A stretch of DNA of 64,000 nucleotides from Macrostomum lignano (lineage: Eukaryota), in assembly GCA_002269645.1 (NCBI GenBank), contig NIVC01002550.1, positions 38,119-102,118 of the forward strand, read 5' to 3'. Of the stretch, positions 1 through 64,000 are shown in pieces (within the stretch, counting starts at the first letter, position 1; the number at the start of each line of letters is the position of its first letter). The notes under the pieces are model-generated. The model did no database searches. It saw nothing but the letters and a program-made list of their open reading frames with translations, and was not told where the DNA came from. Made by a program: the position numbers and the translations under genes.

Positions 1-61
1 CAATTAATTAGAAACAGGCTAATGGTGAAATGACAGAAGATGGACTAGAGAAGATATAGAG

Positions 62-610
62 GGCGAAGAAGGGAGACAGGGTGAGAAGGGAGACAGAGAG
101 GGAGAGAAGGGAGACAAAGAGGGAGAGAAGGGAGACAGAGGGGGAGAAGGGAGACAGAGGGGGAGAGAAGGGAGACAGAGAAGGAGAGAAGGGAGACAGA
201 GAGGGAGAGAAGGGAGACAGAGAGGGAGAGAAGGGAGACAGAGGGGGAGAGAAGGGAGATAGAGAGGGAGAGAAGGGAGACAGAGAGGGAGAGAAGGGAG
301 ACAAAGAGGGAGAGAAGGGAGATAGAGAGGGTGAGAAGGGAGACAGAGAGGGAGAGAAGGGAGACAGAGAGGGAGAGAAGGGAGATAGAGAGGGAGAGAA
401 GGGAGACAGAGGGGGAGAGAAGGGAGACAGAGAGGGAGAGAAGGGAGACAGAGAGGGAGAGAAGGGAGACAGAGAGGGAGAGAAGGGAGACAGAGAGGGA
501 GAGAAGGGAGACAGAGAGGGAGAGAAGGGAGACAGAGAGGGAGAGAAGGGAGACAGAGAGGGAGAGAAGGGAGACAATGAGGGAGAAGGGAGAGAGAGAG
601 AGAGAGAGGC
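62..610. repeat. 21-bp purine-rich minisatellite (GAGAGGGAGAGAAGGGAGACA) ending in a (GA)n tract
   Basis: Direct tandem repetition; 7-aa periodicity (EGEKGDR) in the ORF track. Confidence 0.95.
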
Positions 611-710
611 AGCACATAGAGAAAAGCGACAGCATTCAACACTGGCGGCAAAATGAATGCTACTACAAGTAGCTTAACAGCACTCTCGCGCAAACCCATA
701 ATCCAAGCAG

Positions 711-974
711 GCGGCTGACGAAGACCCGGCAGCCACGGCGGAATGCGCTGCCACCGGTCGCAACTGTCGAGGCGGAGTCCGCGACGCCGCGGTGCTGCGC
801 TCGGAAACACGCCTGATGCGGCTGTTCTTCGAGGAGATGGGCCTGCCGCTGCCGGCAGAGTGCCGCGCCCCTTGCAACCAGCTGGGCTCCCGCGCGGCCA
901 CCAACCGGTGCGTCGGTGCCTGCTACGGAGCCATGCTGAACTCCGTCAACTTGGAGAGGCAGCTGCTCAGCTGA
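711..974 (+). CDS. Probable terminal coding exon of an unidentified Cys-rich protein (gene begins upstream of the window)
   Basis: GC-rich open frame from a CAG acceptor at 708-710 to TGA at 972-974: AADEDPAATAECAATGRNCRGGVRDAAVLRSETRLMRLFFEEMGLPLPAECRAPCNQLGSRAATNRCVGACYGAMLNSVNLERQLLS*. AATAAA motifs follow at ~1058 and ~1076. Confidence 0.55.
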   Translation, partial: AADEDPAATAECAATGRNCRGGVRDAAVLRSETRLMRLFFEEMGLPLPAECRAPCNQLGSRAATNRCVGACYGAMLNSVNLERQLLS

Positions 975-1426
975 GAACATCGATGCGTCCCGTTCATCAA
1001 GGACTGATTGAAGGACTTTTAATGACACAAGACTAACAACTGATTAATTGAATCGCAAATAAACCGTTAGAGAGAAATAAAAATGAGATGAGAGCTCGCT
1101 TCAACAGAGCAACAAAGCGTGATGGTTCATAAAAAAATTAATGCGCAAATACCAGCAACCAAGTTGAAAGTTGTACATGTAGAACTGCTTGATTATAATT
1201 ATAAAAGTGAGGAATTCTAGCTATATCATTATTAACACGAAGAGTGCAACGATCAGAGGAGATAAGAGAATAATTCCCGAAATAAGCAAACTCTCAAAGT
1301 TGGGAATTCCAAAAATGAATAAACTCTGAAAGATGGAAATTCCCTAAAAATTAGACTAGCAGAGGGGGATTCCCAAAATAATCATCATCAAAGATGGAAA
1401 CTACCAAAAAATCAGACTCTAAAACA

Positions 1427-2200
1427 TGGGAATTCCCAAACTGATCAGACTCTCTCAGAGGGGAATTCCCAATCTGATCAGACTCTTTCAGAGGGGAATT
1501 CCCAAACTGATCAGACTCTCTCAGAGGGGAATTCCCAATCTGATCAGACTCTCTCAGAGGGGAATTCCCAAACTGATCAGACTCTTAGAGGGAAATTCCC
1601 AATCTGATCAGACTCTCTCAGAGGGGAATTCCCAAACTGATCAGACTCTCTCAGAGGGGAATTCCCAAACTGATCAGACTCTCTCAGAGGGGAATTCCCA
1701 AACTGATCAGACTCTCTTAGATGGGGAATTTCGAAACTGTTCAGACTCTCAGATGGGGAATTTCCAAACTGATCACTCTCTCAGAGGGGGAATTCCCAAA
1801 CTGGTCAGACTCTCTCACATGGGGAATTCCCAAACTGATCAGACTCTCACGAGGGGAATTCCCAAACTGATCACTCTCAGAGGGGGAATTTCCAAATTAA
1901 TCAGAATCTTTTAGAGGGGGAATTCCCAATTTGATCAGACTCTTTCAGAGGGGGAATTCCCAATTTGATCAGAATCTTTCAGAGGGGGAATTCCCAATTT
2001 GATCAGACTCTCTCAGAGGGGAAATTTCCAATTTAATCAGACTCTTTCAGAGGGGGAATTCCCAATTTGATCAGACTTTCTCAGAGGGGAAATTTCCAAT
2101 TTAATCAGACTCTCTCAGAGGGGGAATTCCCAATTTGATCAGACTCTCTCAGAGGGGGAATTTCCAAATTAATCAGACTCTCTCAGATAGGAAATTTCCA
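1427..2200. repeat. 33-bp minisatellite containing palindromes GGGAATTCCC and CTGATCAG
   Basis: Tandem unit GAGGGGAATTCCCAAACTGATCAGACTCTCTCA; 11-aa periodicity in the ORF track. Confidence 0.95.
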
Positions 2201-3057
2201 AACCGATCTCACTCATGATCGCGGGGGAATTCCAGTGAAAAAAATGTACTCTATAAAATTTAATCACGTGATGCCCCAAATGATCTTGTCCACTCAGAAA
2301 AACCTGAGAGTGGGGATTCCCACGGTTAGCAGCACTAGATTGCAACTCTCTAGAATTCCTTATTAGTAAGTTCTTCACAGACTCACGCATCACTGCTCAG
2401 CTAAGAATCATTGACAGAACCGGTGCACACTTGAGTCTAATGGCTCGCCTTGGCTCCTCCTTGCAGCACTTAAGCCGACAGGCAGATATGATCAGAGAAG
2501 ACCAACCTTGAAGAAAGATAATTATTTGCTTCATTACGATGCTCAGGTCTAAAGTAATCCATCTTAGCACGATTCTCTGCTATTTGTATAATTGTGGCCC
2601 TTCAAATCAAATTTAATCCATTGAGACACGAATGTTTCATTACATACGATCCTAATTAGGATAATTTTCATCGAATATACCTTCAAATGAATAAAACAAT
2701 ACAAGCAAAATTAATAAGCTTTTCTATCCTTGCAATTATCCGATTTGCATAATTATATCATTATTACAATTGAGCTGCCACTCAATCTTCATCAAGCGAC
2801 TGTATTACTGTTTTATCTTCATCCAATATCATACCCTAACATCGCATCGGGGGAACACACGCCAAACTCAGAGTTAGTTTATAAGCAAAATGCGCGTCTA
2901 TTGAAAAATAGAACGAATTTATTTTTCATTTCAAATCGCGACTTCTAGATTTGCCAATTAGCAGAACAATCAGATTGGCTTGTTTGGGAAAAACAAGCTT
3001 GAGTTGAAAAGGCAGCAATATTGTTGTTGTACTCGCTTCAGCTCAGAGGGAGTGGCG

Positions 3058-3808
3058 CTGGCCCAGCAACTGAGGATCTGGGAGGCTGGCCCAGCAACTG
3101 AGGATCTGGGAGGCTGGTGGCCCAGCAACTGAGGATCTGGGAGGCTGGTGGCCCAGCAACTGAGGATCTGGGAGGCTGGCCCAGCAACTGAGGATCTGTG
3201 AGGCTGGCCCAGCAACTGGGGATCTGGGAGGCTGGTGGCCCAGCAACTGAGGATCTGGGAGGCTGGTGGCCCAGCAACTGAGGATCTGGGAGGCTGGCCC
3301 AGCAACTGAGGATCTGTGAGGCTGGCCCAGCAACTGGGGATCTGGGAGGCTGGTGGCCCAGCAACTGAGGATCTGGGAGGCTGGCCCAGCAACTGAGGAT
3401 CTGGGAGGCTGGCCTAGCAACTGAGGATCTGGGAGGCTGGCCTAGCAACTGAGGATCTGGGAGGCTGGCCCAGCAACTGAGGATCTGGGAGGCTGGCCCA
3501 GCAACTGAGGATCTGGGAGGCTGGCCCAGCAACTGAGGATCTGGGAGGCTGGTGGCCCAGCAACTGAGGATCTGGAGGCTGGTGGCCCAGCAACTGAGGA
3601 TCTGGGGGGCTGGCCCAGCAACTGAGGATCTGGAGGCTGGTGGCCCAGCAACTGAGGATCTGGGGGGCTGGCCCAGCAACTGAGGATCTGGAGGCTGGTG
3701 GCCCAGCAACTGAGGATCTGGGGGGCTGGCCCAGCAACTGAGGATCTGGAGGCTGGTGGCCCAGCAACTGAGGATCTGGGGGGCTGGCCCAGCAACTGAG
3801 GATCTGGC
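3058..3808. repeat. Minisatellite family A, 28/31-bp unit GGCCCAGCAACTGAGGATCTGGGAGGCT (copy 1)
   Basis: Tandem repeats; the same unit recurs at 34.3 kb and 39.5 kb. Confidence 0.95.
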
Positions 3809-3899
3809 AGGCCAAATGTTAAACTTGAGAATTCACCCAGTTACTTGCCTAGCAACAGTAGACAGACTCTCCCCCAAAGCCCAGCCGATCGCAGAGCAG

Positions 3900-6800
3900 T
3901 CAGACAGGCACCCCTCTGGTCCGCAGGTACTCCCTAGCCTTGGCGTGCTCCCGCACGTCCCACACCTGAAATCCGGTCAACCCAGTAATCCCCAGCACGC
4001 ACTGACAGTCAGGGTTCACTGTCAATTTAGTCACCTCGCCGATGTTCCAATTTCTATTAGCCAAGGACTTCCATTCGCCGTCGGGATTGGAGCGCCACAG
4101 TCTGACAAGGCCGTCAGCCCCGCCGGTGCAGAGAAGGCCGGAATCGGTCAGGCAGAGGCCGCTGCAGGCTCCGTCGTGAGCAGTCAGGGTGGACACGGGG
4201 GCGCCGGGGGCTCGGGCGTCGCAGCGCTGCACGGAGCCACGCTCGGTAGAGGCCATCAGGAAGAACGGATTCCGGCTGTCCCAGACTAGGCGCTCGCATT
4301 CGCCGTCAAGACGCCACGATGGGGCGGAGCCGGCGGCTGGCGCTGATGAGGCTGAAGATGCTGACTGTTGCTGTTGTTGTTGAGGGGCTCGACAGTCTGA
4401 CAGACGAACTGTTGAGTCGTAGCCGCCAGTGAGCAATAGGTGAGGCTCCTGTCAAATTTATTACTAGAGATTATTATTTCAGCGGTTATTTTGCCTACTA
4501 ACAAGTAGCGAGATTAGAATATATGAAATCGATTAACTTGTTAGTGTACGTAATTCATGGGGTTGTCTTGAGGGCGATTCTTGGGGTTGTCTGGAGGGAG
4601 ATTCTTGGGTTGTCTTGAGGGCGATTCTTGGGGTTGTCTGGAGGGAGATTCTTGGGTTGTCTTGAGGGCGATTCTTGGGGTTGTCTGGAGGGAGATTCTT
4701 GGGGTTGACTTGAGGGGCGATTTTTGGGGTTGTCTTGAGGGGCGATTCTTGGGGTTGTCTTGAGGGGCGATTTTTGGGGTTGTCTTGAGGGGCGATTCTT
4801 GGGGTTGACTTGAGGGGCGATTTTTGGGGTTGTCTTGAGGGGCGATTTTTGGGGTTGTCTTGAGGGGCGATTCTTGGGGTTGTCTTGAGGGGCGATTCTT
4901 GGGGTTGTCTTGAGGGGCGATTCTTGGGGTTGTCTTGAGGGCGATTCTTGGGGTTGTCTTGAGGGCGATTCTTGGGGTTGTCTTGAGGGGCGATTCTTGG
5001 GTTTGACTTGAGGGCGATTTTTGGGGTTGTCTTGAAGGGCGATTCTTGGGGTTGTCTTGAGGGGCGATTCTTGGGTTTGTCTTCAAGGCGATTCTCGCTA
5101 TGCTATCTCACAGCCGAGCTGCATTACCTGCGGGTGCCAGGCCAGGCACTGCACCTTGTCAGAGTGCAGCTTGTCCAGCATCCTGACGCAACGCTTAGCG
5201 TCCAGATCCCACAGGCCCACAGATTTGTCGGCGCTGGCGCTGGCCAGAGCCTGGGGGGAGCGCGGATTCCAGGAAACGTCCAACACAGCGTCTTTGTGAC
5301 CTGAGGATAGCGGATAGTATATATTCAATAGAGTTCCAATTCGGAACTGAAGGCAAACGCAAACAAGAATCAAGTCGCCAGCCTTACCGACCGTCGAGAT
5401 AATCAACGATTCTGATACTCAATGTACACCCCTGTGCGCCAATCAGCACTTCGCCTCAGTGCAGCCTTGCCAAGCATCCAAATTTTATCAGCACAAAGCC
5501 GGAGCTTCTGGACCTTCAACAGGTCGCACCAGGTGACCAAATCTCGAACAGTGGGCAAACTTCAACTGCTGGACATCCTTAACGAATCTCTCAAGCATTC
5601 CACCATACCCCCTTCGTTAATTCCAGGCTGAAGACACGCTCACACAGGGTGCACAACGGCCCTAATTGACGGTCTAATCGTCAAGCATGTACACTCTCTG
5701 TACATAAAAAGTGCACACTTGCCTTCCAACTGCACAGACGGCAGCAGAGCCTCGATCAAGTCCAGATCCCACAGCTGAATGGACTGCTCCATTCTGCCAA
5801 TAGCCAGCAGGTGACCGCCCCTGCCAACAAATTCGAAGCACAGCGGCATCGAGTCCAAATAGAAGCACCTGTGCTCGTAGAACTGCTTATTAGGCTCATT
5901 GTAAACGTGTATTTGAGCCTCTGAGATGCCCTGGTTCTGCTGCACCTGGGCAACGACAACCAGATTGTCTGTTGGCACCAGCTTGGAGTCCTCGTCTTCG
6001 TCGTCCTCCTCGTCGTCTGTGCCGTCATCAGCCGCGTCTGCATCAGCCGGCTGGATGTCGTCAATGTCTTCGGCATCGTCGTCTGGCGCCTCGTTCTCAG
6101 CGTCGCCGCCAGCGTCAGCGTCCATGACCTCGCCGCCTGACTGTCCTGCGGCAGCGGCTCTGGCAGCTTGGCTAAATTTACAGAGAAGTAGCTTTGTTTG
6201 AGTTGGTTGTAGACAACTGCTCACAGCTCTTTGAGAATTCTTCATTGAACTGTTGATAACCATGATTGGATATTCTGTCTGCCCCTCCCCTCAGACCCTT
6301 CAGTGCCTGCTGCCCCTCCCCTCAGACCCTTCAGTGCCTGCTGCCCCTCCCCTCAGACCCTTCAGTGCCTGCTGCCCCTCCCCTCAGATCCTTCAGTGCC
6401 TGCTGCCCCTCCCCTCAGATCCTTCAGTGCCTGCTGCCCCTCCCCTCAGATCCTTCAGTGCCTGCTGCCCCTCCCCTCAGATCCTTCAGTGCCTGCTGCC
6501 CCTCCCCTCAGACCCTTCAGTGCCTGCTGCCCCTCCCCTCAGACCCTTCAGTGCCTGCTGCCCCTCCCCTCAGATCCTTCAGTGCCTGCTGCCCCTCCCC
6601 TCAGATCCTTCAGTGCCTGCTGCCCCTCCCCTCAGATCCCTCAGTGCCTGCTGCCCCTCCCCTCAGACCCTTCAGTGCCTGCTGCCCCTCCCCTTAGACC
6701 CTTCAGTGCCTGCTGCCCCTCCCCTCAGATCCTTCAGTGCCTGCTGCCCTCCCCTCAGACCCTTCAGTGCCTGCTGCCCCTCCCCTCAGACCCTTCAGTG

Positions 6801-9250
6801 CCTGCTGCCCCTCCCCTTAGACCCTTCAGTGCCTGCTGCCCCTCCCCTCAGATCCTTCAGTGCCTGCTGCCCTCCCCTCAGACCCTTCAGTGCCTGCTGC
6901 CCCTCCCCTCAGATCCCTCAGTGCCTGCTGCCCCTCCCCTCAGATCCTTCAGTGCCTGCTGCCCCTCCCCTCAGATCCTTCAGTGGCTGCTGCCCCTCCC
7001 CTCAGATCCTTCAGTGGCTGCTGCCCCTCCCCTCAGATCCTTCAGTGGCTGCTGCCCCTCCCCTCAGATCCTTCAGTGGCAGCTGCCCCCCCCCTCAGAT
7101 CTTTTAGTGGGTGCTATAGCCCCATTATATAGCCTGTATATGAGTGGGCACCATTACCTTTACCCTAATCTTAGCAGTTTATATTTAGAATATTGATTTG
7201 CAAAGTCAAGTTAAAGCTATTAAGACTTACAGATCTCGTCTTGCTTTGGCAGCCTCATCATTTAATAACTGAGCATAGTTTTCATCTTTGTCTGCCTAAA
7301 ATTAATGAAAAGATTGTTTTCTTAAAGTTCTAACAAAGTTAAGTTAATGAGACCAAATAAATTAATAGATAATTTTGAAAGACTAACATTCTAGTTAATT
7401 AAAGGTATTAAGTTACTATTAACATTTATCATTTAGGACTAGGTTTATTTGAACTAGCAATAAAGCTGAAAGTGAATACAATCTATTTGTGTAACTGAAT
7501 CAATAACTATGTACCTAATTTTATATATAGTTAATCTAGATAGTTTTTACACAATTAAAACAATTGGCTTGCATTTGTAATGCATAGCAAAAGAGCTAGC
7601 AATTCAATTAGCAAAAAGTTAAAAATATAAAAGCCAGCAAGCAAGCTTTTTTAAATTCTACCTACTAAAACTCAATGTCTATAACCAAAACATAGAGGCC
7701 TAGAAGGAATAAAAATTGGTTTCACTTTAGATACCACCATTTGCATTCTACATGCCATATTGTAGATTATATTATATATATTTGGCTATCAAGTAATATA
7801 TATAGAATGCTAGAATAGTATGCCAATCAAGTGTTTTATTAAATTGTATGAGTATACCAATTAAAATTTTATGACTAACAAACACAGAAAAAATGCAATA
7901 AGCAATAGACACTATAAGTAATTCCTGCAAAACATGAAACCTATATCATTAAAAAATAGAAATAATTAATAGAACAAAAGTTTTTATATATATTATAACA
8001 TTGATTTAGGTTCATTTTTTATTAGTAACAATAGAAAATTTTTGTGTATTATTTGAAAACTTAATTTATTGTCATCTTTTGAAATTAACTTTAATAGGTC
8101 TTTAGCAAAGGATTGCTTAGGCTTAGCATAATTTATTTATATAATATAATAATACATTCTTTATGCTTTTTTTTGCATTGCACTGCAAGCTTAAACAAGT
8201 TTGGTTAAGAACTTTAAGCCAATAATGGTGCCAGAAAGTTGCATTTTCTTCTTGTAAACCCAATGTACATGAGCCAAACTAAAGCATTTGTTCAATTGTT
8301 TGCTAGATGTACACCAGTAAAGCATTTGTATGCCATAATTTTTTGGCCAATATTTTCTGCAATGGCAGTGCTTATTTTCTGCTTATCCGCACGGCACACT
8401 GACGAGATAAGTCAATAAAGTGAATAAAGTGAATAAAGAGAATAAAGCGAATAAAGCAAATTGTTAAAGCAATGCAATAATCGATACAAACAAAATTGCG
8501 AATTCACATGAGTAGTAAAATTCTACGGAAGCGGCAATGGACTATATAAATCACAGCGAGATCAGATTAGACTTTGCTAAAAATTTAAATAATAAACAAT
8601 TCTTAGAGTAAATTTAATTTAAATCATTTGTTACTACACAAAAAAATTCTTTCTCATAGAAAATTCGTTAAATCTTTATTTCTTTAGAACAACTGTTCAA
8701 GCCAAGTTATGTTGTTATACTGCACTCAAATCGTATGTACTAAACTTCCCACACATCTTATGTAGAAGATAGGGCAGCTATCTCGTCAGTGTGCCATGCG
8801 GATAAGCAGAAAATTATTCGCATGGTACCGTTGGAATAAGACAAATTATTCCTACGGTACCATGGGGATAAGCACTGCCTTCTGCAATATGCGGTCTACA
8901 TGTATATTTGATAATTGATATTCTCTAAAACTATCATCTTGACAAATCTAACTTTATTTTTTTTCTTTTTTATGCTGCAGTTGGCATCATTTGGGCCAGT
9001 TTTTTATTGGGGCATATTCTTTATTTGCCATTTGGTCTTAAGTTAACATGAATCATGAGAGGAATATTTTATAAATATAAAATTACTTAGAATATAAGCT
9101 CATCACGATCTGGAATATTGTATTTTAAGCCTAAAAATATACTTTATGAACTGTGTGTCAATGTATAGGAAAACTTACATGGCGTGGTACAATATCAAAG
9201 CATCCTTGAGGCACCCAACAATGGGTTGGATAAAACTTTCGCTGAGACAT
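3900..9250 (-). CDS. PWP1: Periodic tryptophan protein 1 homolog (WD40 ribosome-biogenesis factor)
   Basis: Exons (minus): 9250-9179 (MSQRKFYPTHCWVPQG..., resembles the PWP1 N-terminal WVxxG motif), candidate 23-nt micro-exon 9109-9087, 6171-5723 (acidic tract; VYNEPNKQFYEH...IQLWDLDLIEALLP), 5300-5128 (GHKDAVLDVSWN...LASASADKSVGLWDL...HSDKVQCLAWHP), 4448-3900 (LLTGGYDSTVRLSDCR...). Splice phases are consistent. The intron at 5722-5301 has a GC donor. Confidence 0.9.
4558..5095. repeat. 24-25-bp intronic minisatellite (GGGGTTGTCTTGAGGGGCGATTCTT)
   Basis: Tandem repeats inside PWP1 intron 5127-4449. Confidence 0.95.
6281..7103. repeat. Minisatellite family B, 31-bp unit CCCCTCCCCTCAGATCCTTCAGTGCCTGCTG (copy 1)
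   Basis: Tandem repeats in a PWP1 intron; the same unit occurs at 60.76-61.07 kb and 63.87 kb. Confidence 0.95.
8364..8879. mobile_element. Mutator-like MITE (516 bp, 9-bp TSD)
   Basis: Perfect 9-bp direct repeat TTCTGCAAT at 8355-8363 and 8880-8888. Ends are GGCAGTGCTTAT...ATAAGCACTGCC, plus an inner ~35-bp inverted repeat (TTTTCTGCTTATCCGCACGGCACACTGACGAGATA). There is an internal AATAAAGTG x5 repeat and no ORF. A 9-bp TSD with G-starting TIRs fits MULEs. Confidence 0.8.
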
Positions 9251-9660
9251 TAAACTAATATTTTGACGCTGTCGCTACTACTATTAGTTAAGTTAAATTT
9301 CCTATGGTCAAAAATATGTTTGATTGCCTTTTAAAATGTCTGGATTCGCCTTGATTCTCAACCTTAAAGCCAGTCACGCATGTAAGTCGCACGTGGAAGT
9401 TTTAGACTTTTATTTTCTAAGAAGTAAAGGGCTAAAACAAAATAAATAGAAGTAAGAACCAGAAAAGATTTATTCTTATAATTTTACATATAATTTTTAA
9501 TTAAAAATGTTTTTAAATGCAAAAATGAAGAAAATAATATATTATGCTTTCAAAAACGCTTGTCTGCTCTAGATTCCAGCGTAGTGTACAAATTTGACCT
9601 GCTGAAACTGAGTAGATTTTTTTATATAATCGTACTTTTTTTTCTTGCAATTTCCTTAAG
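9251..9660. promoter_or_regulatory. Probable bidirectional promoter between PWP1 (-) and the DNAAF8-like gene (+)
   Basis: The inferred ATGs at 9250 (-) and 9661 (+) are only 410 bp apart and diverge. Confidence 0.5.
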
Positions 9661-12600
9661 ATGGACTCAAATGAAGAGAATGAACTAAGCTTTAAGCTAC
9701 CAGAAGTTCATTTTAGCGACGATGACGATGACGAAACATCTTCCACAGGTGGATCAAATGTGAGATAGCGAATCAAACTTTAAGTTATTTAAGACTATTT
9801 TCTTTCAAGTGTAGCAGCTTTTCGTGTGATTTGCACTGTTTTCCTTAGACCATAATCGGATATCACAAAAATAATTTACCCGGTGTCCTATCTGTAAAGG
9901 AAGACCAAATACCCTACCTTACTTAAGGCGTACTTAATTTATATGAATCCACAAAATTACTTAAAAACATGTATCATCATATCAAAAAGTTTGTCTACAT
10001 GCTATAATTTTTATAAAAACGCCATACCTTATATTCCACTACAGTCTTTTCATTACGCTTTGCAATTTTTTTGTAAGTTTTATAAAGTGATCTCTGAACT
10101 TATAATTCACAACAAATAGATTCTCATTTCACATTCATTTCCCTTCATACGAAAAATCACCTGAATGTAAAGTGTATTGTACTTGATTTTTTATTTTAAA
10201 TAACTACAGATTCAGATTTTTTCCCGGCCAACCCTGGGCAATGAAGAGTCAGGCGATATCGACCTCAGCTTTTTGGATGTAAGATTCTTAAATGATTTGT
10301 TAAAGTACATTTTTTAATACAGTTTGACTGAATTAAATATTGTGCTCAATACTTTTATTCAGGACTCCAACTCGCTGGACTGGCAGGGTGAAGCTGAAGT
10401 TGGAGACAACAGCGACATGGCCGTCGATTTTCCAGAACCGGTGCGCGACATCGCCTCTGGGTTTTGGTCAGCGAAAGAAGACTCAGCAGAGATGCAGAAA
10501 CCGTATTTTACCGCGACAACACAATCCATGTCGTCAGGGACGCAGTGCGACGCCGACCAGAGCGCCGTGCCAAAACGGTTTGCCTCGGCCGGAACCTCCA
10601 CGGCTGCATCTTCGCCAGGGGCTCCCGCTCTGAAGACTTCGACGGAGGTGAAAAAATCCACGACGCTGGCCAGCTCAGCTGGCCGCAGCAACGGCGGCAG
10701 CTGGGCGCCTTTGAAGCTCGGCGACGTTGCCGATGCGCAGCTGTCGAAAGTGCTGGACCAGCTCCAGCTGCCTGATGAGCCCGCTGACATCGACATCACC
10801 AGCTTGACGGCTGAGCCTGGTGAGTTGCCAACTGTCTGTCTGTCAGCTGTAGTGTCTGTCAGCTGTAATGTCTGTCAGCTGTAGTGTCTGTCAGCTCAAG
10901 TGTCCGTCAGCTGTAGTGTCTGTCAGCTGTAGTGTCTGTCAGCTGTAGTGTCTGTCGGCTCAAGTGTCTGTCAGCTGTAGTGTCTGTCGGCTCAAGTGTC
11001 TGTCAGCTGTAGTGTCTGTCGGCTCAAGTGTCTGTCAGCTGTAGTGTCTGTCGGCTCAAGTGTCTGTCAGCTGTAGTGTCTGTCAGCTGTAATGTCTGTC
11101 AGCTGTAGTGTCTGTCAGCTCAAGTGTCCGTCAGCTGTAGTGTCTGTCAGCTCAAGTGTCTATCAGCTTTAGTGTCTGTCAGCTGTAGTGTCTGTCAGCT
11201 GTAGTGTCTGTCAGCTGTAGTGTCTGTCAGCTCAAGTGTCTGTCAGCTTTAGTGTCTGTCAGCTGTAGTGTCTGTCAGCTGTAGTGTCTGTCAGCTCAAG
11301 TGTCCGTCAGCTCGTGTCCGTCAGCTGTAGTGTCTGTCAGCTGATGTGTCTGTCAGCTCAAGTGTCTGTCAGCTCAAGTGTCCGTCAGCTGTAGTGTCTA
11401 TCAGCTCGTGTCCGTCAGCTGTAGTTTCTGTCAGCTGTAGTGTCTGTCAGCTGTAGTGTCTGTCAGCTGTAGTTTCTGTCAGCTGTAGTGTCTGTCAGCT
11501 GTAGTGTCTGTCAGCTTTAGTGTCTGTCAGCTCAAGTGTCCGTCAGCTGTAGTGTCCGTAAGCTGTAGTGTCTGTCAGCTGTAGTTTCTGTCAGCTCTAG
11601 TGTCTGTCAGCTCAAGTGTCTGTCAGCTGATGTGTCTGTCAGCTGTAGTGTCTGTCAGCTGTAGTGTCTGTCAGCTTTAGTGTCTGTTAGCTCAAGTGTC
11701 CGTCAGCTGTAGTGTCTGTCAGCTCAAGTGTCCGGCAGCTGTAGTGTCTGTCAGCTCGTGTCCGTCAGCTGTAGTGTCTGTCAGCTCTAGCGATTTGTCC
11801 GCATTCCCGACAGATGCAGCCCGCAACGACGAGCTGCTCCGTCAGTTGAGCCAGCACAGCCTGATGTTCAGCGGTTCCAGACAGCCGAAACCGCAACCGG
11901 CTCCGCCAGCCAGCCGCAGCCCAGCATCAACAAGCACAGCAGTGGCTACTAGCACTACTAACAGTAGCAGCGGTGCGGCAGCATACGCGGACTCGCTCAC
12001 TGATCGGGCACTGCAAGCTATGGAAGCGTCTGCTAAACGACAAACAGTTCGAGTTGACCTTCGACACAGCCAAGCTGCATCGCTGCAGATGTCCGACCTG
12101 CTGCGGTTTGGCCCGACGCTGTTGGACTCGTCGGAGGCGAAGGCTAACGCCACGGCGGCTGGAGACAATCATCGAGAGAGCAGCTCGGAGGATGAGGACG
12201 ATAGCGCAGCGGGAGGTCTCTGGCTGGACTCGTATCGACGGGCTAAACAGGCTGGATGGTTAGTGGCTGGTGTGTTGCCTTGCAATCGGTCCCCTCAGCA
12301 GCCTTAGCAACCCCCCAAACAAAAATTCTCCCAAAATTTAGGCCAGCCAATTCCCAGGCCAACTTGAAGCGTCCGCCGGCTCAAAAAGTCTCGACAACAG
12401 CCTTCGCTGGGACAAAGACTTCACCCGTTGCTGGCGGTGACGCGGCCTCTGACAAAGACTCACAGCCAGTTCCCGCTGTGTCTCAAAAAGAGAATGGCCT
12501 GTCAAAGACGGCATCGAGCGGACAGCATAAACTGTCTGGTGATTCAGCAGCAAACTCGGCGTTGAACCCAGAAAATGTTAGCATGGCTGCGCCGCAAACT

Positions 12601-15600
12601 CTTTCGCCAGCTGCTGATTTGGAGAAAAAGTTGCAAGCAATGTGAGTAAAAAACTGCTTTGTTGAAGGAATATTTTCAGAGTGTACATGTATCGTATGGT
12701 GGCGACATTGAACCCCATTTCCACTGTCTATTGAAGCGACAGTCAATCCCATTTCCACTGTCTATTGATGCAACGATCAACTCCATTTCCACTGTCTATT
12801 GAAGCAACAATCAATCCCATTTCCACTGTCTATTGAAGCAACAATCAATCCCATTTCCACTGTCTATTGAAGCGACAGTCAATCCCATTTCCACTGTCTA
12901 TTGAAGCGACAGTCAATCCCATTTCCACTGTCTATTGAAGCGACAGTCAACCACATTTCCACTGTCTATTGAAGCGACATTCAACCCCATTTCCACTGTC
13001 TATTGAAGCGACAGTCAATCCCATTTCCACTGTCTATTGAAGCGACAGTCAATCCCATTTCCACTGTCTATTGAAGCGACAGTCAATCCCATTTCCACTG
13101 TCTATTGAAGCAACGATCAATCCCATTTCCACTGTCTATTGAAGCGACAGTCAACCACATTTCCACTGTCTATTGAAGCGACATTCAACCCCATTTCCAC
13201 TGTCTATTGAAGCGACAGTCAATCCCATTTCCACTGTCTATTGAAGCGACAGTCAATCCCATTTCCACTGTCTATTGAAGCGACATTCAATCCCATTTCC
13301 ACTGTCTATTGAAGCGACAGTCAACCACATTTCCACTGTCTATTGAAGCGACAGTCAATCCCATTTCCACTGTCTATTGAAGCGACAGTCAACCCCATTT
13401 CCACTGTCTATTGAAGCAACGATCAACCCCATTTCCACTGTCTATTGAAGCGACAGTCAATCCCATTTCCACTGTCTATTGAAGCGACAGTCAATCCCAT
13501 TTCCACTGTCTATTGAAGCGACAGTCAATCCCATTTCCACTGTCTATTGAAGCAACGATCAACCCCATTTCCACTGTCTATTGAAGCGACAGTCAACCCC
13601 ATTTCCACTGTCTATTGAAGCGACAATCAACCCTATTAATACTAACTATTGGAGTGACAATCAGCCCCACAGATTTGACTGCCTAATCTCTCTAAAAGCA
13701 TCTAAAAGTCCTTAAAAAAGCAGTTCGCCAACACCCACAAATTCTCCCCCAAAGGCGCCAGCGGGAAGCGGAGCTGTCACGCCGCCGATCGCTTCTGCTC
13801 GCTCTCCGAGACCTGGCGCCGAATCTCGTAGCGGTCGGCCTCGAACCGGTCGCTCATGATGACGTCAGCTTTACCGAGCCGGCTCCCGAGCCTCTTGACC
13901 CGTCCTGCCGCCAGTCGGAGAATCTGCTGCTCCTAGAAGCCCGGCTAAGTCCATGCGGTCAGCTTCTGGGAGTCAACGGTCAGCCTCTGGACGTTGTTGA
14001 CACTGCTCGCGATGCCAGCTACCACTGCTTGCTAGTCTGGCTACTCAGCCTGTCAGCTGCTCAGCCGAAACCAACCGATCCACTGCACATCCTCGGACTT
14101 CGCCAGCTAGCGGACAGCGGCAGCGGCCAGCTCCGATTGCAAGTTGCCGCCCACGCCAACAGGGACATGCCGCTGCATCGCTACCTGTCCGATACGAATC
14201 TTCATCAGGCCTGCTCAGCTTGGTTCAATGCCGAATTTAACGACCTATTCGTGAGTCGGCATCCGCTATCGACTCTGCTCAGCGTGAGTCGATCGATGGA
14301 CGGTCGATCCTTGGCCAGCGACCGAGTCTCGATGTTCTGGTGTCCGTTGAGACGAGAGCCGTCCGGTCTGGTGGAGCACTGGCCACCCTGCTCTCTGCCT
14401 ATGGAGGCCTCCGTGCTGGAGCTTGACAGGGATCTGGCGGCTGCTCAGCCGGCGAGGATGCTCCGCCTGCTGCGGTCTGTGGCATCGGCTGGCTGCGACT
14501 TGGCCGGAGTTCGAATGATTTATTCGGCGGCAAAATCGCAGGCGGCCACACTGGCCATCGCTGTGCGCGGCTGCGGGGCAGTGGCGGCCATGCGATCGGT
14601 TGCCGCTTCCGGCGGCGTGTTTGAAGGCCGGCGCGACGGCTGGGCGGTTAGTCGCTATGCGGAGAGTGTGCCCAGGTAGTTAATTAAAATCATTGTTGCT
14701 ATGGGGAAGTTAAACCGAGTTTAGGATTTTGTTACTGAAAAGGCGAGTTGAGTACAGGTTTTTTGCTATGGGGAAATATAGATTGAGTATGGGTTTGTTT
14801 CTATGGGTAATATACTCGTAGATTGAGTATGGGTTTGTTTCTATGAGAAAGGTTATTGAGTATGGGTTTGTTTGCCATGGGAAGGTAGATTAAGCAGGGG
14901 TTTGTTGCTATGGGGAATGTAAGCACTTGTATATTAATATTATAATACCATGTTATATATTAAGCATGGGTTTGTTGCTATGGGGAAGGTAAATCAAGTA
15001 TAGGTTTGTTGCTAAGTGCGCCAAGTTAAACTGATGGAGTTCTTTCTCTCCCTGACAGAGAGCTGGCCCGCTACTTTGGTGGCCGCCTGTCGCCAAAGAT
15101 GACTCAGTCGCAGGTTCGAGCCCTGGCCCCCGACCGCGAGGATTTAAGCTGCGTAGCCAGATTGCTGACGGCGGCGCCCTTGGAGGACGTGGCGATGTTG
15201 GCCTCGCCTCTGGTCACTGAGATCGGCTGGGTGAGCAGTTGCTGGGCTGCTGAATGGCCGTTTAAGTTTTCTATACAAAACAGGTTCATTTGTCAGAAGT
15301 TTAACCTGTCAGAAGTTGACCTGTCAGAAGTTAACCTGTCAGAAGTTGAACCTGTCAGAAGTTGAACCTGTCAGAAGTTGACCTGTCAGAAGCTTAACCT
15401 GTCAGAAGCTTAACCCGTCAGAAGTTGACCTGTCAGAAGCTTAACCTGTCAGAAGTTGAACCTGTCAGAAGTTGACCCGTCAGAAGTTGAACCTGTCAGA
15501 AGTTGACCTGTCAGAAGTTGAACCTGTCAGAAGTTTAACCTGTCAGAAGTTGACCCGTCAGAAGTTGAACCTGTCAGAAGTTGACCTGTCAGAAGTTGAA

Positions 15601-18600
15601 CCTGTCAGAAGTTTAACCTGTCAGAAGTTTAACCTGTAAGAAGTTTAACCTGTCAGAAGTTGAACCTGTCAGAAGTTTAACCTGTCAAAAGTTGACCCGT
15701 CAGAAGTTGACCTGTCAGAAGTTGAACCTGTCAGAAGTTTAACCTGTCAGAAGTTGAACCTGTCAGAAGAGTTTAGCCTGTCAGAAGAGTTTAACCTGTC
15801 AGAAGCTTAACCTGTCAGAAGCTTAACCCGTCAGAAGTTGACCTGTCAGAAGCTTAACCTGTCAGAAGTTGACCCTGTCAGAAGTTGACCCGTCAGAAGT
15901 TGAACCTGTCAGAAGTTTAACCTGTCAGAAGTTGAACCTGTCAGAAGAGTTTAGCCTGTCAGAAGAGTTTAACCTGTCAGAAGCTTAACCTGTCAGAAGC
16001 TTAACCCGTCAGAAGTTGACCTGCCAGAAGCTTAACCTGTCAGAAGTTGAACCTGTCAGAAGTTGACCCGTCAGAAGTTGAACCTGTCAGAAGTTGACCT
16101 GTCAGAAGTTGAACCTGTCAGAAGTTTAACCTGTCAGAAGTTAACCTGTCAGAAGTTTAACCTGTCAAAAGTTGAGCCTGTCAGAAGTTGAACCTGTCAG
16201 AAGTTTAACCTGTAAGAAGTTTAACCTGTCAGAAGTTGAACCTGTCAGAAGTTTAACCTGTCAAAAGTTGACCCGTCAGAAGTTGACCTGTCAGAAGTTT
16301 AACCTGTAAGAAGTTTAACCTGTCAGAAGTTGAACCTGTCAGAAGTTTAACCTGTCAAAAGTTGACCCGTCAGAAGTTGACCTGTCAGAAGTTAACCTGT
16401 CAGAAGTTTAACCTGTCAGAAGTTGAACCTGTCAGAAGAGTTTAGCCTGTCAGAAGAGTTTAACCTGTCAGAAGCTTAACCTGTCAGAAGCTTAACCCGT
16501 CAGAAGTTGACCTGTCAGAAGCTTAACCTGTCAGAAGTTGAACCTGTCAGAAGTTGACCCGTCAGAAGTTGAACCTGTCAGAAGTTTAACCTGTCAGAAG
16601 TTGAACCTGTCAGAAGAGTTTAGCCTGTCAGAAGAGTTTAACCTGTCAGAAGCTTAACCTGTCAGAAGCTTAACCCGTCAGAAGTTGACCTGTCAGAAGC
16701 TTAACCTGTCAGAAGTTGAACCTGTCAGAAGTTGACCCGTCAGAAGTTGAACCTGTCAGAAGTTGACCTGTCAGAAGTTGAACCTGTCAGAAGTTTAACC
16801 TGTCAGAAGTTAACCTGTCAGAAGTTTAACCTGTCAAAAGTTGAGCCTGTCAGAAGTTGAACCTGTCAGAAGTTTAACCTGTAAGAAGTTTAACCTGTCA
16901 GAAGTTGAACCTGTCAGAAGTTTAACCTGTCAAAAGTTGACCCGTCAGAAGTTGACCTGTCAGAAGTTAACCTGTCAGAAGTTTAACCTGTCAGAAGTTG
17001 AACCTGTCAGAAGAGTTTAGCCTGTCAGAAGAGTTTAACCTGTCAGAAGCTTAACCTGTCAGAAGCTTAACCCGTCAGAAGTTGACCTGTCAGAAGCTTA
17101 ACCTGTCAGAAGTTGAACCTGTCAGAAGTTGACCCGTCAGAAGTTGAACCTGTCAGAAGTTGACCTGTCAGAAGTTGAACCTGTCAGAAGTTTAACCTGT
17201 CAGAAGTTAACCTGTCAGAAGTTTAACCTGTCAAAAGTTTAACCTGTCAAAAGTTGACCCGTCAGAAGTTGACCTGTCAGAAGTTGACCTGTCAGAAGTT
17301 AACCTGTCAGAAGTTTAACCTGTCAGAAGTTGAACCTGTCAGAAGAGTTTAGCCTGTCAGAAGTTGACCTGTCAGAAGCTTAACCTGTCAGAAGCTTAAC
17401 CTGTCAGAAGAGTTTAACCTGTCAGAAGAGTTTAACCTGTCAGAAGTCCCCTACCTGTTAAAGGTTTACCTGTCAATATAAAACCATTCTCAGGTGATTC
17501 ATCTAGCCAGCGAAGGCGGCTTCGCTCTGATTGGCTGTCGAAGAGTGCAGCTGCACCGAGACGAGCTGGCCAATTTGTTAGGCATGGCTGACAGCCAAGC
17601 CGCCTGCTTCTCAAACGGAGTCGCCTGCGTTCTGCTTCTCAGACGCGAAAACGCGCTGCATCACGCCGGCGCCTTCATCCAGAATGTGGTGAAGGAGATC
17701 AAGTCAAGGAGAGAGCTGGGTGAGAAGAAATCAAGACTATTGTCAAGTAGGACTTGAAGTATTAAATAATGCTCTGTGCTGCTCTACCCATTGAAGATCG
17801 ATGAAAATAATTTTTCTGATTAACTTTTGACCACAGCCATTTTTAGTATATGGACTAGCAATTTAGTGCCCCCCTTTGGGGCGGCCAATAATCAAGGGAC
17901 GAAAATTGTCCTCTAGAATAAAAAAGCACATTTTCTTAGAAGCATTCCTCGATGAGATTTTATAAATCACCTTATTTGGGTAAATCTCTGTCAGAAACTT
18001 GACACCTCTTAGTTTACTAGTGAGTAGTCTGACATGATTTGCAAAGCTAAAATACAGTTTTAAATAAAATATTCTGATTTACAGGCGTCCCAGCGTCGCT
18101 GCTTTTCTTTGCCATGCCGTGCTTGTCAGCTGTGCTGCAAACTGTTCACTGTACGAGAATTGACTCGGTGAGTTGCCTCAGAGCGCCTCGTCGAATGAGG
18201 AACAGCTGGAGGGCAATGGCGCCTCATCAAATGGAGAACAGAAAGAAATGGCGCCTCATCAATTAAGAAACAGAGGAGACAATGGTGCCTCATCGATTGG
18301 GGAACAGAGTAGAAAATGGTGCCTCATCAATCGGGGAACAGAGTGGATGGCGCCTCATCAATTGGGGAATAGAGGAGACAGTAGCGCCTCATCAAATGGG
18401 GAACAGAGTAGAAAATGGTGCCTCATCAATCGGGGAACAGAGTGGATGGCGCCTCATCAAATGGGGAACAGAGGAGACAATGGCGCCTCATCGATTGGGG
18501 AACAGAGGAGACAATGGCGCCTCATCAAATGGGGAACAGAGTAGAAAATGGTGCCTCATCAATCGGGGAACAGAGGAGACAATGGCGCCTCATCAGTTGC

Positions 18601-21600
18601 GGAACAATTGGGGAACAATAGCGCCTCATCAAATGGGGAACAAAAGAAGACAATAGCGCCTCATCAAAGCAGCAGGTCACTGGAGCCCACAGTCACCAAT
18701 CCGCTACACCCTCAGCTACCCAAGCTAAAATCGGACGCTCACCGACCTGAGGAGCCCCGCTACGCAGACCAGGAGCAGCTCGCCGTTCTCATCGTCTCCG
18801 GCCGGAATTTCCAAGCCATCGCCGCCGAACTGTTGGATCAGCTGGCCGAATTCGAGCTGCTCGGCTTGAAGTGCCTGCCTCGGTTTCCGCAGCTGCACGC
18901 TCATTTCGTTGCCGAGCAGTTGCTAGGCGGAAGTGGCGGCGGCAGCGAATGGCGAGCAGCCAAGCCGTTGATGGAGCTGCCAGCTCTGACGTCCGTCATC
19001 AGAGGCGTCGGGTTGATGCACCAACTCGACGCTATTGCGCCGCACTATCCAGCTTGCAGCGACTATCGACTGTTGCACAGCACCTCCTGGCATCAGGCCT
19101 ACTGGTGAGTGCATATTGTAATATTTCAACTGTTACCACCTACTGTTAGTAAAGTAATTTCAATAAAGTAGATAAATTTGATTTTAAACATATTTTTTTA
19201 ATATGTTACTCATAGTAAAGATACTGAAACTGCGAGTTGTAGACTTGAAATTTTAGGATGGCTTTTTTTAGGATGACTGGGGTATCAGGTTGTCAGGGGT
19301 GTCAGGTTGTCAGGGGTGTTAGGTTGTCAGGAGTGTCAGGTTGTCAGGCGTGTCAGGTTGTCAGGAGTGTCAGATTGTCAGGAGTGTCAGGTTGTCTGGA
19401 GTGTCAGGTTGTCAGGAGTGTCAGGAGTGTCAGCATCCAGGGTGTCAGAAGAATCAGGGTTGTCAGGGAAAGACTTTAAGCAACTCGAATAGTGACTCCT
19501 GGAAAATCATGCGCAAACTGTCAATCAATCTACAATGTCCTTCACCCGCAGCCTCACTCGCAACTTATTCGCCGACTTCGAACTGTTCGAATGCTCGGAG
19601 CGCCGGCCCTGTCTGCTGACCTGCCCGCCGCCGGAGGCCTCAGGTGCCTCAGCCGAAGCGGCCACCGTCCTCGCCCAGCTCAGACATCCCGGCCCCGATC
19701 GAGTGGTGACTCACAGCTACCTACTGCTCAGTAATAGTAGCAGTGGTAAAGGCGCAAGCAATGACGATCAACATTGGCACCTGCGAGCTGTTGCTAGGGC
19801 CGCTCGGCTGGTTGCTAGGGACGCTTTCGAACTCGACTGGCTAGGCCTGGTGCGTCAGCTCGACACTGACGAGTTTCAATGCGCTGTTCGGCTGCAGCGA
19901 GAAAACTCGGTGTCGGCCTTGATGTGCCGACGATCGGCTTTGGTCGAAGTTCTGCCAGCGAGGGTTGCCGTTGCTATGCCGACAAACTGGCAAGAAGTGA
20001 ACGATGTCGAAAAGAGACTGGGCATCGATCGATTGGTGAGGAGCAGATAGAGATGTTACGTTTTTGGAGAAGTTCGATTCCCGAATCCCACTCGGATAAT
20101 AATTTGTATCCTTGAGCAAGACACTTAACTCTGCATTGCTTTAGTTCACCCAGCTGTAAAATGGGTGCCAGCATTAGCTGGGGTAATTGAAGGTGTGGGT
20201 GGCGACCCCCCAGTCCTTGGACTGAACAGCCGTACGCAGCCTTCAGATACGCCGCGCAATAGCTGCGGCTGAGCTGTCGGTTGCACATGTGCCCATTAGG
20301 GCAGGTGTAAGCAGTTATTTTATTATTATTGGAGGGAGGACTCCTCAAAAGTACCTGGGGAGAACAGGTAAAGAAGAGAACTCCTCGAAAGTACCTGGGG
20401 AGAACAGGTAAAAAGGAGCACTCCTCAAAAGTACCTGGGGAGAACAGGTATAAAGAAAAGCACTCCTCAAAGTACCTGGGGAAAACAGGTATAAAGAAAA
20501 GCACTCCTCAAAGTACCTGGGGAGAACAGGTAAAAGAGGAGCACTCCTCAAAAGTACCTGGAGAAAAGCAGGTTAAGAGGAGCAGTCCTCAAAAGTACTT
20601 GGGGAGAAACAGGTGAGGAAGGTTTATCCCCTAAAGGCACCTTAACGTATTTGAAGAAACGTGGAGAGAGGGGCTCCTAACCAAAGTTAGAAAGATCCAA
20701 ATTTCAGATACACAAGCTGGTAGTTTGATCCTCAAAAAATTACGAAAACTCGAAACACCGCTTTGAAGATCGCGACCGATTTCGAGCTCCTCGCAGCATC
20801 TCAGCAGCAGCAATCGGCAGCGGCCAGCAGATACGCTGCCAACCCGTCGCCGCCTTCGACAGCCACCGCCGCTGGCGACTGCACCGGCTTGTTGTGGCGC
20901 CTGCCAGCCGCTGATGCGCTGCCTCTGCTGGCCCGCCTCTGCGACCTGCTGCACCGTCGAGGCGTCCGACTAATCGGCTTGCGGAGCCTCCGCCTTGAAG
21001 CCGCAACACCCGGGCAGTGCGCCAGCCTCGGTCGCGACCTTCGACTGCACCGTCTGGAAGCAGCTGGGCACGATGGCCTGAGCAGGGACGGCGGGAGCCA
21101 ACGGCGGCAGGTGGACGCTGTGCTGAATGTGAGAACACTGGTGATTGGCAATGAGTCACGTATGATTCTTAGAATCTCTGTATTCGTATGATTTGGTGCT
21201 GGCGCCTCTGGTGCTGGCGCCTCTGGTGCTGGCGCCTCTGGTGCTGGCGCCTCTGGTGCTGGCGCCTCTGGTGCTGGCGCCTCTGGTGCTGGCGCCTCTG
21301 GTGCTGGCGCCTCTGGTGCTGGCGCCTCTGGTGCTGGCGCCTCTGGTGCTGGCGCCTCTGGTGCTGGCGCCTCTGGTGCTGGCGCCTCTGGTGCTGGCGC
21401 CTCTGGTGCTGGCGCCTCTGGTGCTGGCGCCTCTGGTGCTGGCGCCTCTGGTGCTGGCGCCTCTGGTGCTGGCGCCTCTGGTGCTGGCGCCTCTGGTGCT
21501 GGCGCCTCTGGTGCTGGCGCCTCTGGTGCTGGCGCCTCTGGTGCTGGCGCCTCTGGTGCTGGCGCCTCTGGTGCTGGCGCCTCTGGTGCTGGCGCCTCTG

Positions 21601-22816
21601 GTGCTGGCGCCTCTGGTGCTGGCGCCTCTGGTGCTGGCGCCTCTGGTGCTGGCGCCTCTGGTGCTGGCGCCTCTGGTGCTGGCGCCTCTGGTGCTGGCGC
21701 CTCTGGTGCTGGCGCCTCTGGTGCTGGCGCTGACGGGTTGGCACAGAGGCGTCTCTAATGGTCATGTAGTCATTTATAACGTATTATGTATGATGCAGCT
21801 TGTTTATGTTTACATAATTGTACATTTTTCTACAGAATCGGAACGAGCTGATTCCTGGAAACTATTTAGTTTTCATTCTGGAAGGAAACCTGGTGTCGCT
21901 CGGCTTGAGAAACTACTTAAAGTAGGATATTTTTAGCGAATTGCCTTTCTATGAGTATGATGGAATATGGATTTATGTGGACTCTTGTTCCATCACCCTC
22001 ACCACTTGAGAGTACTGTACCTGCGCTTGTCTCTATTTTCTGAAATTCTGAGGTCCCATAAGATTCTCAGTCCATCAATATCATCTCCCATGAGATTCTT
22101 AATCATCAACATCATCTCCTATGAGATTCTCACTCCATCAACATTGTATCCCATGAGATTCTAACTCCATCAGCATGTCTCATATGAGATTCTCACTCCA
22201 TTAACATTATATCCCATAAGATTCTCACTCCATCAGCATGTCTCATATGAGATTCTCACTCCATTAACATTATATCCCAGAAGATTCTCACTCCATTAAC
22301 ATTATATCCCAGAAGATTCTCACTCCATTAACATTATATCCCATAAGATTCTCACTCCATCAATATTATATCCCATGAAATTCTCACTCCATCAGCATAA
22401 TATCCCATGAGATTCTCACTCCATCAGCATGTCTCATATGAGATTCTCACTCCATCAACATTATATCCCATGAGATTCTCACTCCATCAATATTATATCC
22501 CATGAGATTCTCACTCCATCAGCATAATCTCCCATGAGATTCTGTCTCTCCATCAGCATGTCTCATATGAGACTCTCAGCAGCTCATCCCCATCTGGCCC
22601 GAATCTTCGGATTGACAAAAACTGTAATAAACCTGAACTTCAACCCATTTCAGCGAGTCGATGCCACCAGATAACGCGGGCCTGCTGCCCCAGCTGGGCC
22701 ACCCGTCAGTGGTCTATCAAACCGAAGACGCCACCGCCGCTGCTGCTCACCTGGCCAACCGTCTCTGCATGCCGCTTCTTCCCAACGACTTGATTGTTTG
22801 CCTTGACAACAATTGA
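9661..22816 (+). CDS. DNAAF8/C16orf71/Daap1-like protein (~1417 aa): disordered N-terminus plus tandem degenerate NDK-like domains
   Basis: 14 phase-compatible GT-AG exons: 9661-9759, 10210-10278, 10363-10819, 11814-12258, 12342-12641, 13755-14675, 15059-15230, 17494-17719, 18085-18167, 18716-19104, 19552-20035, 20769-21128, 21836-21921, 22654-22816 (sum 4254 nt, open). The N-terminal TVRVDLR...SSSEDEDD resembles DNAAF8 from memory. C-terminal repeats such as GCDLAGVRMIY, GFALIGCRRVQL, FELLGLKCL and GVRLIGLRSLRL...GNYLVFILEG resemble the NDK fold. Gene structure is more certain than the name. Confidence 0.7.
10835..11790. repeat. 16-bp intronic minisatellite (GTGTCTGTCAGCTGTA/CTCAA)
   Basis: Tandem repeats filling intron 10820-11813. 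Confidence 0.95.
12712..13640. repeat. 34-bp intronic minisatellite with an internal ACTGTC...GACAGT stem
   Basis: Unit AATCCCATTTCCACTGTCTATTGAAGCGACAGTC, period 34. Confidence 0.95.
14690..15015. repeat. Degenerate ~33-36-bp intronic repeat (GGGTTTGTTGCTATGGGGAAGGTAGATTGAGTAT-like)
   Basis: Recurrent TTTGTTGCTATGGG / GATTGAGTATGGG motifs. Confidence 0.7.
15293..17452. repeat. 14-16-bp satellite (AACCTGTCAGAAGTT) with higher-order structure, ~2.15 kb
   Basis: Tandem array in intron 15231-17493; variant blocks recur at fixed spacing. Confidence 0.95.
18180..18668. repeat. 31-35-bp intronic minisatellite (ATGGCGCCTCATCAAATGGGGAACAGAGGAGACA)
   Basis: Tandem repeats in intron 18168-18715. Confidence 0.9.
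19270..19470. repeat. 9/18-bp intronic repeat (GTCAGGTTGTCAGGAGT)
   Basis: Tandem repeats in intron 19105-19551. Confidence 0.85.
20330..20615. repeat. ~40-bp intronic minisatellite (CACTCCTCAAAAGTACCTGGGGAGAACAGGTAAAAAGGAG)
   Basis: About 7 tandem copies. Confidence 0.9.
21194..21730. repeat. Perfect 15-bp array (TGGTGCTGGCGCCTC) x ~36
   Basis: No variant units seen across ~537 bp; lies in intron 21129-21835. Confidence 0.97.
22060..22575. repeat. ~32-bp intronic minisatellite (CATGAGATTCTCACTCCATCAACATTATATCC)
   Basis: Tandem repeats in intron 21922-22653. Confidence 0.9.
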
Positions 22817-22887
22817 TTAATTAGTTTGTTGTCTTGTCAACTTGTTTTTACAGAATAAGGCGCATCATTGATGATTTTACAGGCACA

Positions 22888-22960
22888 CGGCAACAGCATA
22901 GCAACAGCATAACAACAGCATAGCAACAGCATAGCAACGGCATAGCAACATCAAGGCAAC
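22888..22960. repeat. 11-bp tandem repeat (CATAGCAACAG) just 3' of the DNAAF8-like stop
   Basis: About 6 copies. Confidence 0.8.
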
Positions 22961-23854
22961 CACGCAAATAAAAATCGCATATATGCACTTACCGGATGTG
23001 TATGCTATAATTGCATAGCAATATTTAAAATGATAGAAAACCTTACTGCTAAGGGCGTCAGCCCATGATCATTGGCCTACGACATTGGATATACGGTCAC
23101 TATTTATCAGCTTTTAATTTTTTTATGTGCGCGCAGCTTACACAGCCACCCCGCTCCCCACAGTTAGCGTGGTATTCTATGTAATTTCTGTTCCCCCTCC
23201 AAAAAATTCTTATTTCTTAATCCGCAAATCTTTCGCCTGGCCCAATTAAAAAAATTTTTGAATTTAAACAAAAAACACAAATCAACTGCTCAACTAAATT
23301 CGAGTTTTACATTTTCAATTTGCATATCAGTAAGTTTTTACATGCACGCTAAAAGTACATATATATGCGTAATTAGCTTAGAGCTGCTTTCATCATTTCA
23401 AGTTAGCCTTCATTACATTTTTATTGATTCTAAAAACAATTGCACCACAGTTGAATTGTGCATGGACATCTCATGCATGTACCGCAGTGCCTTTGTTTTA
23501 TACTTCGGTGTTTCCTGCACTGCCTAAATTTGCCTTTTCATATTTAAGTTTGATTTTTAAAGAAAAATATAAATATATACATACGCATTGAATTTGCACC
23601 GATTCATGCTTTAATAGCTCTTTAGACATTAAATAAATGAATGCACATTAGTAATGTACTGTTACATGAAACTAATTAGCTTCTTGGCATTCTAAATTCT
23701 TTTCAGCTTTTAGATCTATAGCATCTGAATGTACATGTTAATTGTTTACAATGCTCATGTAGCAATTTGTATGTGCGAGTATGTAATGTATCACTTGCAT
23801 TAATTGATCGGGCACTTAATTGAATTCAACAAGGCATGCATTTCATTTACTTTT

Positions 23855-24595
23855 AGCGCCATTCATTTGATATCGTGCCGCCATTTCACTTGATTGTGGC
23901 GCTATTTCACTTGATTGTGCCGCCATTCCATTTGATACTCGTATTGTGGCGCCATTTCATTTGATATTGTGGCGCCATTCCATTTGATATTATGGCGCCA
24001 TTTAATTTGATATTGTGGCGCCATTCTATTTGATATTGTGGCGCCATTCCATTTGATATTGTGGCGCCATTTCATTTGATATTGTGGCGCTATTCTATTT
24101 GATATTGTGGCGCCATTCCATTTGATATTGTGGCGCCATTCCATTTGATATTGTGGCGCCATTTCATTTGATATTGTGGTGCTATTCTATTTGATATTGT
24201 GGCGCCATTCCATTTGATATTGTGGCGCCATTCCATTTGATATTGTGGCGCCATTCCATTTGATATTGTGGCGCCATTTCATTTGATATTGTGGCGCCAT
24301 TCCATTTGATATTGTGGCGCCATTCCATTGGATATTGTGGCGCCATTTCATTTGATATTGTGGCGCCATTCTATTTGATATTGTGGCGCCATTCTATTTG
24401 ATATTGTGGCGCCATTTCATTTGATATTGTGGCGCCATTCCATTTGATATTGTGGCGCCATTTCATTTGATATTGTGGCGCCATTCTATTTGATATTGTG
24501 GCGCCATTCTATTTGATATTGTGGCGCCATTCTATTTGATATTGTGGCGCCATTCCATTTGATATTGTGGCGCCATTTCATTTTATTTTGGCGTC
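23855..24595. repeat. 23-bp minisatellite (GATATTGTGGCGCCATTCCATTT)
   Basis: Tandem repeats; 23-aa periodicity in the ORF track. Confidence 0.95.
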
Positions 24596-25123
24596 ATTTC
24601 TTTCATTGATTGCGGCCCTATTTCATGGAAATTAATATCTTCGTGGGCACCAGCATCAGAGGCACTTACGATCCGTATTAAAATATACTTATCCAGGAAT
24701 AAAATACATGGAACTAAGTTTGTTGGTAAAAACAATCGCCGAAGTTGACATTTATTTGGGCAATTGGTTTAATTTCGCTACCCGATCAAAAAGATGTGGT
24801 TTAACATCGACGTAGCATAGCTTTGATTTGAATAATAGTTCTAAACTATTGATCGAATTCCATCATTAGTTATTTGATAAAAACCTAATCGAGATTTTAA
24901 CGCACATCTTTGGTATTAAAAAGCACAACGCCTAAAAGTTTGAATAGAGAAATATTTTTTAAATAAATCGCTGATTCAATATTAAAAAACATGGTTGGTT
25001 ATTACAGGTAGTTTGGGTGTCTTACAAAATTTTAAAATATTGTATAAATATTAGAATGTTCCAATCATTCCGCGCCAGTCTGTCAGTCTGGAGTGCCGGA
25101 TGTTCAAGTCCATGGCGAATGGC

Positions 25124-26773
<1,650 letters not shown>

Positions 26774-26891
26774 TCTGACGGGATTAGTAAGGGGGGATGT
26801 AGAAGTCTGGACGGACGGAATAAGAGAGGAAGCTTTAGACTGGCTTGTCCTGGCGGTGTAGATAGTGCCGGGCGGGCGCTGAGGGGTACCA

Positions 26892-26899
26892 GTTTTATA
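26892..26899 (-). promoter_or_regulatory. TATA box of beta-tubulin copy 1
   Basis: TATAAAAC on the minus strand ~120 bp upstream of the ATG, in a GC-rich context. Confidence 0.55.
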
Positions 26900-26969
26900 G
26901 CTTGCGCCGCCATTCAGACTAGCTGGGGTGTGTGGGGTGGTCGGGGGGTTGGTGGGGTGGGCGCGTCCC

Positions 26970-26982
26970 GTTGCTAAACAAC
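26970..26982. promoter_or_regulatory. RFX X-box-like motif GTTGCTAAACAAC
   Basis: Fits RYYNYY-N(1-3)-RRNRAC; ~70 bp upstream of the copy-1 TATA box. Confidence 0.45.
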
Positions 26983-29900
26983 CAGCCGCGCTCTGAGTCA
27001 CAAAACTGCAATTAGGAAAGACAGCCTCCATGTGGCCTGCTGTACACTCTGGCCAATGTACATAGTTTTCAATGTACAGTGAGAGTTGGGAACGAAAGAG
27101 AGGGGTTTTGGTCTATTATAGTCGGGCAGACAGATATGGAAGGATGGGCAGTGAGAGGAGATGAGGGAGGAGGATGGGCGGAGGACGAAAGACTTCGCCA
27201 TTCTCTGCATCAAATTTATGCGTGCTCCATTCTCCAATTCTTTCTTTGTGAATTGTGAACGAGAGAGAATGAGAATGAAGTGGATGGGGTGAGAGGGCTG
27301 GAGCTAGGGGGGGGGTTGAGTCTGACTCAGCACTTAGCACTCCAACTCAAACCGGCTCAAACGTTGGGATGGTAACGGACAATGCTGGGGCTTAGAATTT
27401 TTTGTATGCCCAAAACCGGCTAACTAATCCAGTCATTCTAAGGCAAGCAAGACCTTGGTATTCTAACTTCTAAAGCAGTAGGACCGGTGTTTGTAGTCTT
27501 CGCCTATGGCCATGGGTAATTAATTCTCTTTCTATCTCTTCTACTCTTCTCTCTAGTCTACTCTTGTTTTCAAATACGTATCACGTTTCAAGATCTGCAA
27601 AATCTTTGTTTAGATGGGCTGTAGTGAACTGTTAAGCTAGCTAGAATAGATGAAAAAAAATGATTGCTAAATTTTTTCCCGAATACCCAAGCGGCCATAT
27701 CGGGTTTGAGTTCATCCGTTGAACTGTATATTAGTATGCAGCTTCATCTGTGGGTATTGAAGCAGCTGGGGGCTATCTATTTATTTAACCACGACTAGCT
27801 ATCGCACCAACTGTGCGAATGCTGGATGTCCCATCCACAGTTCTCCCACATTCCAGTCCCCACCCCAATCCTGTTTCCTCACTTTTACATTCGCCATCGG
27901 GTGAAAAATAAAAAAAACGTTTGTTCTTCGAATGGGACATTGTAGACCGATGATTTTACACATAAGCTACAGAGCAGTTCTTCATTATTTAAACTGCAAA
28001 CGTATTTCGAATAATTAAACCCAAAGTGCCCCAATTCGGAGACTCCAAGTGACTCGCAGTGTAACTTTATTTAAGTTAAATAATACTTCTCAAATAATAC
28101 TTCATGTTGATATTTACCTTTATTTAACTTTATTTGTTAATTATTCAAATTAATGAACAGAAAACTTTGGAACATTCTTTCTTCTTTTAAATGAGTCATG
28201 CAATACAGGCAAACTTGTTTACAGGTCTGCATAGAGGTATTGGCCTGAACAAAGAGAAACTTCAATGTTATTCTTTACAGTGGCTCGAGACGCACTATTT
28301 TCAGGCTGACGATGACGCATTTAGGAGCAAAATTTAACAGAAAACAGTAAAGCATACATCTTGGATTCGAAATAAAATGAAAAAACTGCACTCAAAAATG
28401 GCAGACAGAAGCCTAACTCGTAATGCTGTTCATTTCGAGTTAGGTCTGCGAAATAAGTCTGCGAGTTGCCCAGCAATTAAAACTGGTTAAGCCTGCGGGT
28501 AACTAGGGACGCCATCTATTTTGAAAGGCTCCATATTTTTACCTGCACTGAAACCATTTTACGAGTATATAACGCACGCACTGCCTAAAGATTGAATCGC
28601 GAAAAGATTGCATTCTAGAAGCATTTTGTGGCCCCCAACTTGAGCACTCGAGGCTTAGCTAATGGCGAACAATGCTTAGAATTTGCATCTACCATATAAG
28701 ATGCATTGAAGCGAGACAAGTCTTATTTTGGCAGGAAAATGGTTTCTCAAAGCCTGCACAGATCGAGAGACTGGGACTCGGGCCACTCGAAAACTTCATC
28801 TCAACTCGAGACGGCCAAGCTTGGAAGAATTATCATGGGTGGGTTCGTCAGCAGAAATGCCCCTGCATGAGCAATTGTTAGCGATGATGGAGCTCTGCAG
28901 TTCAACGCTAATTAAACAGAGTTGTGCCCCCAAGATATGAGGCGGAATCTCATCTGTATTATTTGCTTAAGCCTGCCCTCGGGTCATTGTCTTCTTTATT
29001 CGAAGACAGTCGGCAAGTAGTGCTGCAGCAGCTATTCACTGGATGAGTCCATAGCAACCGGCATACTGGAGGCTCGCCTCAAATCTGCATTGAACTGTGT
29101 GCAGACAGCTCTCTCACTGTATGGCCATGCAGCTGCATGCAGCAGTGCGTGACCCCCCTGAGCAAACGCGAATCTTCTTGCTCACTCATTGCAATCTCTG
29201 TTATCTCAGTTTCTCAATTCAGACTCGTGTTTTGGTCTTTCTATGCTATATGTTTGAGCAGCAATACTTATTTAGGGGCTCTGTAACTCTGCTGCTATGA
29301 TTTCTTAAGATTACACAGTTACACTGTAGATTATAAACCGCGACGGTAACTTATGGAAATTGGAAAATTTGACAGCGGGTATTTAAACGAGTATGGAGCT
29401 TTAATTCTGTTGCATATTGCTCAAATTCAACTATTCGCACTTGCTTTCGACATGACCATTTTTGGCATTTTATCTTCCATTTTTTCTTCAGCGATAATAC
29501 GAGCGTTGCTCGTACCTTTTATTACATTATACGCGAGGTCTGTAATTCCTTTTGCTCCCGTATAAAGAGTTGGAAAATCTTGCGAATTTGAACAAGGCAG
29601 GGATTGGCAAACTTTTTTACAACCTATATAGCATCTGACTTGAGGCCTAAGGAGGGCTGAGAAGAGAGGAAATAGAGAAGAGAGACGAGGGGAATAAAGG
29701 AGAAGAGACGAGACGGGACGAAACGAGAGGAGAGAGGAAGGAAAAGAGGGCGGAGATCGACTATAGAGAGCTGAAGAGACACCAATCTTGAGCGGGATTG
29801 CTATTGTGAAGTTTCAAAGGACCCGGAGGGCCGGATAGAGAGGCTTCGCGGACCCTCTCGCGAGTAAGGCAATTAACCGGAAAACAGTTGGCATTCTGTG

Positions 29901-30377
29901 CCTGACAGTAACCAACATGCTCCGGCAGCCTCAAGTAGCCGGGTATGAAGGGAGTCTTTTTAGCCCTGATTGCAAAAACTGCAGCAACTTTTGCCACCTT
30001 AGAAAAAGTCGCATAAAGGTTAAAAGTTGAGTAAAAGTGAAAAAAATAACAAGGTGGCATTGTATACATGTTGCTCGAGTCCAACAACACAAAGTAATCA
30101 TTGATATTAGTCATTTTAACACTTAAACATGAGTCATCTTTGACAACCAACACTCTCGACCTTAAATCTCAATCAAAAAGCTAAAGTTCCCTTACTTCCT
30201 AAAAGCAGAAAAATCTTAAGATTGATTCCATGCAGGTGCACACATACAGTCAGTATCTCTGCTTGCTGGGAATGGAGGGGTGGGGGTGTTGGTTAACTGC
30301 AGGTAGAGTATAGAGTTGCAAGCGAGCGCGAAGTGGAGAGGGGGCGGGTTATAGCGGGTACGGTAGAGCCAGTTCGC

Positions 30378-30392
30378 GTTGCTACGGGCAAC
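30378..30392. promoter_or_regulatory. RFX X-box-like motif GTTGCTACGGGCAAC
   Basis: Full consensus match, near-palindromic, in the tubulin intergenic region. Confidence 0.45.
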
Positions 30393-30446
30393 GGACGCCG
30401 CTAGTTGCTAGGGCGAGAAAGAAGAGGGGGTTAAAATCTAAATCTT

Positions 30447-30482
<36 letters not shown>
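30447..30482. repeat. (CT)n microsatellite
   Basis: Direct dinucleotide run. Confidence 0.9.
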
Positions 30483-30484
<2 letters not shown>

Positions 30485-31224
30485 GAGTCTCAGCTTATAG
30501 CTTTAGCGAAAAAAATGAACGGAGCCTTTCTGCAATAGCTCTGCACAGCAGCAACCCCATCTCCACACCCAGCTGCTAAACCTGTTCTATTATTCAGCAA
30601 TCGGTCGTCTCTATACTTGTGCAGCATACAGAGAGAGCTGAAAATGCTTTGAGTTTTATAACCCCCCCCCCCCCTCGGCCTATTCTTCTATATTCTGCAG
30701 GCTCCAAGCTGCCCATTGTCCCATGCAGCTGCATAGAGCGAGCGTCATCATCACTGAGCATTCCTGAGATACGCATTGTCCACCCCCTCCAACATTGCAC
30801 GACAGGAATGCATGCAGTATCCACTCACGCAGTCACGCTACTGTACTCAGTCGCAGTTAAGTTATGCGGCCGCTTCGAACTCAACCCTCCGTACTCAAGA
30901 TAAACAGCCCCACTCTTCTAGGTAGGGGCAGGCATAAGCGGTTGTCATGGACGCCCCCAAGAGGGGGTGGGGGGTTGCCATGGCCAGAAAGAAGAGTTGG
31001 TCGCAGCTCTAAAGCGTGTGGGTTCGCGCGCAACCCAAGCATTCTTTCTCTCTCTTACCTGTCCTCATCTCTCTCCAAACCTGCCAACTACCCCGCCGTT
31101 GCTAGGGCCGCCGCCAGTCCCCCCTTCTCTCACTTTTCAGCCTTGCCTAACTTGCCAACCATTAAACCACGTACCCGCGCCGCTTTGAAAGCTGCTCTTC
31201 CAAACCCTACCCCATACCCCAGAG

Positions 31225-31238
31225 ACTACCATGGCAAC
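31225..31238. promoter_or_regulatory. RFX X-box-like motif ACTACCATGGCAAC
   Basis: Fits the X-box consensus; ~370 bp upstream of the copy-2 ATG. A TATA-like CATAAAAG lies at 31482-31489. Confidence 0.4.
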
Positions 31239-31606
31239 AATAGAGAGAAAAACGGCTTGACGAAGGCGCAGCGAAGCCGCCGCTCCCAACCTCCACCGCT
31301 CCTCGCCTTTTTGCATAGACTGCGGCAGGAGGCTATCAATTGAAACTCCACCCTGTCAGCCGCCCTACCCACCCTCACCCTCACCCCACCATACCACCCC
31401 CAAGCCGTTGCCAGGCGCTCAACCCCCGTTGCCGAGCGGCGCCTTCGCGACGCTGCCCCCCCGCCGACGGGCCGAGAAAAGCATAAAAGCGGCAACCGAG
31501 GGCGGCCCCGAGGCCAACCGCTCCGGCGCTCCTCAGCTAACCTCAAAAGCCCATCTAAGCTCTCTTTGAAGCTTTTGCTTCCCGACTCGCTCAGCTCTTA
31601 GCCAAC

Positions 31607-33046
<1,440 letters not shown>

Positions 33047-34314
33047 GCCATTCGCCTTCCTCGATGAAGCTTAGATGACTTTGAAAAATTGAACATAAAT
33101 TTGTGGACAATTTCTCAATACTATTGATTGAATTGTTAACATCAACGCGATGGCTGTTTAATATCGTTTTGAGTCGAGATAATTAAACTTGTAAAACAAT
33201 ATTGGCTAAGCACAGGTCAACGAAATATAAATAGAATGCCTTTTTTAAATACTTGAACTGAAAAGTTCGTAATTTGAGTTCTCTTTAAATCCAGTGCTTT
33301 TGTTTTCTACTTTATGACTTCTTAACTCGAGATGTATGTACAATGCGTATGAATGAGATCTCGAAGATATTGAACGATGTGGAGTAATGCATTTATTATG
33401 CTTGATTGTGCGCCAGAGCCAAAGCTGTTCTTAGTGAAATCTTCGAAGGCCAGCAAAATTTGCTACGGAACCGCTAATCTGAGGGTCAACTATGCAGCCG
33501 CATTATAGTTACACACAGGGTATAAAATTAGAAATTCAAATCGAACGGTTTTCCTTGCTAATAACAACAACAGGATATGCTAAACAGCATAAACTGACAA
33601 GTGAACCTTCGGAATGTATTTAAGGATAGATATTAAGCATCTAATTTAGTTGAAATTAACACGATAGACTCGCCAAAAACTTGGACAGAACATTTCTATG
33701 GTCAGGTTTCTGACAAAGCTACAATACTTTGTATTCAGGGTTGATGCTGCATCCTGCAAGATAGCTCGTAGCATGCAATGGGAAGATGACGCACTTCAAA
33801 AATCTTTCCATTGCTCAATTCAAATCAAATTGTTAAGCAAAATAATAAAGATCTGATGGGTTGTATTAGTTGTGTTATTTAGTGCAGAGTAGCATTGAAC
33901 GCATGACTCACAACAAGCTTACGTTTGTATAGATAAAAATTATAACTGTAGCTGATTGTCACAACACACTACTGCGTTCACAAATACAAGTAGCGTAGTT
34001 AGAATTTTTAACTAAGAACTTGCAGTGGTTTGAAGAAAATGAATAAAATGAATACCGCTAATGTGTATAATGTTGTATTAATAAGAAGGGACTCGACTAT
34101 GTGCGGACGACGAGCGTACGAGTATTTTTATATCAGTTTAAGCGCATAGATCCAATATTTTTGTAACACAGTTACAAAATAGTATATATCATTCCAAAAC
34201 AAACCCCACAACGGCAATGCATGCTGTGTGCAGATGCTAAAAGTTTTCTGCTGTTTGGATGATCTTCTCTCTTAATGAACAGTTTGTTGTTTCAGTGATT
34301 TGTATATCTGAGAG

Positions 34315-34640
34315 GCCCAGCAACTGGGGATCTGGGAGGCTGGCCCAGCAACTGAGGATCTGGGAGGCTGGCCTAGCAACTGAGGATCTGGGAGGCTGGC
34401 CCAGCAACTGAGGATCTGGGAGGCTGGCCCAGCAACTGAGGATCTGGGAGGCTGGCCTAGCAACTGAGGATCTGGGAGGCTGGCCCAGCAACTGAGGATC
34501 TGGGAGGCTGGCTCAGCAACTGAGGATCTGGGAGGCTGGTCAAGCAACTGAGGATCTGGGAGGCTGGTGGCACAGCAACTGAGGATCTGGGAGGCTGGTC
34601 AAGCAACTGAGGATCTGGGAGGCTGGTCCAGCAACTGAGG
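34315..34640. repeat. Minisatellite family A (28 bp), copy 2
   Basis: Same unit as 3058-3808; lies 3' of the GPCR. Confidence 0.95.
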
Positions 34641-34662
34641 GTGCAAGGATCTTGGAGAATAG

Positions 34663-34706
34663 CACAGATACTAGAATAACAGATACTAGTTATTCTAGTA
34701 TCTGTG
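34663..34706. mobile_element. 44-bp micro-transposon (hAT-like): 18-bp perfect TIRs, 8-bp TSD
   Basis: CACAGATACTAGAATAAC-agatacta-GTTATTCTAGTATCTGTG, flanked by the perfect direct repeat GAGAATAG (34655-34662, 34707-34714). Confidence 0.75.
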
Positions 34707-34785
34707 GAGAATAGTAACCAAGCGTGAGAATCTCAATGTTTGAACTGGGATCAGGAAAACTGAAGAGTGGCAAATTAAAGCAGTT

Positions 34786-36984
34786 TTACTCGACTACAAC
34801 TTGAGAGTCACATCGACCTGTAGACAATTGCTGCTGAGTCGACGCCTCCGGCGACGCCATCGGTAGCAGCGCCTCGGCTACGGCATTGTACAGCACGAGC
34901 TCCTCGATTTTGCAGCTCCCACAGCTGCAAGACCGCACGGCGACTTCGTTTACTCCTTCATCCTTCACAGATTCAGTGGATGCTGACCGCAACGGGCTCT
35001 CGATGGCCGCATCCTGATGCAGATGACAAACTGGATTGCAAAGACTTCTGAATCGACGCCAGACGTTGATGAACTTGTGAAGAAGTTCCCTTAGAATATT
35101 CCTGTACTGCTCCTTGAGCTTGTCATTGAAAAAGCCATAGACAGTGGCATTGATGCAGGGCGAGACCAGGATGACGGTCAGGCAGAGGCTGTGCAACTCG
35201 GCATTTCGATCACCGAGCAGCGGCTGCTGCTGCTGCTGCTGCTGCGATTTCGATACTTCATCACTGGAAGATCTGTTCTGTTGCCATAGCAACCACTGAC
35301 GCCAGTTGCTGTAGTCGTGTACAGCATTTGAAACGGTCAACGGTAGCCAGGCCAGGGCGAAGCCGGCGGCGATAACGCCGAGCATCAGGCTGACGCGGAA
35401 GCGACGCCGGCTCCTGAACTGATTCTGCGACAGGTGGCGGCGGCGCTTCCGCATCCGCTGCTGCAGCCGGCAGTGAATGGCAACATTAGAGCCGGCAATG
35501 CAGATCAACGGCAGCAGGAACTGCAGCAGCAGGGTGACGCAGCTGTAGAATAGTTTCGCCGAGTGATAAGTATCGAAGCCTTCGCTACAAAAGTACAGAG
35601 TTTGACCGTTTCTCTCCAGGGCCATGGGATCTGGGACGGCGTTGGCGAATGCTAGCAGAGGACACGATAGCAGCAGCGAGGTCAGCCAGATGGCCAGCAG
35701 GAGCAGCGCGAGACAGCGGCTGGACAGCGGAGGTCGAGTTGGAAACAGAACGCACTGGAGGTGAAAGTGGAGGCAATGTTTATACCAGTCGAGATTCCTT
35801 CTGGCTTGGACAGTGGCATACTCCGGAAACTATTGAGCCCATATGACCATACTCGATTGAAAAGTCTATGATTAGAAAGCCTCTTAAAAATCAAACGGTT
35901 AATAACTTAAGACACGTGTATAAAATATCAGAGGTTAAAGGTAACATTAGGTCTTAAGACCTAATCTCCCCAGAGAGCTTCAGTTGCAAGATCAATTTCC
36001 CAGAAATCTTGAATTGCAACATCAATTTCCCGAAGAGCTTCAATTGCAAGATAAATCTCTCAAAGAGTTTTAATTGCAAGATAAATCTCTCAAAGAGTTT
36101 TAATTGCAAGATAAATCTCTCAAAGAGTTTTAATTGCAAGATCAATCTCTCAAAGAGTTTTAATTGCAAGATCAATCTCTCAAAGAGTTTTAATTGCAAG
36201 ATCAATCTCTCAAAGAGTTTTAATTGCAAGATCAATCTCTCAGAGACCTTCGGTTGCAAGATCAATCTCTCAGAGACCTTCGGTTGCAAGATCAATCTCT
36301 CAGAGACCTTCGGTTGCAAGATCAACCCTCCAAGGACCTTGAGTTGCGAAACCAAAACTTTCAAGGGCCTTTGAGTTGCAAGACCGATCCAGGACCAACA
36401 CCCAAAGCGAAGACAATGAGCTACAACACCAAACCAGATTCGCTAACCCTCATCCGATCCAGCGCAATCGCCGCAATTGAGAAGCTCGAACCGAACATGT
36501 TAATCCCCGTGATGCAGTTGACCAGTTTGCAGGCCCACGCGCCCAGACTCCAGCCTCCGTAGCGCTGCATCAGGCGAGCAATACCAAACGGTTGTGTGAA
36601 CAGGCATAAGATGACATCGAATATGGCCAAATTCACCACAAAGTAGATCCTGTCCCGCTGCAGATGGCGACACCTCCTTACTGCGGCCAACAGCAGAATG
36701 TTGCCGAAACCGCCGAATACAATCAACACTACTTGAACACACGACATGGCCATCAGTAGTGGATAGGATGCATTGTTATCCTTTTTAAGTTCCTCGTATT
36801 TTGCTTCGATCATTCGCATATTGTAGGTGTCGTTCACGCATTTCAAATATTTGTAAATTATCCGCAGATGATCGTGAGTCGGAGCAAAACTTGCCAGACT
36901 GCAGTTCCGGGCCGAAATGTTGCCTTGCGACTTCCTGACCAGGTGGGCCAGCATATTCTCCATTTGGATCTGCCGCGGAGCCAT
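34786..36984 (-). CDS. Rhodopsin-class neuropeptide GPCR, NPY/NPF/PrRP-receptor-like (~501 aa)
   Basis: Exon 36984-36448 (TM1-3: GGFGNILLL, NLAIFD, WSLGAWACKLV, SIAAIALDRMR) joins in phase 0 to exon 35754-34786 (CVLFP...AIWLTSLLLSCP, CSE, FLLPL, FALAWLPL, CINATVYGFFN). The start codon is uncertain. Confidence 0.85.
35980..36345. repeat. 30-bp intronic minisatellite (AATTGCAAGATCAATCTCTCAAAGAGTTTT)
   Basis: Tandem repeats in the GPCR intron. Confidence 0.9.
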
Positions 36985-37534
36985 TTGGGGTGAAATGGAG
37001 AGGTATAGTATAGTCAGAACGTCTCAAATCATTTCAGAATTTTTTCCGCGACATTAAAAAAATTCGAGCGAAAATCGTTGCACACTACTATTGTCAGTAG
37101 GTACACGCAGGAAGCGATCATAATTATGAAATTCCCTACTAGGTAAAAATACTTCTAGTTTAATAGAAGGGACACGAGAGACGTGCACGTTTGAGCACAG
37201 TGCTCGACTGCACGATGACTCTCTACTGAAAACCTTCACGTGTATAGTCTAGAAGTCTTTATGCATAGAGGGGCGAGACTGAAGAGACGACTCTAATGGC
37301 TGCAATTTTCAGGTTCAATTTTTTTGAGGCGCTTGTTTCAAGGAGTGATCCGATAGCTAGGGGAAGAAATTCAGAAGAAATGGAGATCATATGGGAAGAT
37401 TTTCCCCTAGTATTTCTCATGAACCCTACATATGCATCAGAAGGTGTGAGTCTTAAAAGAGAAAATATTAAAGGCGATTAGAAAATGAGATTCTGGGAAA
37501 ATAAAATTCGATTATTACGCTCGTAACTACGATT

Positions 37535-37950
37535 TTCAAAGCAGAGATTCTCAAAGCTGAGATTTTCAAAGCAGAGATTTTTCAAAGCTGAGATTCTCAA
37601 AGCTGAGATTTTCAAAGCAGAGATTCTCAAAGCAGAGATTCTCAAAGCAGAGATTCTCAAAGCTGAGATTTTCAAAGCAGATATTTTTCAAAGCTGAGAT
37701 TCTCAAAGCTGAGATTTTCAAAGCAGAGATTCTCAAAGCAGAGATTCTCAAAGCAGAGATTCTCAAAGCAGAGATTCTCAAAGCAGAGATTCTCAAAGCT
37801 GAGATCCTCATAGCTGAGATTATCAAAGCTGAGATTTTCAAAGCAGAGTTTCTCAAAGCAGAGTTTCTCAAAGCTGAGATTCTCAAAGCAGAGATTCTCA
37901 AAGCAGAGATTCTCAAAGCTGAGATTCTCAAAACAGAGATTCTCAAAGCT
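37535..37950. repeat. 15-bp minisatellite (AAAGCAGAGATTCTC)
   Basis: Tandem repeats; 5-aa periodicity. Confidence 0.95.
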
Positions 37951-38734
37951 CTCACAGTGGCGAGTCACATTATAAACTGCAAAGTGAGCGAGTCACATTT
38001 TAGTACCATAATAGAACAGGAGATTCTGTTATCTCGCTTTCGACAGAAGAATGAAATCAGAACCGCTTGTGGGAGAGTTTCATCAGAAGAGCTCAAAATT
38101 CAAATGGACTTACACAGCTCACGCAATTGTCGAGTTAAACAGCAACCTCGTGAGTATCAAACTAATCCAAGATCAAAGTTGAACTTGTACGTTTTATAAA
38201 ATAAATAAAACCGGCTCGTTCTCTTAACTTGAATGATAAAAAAGAATTGCTTGCAGGTATAAATTACCTGGGCTTAGACTCCCGTTGCAATTAGATGCAG
38301 CTAGGGCTGAAGATGACAGAGCAGAAAACAACAGCAACTGCTCAGAGGCTTGAGCAGTGAGGGTATAATATACACTGCAGTCTGTTATCGACTCCAGCGC
38401 TTGCACTGAGCAGGTGAACGGGCGATCAGAGATTTAGGATAGGATTATGGGCTAAATCTGATTTGATTGGATGTGGGGGCAGATGGAACCCACGTAGGAC
38501 CTTTCTTTGTAGCTAAAAAGAATTTTTGGACAGTAAAAACAAACTAATCGTCTTTTTTCCAAGATAGTCAAGCATTGCAATAATCGGGTCGGATAAAACT
38601 GGCCCGGTTTCTGTAAAAGGGGCATAAGAAAAACATTTATACCGTTCAAATGTACCGCATTTCTTTGAAGAAATAATTTTCACCGTGAAGAGACTCGTAA
38701 AGAACGACAATCGAAATTGGGTTTCTTAGAATCA

Positions 38735-39060
38735 TGACACCCATTTTAGCGATGTGACACCCATTTTAGCGATCTGACACCCATTTTAGCGATCTGACAC
38801 CCACAGTTTAGCGATCTGACACCCACAGTTTAGCGATCTGACACCCACGGTTTAGCGATCTGACACCCACAGTTTAGCGATCTGACACCCACAGTTTAGC
38901 GACCTGACACCCTTTTTAGCGATCTGACACCCATTTTAGCGATCTGACAACCACTTTAGAGATCTGACACCCATTTTAGCGATCTGACAACCACTTCAGA
39001 GATCTGACACCCACTTCAGTGATTTGACACCCTATTTTAGTGATCTGACAACCATTCTAA
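38735..39060. repeat. 20-22-bp minisatellite (GACACCCATTTTAGCGATCT)
   Basis: Tandem repeats. Confidence 0.9.
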
Positions 39061-39514
39061 CAAGTATGACATCCAATTTAGGAAAGTTCTGTAGTCAGGG
39101 GAATAAAAAACTCAAATGGATTCCCCCATGATTCGCAGGTGCACGCGCTGAAGGATTGAGATCTAATCGAAGTCTATAATTACAGCCAATTCTCAAAGTC
39201 CCATGCACGCTATCCTCTTGCATATTAAATGCAACGGGATCCCAAGTGCTCAACGTTCGCAACAATCATTTAATTATTCCAAGTGACACAGACGCTTTTC
39301 TGTGATGGAATTTGCCCGGATGCAAACAGGTTTCCCGTCATCTCTAAAGGCGTGTCTGACATCAATTGCTAATCAAAGATTGAAAATCTGCTGAAAAAGG
39401 CACGCAAAATCTTCAACGTGTAAATAATGCATTAGTGCTGAAACAGGAGGCTTATTTCTTTCTTTTTAATTAAACATAGCGCTTGTTTATAGCACTTTTA
39501 ATCAAACTTAGCAG

Positions 39515-40410
39515 CTGGGGATCTGAGACGCTGGCCCAGCAACTGAGGATCTGGGAGGCTGCTGGCCCAGCAACTGAGGATTTGGGAGGCTGGTGGCCCA
39601 GCAACTGAGGATTTGGGAGGCTGGTCCAGCAATTGAGATCTGGGAGACTGGCCCAGAAACTGAGGATCTTGGAGGCTGGTGGCCCAGCAACTGAGGATCT
39701 GTGAGGCTGGCCCAGCAACTGAGGATCTGGGAGGCTGGCCAAGCAACTGAGGATCTGGGAGGCTGGCCAAGCAACTGAGGATCTGGGAGGCTGGTCAAGC
39801 AACTGAGGATCTGGGAGGCTGGCCCAGCAACTGAGGATCTGGCACAGCAACTAAGGATCTGGGAGGCTGGTCAAGCAACTGAGGATCTGGGAGGCTGGCC
39901 CAGCAACTGACGATCTGGGAGGCTGGCCCAGCAACTGAGGATCTGGGAGGCTGGCCCAGCAACTGACGATCTGGGAGGCTGGCCAAGCAACTGAGGATCT
40001 GGGAGGCTGGCCCAGCAACTGACGATCTGGGAGGCTGGCCCAGCAACTGACGATCTGGGAGGCTGGCCCAGCAACTGACGATCTGGGAGGCTGGCCAAGC
40101 AACTGAGGATCTGGGAGGCTGGCCAAGCAACTGAGGATCTGGGAGGCTGGTCAAGCAACTGAGGATCTGGGAGGCTGGCCAAGCAACTGAGGATCTGGGA
40201 GGCTGGTCAAGCAACTGAGGATCTGGGAGGCTGGTCAAGCAACTGAGGATCTGGGAGGCTGGCCCAGCAGCTGAGGATCTGGCACAGCAACTGAGGATCT
40301 GGGAGGCTGGCCAAGCAACTGAGGATCTGGGAGGCTGGCCCAGCAACTGACGATCTGGGAGGCTGGCTCAGCCATTGGGGATCTGGGAGGCTGGCTCAGC
40401 CATTGGGGAT
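39515..40410. repeat. Minisatellite family A (28 bp), copy 3
   Basis: Same unit and orientation as copies 1 and 2. Confidence 0.95.
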
Positions 40411-40515
40411 CTGGGAGGCCGGCTCAGAAACTGGGAATTTGGGACCGGGAGGGTGGTAAAGTGGCGAGTGAGTATTACTAAAGTCGTGTACAGCAAGTGC
40501 ATATTCAATCACAAG

Positions 40516-40578
40516 CAGTGGCGTAGCCAGGGGGGTCCGCGCCCCCCCCCCCAATTGAAATTCCTGGCTACGCCACTG
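40516..40578. mobile_element. 63-bp hAT-like micro-MITE
   Basis: 16-bp perfect TIR CAGTGGCGTAGCCAGG...CCTGGCTACGCCACTG; flanks ATCACAAG / ACCACAAG (7/8 TSD). Confidence 0.75.
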
Positions 40579-41032
40579 ACCACAAGTGCGTGGAGTAATT
40601 GAATACTTAATATTTTAATCACTCCATAGGATTAAAGAAATTACGAAAAATGCAGTGGAAGCAATAAAACAGCTGCTGGGTATAAGCTTCGTTTCACATG
40701 AATTTTACCCGTACTGCCTACAAAAACAGCTAGAGGTTAATAGAGTTCTTCAGGCTAAACATCTATTAACACCCTAAGCGTAATGAATTGCATGCCAGGG
40801 ACTAATTCAAGGAAGGCTTTAAGAAATAAGCCGAAATGAATGATTATTATTAGTATAGCATCGAGATGGAGAATTCCGAGTCTGAATTTTCATGTACGTG
40901 ACAAATTGCAAAAAATGAGAACAATAGGAAGTCGAGTGGAATGATGCATGCGCGAACAAGGGGCCACGGTGCCAGTCTGGACAGAAATTACTTGTAATTA
41001 GTTTGGCTACAGGTGAAATTTCTTAATATTTC

Positions 41033-41620
41033 CACAGATACTAGAATAACTAGATGGGCCACTCAGGCATATATACTTAGTAAAACAGCTTTCTACTTCC
41101 AGTTCAGTAGCAAAGAAGAATACATAAGCTATTTTATAAAAATAAAGGCAGCTGAGATGACTTTGATAAGTTTAAAAGCCCAAGCTTGCAGGCATAAACA
41201 ACTTGCTAATTGGTTCAGCAATAATGTACATTAGCCAGTCCACTGAAATGAACATGGCAGCTTTAGGCAGGAATACCGAGAAAGGCAATAAAAATTGGGG
41301 CGGAGGGGGGACTTTGATAAGTTTAGAAGCCCAAGCTTGTAGGCATAAACAACTTTCTAATTGGTTCAGCAATACTGTACATTAGCCAGTCCACTGAAAT
41401 GAACATGGCGGCTTTAGGCTGGAATACCGAGAAAGGCAATAAACTTGGGCCGGGGGGGGGTAGTGTGGAAAGGCGCGGCTAGAGGGTTTGAAGCCTGGGG
41501 TTAAGAGCCAATAAATGAGCCTTGGCTTTAAAGTACATAAAAAGCTTCTGTTTAACTTACTACTGAACTGAAAGTAGCTAGACGCAAATGCGCTGAGTGG
41601 CCCATCCATCCAAATATCTG
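41033..41620. mobile_element. 588-bp non-autonomous element of the CACAGATA-TIR family
   Basis: Left end CACAGATACTAGAATAAC is identical to the 44-bp element. Right end is ...TATCTGTG. There are imperfect inner inverted blocks (GATGGGCCACTCAG; CTACTT(C/T)CAGTTCAGTAG) and an internal 151-bp tandem duplication (41160/41311). The TSD is degenerate (AATATTTC/ATATTTTC). Confidence 0.55.
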
Positions 41621-42264
41621 TGATATTTTCCAATACGGGTACCCGTAGTTCCATTCCGTGCGATTCTCGCCAAAGACAAAGACCCCCCCAAGGCACAGGA
41701 TCGGAGAGTGTAAACTAAACTGCCCTGAGAGAGAGTCTTAGGCCGTATGAATAAAGTGAGCAATTGCTCAAACTCTTTGTGTGAGCGTGTACGACATCCG
41801 TACCTGTGTTTAGTATCCGCTTACGCGCACAGGGATCAACCAATGAAGAAATCACCAATGTGTTTCTTTTTGCAACAGTAAAATAAACTCGCAACTAAAT
41901 TCGAGTTTCTGAGCAAAACAATTATCAAACAATCTACTGTCAGTAGCGTACCACCAAGCACAAGTTTATAGTTTATTTTATATATTTAAATAACAACTTT
42001 GGCAAACCCATCGCATACAGAACTGGATTGAAAATAATAATAGACTGTCTCACTGAGTACGCAGTACCGAAAACAGTAGTAGTCTAAGCACAGGTCCGAC
42101 AAATATAAAATGCTGAGCCGTTCTGATTCAAAACAAACTACTCTTGTAGCAGTTAAAGTAGTAGTATGCATGCAGATTACCAGCTAAAAAGTATCACGCA
42201 GCATTAGGGAGAGCTTAATCGAGATTTTGAGCGTCGAGAGATGTTTAGAAAGGCGGGATTGAGG

Positions 42265-42885
42265 TGAGGGTTGGCGCCAAGAGGAGCTTAGGGGGTTGGC
42301 GCCAAGAGGAGCTTAAAGGGTTGGCGCCAAGAGAAGCTTAGAGGGTTGGCGCCAAGAGGAGCTTAGGGGGTTGGCGCCAAGAGAAGCTTAAAGGGTTGGC
42401 GCCAAGAGAAGCTTAAAGGGTTGGCGCCAAGAGGAGCTTAGAGGGTTGGCGCCAAGAGAAGCTTAGAGGGTTGGCGCCAAGAGAAGCTTAGAGGGTTGGC
42501 GCCAAGAGGAGCTTAGGGGTTGGCGCCAAGAGAAGCTTAAAGGGTTGGCGCCAAGAGAAGCTTAAAGGGTTGGCGCCAAGAGAAGTTAGAGGGTTGGCGC
42601 CAAGAGAAGCTTAAAGGGTTGGCGCCAAGAGAAGCTTAGAGGGTTGGCGCCAAGAGAAGCTTAGAGGGTTGGCGCCAAGAGAAGCTTAAAGGGTTGGCGC
42701 CAAGAGAAGCTTAAAGGGTTGGCGCCAAGAGAAGTTAGAGGGTTGGCGCCAAGAGAAGCTTAAAGGGTTGGCGCCAAGAGAAGCTTAGAGGGTTGGCGCC
42801 AAGAGAAGCTTAGAGGGTTGGCGCCAAGAGAAGCTTAGAGGGTTGGCGCCAAGAGAAGCTTAGAGGGTTGGCGCCAAGAGGAGCT
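42265..42885. repeat. 25-bp minisatellite (AGGGTTGGCGCCAAGAGAAGCTTAG) just 3' of BUD23
   Basis: Tandem repeats with embedded palindromes TTGGCGCCAA and AAGCTT. Confidence 0.95.
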
Positions 42886-42934
42886 GAGAGCGCATCAGCA
42901 CTAACAAGTACCTGTCGTTAAAAACGCTGGGAGT

Positions 42935-45900
42935 TCAAAACCTTGGCTTCCTCTTTCGCCCAGTATACTTAGAATCAGACGGCAACGCTTTAGAGTCGGG
43001 GTTCTTACGCCGATACTGTTCTTTCTTGCGCATTATCCAAGCCTTGGAGCCTTTCCGCATAGGCTGTTGCTGTTTTGTAGAATGCCTACCGCCCGCCTCA
43101 TCTTGTGCCGCTGGCATAGGCCGAGTACCGGCAGTGTCTAGCACTAAGAAATGCTTCCTAGCCTTGGCCGATTCGGGATAATCAGTTACTAATCCTCCAG
43201 TAAATCCGCAGGACATCGCAGAGTTTAGTAATAATTGTAACTGCAATTCGTCTGCCGGGTAGAACTGCAGCACAGCTCTGGCGCCTACGGACATGCAGGC
43301 ATACAGGCTGGTGAAAAAGGCTCGCTGTCTTCGAATGGGGTTGGCTGTGGACCTGCGGAATGCCGCATTTTTGTGAGCGTCTAATGTTGCTTCTAGGGGG
43401 ACTGTCTACCACAGCCGCTATTATCTACCTACAGCTGACTACCACAGCCGCTATTATCTACCTACAGCTGTCTACCACAGCCGCTATTATCTACCTACAG
43501 CTGTCTACCACAGCCGCTATTATCTACCTACAGCTGTCTACCACAGCCGCTATTATCTACCTACAGCTGACTACCACAGCCGCTATTATCTACCTACAGC
43601 TGTCTACCACAGCCGCTATTATCTACCTACAGCTGTCTACCACAGCCGCTATTATCTACCTACAGCTGACTACCACAGCCGCTATTATCTACCTACAGCT
43701 GTCTACCACAGCCGCTATTATCTACCTACAGCTGTCTACCACAGCCGCTATTATCTACCTACAGCTGACTACCACAGCCGCTATTATCTACCTACAGCTG
43801 TCTACCACAGCCGCTATTATCTACCTACAGCTGACTACCACAGCCGCTATTATCTACCTACAGCTGTCTACTACAGAGTCGCTAGTATCTACCTACAGCT
43901 GTCTACCACAGCCGCTATTATCTACCTACAGCTGACTACCACAGCCGCTATTATCTACCTACAGCTGTCTACCACAGCCGCTATTATCTACCTACAGCTG
44001 TCTACCACAGCCGCTATTATCTACCTACAGCTGACTACCACAGCCGCTATTATCTACCTACAGCTGTCTACCACAGCCGCTATTATCTACCTACAGCTGT
44101 CTACCACAGCCGCTATTATCTACCTACAGCTGACTACCACAGCCGCTATTATCTACCTACAGCTGTCTACCACAGCCGCTATTATCTACCTACAGCTGAC
44201 TACCACAGCCGCTATTATCTACCTACAGCTGTCTACCACAGCCGCTATTATCTACCTACAGCTGTCTACCACAGCCGCTATTATCTACCTACAGCTGACT
44301 ACCACAGCCGCTATTATCTACCTACAGCTGTCTACCACAGCCGCTATTATCTACCTACAGCTGTCTACCACAGCCGCTATTATCTACCTACAGCTGACTA
44401 CCACAGCCGCTATTATTTACCTACAGCTGTCTACCACAGCCGCTATTATCTACCTACAGCTGTCTACCACAGCCGCTATTATCTACCTACAGCTGTCTAC
44501 CACAGCCGCTTTTATCTACCAACAGCTGTCTATCACAGCCGCTATTATCTACCTACAGCTGTCTACCACAGCCGCTTTTATCTACCAACAGCTGTCTACT
44601 ACAGAGCCGCTATTATCTACCTACAGCTGTCTACTACAGAGCCGCTATTATCTACCTACAGCTGTCTACTACAGAGTCGCTAGTATCTACCTACAACTGT
44701 CTACTACAGAGCCGCTATTATCTACCTACAGCTGTCTACTACAGAGCCGCTATTATCTACTCACAGCTGTCTACTACAGAGCCGCTATTATCTACTCACA
44801 GCTGTCTACTACAGAGCCGCTATTACCAAATACGTACCTATCCGAGTAAGCCAGCCACTGCAGAGCGGACACGCTGACAACGGCGTCAAAGCAACCAGCT
44901 CGGAACGGCAGGCCGTGGCCAATATCGCACCTGGCTAAGCCGCCTTCAACTTCGTTCTCCAGCGCGATCTCCAGCATACTAGAGCTGATGTCAACGCCGA
45001 ACCAGTTTAAACCGGCTTCGGTCAGAGCGGCACCGCTGATGCCGGAGCCGCAGCCAACGTCTAGCACGAGTAGAGAGGACCGAATTGTCGGATCCTCCGG
45101 TAGGCTGAGCAGCTCGATTGCTCGCTCTGACATTTCCGATTGGATTTGAATGATGCGCGAGCTGCGAGGTGAAAGTGCGATTTTGTTGTGGGTAAACAGC
45201 TGGCGAAACTGCAGTGAGTAATTCTAGATATGTAAGTGCTTTTTGGTATCTAATCAGGCTTTTGTAAGCACGAAAAGAGCTGGAGCGCTACTGGTGAACT
45301 CGGGAAGCTACTGATGGACATCGGAGAGCTACTGATGGACTGGGAGAGACCATGGACTGGGAAATACCATGGACTGGAAGAGCTACTGGTGGACTGGAGA
45401 GGCTACTGGTGGACTGGGGAAGCTACTGATGGACAGGGAAGCTACTGATGGACTCGGGAGGCTACTTGTGGACTGGGAAAGCTACTTGTGGACTGGGAAA
45501 GCTACTGGTGGATTGGAGAGGCTACTGGTGGACTGGGGAAGCTACTGATGGACAGGGAAGCTACTGATGGACTCGGGAGGCTACTGGTGGACTGGGAAAG
45601 CTACTGGTGGACTGGAAAAGATACTGGTGGACTGGAGAGGCTACTGGTGGGCTGGAGAGGCTACTGGTGGACAGGGAAGCTACTGATGGACTAGGGAGGC
45701 TACTGGTGGACTGGGAAAGCTACTGGTGGACTGGAAAAGATACTGGTGGACTGGAGAGGCTACTGGTGGGCTGGAGAGGCTACTGGTGGGCTGGAGAGGC
45801 TAATGGTGGACTAGGAAAGCTACTGGTGGACTCGGGAAGCTACTGGTGGACTTGGGAGGCTACTGGTGGACTGGGAAAGCTACTTGTGGACTGGAAAAGC

Positions 45901-46184
45901 TACTGGTGGACTGGGAAACATTCTCAGTTTTTTATCACCTTTTTCATCACCTTAGGAATGATGAATTAACAATAACAGAACTACTAAAAGTTATAATTAC
46001 TAATAAAATATTTATTAAAAACTTACTTTTGGGTGTACTTCTTTGCTTCTTTGTCATCATAGTACTAAAAAGTAGCAAAGGAAAAATATTATAATTCCCA
46101 TATGAAATAATTAGAACATAAAGGCATTATTCTACAAAAGCATACCAATTCTGGTGGTAGACTTGATTCTGGTCTACTAGCCAT
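42935..46184 (-). CDS. BUD23: 18S rRNA (guanine-N7)-methyltransferase BUD23/WBSCR22 (272 aa)
   Basis: Exons 46184-46146 (MASRPESSLPPEL), 46064-46027 (YYDDKEAKKYTQN), 45161-44838 (SRIIQIQSEMSERAIELL...LDVGCGSGISG...SVSALQWL), 43352-42935 (AVLQFYP...GFTGGLVTDYPESAKARKHFLVL...KYTGRKRKPRF*). All GT-AG and phase-consistent. Confidence 0.96.
43385..44825. repeat. 33-bp intronic minisatellite (CTACAGCTGTCTACCACAGCCGCTATTATCTAC), ~43 copies
   Basis: Fills almost all of BUD23 intron 3; 11-aa periodicity. Confidence 0.96.
45285..45918. repeat. 20-21-bp intronic minisatellite (GGTGGACTGGGAAAGCTACT)
   Basis: Tandem repeats in BUD23 intron 2. Confidence 0.92.
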
Positions 46185-46574
46185 TGTGCAAATTGAGATT
46201 TAAATCTGAAATTATAATTTGTTAATTTATAAGTAATAGTTTCATTAAGTAAACCCATAGTTAAGATTTAATCCCTTTAGCATTGACCAATCTCTTAGCG
46301 AGAACACATGTATCATTACGAGAAAATTTCTGATCAAACAGTGCAAGTCTCATGAAAATTGGTTAAGCTATTTTTTCTCTAATCAATTGCAAGCAAGCAA
46401 GATTTTCATTTTTAGTATATAGGACTAGCAATCTTCGCCCCCTCCCCCCCGTTGGGGGACATCTGGATAGAATCTCTGTTTTCTATAAGTAACAAAAAGA
46501 CAGCCAAATAAAGCCTTCACAAAGACGACAGACAAACTGCTCAAATAAAGTGTAATGCAAAAAGAAATCATCCC

Positions 46575-46775
46575 AAGACAGCAAGCATCCCCCAAATAGC
46601 AAGCATCCCCCAGATTGCAAGCATCCCCCAGATAGCAAGCATCCCCCAGATAGGAAGCATCCCCCCTCCCAGATAGCAAGCATCCCCCAGATAGCAAGCA
46701 TCCCCCCTCCCAGATAGCAAGCATCCCCCAGATAGCAAGCATCCCCCAGATAGCAAGCATCCCCAAATAGTAAGC
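46575..46775. repeat. ~19-bp minisatellite (CCCAGATAGCAAGCATCCC)
   Basis: Tandem repeats inside a 376-bp segment bracketed by a 58-bp direct repeat. Confidence 0.85.
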
Positions 46776-46995
46776 ATCCACCATAGAATAAGTAGCTAGT
46801 GCTATTTTTTCTCTAATCAATTGCAAGCAAGCAAGATTTTCATTTTTAGTATATAGGATGATATATCATTTATATCAAAAAGTTTTTGCTGTCTATATCA
46901 AGAAATTGCTAGAAGATTTAGCATATAAAATGTTGCCAGCAGACAAAAAGGCAGCAGACGAAATCACTGCACACCATATTATTAATGATAGGCAA

Positions 46996-48749
46996 TAGTA
47001 GCATAGCGAGGAATTTCAATTGTGGGGGGGGGGGGTTGGCCTGGCTGGCCATGCTTTATGCCATTGCCACTTTTGGTGCTGCAGGCACTTATTTTGGTGC
47101 CATAGTCTGGATCATGCTGGATGCATGCCTGAACAAGAATTGAATAATTACAAATGCATGCCAAAAAAAATGACTGTAGCCTATTCTTAAAACTACAATG
47201 GTATTGCAATAATAAATGACCTTTTTACATTGTGACAATAAATAACCATTTTTGAATAGCATAATGAACCATTTTGGCACATAATTTAGTTCATTTGTCT
47301 GCTTCTTTGACAATATTATTCACTGCAGAAAATTGATACATGCAAATTTTTGTTTAAATGCTTTATTACAAACTTTAAAAAACCTAGAAAGCTTGAAATT
47401 TTTGCTTAAAATGAACCTTTTCTCATCTTTTTTTTCTACTTCATAATAACTCTTTAGCATGATTCTATGAAGTGCATGCCAGGTATGTACACACACTATT
47501 TTTTAGGAAGGATTCACGCCAACTGTGCATGCCTATTTTTGGCATGCAAGGCCAATGCACCCCAGAATTTTTAGGGGTATACTATATGATCTGGAGTGTG
47601 GTTTTGGCACCGCAGGCACTTATTTTGGTGCTGCAAGCACTTATTCTAGTACCACAAGCACTTTTTTGGTGTTGCAAGCACTTATTTTGGTGTCACAAGC
47701 ACTTATTTTGATGTCGCAAGCACTTTTTTTGGTGTCACAAGCACTTATTTTGGTGTTATAAGCACTTATTTTGGCATTGCAAGCACTCATTTTGGCACTG
47801 CAGGCACTCATTTTGGTGCTACAAGCACTTATTGGCATTCTTTTGTTTTATGATCCCTATTCCTTCCTAGGCACTTTTGTTATATGATCCCTATGTAAAA
47901 TATGCAGTCAAAGAATAGAAACCAGACAAAACATTATCCATGAGTCAAATGCATTGCATTAAGGCAGTTTCAATTGATATCTATTTGAAGTGGAGTTCAA
48001 CCAAAGTGAGGCAATCAAACAAAGCCTCAATAAGATTCTTGGCAAAAGCAGAGACATCTCTAAATTCACTTTTTATATGATCATTTAAATGGAAGAAATG
48101 TATGCAAAGGGATCAGATAACAAAACTTGCATTTTTAAAATAAATTTTCAATTTTGTAATATTATCATTCAAGTTAGAAATTTATTAGATGGGGATCGCA
48201 TAAGATTGTATAATAAAAGTGCCATATTCTATAGGAAAAATGTAAAGGGATTGTAAAACAAAAGAATGCCCTTATTTTAGCGCCATAGACACTCATTTTA
48301 GCACATACATGTGCAATAGTCGGCCGAGTTGGCCAATCCGGCTGACCGATTTGGTAGCCAAACAAGGAAGTCACAAAAATGCCCACCTAATAAATACCCA
48401 AGTAGGCCTAGTAGTACTAAGTAGTTGATGAGGCATTTTGACTTAATAAGACAGTCATAGTTACTCTTGCCGTTTACCCAAAGTAGCATTAATTTTGCTT
48501 TACACTACTTACGCTAGGGTTTTTTTACATGTAATTGTAAGTTACATTTTTGGCCAAAAACTGTTGCATTTTGTTAAAACTAAGTCGCATGGCCGATTGA
48601 ATTTTAGAGGTTGCACATGTATGTTTTAGCACCATAGGCACTCATTTTAGCACTGCAGGCTCATTTAAGCACCGCAAGCCCTCAATTGCCTCATGGTTTT
48701 TGGTAACCACTGTGCCCAATCCCAACCCCTCCCCCCCTAGGTGCCACTG
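46996..48749. mobile_element. 1.75-kb decayed hAT-like non-autonomous element (CAGTGGCG-TIR family)
   Basis: Left end TAGTAGCATAGCGAGGAATTTCAATTG-polyG matches the 63-bp MITE end. Right end is polyC-TAGGTGCCACTG. Flanks ATAGGCAA/ATGGGCAA (7/8 TSD). Internal 21-bp repeats GCACTTATTTTGGTGCTGCAA (47590-47830). Confidence 0.6.
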
Positions 48750-50829
48750 ATGGGCAATAGCCAATAGGCCTAACATTAGCCAAGTTGATTAGGCCCCTAT
48801 TGAGAATAGAAAATGTTTAAAAAAAACAAAATACATACATGCATATCAATCACTTTTGCTAAATAAATTAAAAAACTAGATGTACAAATTTAAATGTTTT
48901 GGACTTGGTAAAATATCACTATCAATGCATAATCATTTTGTTTGCATGTCCTTTTTGCTAGGCTTATTAGCACTCTAAAAAACTTTGAAAATGAAGAATA
49001 AAATATAGCTATAAAATGAGATGTTTTTGTATACTATTAATCTAGTTTAATATAGTATTTCAGTTTATAAAATATATTTTATTAAAGGATGACTAAAAAA
49101 TCCAAGAATACTAATTATTGCAAAAGCAAAATGCAAAATTTTAGCTGCGCTATAGCAAAATTGGAATTTCGCGGCGGTGTAATCCCTTGCACTGACTGAT
49201 AGAAACAACCAACAGCCCCAACAGGTAAACTTTAAAAACCCTTACTACGCATTTAGGGTAAAATCTTAGCCGTTTGGTATCTAAATCTAATCAACCAACG
49301 AGCATCATGCTCGGAGCATGTGGTCGGTGTCTTAGAAAATAGTGTAAAAATATAACATTCAAAAATGCACTATGCTAATTGATCTTCACGTAGAACAATA
49401 TTAAATATTTAAATGCCTCGCCATTATCGTAGATAGGCCTAGGTAACCTTTTTATTGCTAAAAACAGCAATAAAATAAAAATAATAAAGACAGAGTTTTA
49501 CACACAAATTGGATTTGTTACGTATTATAATTATAATAAAACATTAACATTATCAATTATTTTATGGAGTTGGGCCTAGTTACCTAGTAAGCCTAGGTAT
49601 GCTCAGTTATGTTTATTCGTACACACATTTAATATTATTATATTATCCAAGTTCGATGAGCGAACATTACACTATCTTATATCTAGAATACAGATGGTAA
49701 TTGGTAATGGTAATCAGGTCTGGGTTTTTTTAGGCCATACGGTAGCCACCGGCTACCCAATAAAGCCACTGGATTTGTGGCATCAGAGGCCAATCTGGCA
49801 AGCAACTTGAACCAAGGCAGTTGCCAATGATAAAACAGTCTGTCACATTTTATTACTGCTAAGATTGGCTTGGCTGAAAACCTGAAGCCTGAGCTGATTC
49901 GAGCATATTATTTTTTCATCAGTGCGTGAATATTGCGATGTTATAGAGCACCATATTTTTTGCTATGCACAAGCACTGGGACACTGAAATAGGTCAGTTG
50001 CCAGTTGGCAACTGAGGATGGCAATTAGCAACTAGATTTTGAGCTTTAGTTGCCATTTGGCAACTGGATTTTGGATGAAAAAAACCCAGAATCAGGTTAT
50101 TATTCTGCTCATGACTGAATCAAAGACATAGTCAATACTAAATTCTAAAATAGTCATATTCATTGGCCTAGATAAGATGATAGCCTAGTCAGATAGCTTA
50201 GGCCCTAGGTACTTTCTACCTTTTGCACTTGTATTGTAGGCCCCTGCTATAGCAGCATTTGCAGGGTGCCTGCGCCCTCCTTTATTTCCTTTATCTCCTT
50301 TATTTGGCAAACCCCTCCTTTATCTCCTTCATCTCCTTTATTTAGAAGATTTTTGGGACTTTCTTTATTTTAGCCACTTTAGCTCCTAGCACTTGTTCTT
50401 GTACTTAATGTATTGTTACTTTAGCCTTTGGGTCCTTTTAAATAATCATTTTTAAGAAGACTATTTTCCTAGGCAAAGTTATATAGAAGAATAGTTTGTA
50501 AGTCTCAACAAAGTTTTGTATATATGATTAGTTAATAATTAAACAAACTTTAAAGCATCAACCCTAAGTTAGCCATAATATCAGATAGGGCCTATGTGAA
50601 ACTGTGGAGCTAGAAATATACAAGTTTTTCTCAGGACTGCAAATTGGCTAAAAATATGATGTGATCAAAGCAGTCAACAAATAGGCCACAGAATGAAACA
50701 ACCATGAGAGTAGTATGTCCCTTGAGAGTATAACTGGGAGAGTACATGAGTACGACTGGCTTTTGAAGTAGGGATTAGCAGATTTTTACCTCAAAGTCCA
50801 GATAAAAAATCTAGCTAGGCCCTAATGGC

Positions 50830-51410
50830 TGCAGGGGCAGATGAGAGTGGAAAGAAGAATGAATAGACAATAAGAGAAAGGATAAGAAAATAGATAAAAT
50901 ACAAGAGGAGACAGGAGGGTAAGGAGAGAGAGGGGGCAAAGAAAAGGGAGGAGGGAAGAGGAGTGCAAGGACAATAGAGGGGAAAAGAGACAAATAAGAG
51001 AGACAAGAAGAGAGAGGAGAGATAAGATAAGAGAGAGAAAAGATAAAGGAAAAGAGAGGAGAGAAGAGAGAGGAGAAATATGAGATAAAGATAAGAGAGA
51101 AGAGATTAAAGAGAAGAGATAATAGGGAAAAGAGTTAAGAGAAGAGAGGAAATAGAGGGGATAGCAAAGGAAAGAGAAAAGAAGAGGGAGAAATGAGAGG
51201 AAAGATAAGAGATCCCAGAGGGGATACAAGAAAGAGTAGAAAAAAGAATAGAGATAAGCAAGATAAGAGAAAAGAGAAGAAAATAGAGAGGACAAGAGAA
51301 TGAGAAGAATAGAAAAGAGAAAAAAGGAGAGATAGAAGAGGAAAGAGAATAGAAGAGACAGAAAAAAGATAGAAGTTTCAGAGGACCCAAAAGAAAGAGA
51401 TGCAGAGGCA
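50830..51410. repeat. Purine-rich (G/A) low-complexity tract
   Basis: ~580 bp made almost entirely of A and G on the + strand. Confidence 0.85.
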
Positions 51411-52299
51411 AAAGGCCAGAGTTTGCCTATACAGGCCTTAGACAGATATTGCCTGTCATTGTTACATTACCAAATTAAATCTCCTTTATTTTGGGATCAG
51501 TCAAACAGTCTCCTTAATTTTACTTTCTCAAAATGCGCGGGCATCTTGCATTTGTAAATTAAGTCTATAATAGGCCTCAGCCTAGGCAATATTTTTTTGG
51601 TGGATGACAAACTAACCAAATGTCACCTTATATATTTGGGAATATTTGCTTGGCTTTTGCACCTAGTGATGCACTTGTCATTTGTATGCTTAGTTTAGTT
51701 GTGCTATGTTGGAAACTATCTAAATCTATATCATTGGCTAAAAAGTCCTTTGAAGCTCCTTTTCCCTTTTCCCAACACTCTTAGTATTATATATTTAGTA
51801 TATTTAGATGTATTTTCCAAAATCTTTATTTCTTTCTAATCTTAGTATTTATATTTAGTACATTTGTAGTTTAAATAGTAAACTATATGTTCTTTTTATT
51901 TGACTCTTTAAAAAATAGGTAAGTCAAAATATTATTTGAACTTTTTTCAGTAGGTTCAGTTTGCTGTTTGGTTGTTTGGTCCTATATATATATTGGGCCT
52001 AGGTTGGTTTAGAATTGAAAGAAGCAAGCTTTTATATTGACTATATCTTTTAAAGTTTTTTCATATCCAGATAAAAATTTGCAATGATTGTGCATGAGGT
52101 TTCAACCTCATATAGTCTATTGCCAGTGTCTCAAGTAAAATGATGTTTAAAAAAAGCACCAGCTTTGAAAACCAATCAGCTATTAGCCTAAGATATCAGT
52201 ATCCTTGTGAGTTTTGGTATCAAAGCTTCCCTTTAAACCATGATGTAATACTAACTCTTCCTTTGATGCTTGGCCTACCAACATCCTCCAGTTAATTAA

Positions 52300-54860
52300 C
52301 CCTTGACATCCAAGCAATTCCCCTGTGAGCCTTGACATCTCAGCAATTCCCTGTGAGCCTTGAAATCTCAGCAATTCCTGTGAGCCTTGCCATCTCAGCA
52401 ATTCCCTGTGAGCCTTGAAATCTCAGCAATTCCCTGTGAGCCTTGAATCTCAGCAATTCTCCTGTGAGCCTTGCCATCTTAGCCATTCCCCTGTGAGCCT
52501 TGACATCTCAGCAATTCCTCATCACGGCCTTGATATCTCAGCGTCAGCGATTCCCCTGTGAGCCTTAGCCTAGACATCTCAGCAATCCCCCCTGTGGCTG
52601 TGAGCCTTGACATCTCAGCAATTCCCTGTGAGCTTTGCCATCTTAGCCATTCCCTGTGAGCCTTGACATCTCAGCAACCCTGTGAGCCTTGACATCTCAG
52701 CAATCCCACTTGTGAGTGCCTTGACATCTCAGCAATTCCCCTGTGAGCCTTGACATCTCAGCAATTCTCCTGTGAGCCTTGCCATCTCAGCAATCCCTGT
52801 GAGCCTTGAAATCTCAGCAATTCCCTGTGAGCCTTGCCATCTTAGCATTCCCCTGTGAGCCTTGACATCTCAGCAGATTCCCTGTGAGCCTTGAACATCT
52901 CAGCAATTCCCTGTGAGCCTTGACATCTCAGAAATCCCCCCCCCTGTGAGCCTTGACATCTCAGCAATCCCCCTGTGGCTGTGAGCCTTAACATCTCAGC
53001 AATTCCACCCGTTAGCCTTGACATCTCAGCAATCCCCCCCCCCTGTGAGCCTTGAAATCTCAGCAATTCCCTGTGAGCCTTGACATCTCAGCAATCCCCC
53101 CCCCCTGTGAGCCTTGACATCTCAGCAATCCCCCCCTGTGAGCCTTGACATCTCAGCAATCCACCTGTGAGTGCCTTGACATCTCAGCAATTCCCTTGTG
53201 AGCCTTGACATCTCAGCAATTCTCCTGTGAGCCTTGCCATCTCAGCAATTCCCTGTGAGCCTTGAAATCTCAGCAATTCCCTGTGAGCCTTGCCATCTTA
53301 GCCATTCCCCTGTAAGCCTTGACATCTCAGCAATTCCCCATCACGGCCTTGATATCTCAGCGTCAGCGATTCCCCTGTGAGCCTTGACATCAGCGATTCC
53401 CCTGTGAGCCTTAGCCTAGACATCTCAGCAATCCCCCCTGTGGCTGTGAGCCTTAACATCTCAGCAATTCCACCCGTGAGCCTTGACATCTCAGCAATCC
53501 CCCCCTGTGAGCCTTGACATCTCAGCAATCCCCCCCTGTGAGCCTTGACATCTCAGCAATCCCCCCCTGTGAGCCTTGACATCTCAGCAATCCCCCCTGT
53601 GAGCCTTGACATCTCAGCAATCCCCCCCCTGTGAGCCTTGACATCTCAGCAATCCCCCCCCTGTGAGCCTTGACATCTCAGCAATCCCCCCCCCCTGTGA
53701 GCCTTGACATCTTAGCAATCCCCCCTGTGAGCCTTGAAATCTCAGCAATTCCCTGTGAGCCTTGACATCTCAGCAATCCCCCCCTGTGAGCCTTGACATC
53801 TCAGCAATCCCCCCTGTGGCTGTGAGCCTTAACATCTCAGCAATTCCACCCGTGAGCCTTGACATCTCAGCAATCCCCCCTGTGAGCCTTGACATCTCAG
53901 CAATCCCCCCCTGTGAGCCTTGACATCTCAGCAATCCCCCCCTGTGAGCCTTGACATCTCAGCAATCCCCCCTGTGAGCCTTGACATCTCAGCAATCCCC
54001 CCCCCCCTGTGAGCCTTGACATCTCAGCAATCCCCCCCCCTGTGAGCCTTGACATCTCAGCAATCCCCCCCTGTGAGCCTTGACATCTCAGCAATCCCCC
54101 CCCCTGTGAGCCTTGACATCTCAGCAATCCCCCCCCCTGTGAGCCTTGACATCTCAGCAATCCCCCCCTGTGAGCCTTGACATCTCAGCAATCCCCCCCC
54201 CTGTGAGCCTTGACATCTCAGCAATCCCCCCCTGTGAGCCTTGACATCTCAGCAATCCCCCCTTGTGAGCCTTGACATCTCAGCAACCCCCCCCCTGTGA
54301 GCCTTGACATCTCAGCAATCCCCCCCCTGTGAGCCTTGACATCTCAGCAATCCCCCCCTGTGAGCCTTGACATCTCAGCAACCCCCCCCTGTGAGCCTTG
54401 ACATCTCAGCAATCCCCCCCCCTGTGAGCCTTGACATCTCAGCAATCCCCCCTGTGAGCCTTGACATCTCAGCAATCCCCCCTTGTGAGCCTTGACATCT
54501 CAGCAATTCCACCCGTTAGCCTTGACATCTCAGCAATCCCCCCCTGTGAGCCTTGAAATCTCAGCAATTCCCTGTGAGCCTTGACATCTCAGCAATCCCC
54601 CCCCCTGTGAGCCTTGACATCTCAGCAATCCCCCCCTGTGAGCCTTGACATCTCAGCAATCCCACCTGTGAGTGCCTTGACATCTCAGCAATTCCCTTGT
54701 GAGCCTTGACATCTCAGCAATTCTCCTGTGAGCCTTGCCATCTCAGCAATTCCCTGTGAGCCTTGAAATCTCAGCAATTCCCTGTGAGCCTTGCCATCTT
54801 AGCCATTCCCCTGTGAGCCTTGACATCTCAGCAATTCCCCTGTGAGCCTTGACATCTCAA
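52300..54860. repeat. ~26-32-bp satellite (CCTGTGAGCCTTGACATCTCAGCAAT + variable polyC), 2.5 kb
   Basis: Tandem array with duplicated variant blocks. Confidence 0.96.
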
Positions 54861-55019
54861 GCAATTACCCTAAGAGCCAGAGCATTTTTGCAATGGCCCT
54901 CATACGCCACAAATCCATATACTAAAAATCAAACCTGAACTTGTATTTCTAATATAATTTCTATACAATCACTGACAGCAACTCATATTGATCGATTGAT
55001 GCTAAAATAGACAGCAGCC

Positions 55020-56769
55020 ATGTCGAATTTCTTTGTCAACATCGCCGACAAGTTTGAGGCGATGAGCAATGTTGTAAAGCAGCAGACCACAGGCTCAGGC
55101 GCCGGTGGTAGCAGCAGCGCCAGTTCAACTGGCGTCAACAGTCGCTGCAACGACTGTCGCGGCCAATTCGCCACTCTGTTTCCAAAGCGTCAGCGTTGCG
55201 CAATCTGTCGTTATTATTTCTGTCGTACCTGCGTGGGCAATGTACCAGTGAGTGGCAGAGTGCAGCTGGGCTCCGCTCTGCCACTTCGAGACGCTGTTAG
55301 TAATACGGTTGTGCCAGCCTGCTCTCGTTGTCGGTGTTCTCTAATCCGAATTTCACTTACGAACAATTGATGCGGCTACGAGTTAGGGATCTGTTCTGGT
55401 TTCTGCAGCGGACTGGCACGCAGAATGACGAGCTGCGAGGCTTGAAAGAGAAGAATCAGCTGGCCGATTTGGTGATGGACAGGTTCGGCAATGTCGAGTA
55501 CCGGCGGGCCCGGGCGGATGAGAGGCGGCACCAGCACGAGAGGCTGGCTCAGATGGCGTCGAATATGGAGCAACTGGCCGGTGGCGCCCAGAGACAGGTT
55601 AGATTGCAGCAGAGATGGTTCAGTAGTTCCCTAATATGGTCATTGGTTAGATTGCAGCAGAGATGGTTCAGCAGTTCCCTATTATGGTGATTGGTTAGAT
55701 TGCAGCAGAGATGGTTCAGCAGTTCCCTAATACGGTTATGAAACAGTATGTATATGGGGTTTCAATCACGCATGCTTTAATCTGATCTGTTTAAACAATC
55801 TTTTTTGGACAGCAACAACAACAAACTGCTTCTACGAGTACAAGTCAGCGTGAAAATCAACATCAACCAGAAGATTCCCATGCTCAACCACCGGAAGCTG
55901 CTCAACCACCGGAAGCTGCTCAACCACCGGAAGCTGCTCAACTACCGGAAGCTGCTCAACCACCGGAAGCTGCTCAACCACCGGAAGCTGCTCAACTACC
56001 GGAAGCTGCTCAACCACCGGAAGCTGCTCAAATACCGGAAGCTGCTCAACTACCGGATGCTGCTCAACCACTGGAAGCTGCTCAACTACCGGATGCTGCT
56101 CAACCACCGGAAGCGATGGAACGGTCGACAGACACCCTGTCGCAGTCGTCCATCCCGAATGTACCGCGCGCCACCGTATCCGGGTTTACCGCCAGAAGCT
56201 GCCGCCGCTGCTGCAGACGAGGATAACAATGCGGCAAATACTGACGATGAGGACATCGAGATGGCTCAGGACGCGGCTGCGGAAGCGGCTGCAGCGGATC
56301 TGCTGGCCGCTATGGAGGCCGCTGAAGTAGCTGCCGCTATTGAAGAAGCGGAAGCGGCCTCCTCCTCAGCAGCAGCCGCCGCCCCTGCCGCTCCCGCAGC
56401 GTCGTCTCACTCGGAGGTGACCAGTCTGGATCAAGTTGCCAACGAATCGGATTTGGATAAGCTAAGCGTTCGCGAGATTAAACAACTGCTAGTGCGCAAC
56501 TTTGTTGACTATCGCGGCTGTTTAGAACGGCTGAACTGCTGGAGCGACTGCGCAGGCTGTACAGAGAGCATGCCGTGTCTAAACAGGCTGTCCTGCATGA
56601 CGAATTGGCCGACTCTGACCTGTGCAAGATCTGCATGGACGCGGCCATAGACTGTGTGCTGCTGGAGTGCGGCCACATGGTCACCTGTGTGCAGTGCGGC
56701 AAACAGTGCTCGGACTGTCCCGTGTGCCGGCAGTACGTTGTAAGGGTTGTGCGAACTTTTAAGTCTTGA
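55020..56769 (+). CDS. RNF34: RNF34/RFFL (CARP)-like FYVE-RING E3 ubiquitin ligase; three apparent frameshifts
   Basis: FYVE-like CNDC...CAICRYYFCRTC...CSRC; QLMRLRVRDL SAP-like motif; LSVREIKQLLVRNFVDYRGC; RING CKICMDAAIDCVLLECGHMVTCVQCGKQCSDCPVCRQYVVRVVRTFKS*. Exons 55020-55597 and 55813-56769. The frame breaks at ~55333, ~56168 and ~56529, so this is either assembly error or a young pseudogene. Confidence 0.85.
55597..55735. repeat. 48-bp x3 repeat spanning the RNF34 exon-1 donor
   Basis: Unit GGTTAGATTGCAGCAGAGATGGTTCAGTAGTTCCCTAATATGGTCATT. Confidence 0.85.
55870..56115 (+). repeat. Coding 18-bp repeat (AQPPEA x ~13) within RNF34
   Basis: GCTCAACCACCGGAAGCT repeated in the phase-0 frame that follows the acceptor at 55812. 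Confidence 0.85.
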
Positions 56770-57039
56770 ACAATTCTTTGTTTGTTTTTTTGGTTTATTT
56801 CCCATTATAAAAACTCTTTTCGAAATTTCTTATTCAGAGTAATCTTCATATTTTGCGTCCTGTAAAATTAAAATTAAACAGTATATTATTATTTTGTTGT
56901 TGTTGCTTTTATAACCTATGCCACAAATCATTTTAAGTCAACTATTGAGCGGCATAAAGCATCGCTCAACTGTGCTGTACTACTGTTAGTAGCAACCGTA
57001 AGTGTCCGGTATCTAAGAAAAATTTCTTTTGCTATGGAA

Positions 57040-57310
57040 CAGCTTTGTATCCAGAGTAAACATCCGTTGGTATGCAACCACTTGGTATCCAGGGTAAACA
57101 TCTGTTGCTATGCAACTACTTGGTATCCAGGATAAACATCCGTTGCCATGCAACTACTTGGTATCCATGGTAAAAATCCGTTGCCATGCAACTACTTGGT
57201 ATCCAGGTTAAACATCCGTTGCTATGCAACCACTTGGTATCCAGGGTAATTGGGTAAACATCCGTTGCTATGCAACCACTTGGTATCTAGGGTGAACAGC
57301 CGTTGCTGTG
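57040..57310. repeat. 38-bp minisatellite containing GTTGC(T/C)ATGCAAC
   Basis: About 7 tandem copies 3' of RNF34. Confidence 0.9.
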
Positions 57311-58199
57311 CATTGTAGTGTAAAATAGTCCGCAATGTTGTTTTTTGCAAATTTCTTAATATTTTTCCAAGGCAACTGGCCGTTTTCAAGTTTTTGGTTT
57401 TATTATTTTAACAGCGGTCTGAATATGTGACCCCATATTATTATTTAAATATTGCGACATTATTTTTTCGCTGTAAACCTTGCCTGTCCTTATAGTTGTG
57501 TTCCCTTTATTATTTAAGTTATAAATAAACTGTTTACTCGAAATAGCACTTCTGTAACCTTTGCCTATATTTACAAGCTAATAATGTCTTATTTTAATTT
57601 TGCAGTATTCAATTAATTGTAATGTTCAAATAGAGTTTCTGAGATTGGGATTCTGAGACTGGAGACGGGGATTCTTGGAGATGTAATTCTGAGATAGGAA
57701 AGCATAAAAATTTTTGGCCAAATATGGATGTACTTTTATGTCGTGCTCTCGTAGTTATATTTTTTGTGATCTTTCTCCAGTGTTTGGCCACGAAATTTAA
57801 GATGATTAAAATTGACTTCATTACTTTCTATTATCTGTTCAAACATGGTGTTGGGTTTTATTTTTGTCAACTTTTCTGTGAGAAAATTATAATTTGTCTC
57901 TTTAGTTTTGTCACAACCAATATTATATCTACACTGGTCGCAGTAGTAGCACTTTTGATAGAAAAAAGCTAAAAACGGTGCAACTTCTAAGCAGTCGCAG
58001 TAATCTCCCGTCTGTCTGTCCATTATTTAATAATTGCAAGCATTAAAACAGATAGTAATAATTACAAGCCTAATTACCAAATACATTCAGTACATGCACG
58101 GTAATAGCATGCATCGGGCTTTTGTAAAATTTGTTTGTAACTTTTAATTCTCAGACTACAAGTAAAAATTATTAGCGTGTTTGTTTTCTATTTTAATTA

Positions 58200-58580
58200 A
58201 CTGTACTCTTCCTATCTCTGTCTGCACCACCCACCCCAATATACACACTCCCTACCTCTGTCTGCACCACCCACCCCAATGTACACACTCCCTACTCCTG
58301 TCTGCACCACCCACCCCAATATACACACTCCCTACCTCTGTCTGCACCACCCACCCCAATGTACACACTCCCTACCCCTGTCTGCACCACCCACCCCAAT
58401 ATACACACTCCCTTCCCCTGTCTGCGCCACCCACCCTAATGTACACACTCCCTACCCCTTGTGTACACACTCCCTGCCCCTGTCTGCACCACCCACCCCA
58501 ATGTACACACTCCCTGCCCCTGTCTGCACCACCCACCCCAATGTACACACTCCTGCCCCTGTCTGCACCACCCATTCCAA
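58200..58580. repeat. 40-bp minisatellite upstream of RPP30
   Basis: Unit CTGTCTGCACCACCCACCCCAATGTACACACTCCCTACCC. Confidence 0.92.
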
Positions 58581-58638
58581 TGTACATCGTCATCGGCATT
58601 GTCACATAAAAACTCTATATACTACTTGTCACTTATTT

Positions 58639-60494
58639 ATGCCGCAGTCAAATCGTTATTACGACCTGAACCTGCTGGACAGGCAGGAGGCCATGGTGGC
58701 TCGTAGCCAAAATCTCGGCTATTCGCACCTGGCATTCGCTTCGGTGCACACCAACATCAAAGTTCCACCGCCGCCGCCCTCACCTCTGCCAACAGCGGCT
58801 GGATCTTCTGGTTCCGGTAGGCTATGGCGAATGAGTATATCAGAGAGCATATCGAAGGTCCTAGTGGTGAAGCTTTAGTGCTGTTGAACTTTGTTTTAAA
58901 GGGTACGGATATTTTTTATAATGAAGATAAAATTGAAGTTAAGTTCAGTGAGTCAAAGTTCCTGAGGTGTGAAGTTAGGTGACTCAAACTTCCTGAGGTG
59001 TGAAGTTAGGTGACTCAAAGTTCCTGAGATGTGAAGTTCAGTGACTCAAAGTTCCTCAGGTGTGGAGTTCAGGGACTCAAATTTCCTCAGGTGTGGAGTT
59101 CAGGGACTCAAATTTCCTCAGGTGTGAAGTTCAGGGACTCAAAGTTCCTCAGGTGTGGAGTTCAGGGACTCAAAGTTCCTCAGGTGTGGAGTTCAGGGAC
59201 TCAAAGTTCCTGAGGTGTAAAGTTTAGTGACTCAAATTTCCTGAGGTGTGAAGTTCAGTGACTCAAAGTTTCTGAGGTGTGAAGTTCAGTGACTCAAATT
59301 TGCAAGAATGCGCAGTGACAGATATTTAAACTTCAAAGCATATTTTCTCCATCAACCACTCCGACTCCAGGCTCTGTGTGGTCCCGCACGGGAAGTCGCG
59401 TATGCCGTCTCACCCTAGCTTTCGGGCCGGAAGTTCAAGAAACCGAGCTGAAGTCCTATTTCCGTCAGCACGCCAAAGAACTGGAGGCCTACGATCTGTT
59501 AGCCGTGCTGCCTAAGAGCCAATCGGCTCTGCACGCCTGCGCAGAGACTCTGCCTGTGGATCTCATCGCTTGCGATCTGGGCTCGCCTAAGTTGGAGACA
59601 TTCTGGTCAGATTTTCGCGACATTCGAACAGCAGTTAGGCGAGGTATTAAGATTGAGGTTAGTTGCGACGCCGGATCATCCGGACACTTGAGAGTGTGGA
59701 GTTGCTATAGGCAGGCTGACAGGCCGACTTAAGCTACTGACAGATAGATATTTAGGTATCTAGAGACACAGACACTAACTCAGACAGACAGACAAATAGA
59801 CAGATAGGTATACAAACAAACACTAAGACAGACATGGAGACATGGACAGGTGGCAGACAGACAGAGACATACAGACAGGCAGGCAGACAGACAGACAGAC
59901 ATACAGACAGACAGACAGACACTAAGACAGACAGACAGACAGACAGACAGACAGCCAAGGCCACCAATCAGAGCCTGTGCCACCCGCCCATCCCCGCAGG
60001 TGTCCCTGCAGCCCATGCTGCACTCGCAGCAGAGCCGCATCCTGGCGGCCACCCTGCTGTTCGAGCTGCTGACCTCGGCCAGGCTGTCCCCAGACGGGCT
60101 GGTGCTCAGCTCGGGCGCTCTCAACCAGTGGGATCTGCGCGACCCGTTCGGTGTCTGCGCCCTGGCCGCGTCGCTAGGCGTGCCGCCAGACAAGACCAGA
60201 GCCTGCCTGTCAGCCAATTGTGAGTCAGCAGTTGAGCACGCGCTAGTCAGACGTAAGACTGCTCACGGCGCCCTGGCTATTGCTCAGATTGCTAAGCTGC
60301 CGGGCGTGAGCAGCGTGCAGCTGGCAGATTCGGATTCTAAGAGATCGTCGGGTAGGAAGCGACCAGCCGCCGAGGAAGCTCAAGTAGATGACGGCATGAC
60401 CGACTTGACGGAGCAGCAGGACCGCCTTATCGACCTGCTGTTGCCGGCAAGACCAAAGAAGAAAAAGAAAAGCGGAGCTGTTGTTCGAATATAG
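58639..60494 (+). CDS. RPP30: Ribonuclease P/MRP protein subunit p30 (319 aa)
   Basis: Exons 58639-58816 (YYDLNL...NLGYSHLA), 59371-59657 (RLTLAF...YDLLAVLPKSQSALHACAETLPVDLI...AVRRGIKIE), 60000-60494 (LVLSSGALNQWDLRDPFGV...KKKKK). Phases are consistent. Confidence 0.9.
58935..59300. repeat. 31-bp intronic minisatellite (GAAGTTCAGGGACTCAAAGTTCCTCAGGTGT)
   Basis: Tandem repeats in RPP30 intron 1. Confidence 0.92.
59740..59955. repeat. (CAGA)n microsatellite-rich tract in RPP30 intron 2
   Basis: Direct tetranucleotide runs. Confidence 0.9.
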
Positions 60495-60761
60495 GGAATG
60501 CCGTGCTACTAAAAGTAGGCAAAGTTTAAATTTTGGTGGGATTTGTTCCTGTGCCAAAACAACAAGTTGTAAAATTGTAACTTTAACAACTTAATAATGA
60601 TTTGCTTGTATTTTTGAAGTATAACCGTTGCTAATTTAGTCTGAACTATGCATTTGTTCCTTTGCGGCCTGTTATTGACTGTGATGAGTCAGTCTTGTTA
60701 CTTATTTTATTTCACTTTTTCCGTTTAGCATTGCTTAAGCTAGGGGAGGTCTTTCCTAACC

Positions 60762-61066
60762 CCTCAGATCATTCAGTGCCTGCTGCCCCTCCCCTCAGAT
60801 CCTTCAGTGCCTGCTGCCCCTCCCCTCAGATCCTTCAGTGGCTGCTGCCCCTCCCCTCAGATCCTTCAGTGCCTGCTGCCCCTCCCCTCAGATCCTTCAG
60901 TGGCTGCTGCCCCTCCCTCAGATCCTTCAGTGGCTGCTGCCCCCCTCCCTCAGATCTTTCAGTGGCTGCTGCCCCTCCCTTCAGATTCTTCAGTGCCTGC
61001 TGCCCCTCCCCTCAGATCCTTCAGTGCCTGCTGCCCCTCCCCTCAGATCCTTCAGTGGCTGCTGCC
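60762..61066. repeat. Minisatellite family B (31 bp), copy 2, left part; resumes at 63868-63899
   Basis: Same unit as 6281-7103; interrupted by the Polinton-derived insertion. Confidence 0.9.
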
Positions 61067-61271
61067 AGTAGTAATAGAAAATTACGTCCATACCCATTTT
61101 TTTCAATTGCAAAACACGTAATAAGGTAACCCGTCAGAAATTTTATTCCGCACATACCTTTATTTTCCTATAAAATCAAGTAGTAAGATACCGAACCAAA
61201 TGGTAGGGTATACAACAGGAATTCTAACTACACTGCACCGCACCCACAAATAATTCAAAAGAAGAAAAGAT

Positions 61272-61889
61272 CTAAATTTCGATCAACCAACCAACTTGTC
61301 CAAAAACGCACTTTCCGTATATTTCTGCATTACAAGAACAGAGGCAACTAATGTGCTGTAAAGCGTCGTAGGCAAAAATACACGCGCCGAAATTCATTTC
61401 TTCGACGAGGCTCACAACCGTTAAAAAGAAGCGAAGGCTACCACCACGAGTCAGTTTGAAATACAAACAAAACAACACCCAAATACCACAATGTCCAGAC
61501 CGAGGATCCTGAATAGCAAATCGGCTGTAGGACCAATTTTGAAAATCCCCACATTCTCGCCCCAACCACCGTCTAATATTTTCCGGCGGATTTAAACCAA
61601 GCGAATCAAAATATTCCCCGACCCTTCGTCCACGGCCCCCCCCCCTAACCCGCCTGCTACTCACCCAAACTGCAACCCAATGCCTACCAGGAAGATTCGA
61701 AGTGTCTGTATTCGCCACAAAGAAATAGTCTTTACCATCTAAAGGTAATTGTCCAAGAGTTCTAATCGAGTCCTGAGGATACACACCCAAAAAGACAACA
61801 CCAAACAATCTCATACATAGAATTGTAATAATTGACCGCAAGAATCTGTCACTGGCACTCTGCAACATGTTCAGATTCACTTCCTCCAT
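61272..61889 (-). CDS. Polinton/adenovirus-type cysteine protease (adenain family), 205 aa, intact
   Basis: FLGVYPQD...VANTDTSNLPGRHWVAVW...EYFDSLG...IQDPRSGHCGIWVLFCL carries the His-Asp-(Gln)-Cys catalytic set in adenain order. Intronless; ATG at 61889. Confidence 0.88.
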   Translation of the reverse strand: MEEVNLNMLQSASDRFLRSIITILCMRLFGVVFLGVYPQDSIRTLGQLPLDGKDYFFVANTDTSNLPGRHWVAVWVSSRRVRGGGRGRRVGEYFDSLGLNPPENIRRWLGRECGDFQNWSYSRFAIQDPRSGHCGIWVLFCLYFKLTRGGSLRFFLTVVSLVEEMNFGACIFAYDALQHISCLCSCNAEIYGKCVFGQVGWLIEI

Positions 61890-62600
61890 GCTGTGCCGGC
61901 ACGACGTCGCGAAGCTCCGTGATCTGCAGCTGCTTGTCAAATAGACCACCGAATATTACATTGTAGACAACGCGCTTGTTGCTTGAGCGAAGCGCAACTC
62001 CAACTTTACATTTCCTTCCTTATAGAGCTGAGCACCATGCACGTTACGTCTACGCAAAAAAGCGAGAAAAGATTCAAAGCCACCTACCATGTCTTTTTAG
62101 CGGTCTGTCTCGGACAACATACTCCGCCTCCGCAGAACTACCCTCTTCGAAAAGAGTTTTTACAAGAGCGTCGTATCTCCTTTTGAATGCCTTCAGAAGC
62201 CGATTTTTGGTGCTTCCTCAACACCAACTCTCGAACAGGACCGCTACTTGGCCCATTTTGCAGTATTCGCCGAGAATTTTCTAGTCTTGTCTTTACACTA
62301 GCATTGCATTCACTACGAATATGGACAAATCCGCCCGAAAGAAAGAACTAGCTGAGCGATATGTGAGAGACGGTAAGCAATTATTGGGCTTTTTGTTTAT
62401 TAAGAAGCTGATCGGGTAGTAATGGGCTGCGTCTTCTCTCTTTGCAGCGTTCAAGAACGGGGTCTTTGCGCGGCCGCCTCCGGGTTATATGTACCCCGAG
62501 AATGTCGCGGTTGCGAGGGCGAATATGCCTTGGCAGTGCAAGCCCTAGGTACTGGGTGGTACCGCTTTTTCTTCGGGAGATGAAGTCTGGAAAACTGACG
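61849..62600 (-). pseudogene. Frameshifted remnant of the Polinton major capsid protein (PY) C-terminal half
   Basis: Successive minus-strand frames give ...AHYYPIS..., LFCVDVT, GNVKLELRFAQ and IFGGLFDKQLQITELRDVV, resembling from memory the Polinton MCP C-terminus (YP; FAFDLT; GNVRLEVRFA; IVYAEFDNLLEID..RNV). The core match is 61900-62075; the upstream part is weaker. Confidence 0.5.
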
Positions 62601-64000
62601 ACTATGGACTATTGGGACTTGACTGCGGACGCCTGACTGCGCAATGGAACGATACTGATATGTAGTTGTTCGTATATAATTTGGTAATATTAATGTCTAC
62701 TTAGTATTGTAATAATCCACTATTCATTAGGGAATTTAAAGTTATTTAAAAGACGGTCATATCGCAATTTTGCGTTCGTTTGCCTTAGTTTACCATAAAG
62801 AATTTAACATCATGATACTAAAACTGTATCCGATCTGTTCAAATATATAGAATAAGACAAGTCAAGTCGATTCGACCCTAAGACTGTTTCTCACTACGAA
62901 GGTTCAATTTATTATTGTGCATGGCCGTCAGTACCGAGCTCAGAAGGATCTCGTCACAGCAACACTTACAATTACCCGGTTTTTTCGGATGTGATTGGTT
63001 TGTAGATCAGTGACTGAGAATTGAAAACAGATTATGTCTTTTGGCGTGTTATACTTTAGTCCGTTAAATTCAAGTATACTTAGTTTTTTGAGCAAGTGAT
63101 AGTACAACGAACAGGAACGTTGGCGAAGAACTGCAGAAATGAACAGGTTGGACAACGAAAAAATGATATTGAAGCATTCAATCAAGACAGTTTAGTGGCT
63201 TACGAATGTTAGAAATTCAAAATATGAATGTATACCGAGCCGAATAACTGTTAAGATATTTGGTGGCCTACTACTGTCTTAAACTAACTTTTTGTCCCAT
63301 CTTTGAAGTATGTATATATTTGGCTGGTAAATTTCAAATACGTTTAAAATAAAAAATAGGAGTTTGTATCGTTCGTAATTCTCAATGGTCTTTTCTTGAA
63401 AATTTAAAAATTGGGGTCTTGAATGACTCCTGGTACGAAAGGCAGTATGGGGAGAAAGTATAAGGCGCAGCAGGCGGCTTATTTACTGCCTGTAGCCTAT
63501 TCTGAGCTGGGTTTTGCTTGCAGAGGGATTGTGGCACAATTTCACTTCTGCAATTTATTAAGCTCTTTTCTTTTGTTCTTTGTGGGTGCGTGTTTCCCCT
63601 ATTCTTGTAATGCAGAAATAGCTATGTCGTTTTTCAGCAACTTGGTTGATCGGTGTTGTTGGGGTCTTTCTTTCTCGTTCTTTGTGGCTGCACTGCAGTT
63701 TAGTTGGAATTCCTGTAGAATACCCTACCATTTGGTTCGGTACCTTATTTGATTTTTAATACAAAAATAAGGTATGTGCGTAATAAAATTTCTGACGGGT
63801 ACCTTATTACGTGTTTTGCAATTGAAAAATGGGGTATGGACGTAATTTTCTATTACTACGAGCTACTGCTGCCCCTCCCCTCAGACCCTTCAGTGGCCGC
63901 TATTCTCCTTACTTAATTAATATTTCTACAGTGATAAAAGCCAAATAAATGTGAGCATATCTCGCCATCTCACTGCAGCGCTCAGACCAGGCATCATGAA

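Follow-up and report, generated by a model that had tools for sequence, protein, structure and literature searches.

Short non-autonomous Polintons are listed in Repbase, and internally deleted DNA transposons are familiar from the Ds, KP and MITE types. Mavericks carry 5'-(AGT)2//(ACT)2-3' ends according to two studies (PMC8097293; PMC10748475), one of which describes 96% of vertebrate Mavericks as degraded (PMC8097293). Polinton remnants of four sizes are reported at the eri-6/7 locus of C. elegans (10.1101/2024.01.15.575659), and another report describes PolB-less polintons of butterflies as still mobile (10.1101/2025.02.07.637071). A study of the anole lizard genome states that non-autonomous Polinton copies were not seen there (PMC3014272). 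Our own literature search returned no mobile Polinton of 2-3 kb and nothing related on Macrostomum Polintons; the term 'non-autonomous polinton' was met in literature about Tlr1.

The element described here lies in a window of 64,000 nucleotides from Macrostomum lignano (C2550:38119-102118), within which all of our coordinates are counted. It occupies 61067-63867, a span of 2801 bp between two GCTGCC hexamers on the + strand (61061-61066 and 63868-63873), inside a 31-bp minisatellite of the host. A first-pass annotation of this DNA had described a GCTGCC TSD, AGTAG...CTACT ends, long TIRs and a minisatellite split by the insertion, and each of these observations holds. The TSD is present on both sides of the element, with the left hexamer the same in all five copies of the element in this genome; agreement of six bases by chance has p ~2.5e-4, and an exact 6-bp TSD also flanks all six of the both-ended relatives that could be paired. 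The element starts with AGTAG and ends with CTACT. The minisatellite, the insertion target, comprises 9.9 units at 60760-61066 and is back in register after the TSD, resuming at 63868-63900.

The TIRs had also been described as intact together with the TSD, and this stands for the TSD and needs qualifying for the TIRs. Based on alignment to a full-length relative (C2529, described below), the arm at 61067-61348 corresponds to the parent's right, protease-side end and begins with (AGT)2, and the arm at 63592-63867 corresponds to the parent's left end. The arms align over 282 bp and are 81% alike, with 7/116 and 11/154 mismatches at the tips (6-7%; the latter alignment contains 5 gaps). At the right end of the element the sequence reads GCTACT instead of ACTACT, with 7 extra bases within the terminal motif of the family in all five copies. 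Exact (AGT)2//(ACT)2 motifs are found at both ends of C2529 and at the left end alone of the element.

Two candidates for an empty site were rejected. A second array with the same 31-bp unit lies at 6279-7109 and has other, unrelated flanks, and a 2807-base skip in sequencing run X12 is a minisatellite-to-minisatellite join with only 21 letters on its short side. Searches of the assembly with both unique flanks yielded no empty site; the flanks always lie beside the element.

The assignment of this unit to the Polintons is borne out by its relatives. The terminal 20-mer of the element has 55 matches in the genome and its reversed control has 0. The same 20-mer ends a full-length relative of 18,773 bp (C2529:17164-35936; TSD CAGGTC), the autonomous Polinton with matching TIRs that the first-pass annotation had suggested seeking, whose TIR tips are identical over all 160 terminal bases. 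Its ORFs encode TBP-like, dNK, PolB (PF03175, E=1e-20), dUTPase, PLA2-like, ATPase, pX-like, integrase-chromodomain (PF00665, E=8e-6, below the curated cut-off) and protease proteins, and a 470-codon frame scores 0.98 with Atlas clusters in which 14-24% of members carry PF21738 (DJR-like). The label of minor capsid in the parent is presumptive and taken from gene position. Another full-length copy lies at C889:26751-45674 (TSD GGGGAA); its right half matches that of C2529 at 96%, its left half is a different one, and its TIR tips show 4/119 mismatches. A non-Polinton superfamily with a 4-bp TSD is ruled out by the 6-bp TSDs and by the gene content of C2529. The element is a Polinton-derived fossil, neither an autonomous Polinton nor a demonstrated non-autonomous family.

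Comparison with these relatives resolves the element into three pieces. The first (element bases 1-974; 61067-62040) is the right end of the parent, with the TIR, the protease and about 52 capsid codons, at 5.1% substitutions to C2529; the second (element bases 973-1213) is an internal part of a 234-codon ORF, at 4.6%. Collinear homology to C2529 thus extends over 1.2 kb at about 5% substitutions. The third piece, the rest of the element, comes from a sister subfamily, whose left end it represents; its stretch at 62280-63591 shows 7-11% substitutions to C1157, and a full-length copy with this type of left end was not found among the 40 of 45 candidates scored. The pieces meet at two deletion junctions. 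Junction 1 (62039-62040), with a 2-base microhomology, removes 3212 bp holding most of the capsid gene, the integrase and two further ORFs; contigs from two runs, X8 and X12, read across it. Junction 2 (62275-62279), with a 5-base microhomology, removes about 13 kb holding PolB, the ATPase, the minor capsid and accessory genes, and is bridged by an X8 contig. Because contigs of independent runs bridge the junctions, an assembly artefact is ruled out for them.

What remains between the TIRs agrees with the gene content first noted, namely an adenain-type protease ORF, a capsid-like remnant, and neither replication nor integration genes. The protease lies on the - strand at 61272-61889 (ATG at 61889, stop at 61272). 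Its frame matches ASFV pS273R at E=4.8e-5 and Pfam Peptidase_C48 weakly (E=0.082, below the cut-off), and it is 89% identical to the parent protein across 157 residues. His-Trp, Phe-Asp-Ser, Gln and Cys-Gly motifs, carrying the His, Asp, Gln and Cys, are visible in it, and we take these to be the motifs of an adenain-type protease. Three database relatives near its length, all unnamed or hypothetical, were found among 164 candidates; two homologues in Logan are at 49% identity. The capsid remnant (61894-62039, - strand) is the end of the parent's major capsid gene, its last ~52 codons in two frames, and these C-terminal codons are all that we found of the packaging ATPase and the major and minor capsid genes. 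The internal fragment of the 234-codon ORF, which in the parent lies upstream of the integrase (62039-62279, - strand), has five more small deletions of 11, 42, 3, 7 and 1 bp. The parent PolB has no tblastn match in the element, the integrase is absent, and seven further frames of the element together with the parent-ORF remnant have no match in Pfam.

The 2.8-kb form is present in five copies that are 0.1-1.2% apart: the window copy, an inverted pair on C1153, and one copy each on C679 and C4410. All five have one TSD and near-identical host flanks. Host DNA in common with the window extends for about 18 kb on C1153 and C679 and about 8 kb on C4410, at 94-100%, and of the two unique flanks, left and right, each is found at exactly five places, in every case beside the element (5/5 candidates scored). 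The junctions of the element are complete at these five places and nowhere else (35/35 candidates scored). Since the copies share TSD and flanks, and the flanks occur nowhere else, we conclude that they go back to one insertion that was multiplied along with host DNA. Redundant haplotypes may account for some of the five, and several single-base losses private to the window copy (after 61895, 62227, 62573 and 62734), which the runs lack, may be assembly errors. M. lignano is described as a recent polyploid with extended paralogous regions in two studies (PMC10733133; PMC5704211).

These results bear directly on the proposal of the first-pass annotation that the short form is itself mobile, as a non-autonomous or satellite mini-Polinton whose protease serves as a virion-maturation module. 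Five near-identical 2.8-kb copies with a clean TSD, four of them with the protease core motifs present, would suit such a family. The expected occurrence of the same junctions at different 6-bp TSDs was not found, all five copies having one TSD, and the common TSD and flanks rule out a mobile mini family as the origin of these copies; in this assembly the proposal is largely refuted, and we regard it as very improbable. The capsid is also down to 52 codons, and the TIRs have decayed, with an interrupted right terminal motif. There is a general caution here: where the host is polyploid, near-identical copies with a clean TSD, five in this case, can pass for a mobile family until their flanks are compared.

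The state of the protease argues in the same direction. It is broken in all five copies, in two independent ways: in four copies the loss of 10 bp after 61418, which recurs in contigs of 4/4 runs, shifts the frame close to the C-terminus, near codon 172 of the parent's stop-to-stop frame, and the C679 copy has a stop in the His-Trp motif together with an indel. A stop six codons early is common to all five. Private changes in the protease of the window copy number 8 synonymous and 12 non-synonymous, which a weak test does not tell apart from neutrality (p 0.08-0.21). In the parent no gene lies between the protease and the right TIR, and this position explains the retention of the protease, because any deletion that spares that end retains it. 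Of the other short forms in this genome, those of 2.1 and 1.9 kb have the protease only in part, and that of 4.1 kb has none. The idea that a virion-maturation module was kept is therefore unsupported, the gene being TIR-adjacent and broken in every copy.

Decay of the insertion can also be followed among its copies. C679 keeps stretches of 42 bp and 10 bp that are missing from the other four copies and present in the full-length relative, so small deletions continued in place once the host block had been duplicated. The divergence of the TIR tips exceeds that of the copies (at most 1.2%), and most of the residence of the element would therefore predate the host duplications, provided that the arms were identical at insertion, an assumption to be read against the 4/119 mismatches that the full-length C889 copy already shows. 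The element has also diverged faster than nearby non-repeat host DNA (30/2791 vs 43/7824, p=0.007).

A small two-exon viral accessory gene, overlooked in the first-pass annotation, is present in the element. It is an accessory gene of the parent's left end and lies on the + strand, with exon 1 at 62321-62372, a GT-AG intron of 75 bases at 62373-62447, whose donor and acceptor are conserved in relatives, and exon 2 at 62448-62636; a public 80-aa model (P0004) covers it. The intron is skipped in contigs of X8 and X12, from two studies, and retained in X1 and X4; X8 and X12 are labelled 'DNA?' and 'RNA?', and their RNA nature is guessed from uneven cover. One X8 contig spans 61705-62371 with 0 mismatches, across both deletion junctions, and the splice joint is found at the same depth and place. 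Spliced RNA from this type of element is therefore likely. The exon-intron layout is the same in the full-length C889 copy, and a homologue exists in a second, young Polinton family of this genome. P0004 has no match in Pfam, where 0/7 alignment members fell below E=0.1, and none in PDB; no homologue beyond its own model was found among 127 candidates, and its structure model, at pLDDT 59, matched no viral fold at E<=0.001.

The neighboring host gene offers a likely source for this RNA. The last exon of an RNase P p30-like gene lies at 59961-60494 on the + strand (PF01876, E=1.9e-8, 34.4 bits vs a cut-off of 35), and its stop is 572 bases ahead of the element; this exon and the spliced RNA share a strand. 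RNA across the element is likely to stem from host read-through, the simplest source, or from a leftover TIR promoter; read-through is favored because a same-strand host exon ends 572 bases before the element. This arrangement raises the question of whether the host keeps the remnant, either as an expressed small viral gene or for 3' signals of the RNase P p30-like gene. The GT-AG splice in two runs of two studies, the contig crossing both junctions without a mismatch, the public protein model and the missing empty site are compatible with such a role, as is exon 2, whose 62 codons are open, in identical frames, in two of the five copies (C1153b and C679). However, in three copies, that of the window among them, the frame is cut off near 62510, identity between C1153b and C679 over 186 bases is expected by chance about 1 time in 4 at a distance of 0.7%, and the runs are guessed to be RNA. 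Between subfamilies the small gene shows 20.5 synonymous and 13.5 non-synonymous changes, with 22% synonymous sites; the purifying selection lies between viral subfamilies and does not postdate the insertion. Together with the faster divergence of the element than of host DNA, these observations make host co-option a distinctly unlikely explanation.

The wider family places the 2.8-kb form among other shortened copies. With C2022 left out, the 55 end matches fall into about 18 flank groups, five of which have both ends and an exact TSD, at 18.8, 4.1, 2.8, 2.1 and 1.9 kb. We compared the short forms for a common junction and found none shared by the 2.8-, 2.1-, 1.9- and 4.1-kb forms; each has its own junctions and a single site. 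Both ends of the 4.1-kb form are of the left type, with arms of 733 bp that are 98% alike, and this form looks like a copy-back product. In the other end groups a single end showed within 6-30 kb, along with deletions of various kinds and nested insertions. For 26 TIR ends a partner was sought by TSD over 7-30 kb, and none was convincing; such pairing misses decayed ends (a GATTAT pair was missed) and ends displaced by insertions. Interior DNA of at least 80% identity is found at about 8 sites (best 39-40 candidates scored), vs about 18 end groups.

The young family presents a different picture. It has 46 end matches, 45 of them exact, and all ten pairable copies are 14.7-23.2 kb long, short pairs numbering 0/10. 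Short forms are thus confined to the old family, as decay predicts. Of nine young copies retrieved, eight have a 3.16-kb deletion within PolB in common, and nine sites keep the undeleted PolB side. Six of these eight have exact TSDs, at five sites (GACATG twice, CTAACT, CACATT, GACCGC and GGCAGA), and the remaining two have unmatched flanks. In their main alignments the PolB-deleted copies are 99.1-99.97% alike, and they still have the integrase, ATPase, capsids and protease. Because they occur at distinct TSDs, deleted Polintons have been mobilised in this genome.

Taken together, we propose that the 2.8-kb unit goes back to one old insertion of a Polinton whose interior was lost in place and which was copied only with host DNA, and we assign this reading a probability of roughly 0.6. 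Internal deletion after insertion had been named as the alternative in the first-pass annotation, and it is the account that fits best. A full-length element would have been integrated by its own integrase just behind the RNase P p30-like gene, generating the 6-bp TSD. Double-strand-break repair at the site, through microhomology-mediated joining or abortive gap repair after excision, may then have taken out 3.2 kb and about 13 kb, sparing the ends and the TSD. Abortive gap repair is a route to internally deleted P and Ac/Ds elements. The survivors would be whatever adjoined an end, with the protease at the parent's right end and the small spliced gene at its left; alone, the unit cannot replicate, integrate or form particles. 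In favor of in-place deletion, the old relatives show varied deletion patterns, each at a single site. Several observations count against it: no host copy shows a longer or singly deleted stage, the order of the insertion and the two large deletions is unobserved, and the losses directly shown to postdate insertion are at most 42 bp, not kilobases.

Other observations that count against in-place deletion lead to a second account, in which the short genome was made before integration, as a defective replication product of template switching at microhomologies, was integrated once in trans by a helper integrase and decayed thereafter. Four short both-ended forms (1.9, 2.1, 2.8 and 4.1 kb) each have an exact TSD, and one of them is copy-back-like; end-bearing sites outnumber interior sites; and the PolB-deleted form of another family has been integrated many times, with perfect TSDs that differ between five sites. 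The 20-base ends also recur on a full-length element, and mobile PolB-less polintons of insects are described in one report (10.1101/2025.02.07.637071). Against this, every short form has its own junctions at one site only, the mobile PolB-less form is at least 14.7 kb long and has its own integrase, short pairs are missing from the ten pairable young copies, and in-place deletion demonstrably went on. We consider the second account the main rival, possible and tentative. Its broader version, which seems to us just as doubtful, is that flatworm Polintons shed defective sub-genomes in replication, like defective interfering particles, which a helper integrase fixes in the germ line. The 2.8-, 1.9-, 2.1- and 4.1-kb forms and the PolB-deleted 14.7-kb form would then be one trans-complemented continuum, with the 2.8-kb copy, which lies behind a housekeeping gene of the host, still expressing a spliced viral gene specific to the lineage.

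What the element means depends on which of these accounts is right. It is likely to be an ordinary fossil, in a state common among Polintons, and not a mobile mini-virus, and a single decayed insertion of this kind is of little consequence. Should short genomes have been integrated in trans, the element would bear on whether Polintons of animals replicate extrachromosomally and complement one another, and a continuum of shed sub-genomes would, if true, count as genomic evidence that Polintons in an animal share an extrachromosomal phase of replication. The better handle on that question is the young PolB-deleted 14.7-kb form, which occupies at least five target sites beside copies that keep PolB.

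One of the closest known systems is the Polinton/Maverick group (polintoviruses, adintoviruses), with which the element shares the 6-bp TSD, the long TIRs, the (AGT)2 start and a protease beside the major capsid gene. The 18.8-kb parents carry the group's gene set in PolB, an rve integrase with chromodomain, a packaging ATPase, PLA2-like and pX-like ORFs and a capsid-like ORF; unlike an autonomous Polinton, the element is without PolB, integrase, ATPase and minor capsid, and is a derivative. It resembles Ds-, KP- and MITE-type elements in keeping its ends and TSD, with the interior lost at microhomologies, but it has not multiplied at new sites, as a non-autonomous family characteristically does. 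Like the butterfly PolB-less polintons, it has lost replication genes and kept TIRs, and the young 14.7-kb form is of this kind; those polintons are long structural variants, of at least 12 kb in the screen of that study, with several insertions, whereas the 2.8-kb unit has no integrase and one site (10.1101/2025.02.07.637071). The element differs from degraded Maverick fossils in keeping both ends and the TSD and in a small gene that is still spliced, in runs whose RNA nature is guessed. It is like such fossils, and like other Polinton remnants, in being confined to a single site, internally deleted, marked by stops and frameshifts, and one of several sizes within its genome.

Repeated movement of a Polinton that lacks an intact PolB gene is directly evident in this genome, in a young family separate from that of the 2.8-kb remnant. 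The predominant form of this family is 14.7–16.8 kb long and carries a common 3.16-kb deletion within PolB, while retaining its integrase and capsid genes. Copies of this form (C2542:22576-37303 and further copies on contigs C3539, C3924, C4373, C3727, C877, C4450 and C4161 of the assembly G000; stretches L154–L170) are 99.1–99.97% alike and are flanked by at least five different 6-bp TSDs. The undeleted PolB side is present at nine further sites of the young family.

In two full-length relatives of the remnant, those on contigs C2529 and C889, the PolB gene is split at an identical position by a GT-AG insert of ~80–90 bases (near 26850-26930 on C2529 and at the corresponding position in C889). 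This insert, which is absent from the young family, is likely a spliceosomal intron and not a lesion. Full-length Polintons of this genome also contain a TBP-like ORF (C2529:20515-21594, equivalent to L034:516-1595, and also in C889 and C84) that matches PF00352 above the cut-off (E=8.8e-7) and is 45–54% identical from one Polinton family to another. Its Atlas neighbours are mostly viral TBP-like proteins (0.89), which we treat as a lead only, and a literature search combining Polinton with TATA-binding protein returned no title on such an ORF in a Polinton.

The host DNA has features of its own. Two genes of the window (25114-26409 and 31761-33056), which from their translation we take to be beta-tubulin-like, form an inverted pair 99.4% alike. 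Unrelated minisatellites crowd the host DNA of window 1-64000 (80 tandem-repeat rows) and apparently fill introns. Some units reappear in places far apart: a 28-bp unit at 3057, 34314 and 39510 and a 31-bp unit at 6279 and 60760. On one contig (C1153:14500-39000), the host block that carries the 2.8-kb remnant is present twice, in opposite orientations, and this inverted duplication extends over at least 10 kb.

Three full-length elements (C889:26751-45674 and those on C272 and C4009) are mosaic relative to the C2529 element, matching it at 96% in the right half and at 65–75% in the left, and all switch type at one common point. Within the remnant's family TIR length is not constant, and at certain left ends there is a stretch of ~700 bp that was copied from the right end and contains the protease gene's 3′ half (C3235:7583, C1186:45606 and C3476; left end of the C2529 element, positions 675-821). 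Because TIR length varies and left ends carry right-end sequence, we suggest that the two ends have undergone repeated conversion. A 4.1-kb form (C3475:18359-22469, L134; the same site on C2857, C1378 and C1839) has the TSD GATTAT and lacks the right-end genes. Its structure is copy-back-like: both ends are of the left type, and the 733-bp arms are 98% alike. At another family end (C273:271020; L032:6020-6033), a short terminal extension repeats the end motif and resembles the seven extra bases of the 2.8-kb remnant.

Follow-up and report, generated by a model that had tools for sequence, protein, structure and literature searches.

A short, non-autonomous Polinton derivative in Macrostomum lignano with an adenain-like protease frame and the end of a capsid gene

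The window analyzed in this work is a stretch of 64,000 nucleotides from Macrostomum lignano (contig NIVC01002550.1), and near its right end an element of 2,801 bp (61067-63867) holds an open frame for an adenain-like protease together with the tail of the gene encoding the capsid protein MCP. We consider it probable that this element is a non-autonomous deletion derivative of a Polinton (also known as Maverick) that retained the protease gene through its adjacency to a terminal inverted repeat (TIR), and that the gene is now decaying, with a core that is intact by chance and an end that is out of frame.

Ends, content and surroundings of the element

The element is flanked by an exact 6-bp direct repeat, GCTGCC, which corresponds to the target-site duplication (TSD; plus strand, 61061-61066 and 63868-63873). 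The left TSD lies within a unit of a 31-bp minisatellite (60760-61066, plus strand, 9.9 copies by repeat finding), the element is inserted at the end of this array, and the minisatellite unit picks up again beyond the right TSD. The left TIR (61067-61349, plus strand) and the right TIR (63591-63867, minus strand) align over 283 columns with 227 identities, 39 mismatches and 9 gap events, and the similarity stops further inward. The left end carries the exact motif AGTAGT, and the right end shows five of the six bases of the mirror motif. The right end (63855-63867) has 7 additional outer bases with respect to the left one, and the sibling contigs described below diverge from the window at 63859; the surplus bases possibly arose by slippage on the AGT terminal repeat. 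According to the available text of PMC8097293, the Maverick signature consists of TIRs, a 6-bp TSD and (AGT)2//(ACT)2 ends, the TIRs range from 46 to 1,447 bp, and the intact vertebrate elements measure 12.7-24.6 kb. The element shows these three features at its ends and its length is only 2.8 kb; therefore, it is a heavily deleted Polinton.

The genes that would make a Polinton or an adintovirus autonomous, that is, those for pPolB, the RVE integrase, the packaging ATPase and the minor capsid protein, were undetected in the element, and 2.8 kb leaves no room for them. The internal DNA (62034-63590), which is common to the sibling contigs, is devoid of detectable homology to MCP or other proteins: a Pfam search of the six frames of 62034-63591 gave no match at E<=1, and the 1,085 ORFs of the fetched loci (see below) gave no significant match to the element beyond the protease and the MCP tail. 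Two further ORF families that recur in these loci gave profiles with negative scores on the element, a 63-codon frame (62296-62484) found no match among longer proteins (30 candidates), and for a plus-strand frame (61970-62284) with an Atlas score of 0.79 no protein homology was detected. An Rfam search of 60500-64000 was also negative.

The window is minisatellite-rich eukaryotic DNA; between positions 1 and 59300, tandem arrays with units of 15-40 bp are abundant between exons, and the repeat finder reported 52 direct-repeat families. The 31-bp unit that precedes the element is also present at 6279-7115, 54 kb from the 60760-61066 array, with approximately 94% identity. An RPP30-like gene (Pfam RNase_P_p30, 59322-60494) with a CAGA-microsatellite intron ends about 570 bp before the element, and the protease is antisense to it. 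Another gene with FYVE and RING domains (Pfam, 55011-56769), which we take to be RNF34/RFFL-like, includes a tract of 6-residue repeats, and its 3' exon apparently changes frame twice, near 56190 and 56530; these switches may be indel errors in the window sequence. An inverted pair of 1,296 bp (25114-26409 and 31761-33056) is 99% complementary, with its members 5.35 kb apart in divergent orientation; each member is a coding exon, presumably beta-tubulin-like as judged by eye from the translation.

The protease frame and its C-terminal tail

The protease frame is located on the minus strand at 61272-61889, with the ATG at 61889, a second ATG at 61865 and the stop at 61274-61272. A previous reading made from the letters alone (the sequence-only reading) described here a 205-codon open frame with the motifs GxHW, YFDSxG, Q and HCG, and it was found as described: the catalytic residues are H70 (61682-61680, in GRHW), D95 (61607-61605, in YFDSLG), Q127 (61511-61509) and C134 (61490-61488, in HCG). 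A phmmer search returned 632 representatives at E<=0.001, the best of which, P0002, is 52% identical. In an alignment of 89 rows (the query and 88 homologs picked among the 150 matches listed), D95 is found in 98% of the rows and H70, Q127 and C134 in every one. A profile of 87 homologs, from which the query and P0002 were excluded, recognizes a conserved core at 61410-61796 (minus strand) with 122.9 bits (E 1.4e-36), compared with 113.9 bits for the nearest homolog; this core is free of stops, and its frameshift-aware alignment required zero frame changes.

The AF2 model of the ORF has a mean pLDDT of 81.8, and its best fold matches are the human adenovirus protease (E 2.5e-6) and the adenain of a turtle adintovirus (A0A5H3CM23, E 1.6e-8); Atlas features also lead to viral clusters of Peptidase_C5/C48. 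The Pfam match to Peptidase_C48 is weak (E 0.068, 13.4 bits against a cut-off of 20.7). In a sequence search of the PDB the sole meaningful match was pS273R (E 4.1e-5); the matches in the other seven of the eight rows are low-scoring, align repeat domains to residues 38-69 of the protease, and were dismissed as chance. The nearest sequence neighbours are viral-type proteases of 145-210 aa encoded behind an MCP gene. An alignment-based scan of viral contigs gave 38 loci with 23-43% identity, mostly with giant-virus-like neighbours, a scan of viral contigs with the single protein found no relative, and searches with shorter fragments of the protease (6 candidates) gave no match. Polintons encode a vUlp1 protease (available text of PMC11161782), and adintovirus-type virion proteins appear to be restricted to animals (10.1101/697771, accessible part), which, together with the gene set of the window, points to an animal host. 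As judged from its motifs, its profile score and its predicted fold, the assignment of the ORF as the maturation protease (adenain/vUlp1) of a Polinton/Maverick is not in doubt, as the sequence-only reading had proposed.

The integrity of the gene is another matter. The homology to the family spans approximately codons 32-160 and ends at 61410, and 71 residues follow the catalytic cysteine, compared with a median of 48 among the homologs. The 48 codons at 61272-61418 (minus strand) form a tail, the last 25 codons of which, not about 35 as previously stated, lie in the TIR. To compare this region with other copies of the element, contigs of four sequencing runs (X1, X7, X12 and X15) were aligned to 61020-63960. 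Near 61418 an indel that changes the frame with respect to the window accounts for 40.9 of 69.8 of the contig depth in X1, 698.9 of 1182 in X7, 37.9 of 77.2 in X15 and 0 of 11.2 in X12; hence, a frame state different from that of the window has the majority of the depth in two of the four runs and about half in a third. In X12 one contig is identical to the window across this region, therefore the frame state of the window is real, and another contig shows a third state. Given that three frame states exist among the copies, at most one of them is the original.

We consider it quite unlikely that the frame of the window is the original one, so that the gene would be whole and the sibling indels derived, and even then its survival would be due to chance. 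This possibility is consistent with a helix predicted at residues 169-185 (pLDDT ~80), with the presence of tails of at least this length (>=71 residues) in 9 of the 88 homologs, and with the fact that a random tail of 48 codons remains open with a chance of only 4%, which counts against read-through. However, the predicted helix follows the alignment supplied to the folding program, and when the three frames were compared with the tail of P0002, that of the window was the worst, scoring below its own shuffles (P 0.97-1.0). The alternative frame scores best in this comparison, but non-significantly (shuffle P 0.15-0.33), and against the tails of the 88 homologs it wins 42 times, loses 37 and ties 9; it terminates 45-51 codons past the catalytic cysteine, at the inner edge of the TIR. 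In addition, the tail of the window is without the N-D motif of the family (84% and 78% of the homologs), although P0002 also lacks it, and pLDDT falls below 50 at residues 190-205. From the sequence comparisons, the tail is probably an out-of-frame read-through that follows a frame change near codon 157. The sequence-only reading considered the protease intact; its frame is indeed open and its core unbroken, yet given the sibling frame differences after codon 157 the gene probably is not. A frame that is open and carries every motif can thus conceal a frameshifted end.

The same reading pointed out that CSCNAEI in the protease tail is mirrored by YSCNAEI in an ORF of 109 codons (63423-63752, plus strand). 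The mirror is real and is fully explained as a by-product of the TIRs; this ORF overlaps the right TIR, has no Pfam match at E<=1, and is probably spurious.

The capsid remnant, the sibling copies and their decay

The MCP was evaluated with a profile of 51 MCP ORFs obtained from 44 fetched loci. On the minus strand at 61897-62033 there is a C-terminal remnant of about 45 codons that corresponds to profile positions 383-427 of 431; its frameshift-aware score was 43.8, in comparison with a mean of 16.0 and a maximum of 21.2 in 30 shuffles, and it was also matched in tblastn by the MCP ORFs of the fetched loci. A complete double jelly-roll MCP is absent, given that only 45 of the 431 profile positions are represented. 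Five out of five intact MCP genes used as controls scored 420-482 bits after their nearest relatives had been taken out of the profile, whereas the DNA upstream of the remnant scores at shuffle level; therefore, about 90% of the MCP is absent or unrecognisable. The possibility that the rest of a frameshifted MCP lies upstream of 62033 was rejected: the local score there was 16.7, versus a shuffle mean of 17.5, and an anchored extension into this DNA was equalled by 60, 31 and 8 of 60 shuffles, depending on which of three penalty settings was used. By eye, a second frame change seemed to be present immediately upstream of 62033, but its score was within the noise.

The sequence-only reading had proposed that the MCP needs at least two or three frameshifts to be read through. 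Only one frame change can be demonstrated in the detectable part, near 61970, and it is confirmed for the copy of the window by the exact X12 contig and absent from most of the sibling depth. The reading had also placed the MCP next to the protease, with its tail over the protease start. The last MCP frame of the window stops at 61851-61849, beyond the protease ATG, but the extent of this overlap is unreliable: near 61895, immediately ahead of the protease start, all the contig depth in X1, X7 and X12 (three of the four runs) departs from the window by one base, possibly through a mistake in the window sequence. Contigs otherwise identical to the window also carry indels within 62449-62754, and near 62734 another one-base mistake of the window sequence is suspected. 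Indel errors in long reads can inflate the number of frameshifts counted in a neighbouring gene. The Polinton gene order, with MCP directly before the protease, is represented here through the MCP tail (62033-61897). Among 80 metagenome loci examined, 50 hold both genes, and in 49 of them the MCP end is directly upstream of the protease, therefore adjacency and a slight overlap are normal.

Regarding the sibling copies, 175 of 258 contigs in X1 and 304 of 471 in X7 are less than 99% alike to the window, and the long sibling pieces differ from it by approximately 5-14%, internal DNA included. The variants cover the ends, the genes and the internal DNA, and none of the contigs reaches from one end of the element to the other. 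Six X7 contigs run past the terminus into dissimilar sequence (agreement 0.51). Part of this variation may be allelic, or may come from longer elements with the same TIR. In one contig common to X1 and X7, found among the 32 rows listed of 953, the net difference in length between 61482 and 61783 is not a multiple of three; hence, the frame of the protease core is broken in at least one sibling. Contig depth is not copy number, and a depth ratio of 4-6 is only a rough guide. The gap of X12 coverage at 63000-63395, and the absence of the sequence words sought from three runs guessed to be RNA, carry no evidential weight.

Other contigs were observed that differ in structure. At 61596-62024 there are one or more diverged Polinton relatives of higher depth (one reaches 139 in X1) that match only at the conserved motifs of the protease and the MCP, and from these sequences such a relative may be considered a candidate helper with protease motifs of its own. 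This relative diverges from the window at 62024, the point where the MCP homology ends, and three runs show a loose end there that is at most 255 letters long. In three runs, one contig each joins the terminus (63859) to the interior (62276), which suggests a nested, tandem or truncated sibling copy.

The premise that the protease and the MCP decayed unequally was examined by comparing the frame-changing differences that have the majority of the depth. The MCP tail (144 bp) has two of them and the natural protease span (~540 bp) has one (P 0.114), and when the suspected error near 61895 is removed the comparison is one versus one (P 0.376); in neither case, among the 12 indel rows listed of 105, is the difference in density significant. 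If each copy diverges by 3-6% and carries 1-3 frame-changing indels per kb, as roughly estimated from the contigs, the chance that a core of 157 codons remains unbroken is 0.07-0.32. Among the 40 substitution rows listed of 321, 16 substitutions fall in codons 1-157, 8 synonymous and 8 nonsynonymous, which in this small, filtered sample gives a crude omega of ~0.3 (P 0.015, or 0.12 with transition bias). The differences in which the window departs from the majority are 4 synonymous and 7 nonsynonymous (11 sites of the filtered list; P 0.22-0.52), which is compatible with neutrality, and those of the minority copies are 4 synonymous and 1 nonsynonymous (P 0.011-0.044, also a small, filtered sample). 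The weak synonymous excess seen in these comparisons would fit past selection, either in the parent virus or during the spread of the family, followed by neutral decay of the copy in the window. The case for unequal decay is weak, and the premise does not hold up well given that the protease tail is probably frameshifted, one sibling is broken in the core, and about 90% of the MCP is missing. Chance survival of the ORF, which the sequence-only reading kept as a fallback, is the better reading.

Origin of the element

In the explanation that we favour, a full-length Polinton would have lost its interior by a deletion after which there remained both TIRs, the protease gene, the ~45 terminal codons of the MCP and approximately 1.55 kb of other DNA. 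Position would account for the retention of the protease: with the MCP directly before it and the TIR next to it, the gene would be kept whenever a deletion leaves the cis-acting end in place. Since the element is without polymerase or integrase, only a helper Polinton would have been able to copy and insert it, in trans, and from what is established for Polintons the 6-bp duplication would be the work of the integrase of this helper; non-autonomous transposon derivatives rely on functions supplied in trans (available text of PMC6431247). Several copies arose that differ from one another and seem to be decaying independently. The catalytic core of the window's copy would have escaped stops and frameshifts by chance, and a frame change near codon 157 likely swapped its natural end for 48 out-of-frame codons that reach the TIR. 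The element would then be an example of a Polinton that shrinks to a TIR-bounded passenger.

It could also be proposed that the element spread as a satellite with a working protease under purifying selection, which aided or interfered in trans with the capsid maturation of a helper Polinton, and that decay began after insertion. We hold this unlikely. All the catalytic residues are retained, the synonymous share among the listed differences (8 of 16 overall, and 4 of 5 among the minority copies) goes in this direction, and the diverged relative of higher depth in the same runs could be the helper; however, these very few substitutions had been filtered beforehand, their synonymous excess may have been passed on by autonomous parents, and a candidate helper with its own protease motifs has no evident need of a supply in trans. 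Moreover, the C-terminal frames of the siblings disagree and the core of one of them is broken. The more elaborate proposal of a 2.8-kb, protease-only family of satellite Polintons, selected while spreading, that helped or sabotaged the capsid maturation of its helper in the manner of a defective-interfering element, with the window's copy recently broken, seems to us more doubtful still; if it were true that the protease was selected while the capsid was lost, the element would represent a protease-only satellite of an animal Polinton.

Host co-option of the window's copy as a deubiquitinase or deSUMOylase, which the sequence-only reading had suggested, is highly improbable, and nothing was found in its support. 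The protease has a clan CE fold, with structures of these enzymes among the lower fold matches, but those at the top of the list belong to viral maturation proteases. The ORF is covered in two runs that are guessed to be RNA, but their contigs extend over the non-coding parts of the element as well as over the coding ones and show neither strand nor level, and the RPP30-like gene upstream runs antisense to the ORF. Furthermore, the gene is still within an element with both TIRs and the TSD, diverged paralogs exist, and the substitutions of the window's own copy look neutral.

Non-autonomous Polintons are TIR-bounded deletion derivatives. Compared by description only, the element resembles them in that it is bounded by TIRs, apparently multi-copy, and presumably reliant on a helper that copies and integrates it, and it differs in that it keeps a recognisable protease gene with all its catalytic residues. 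Such derivatives are mentioned in the literature as Polinton-1N1 (PMC9341505) and in relation to Tlr1 (PMC5499653), both in the accessible parts of these papers. In a literature search that covered titles and abstract openings, with few subscription papers among them, no protease-only Polinton derivative was described.

With the vertebrate Mavericks and adintoviruses, as they are described in the available text of PMC8097293, the element has in common the 6-bp TSD, the (AGT)2-type end, a TIR within the length range, the order of MCP and then protease on one strand, and the adenain fold, as illustrated by the match to the adenain of the Terrapene box turtle (A0A5H3CM23, E 1.6e-8). In contrast with the vertebrate Mavericks of that text, it has 2.8 kb instead of 12.7-24.6 kb, about 45 codons of MCP, a protease that abuts and enters the TIR, and no detectable pPolB, integrase, ATPase or minor capsid gene. 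The same text reports that 96% of the vertebrate Maverick copies are defective.

At the protein level, the clan CE deubiquitinases and deSUMOylases (Ulp1/SENP and bacterial effector DUBs) share the fold clan with the protease and appear among the lower-ranked fold matches, whereas the match to Peptidase_C48 is below the Pfam cut-off and the nearest neighbours are of viral type, located behind MCP. The top structural matches are adenovirus adenain (1nln/1avp, E 2.5e-6) and pS273R of ASFV (6lj9/6ljb, E 1e-5), with which the protease shares the His-Asp/Glu-Cys order and the oxyanion Gln; it differs from them in its identity of 18-28%, in a TM of ~0.47 for the predicted model, and in its C-terminal part, which is probably non-native.
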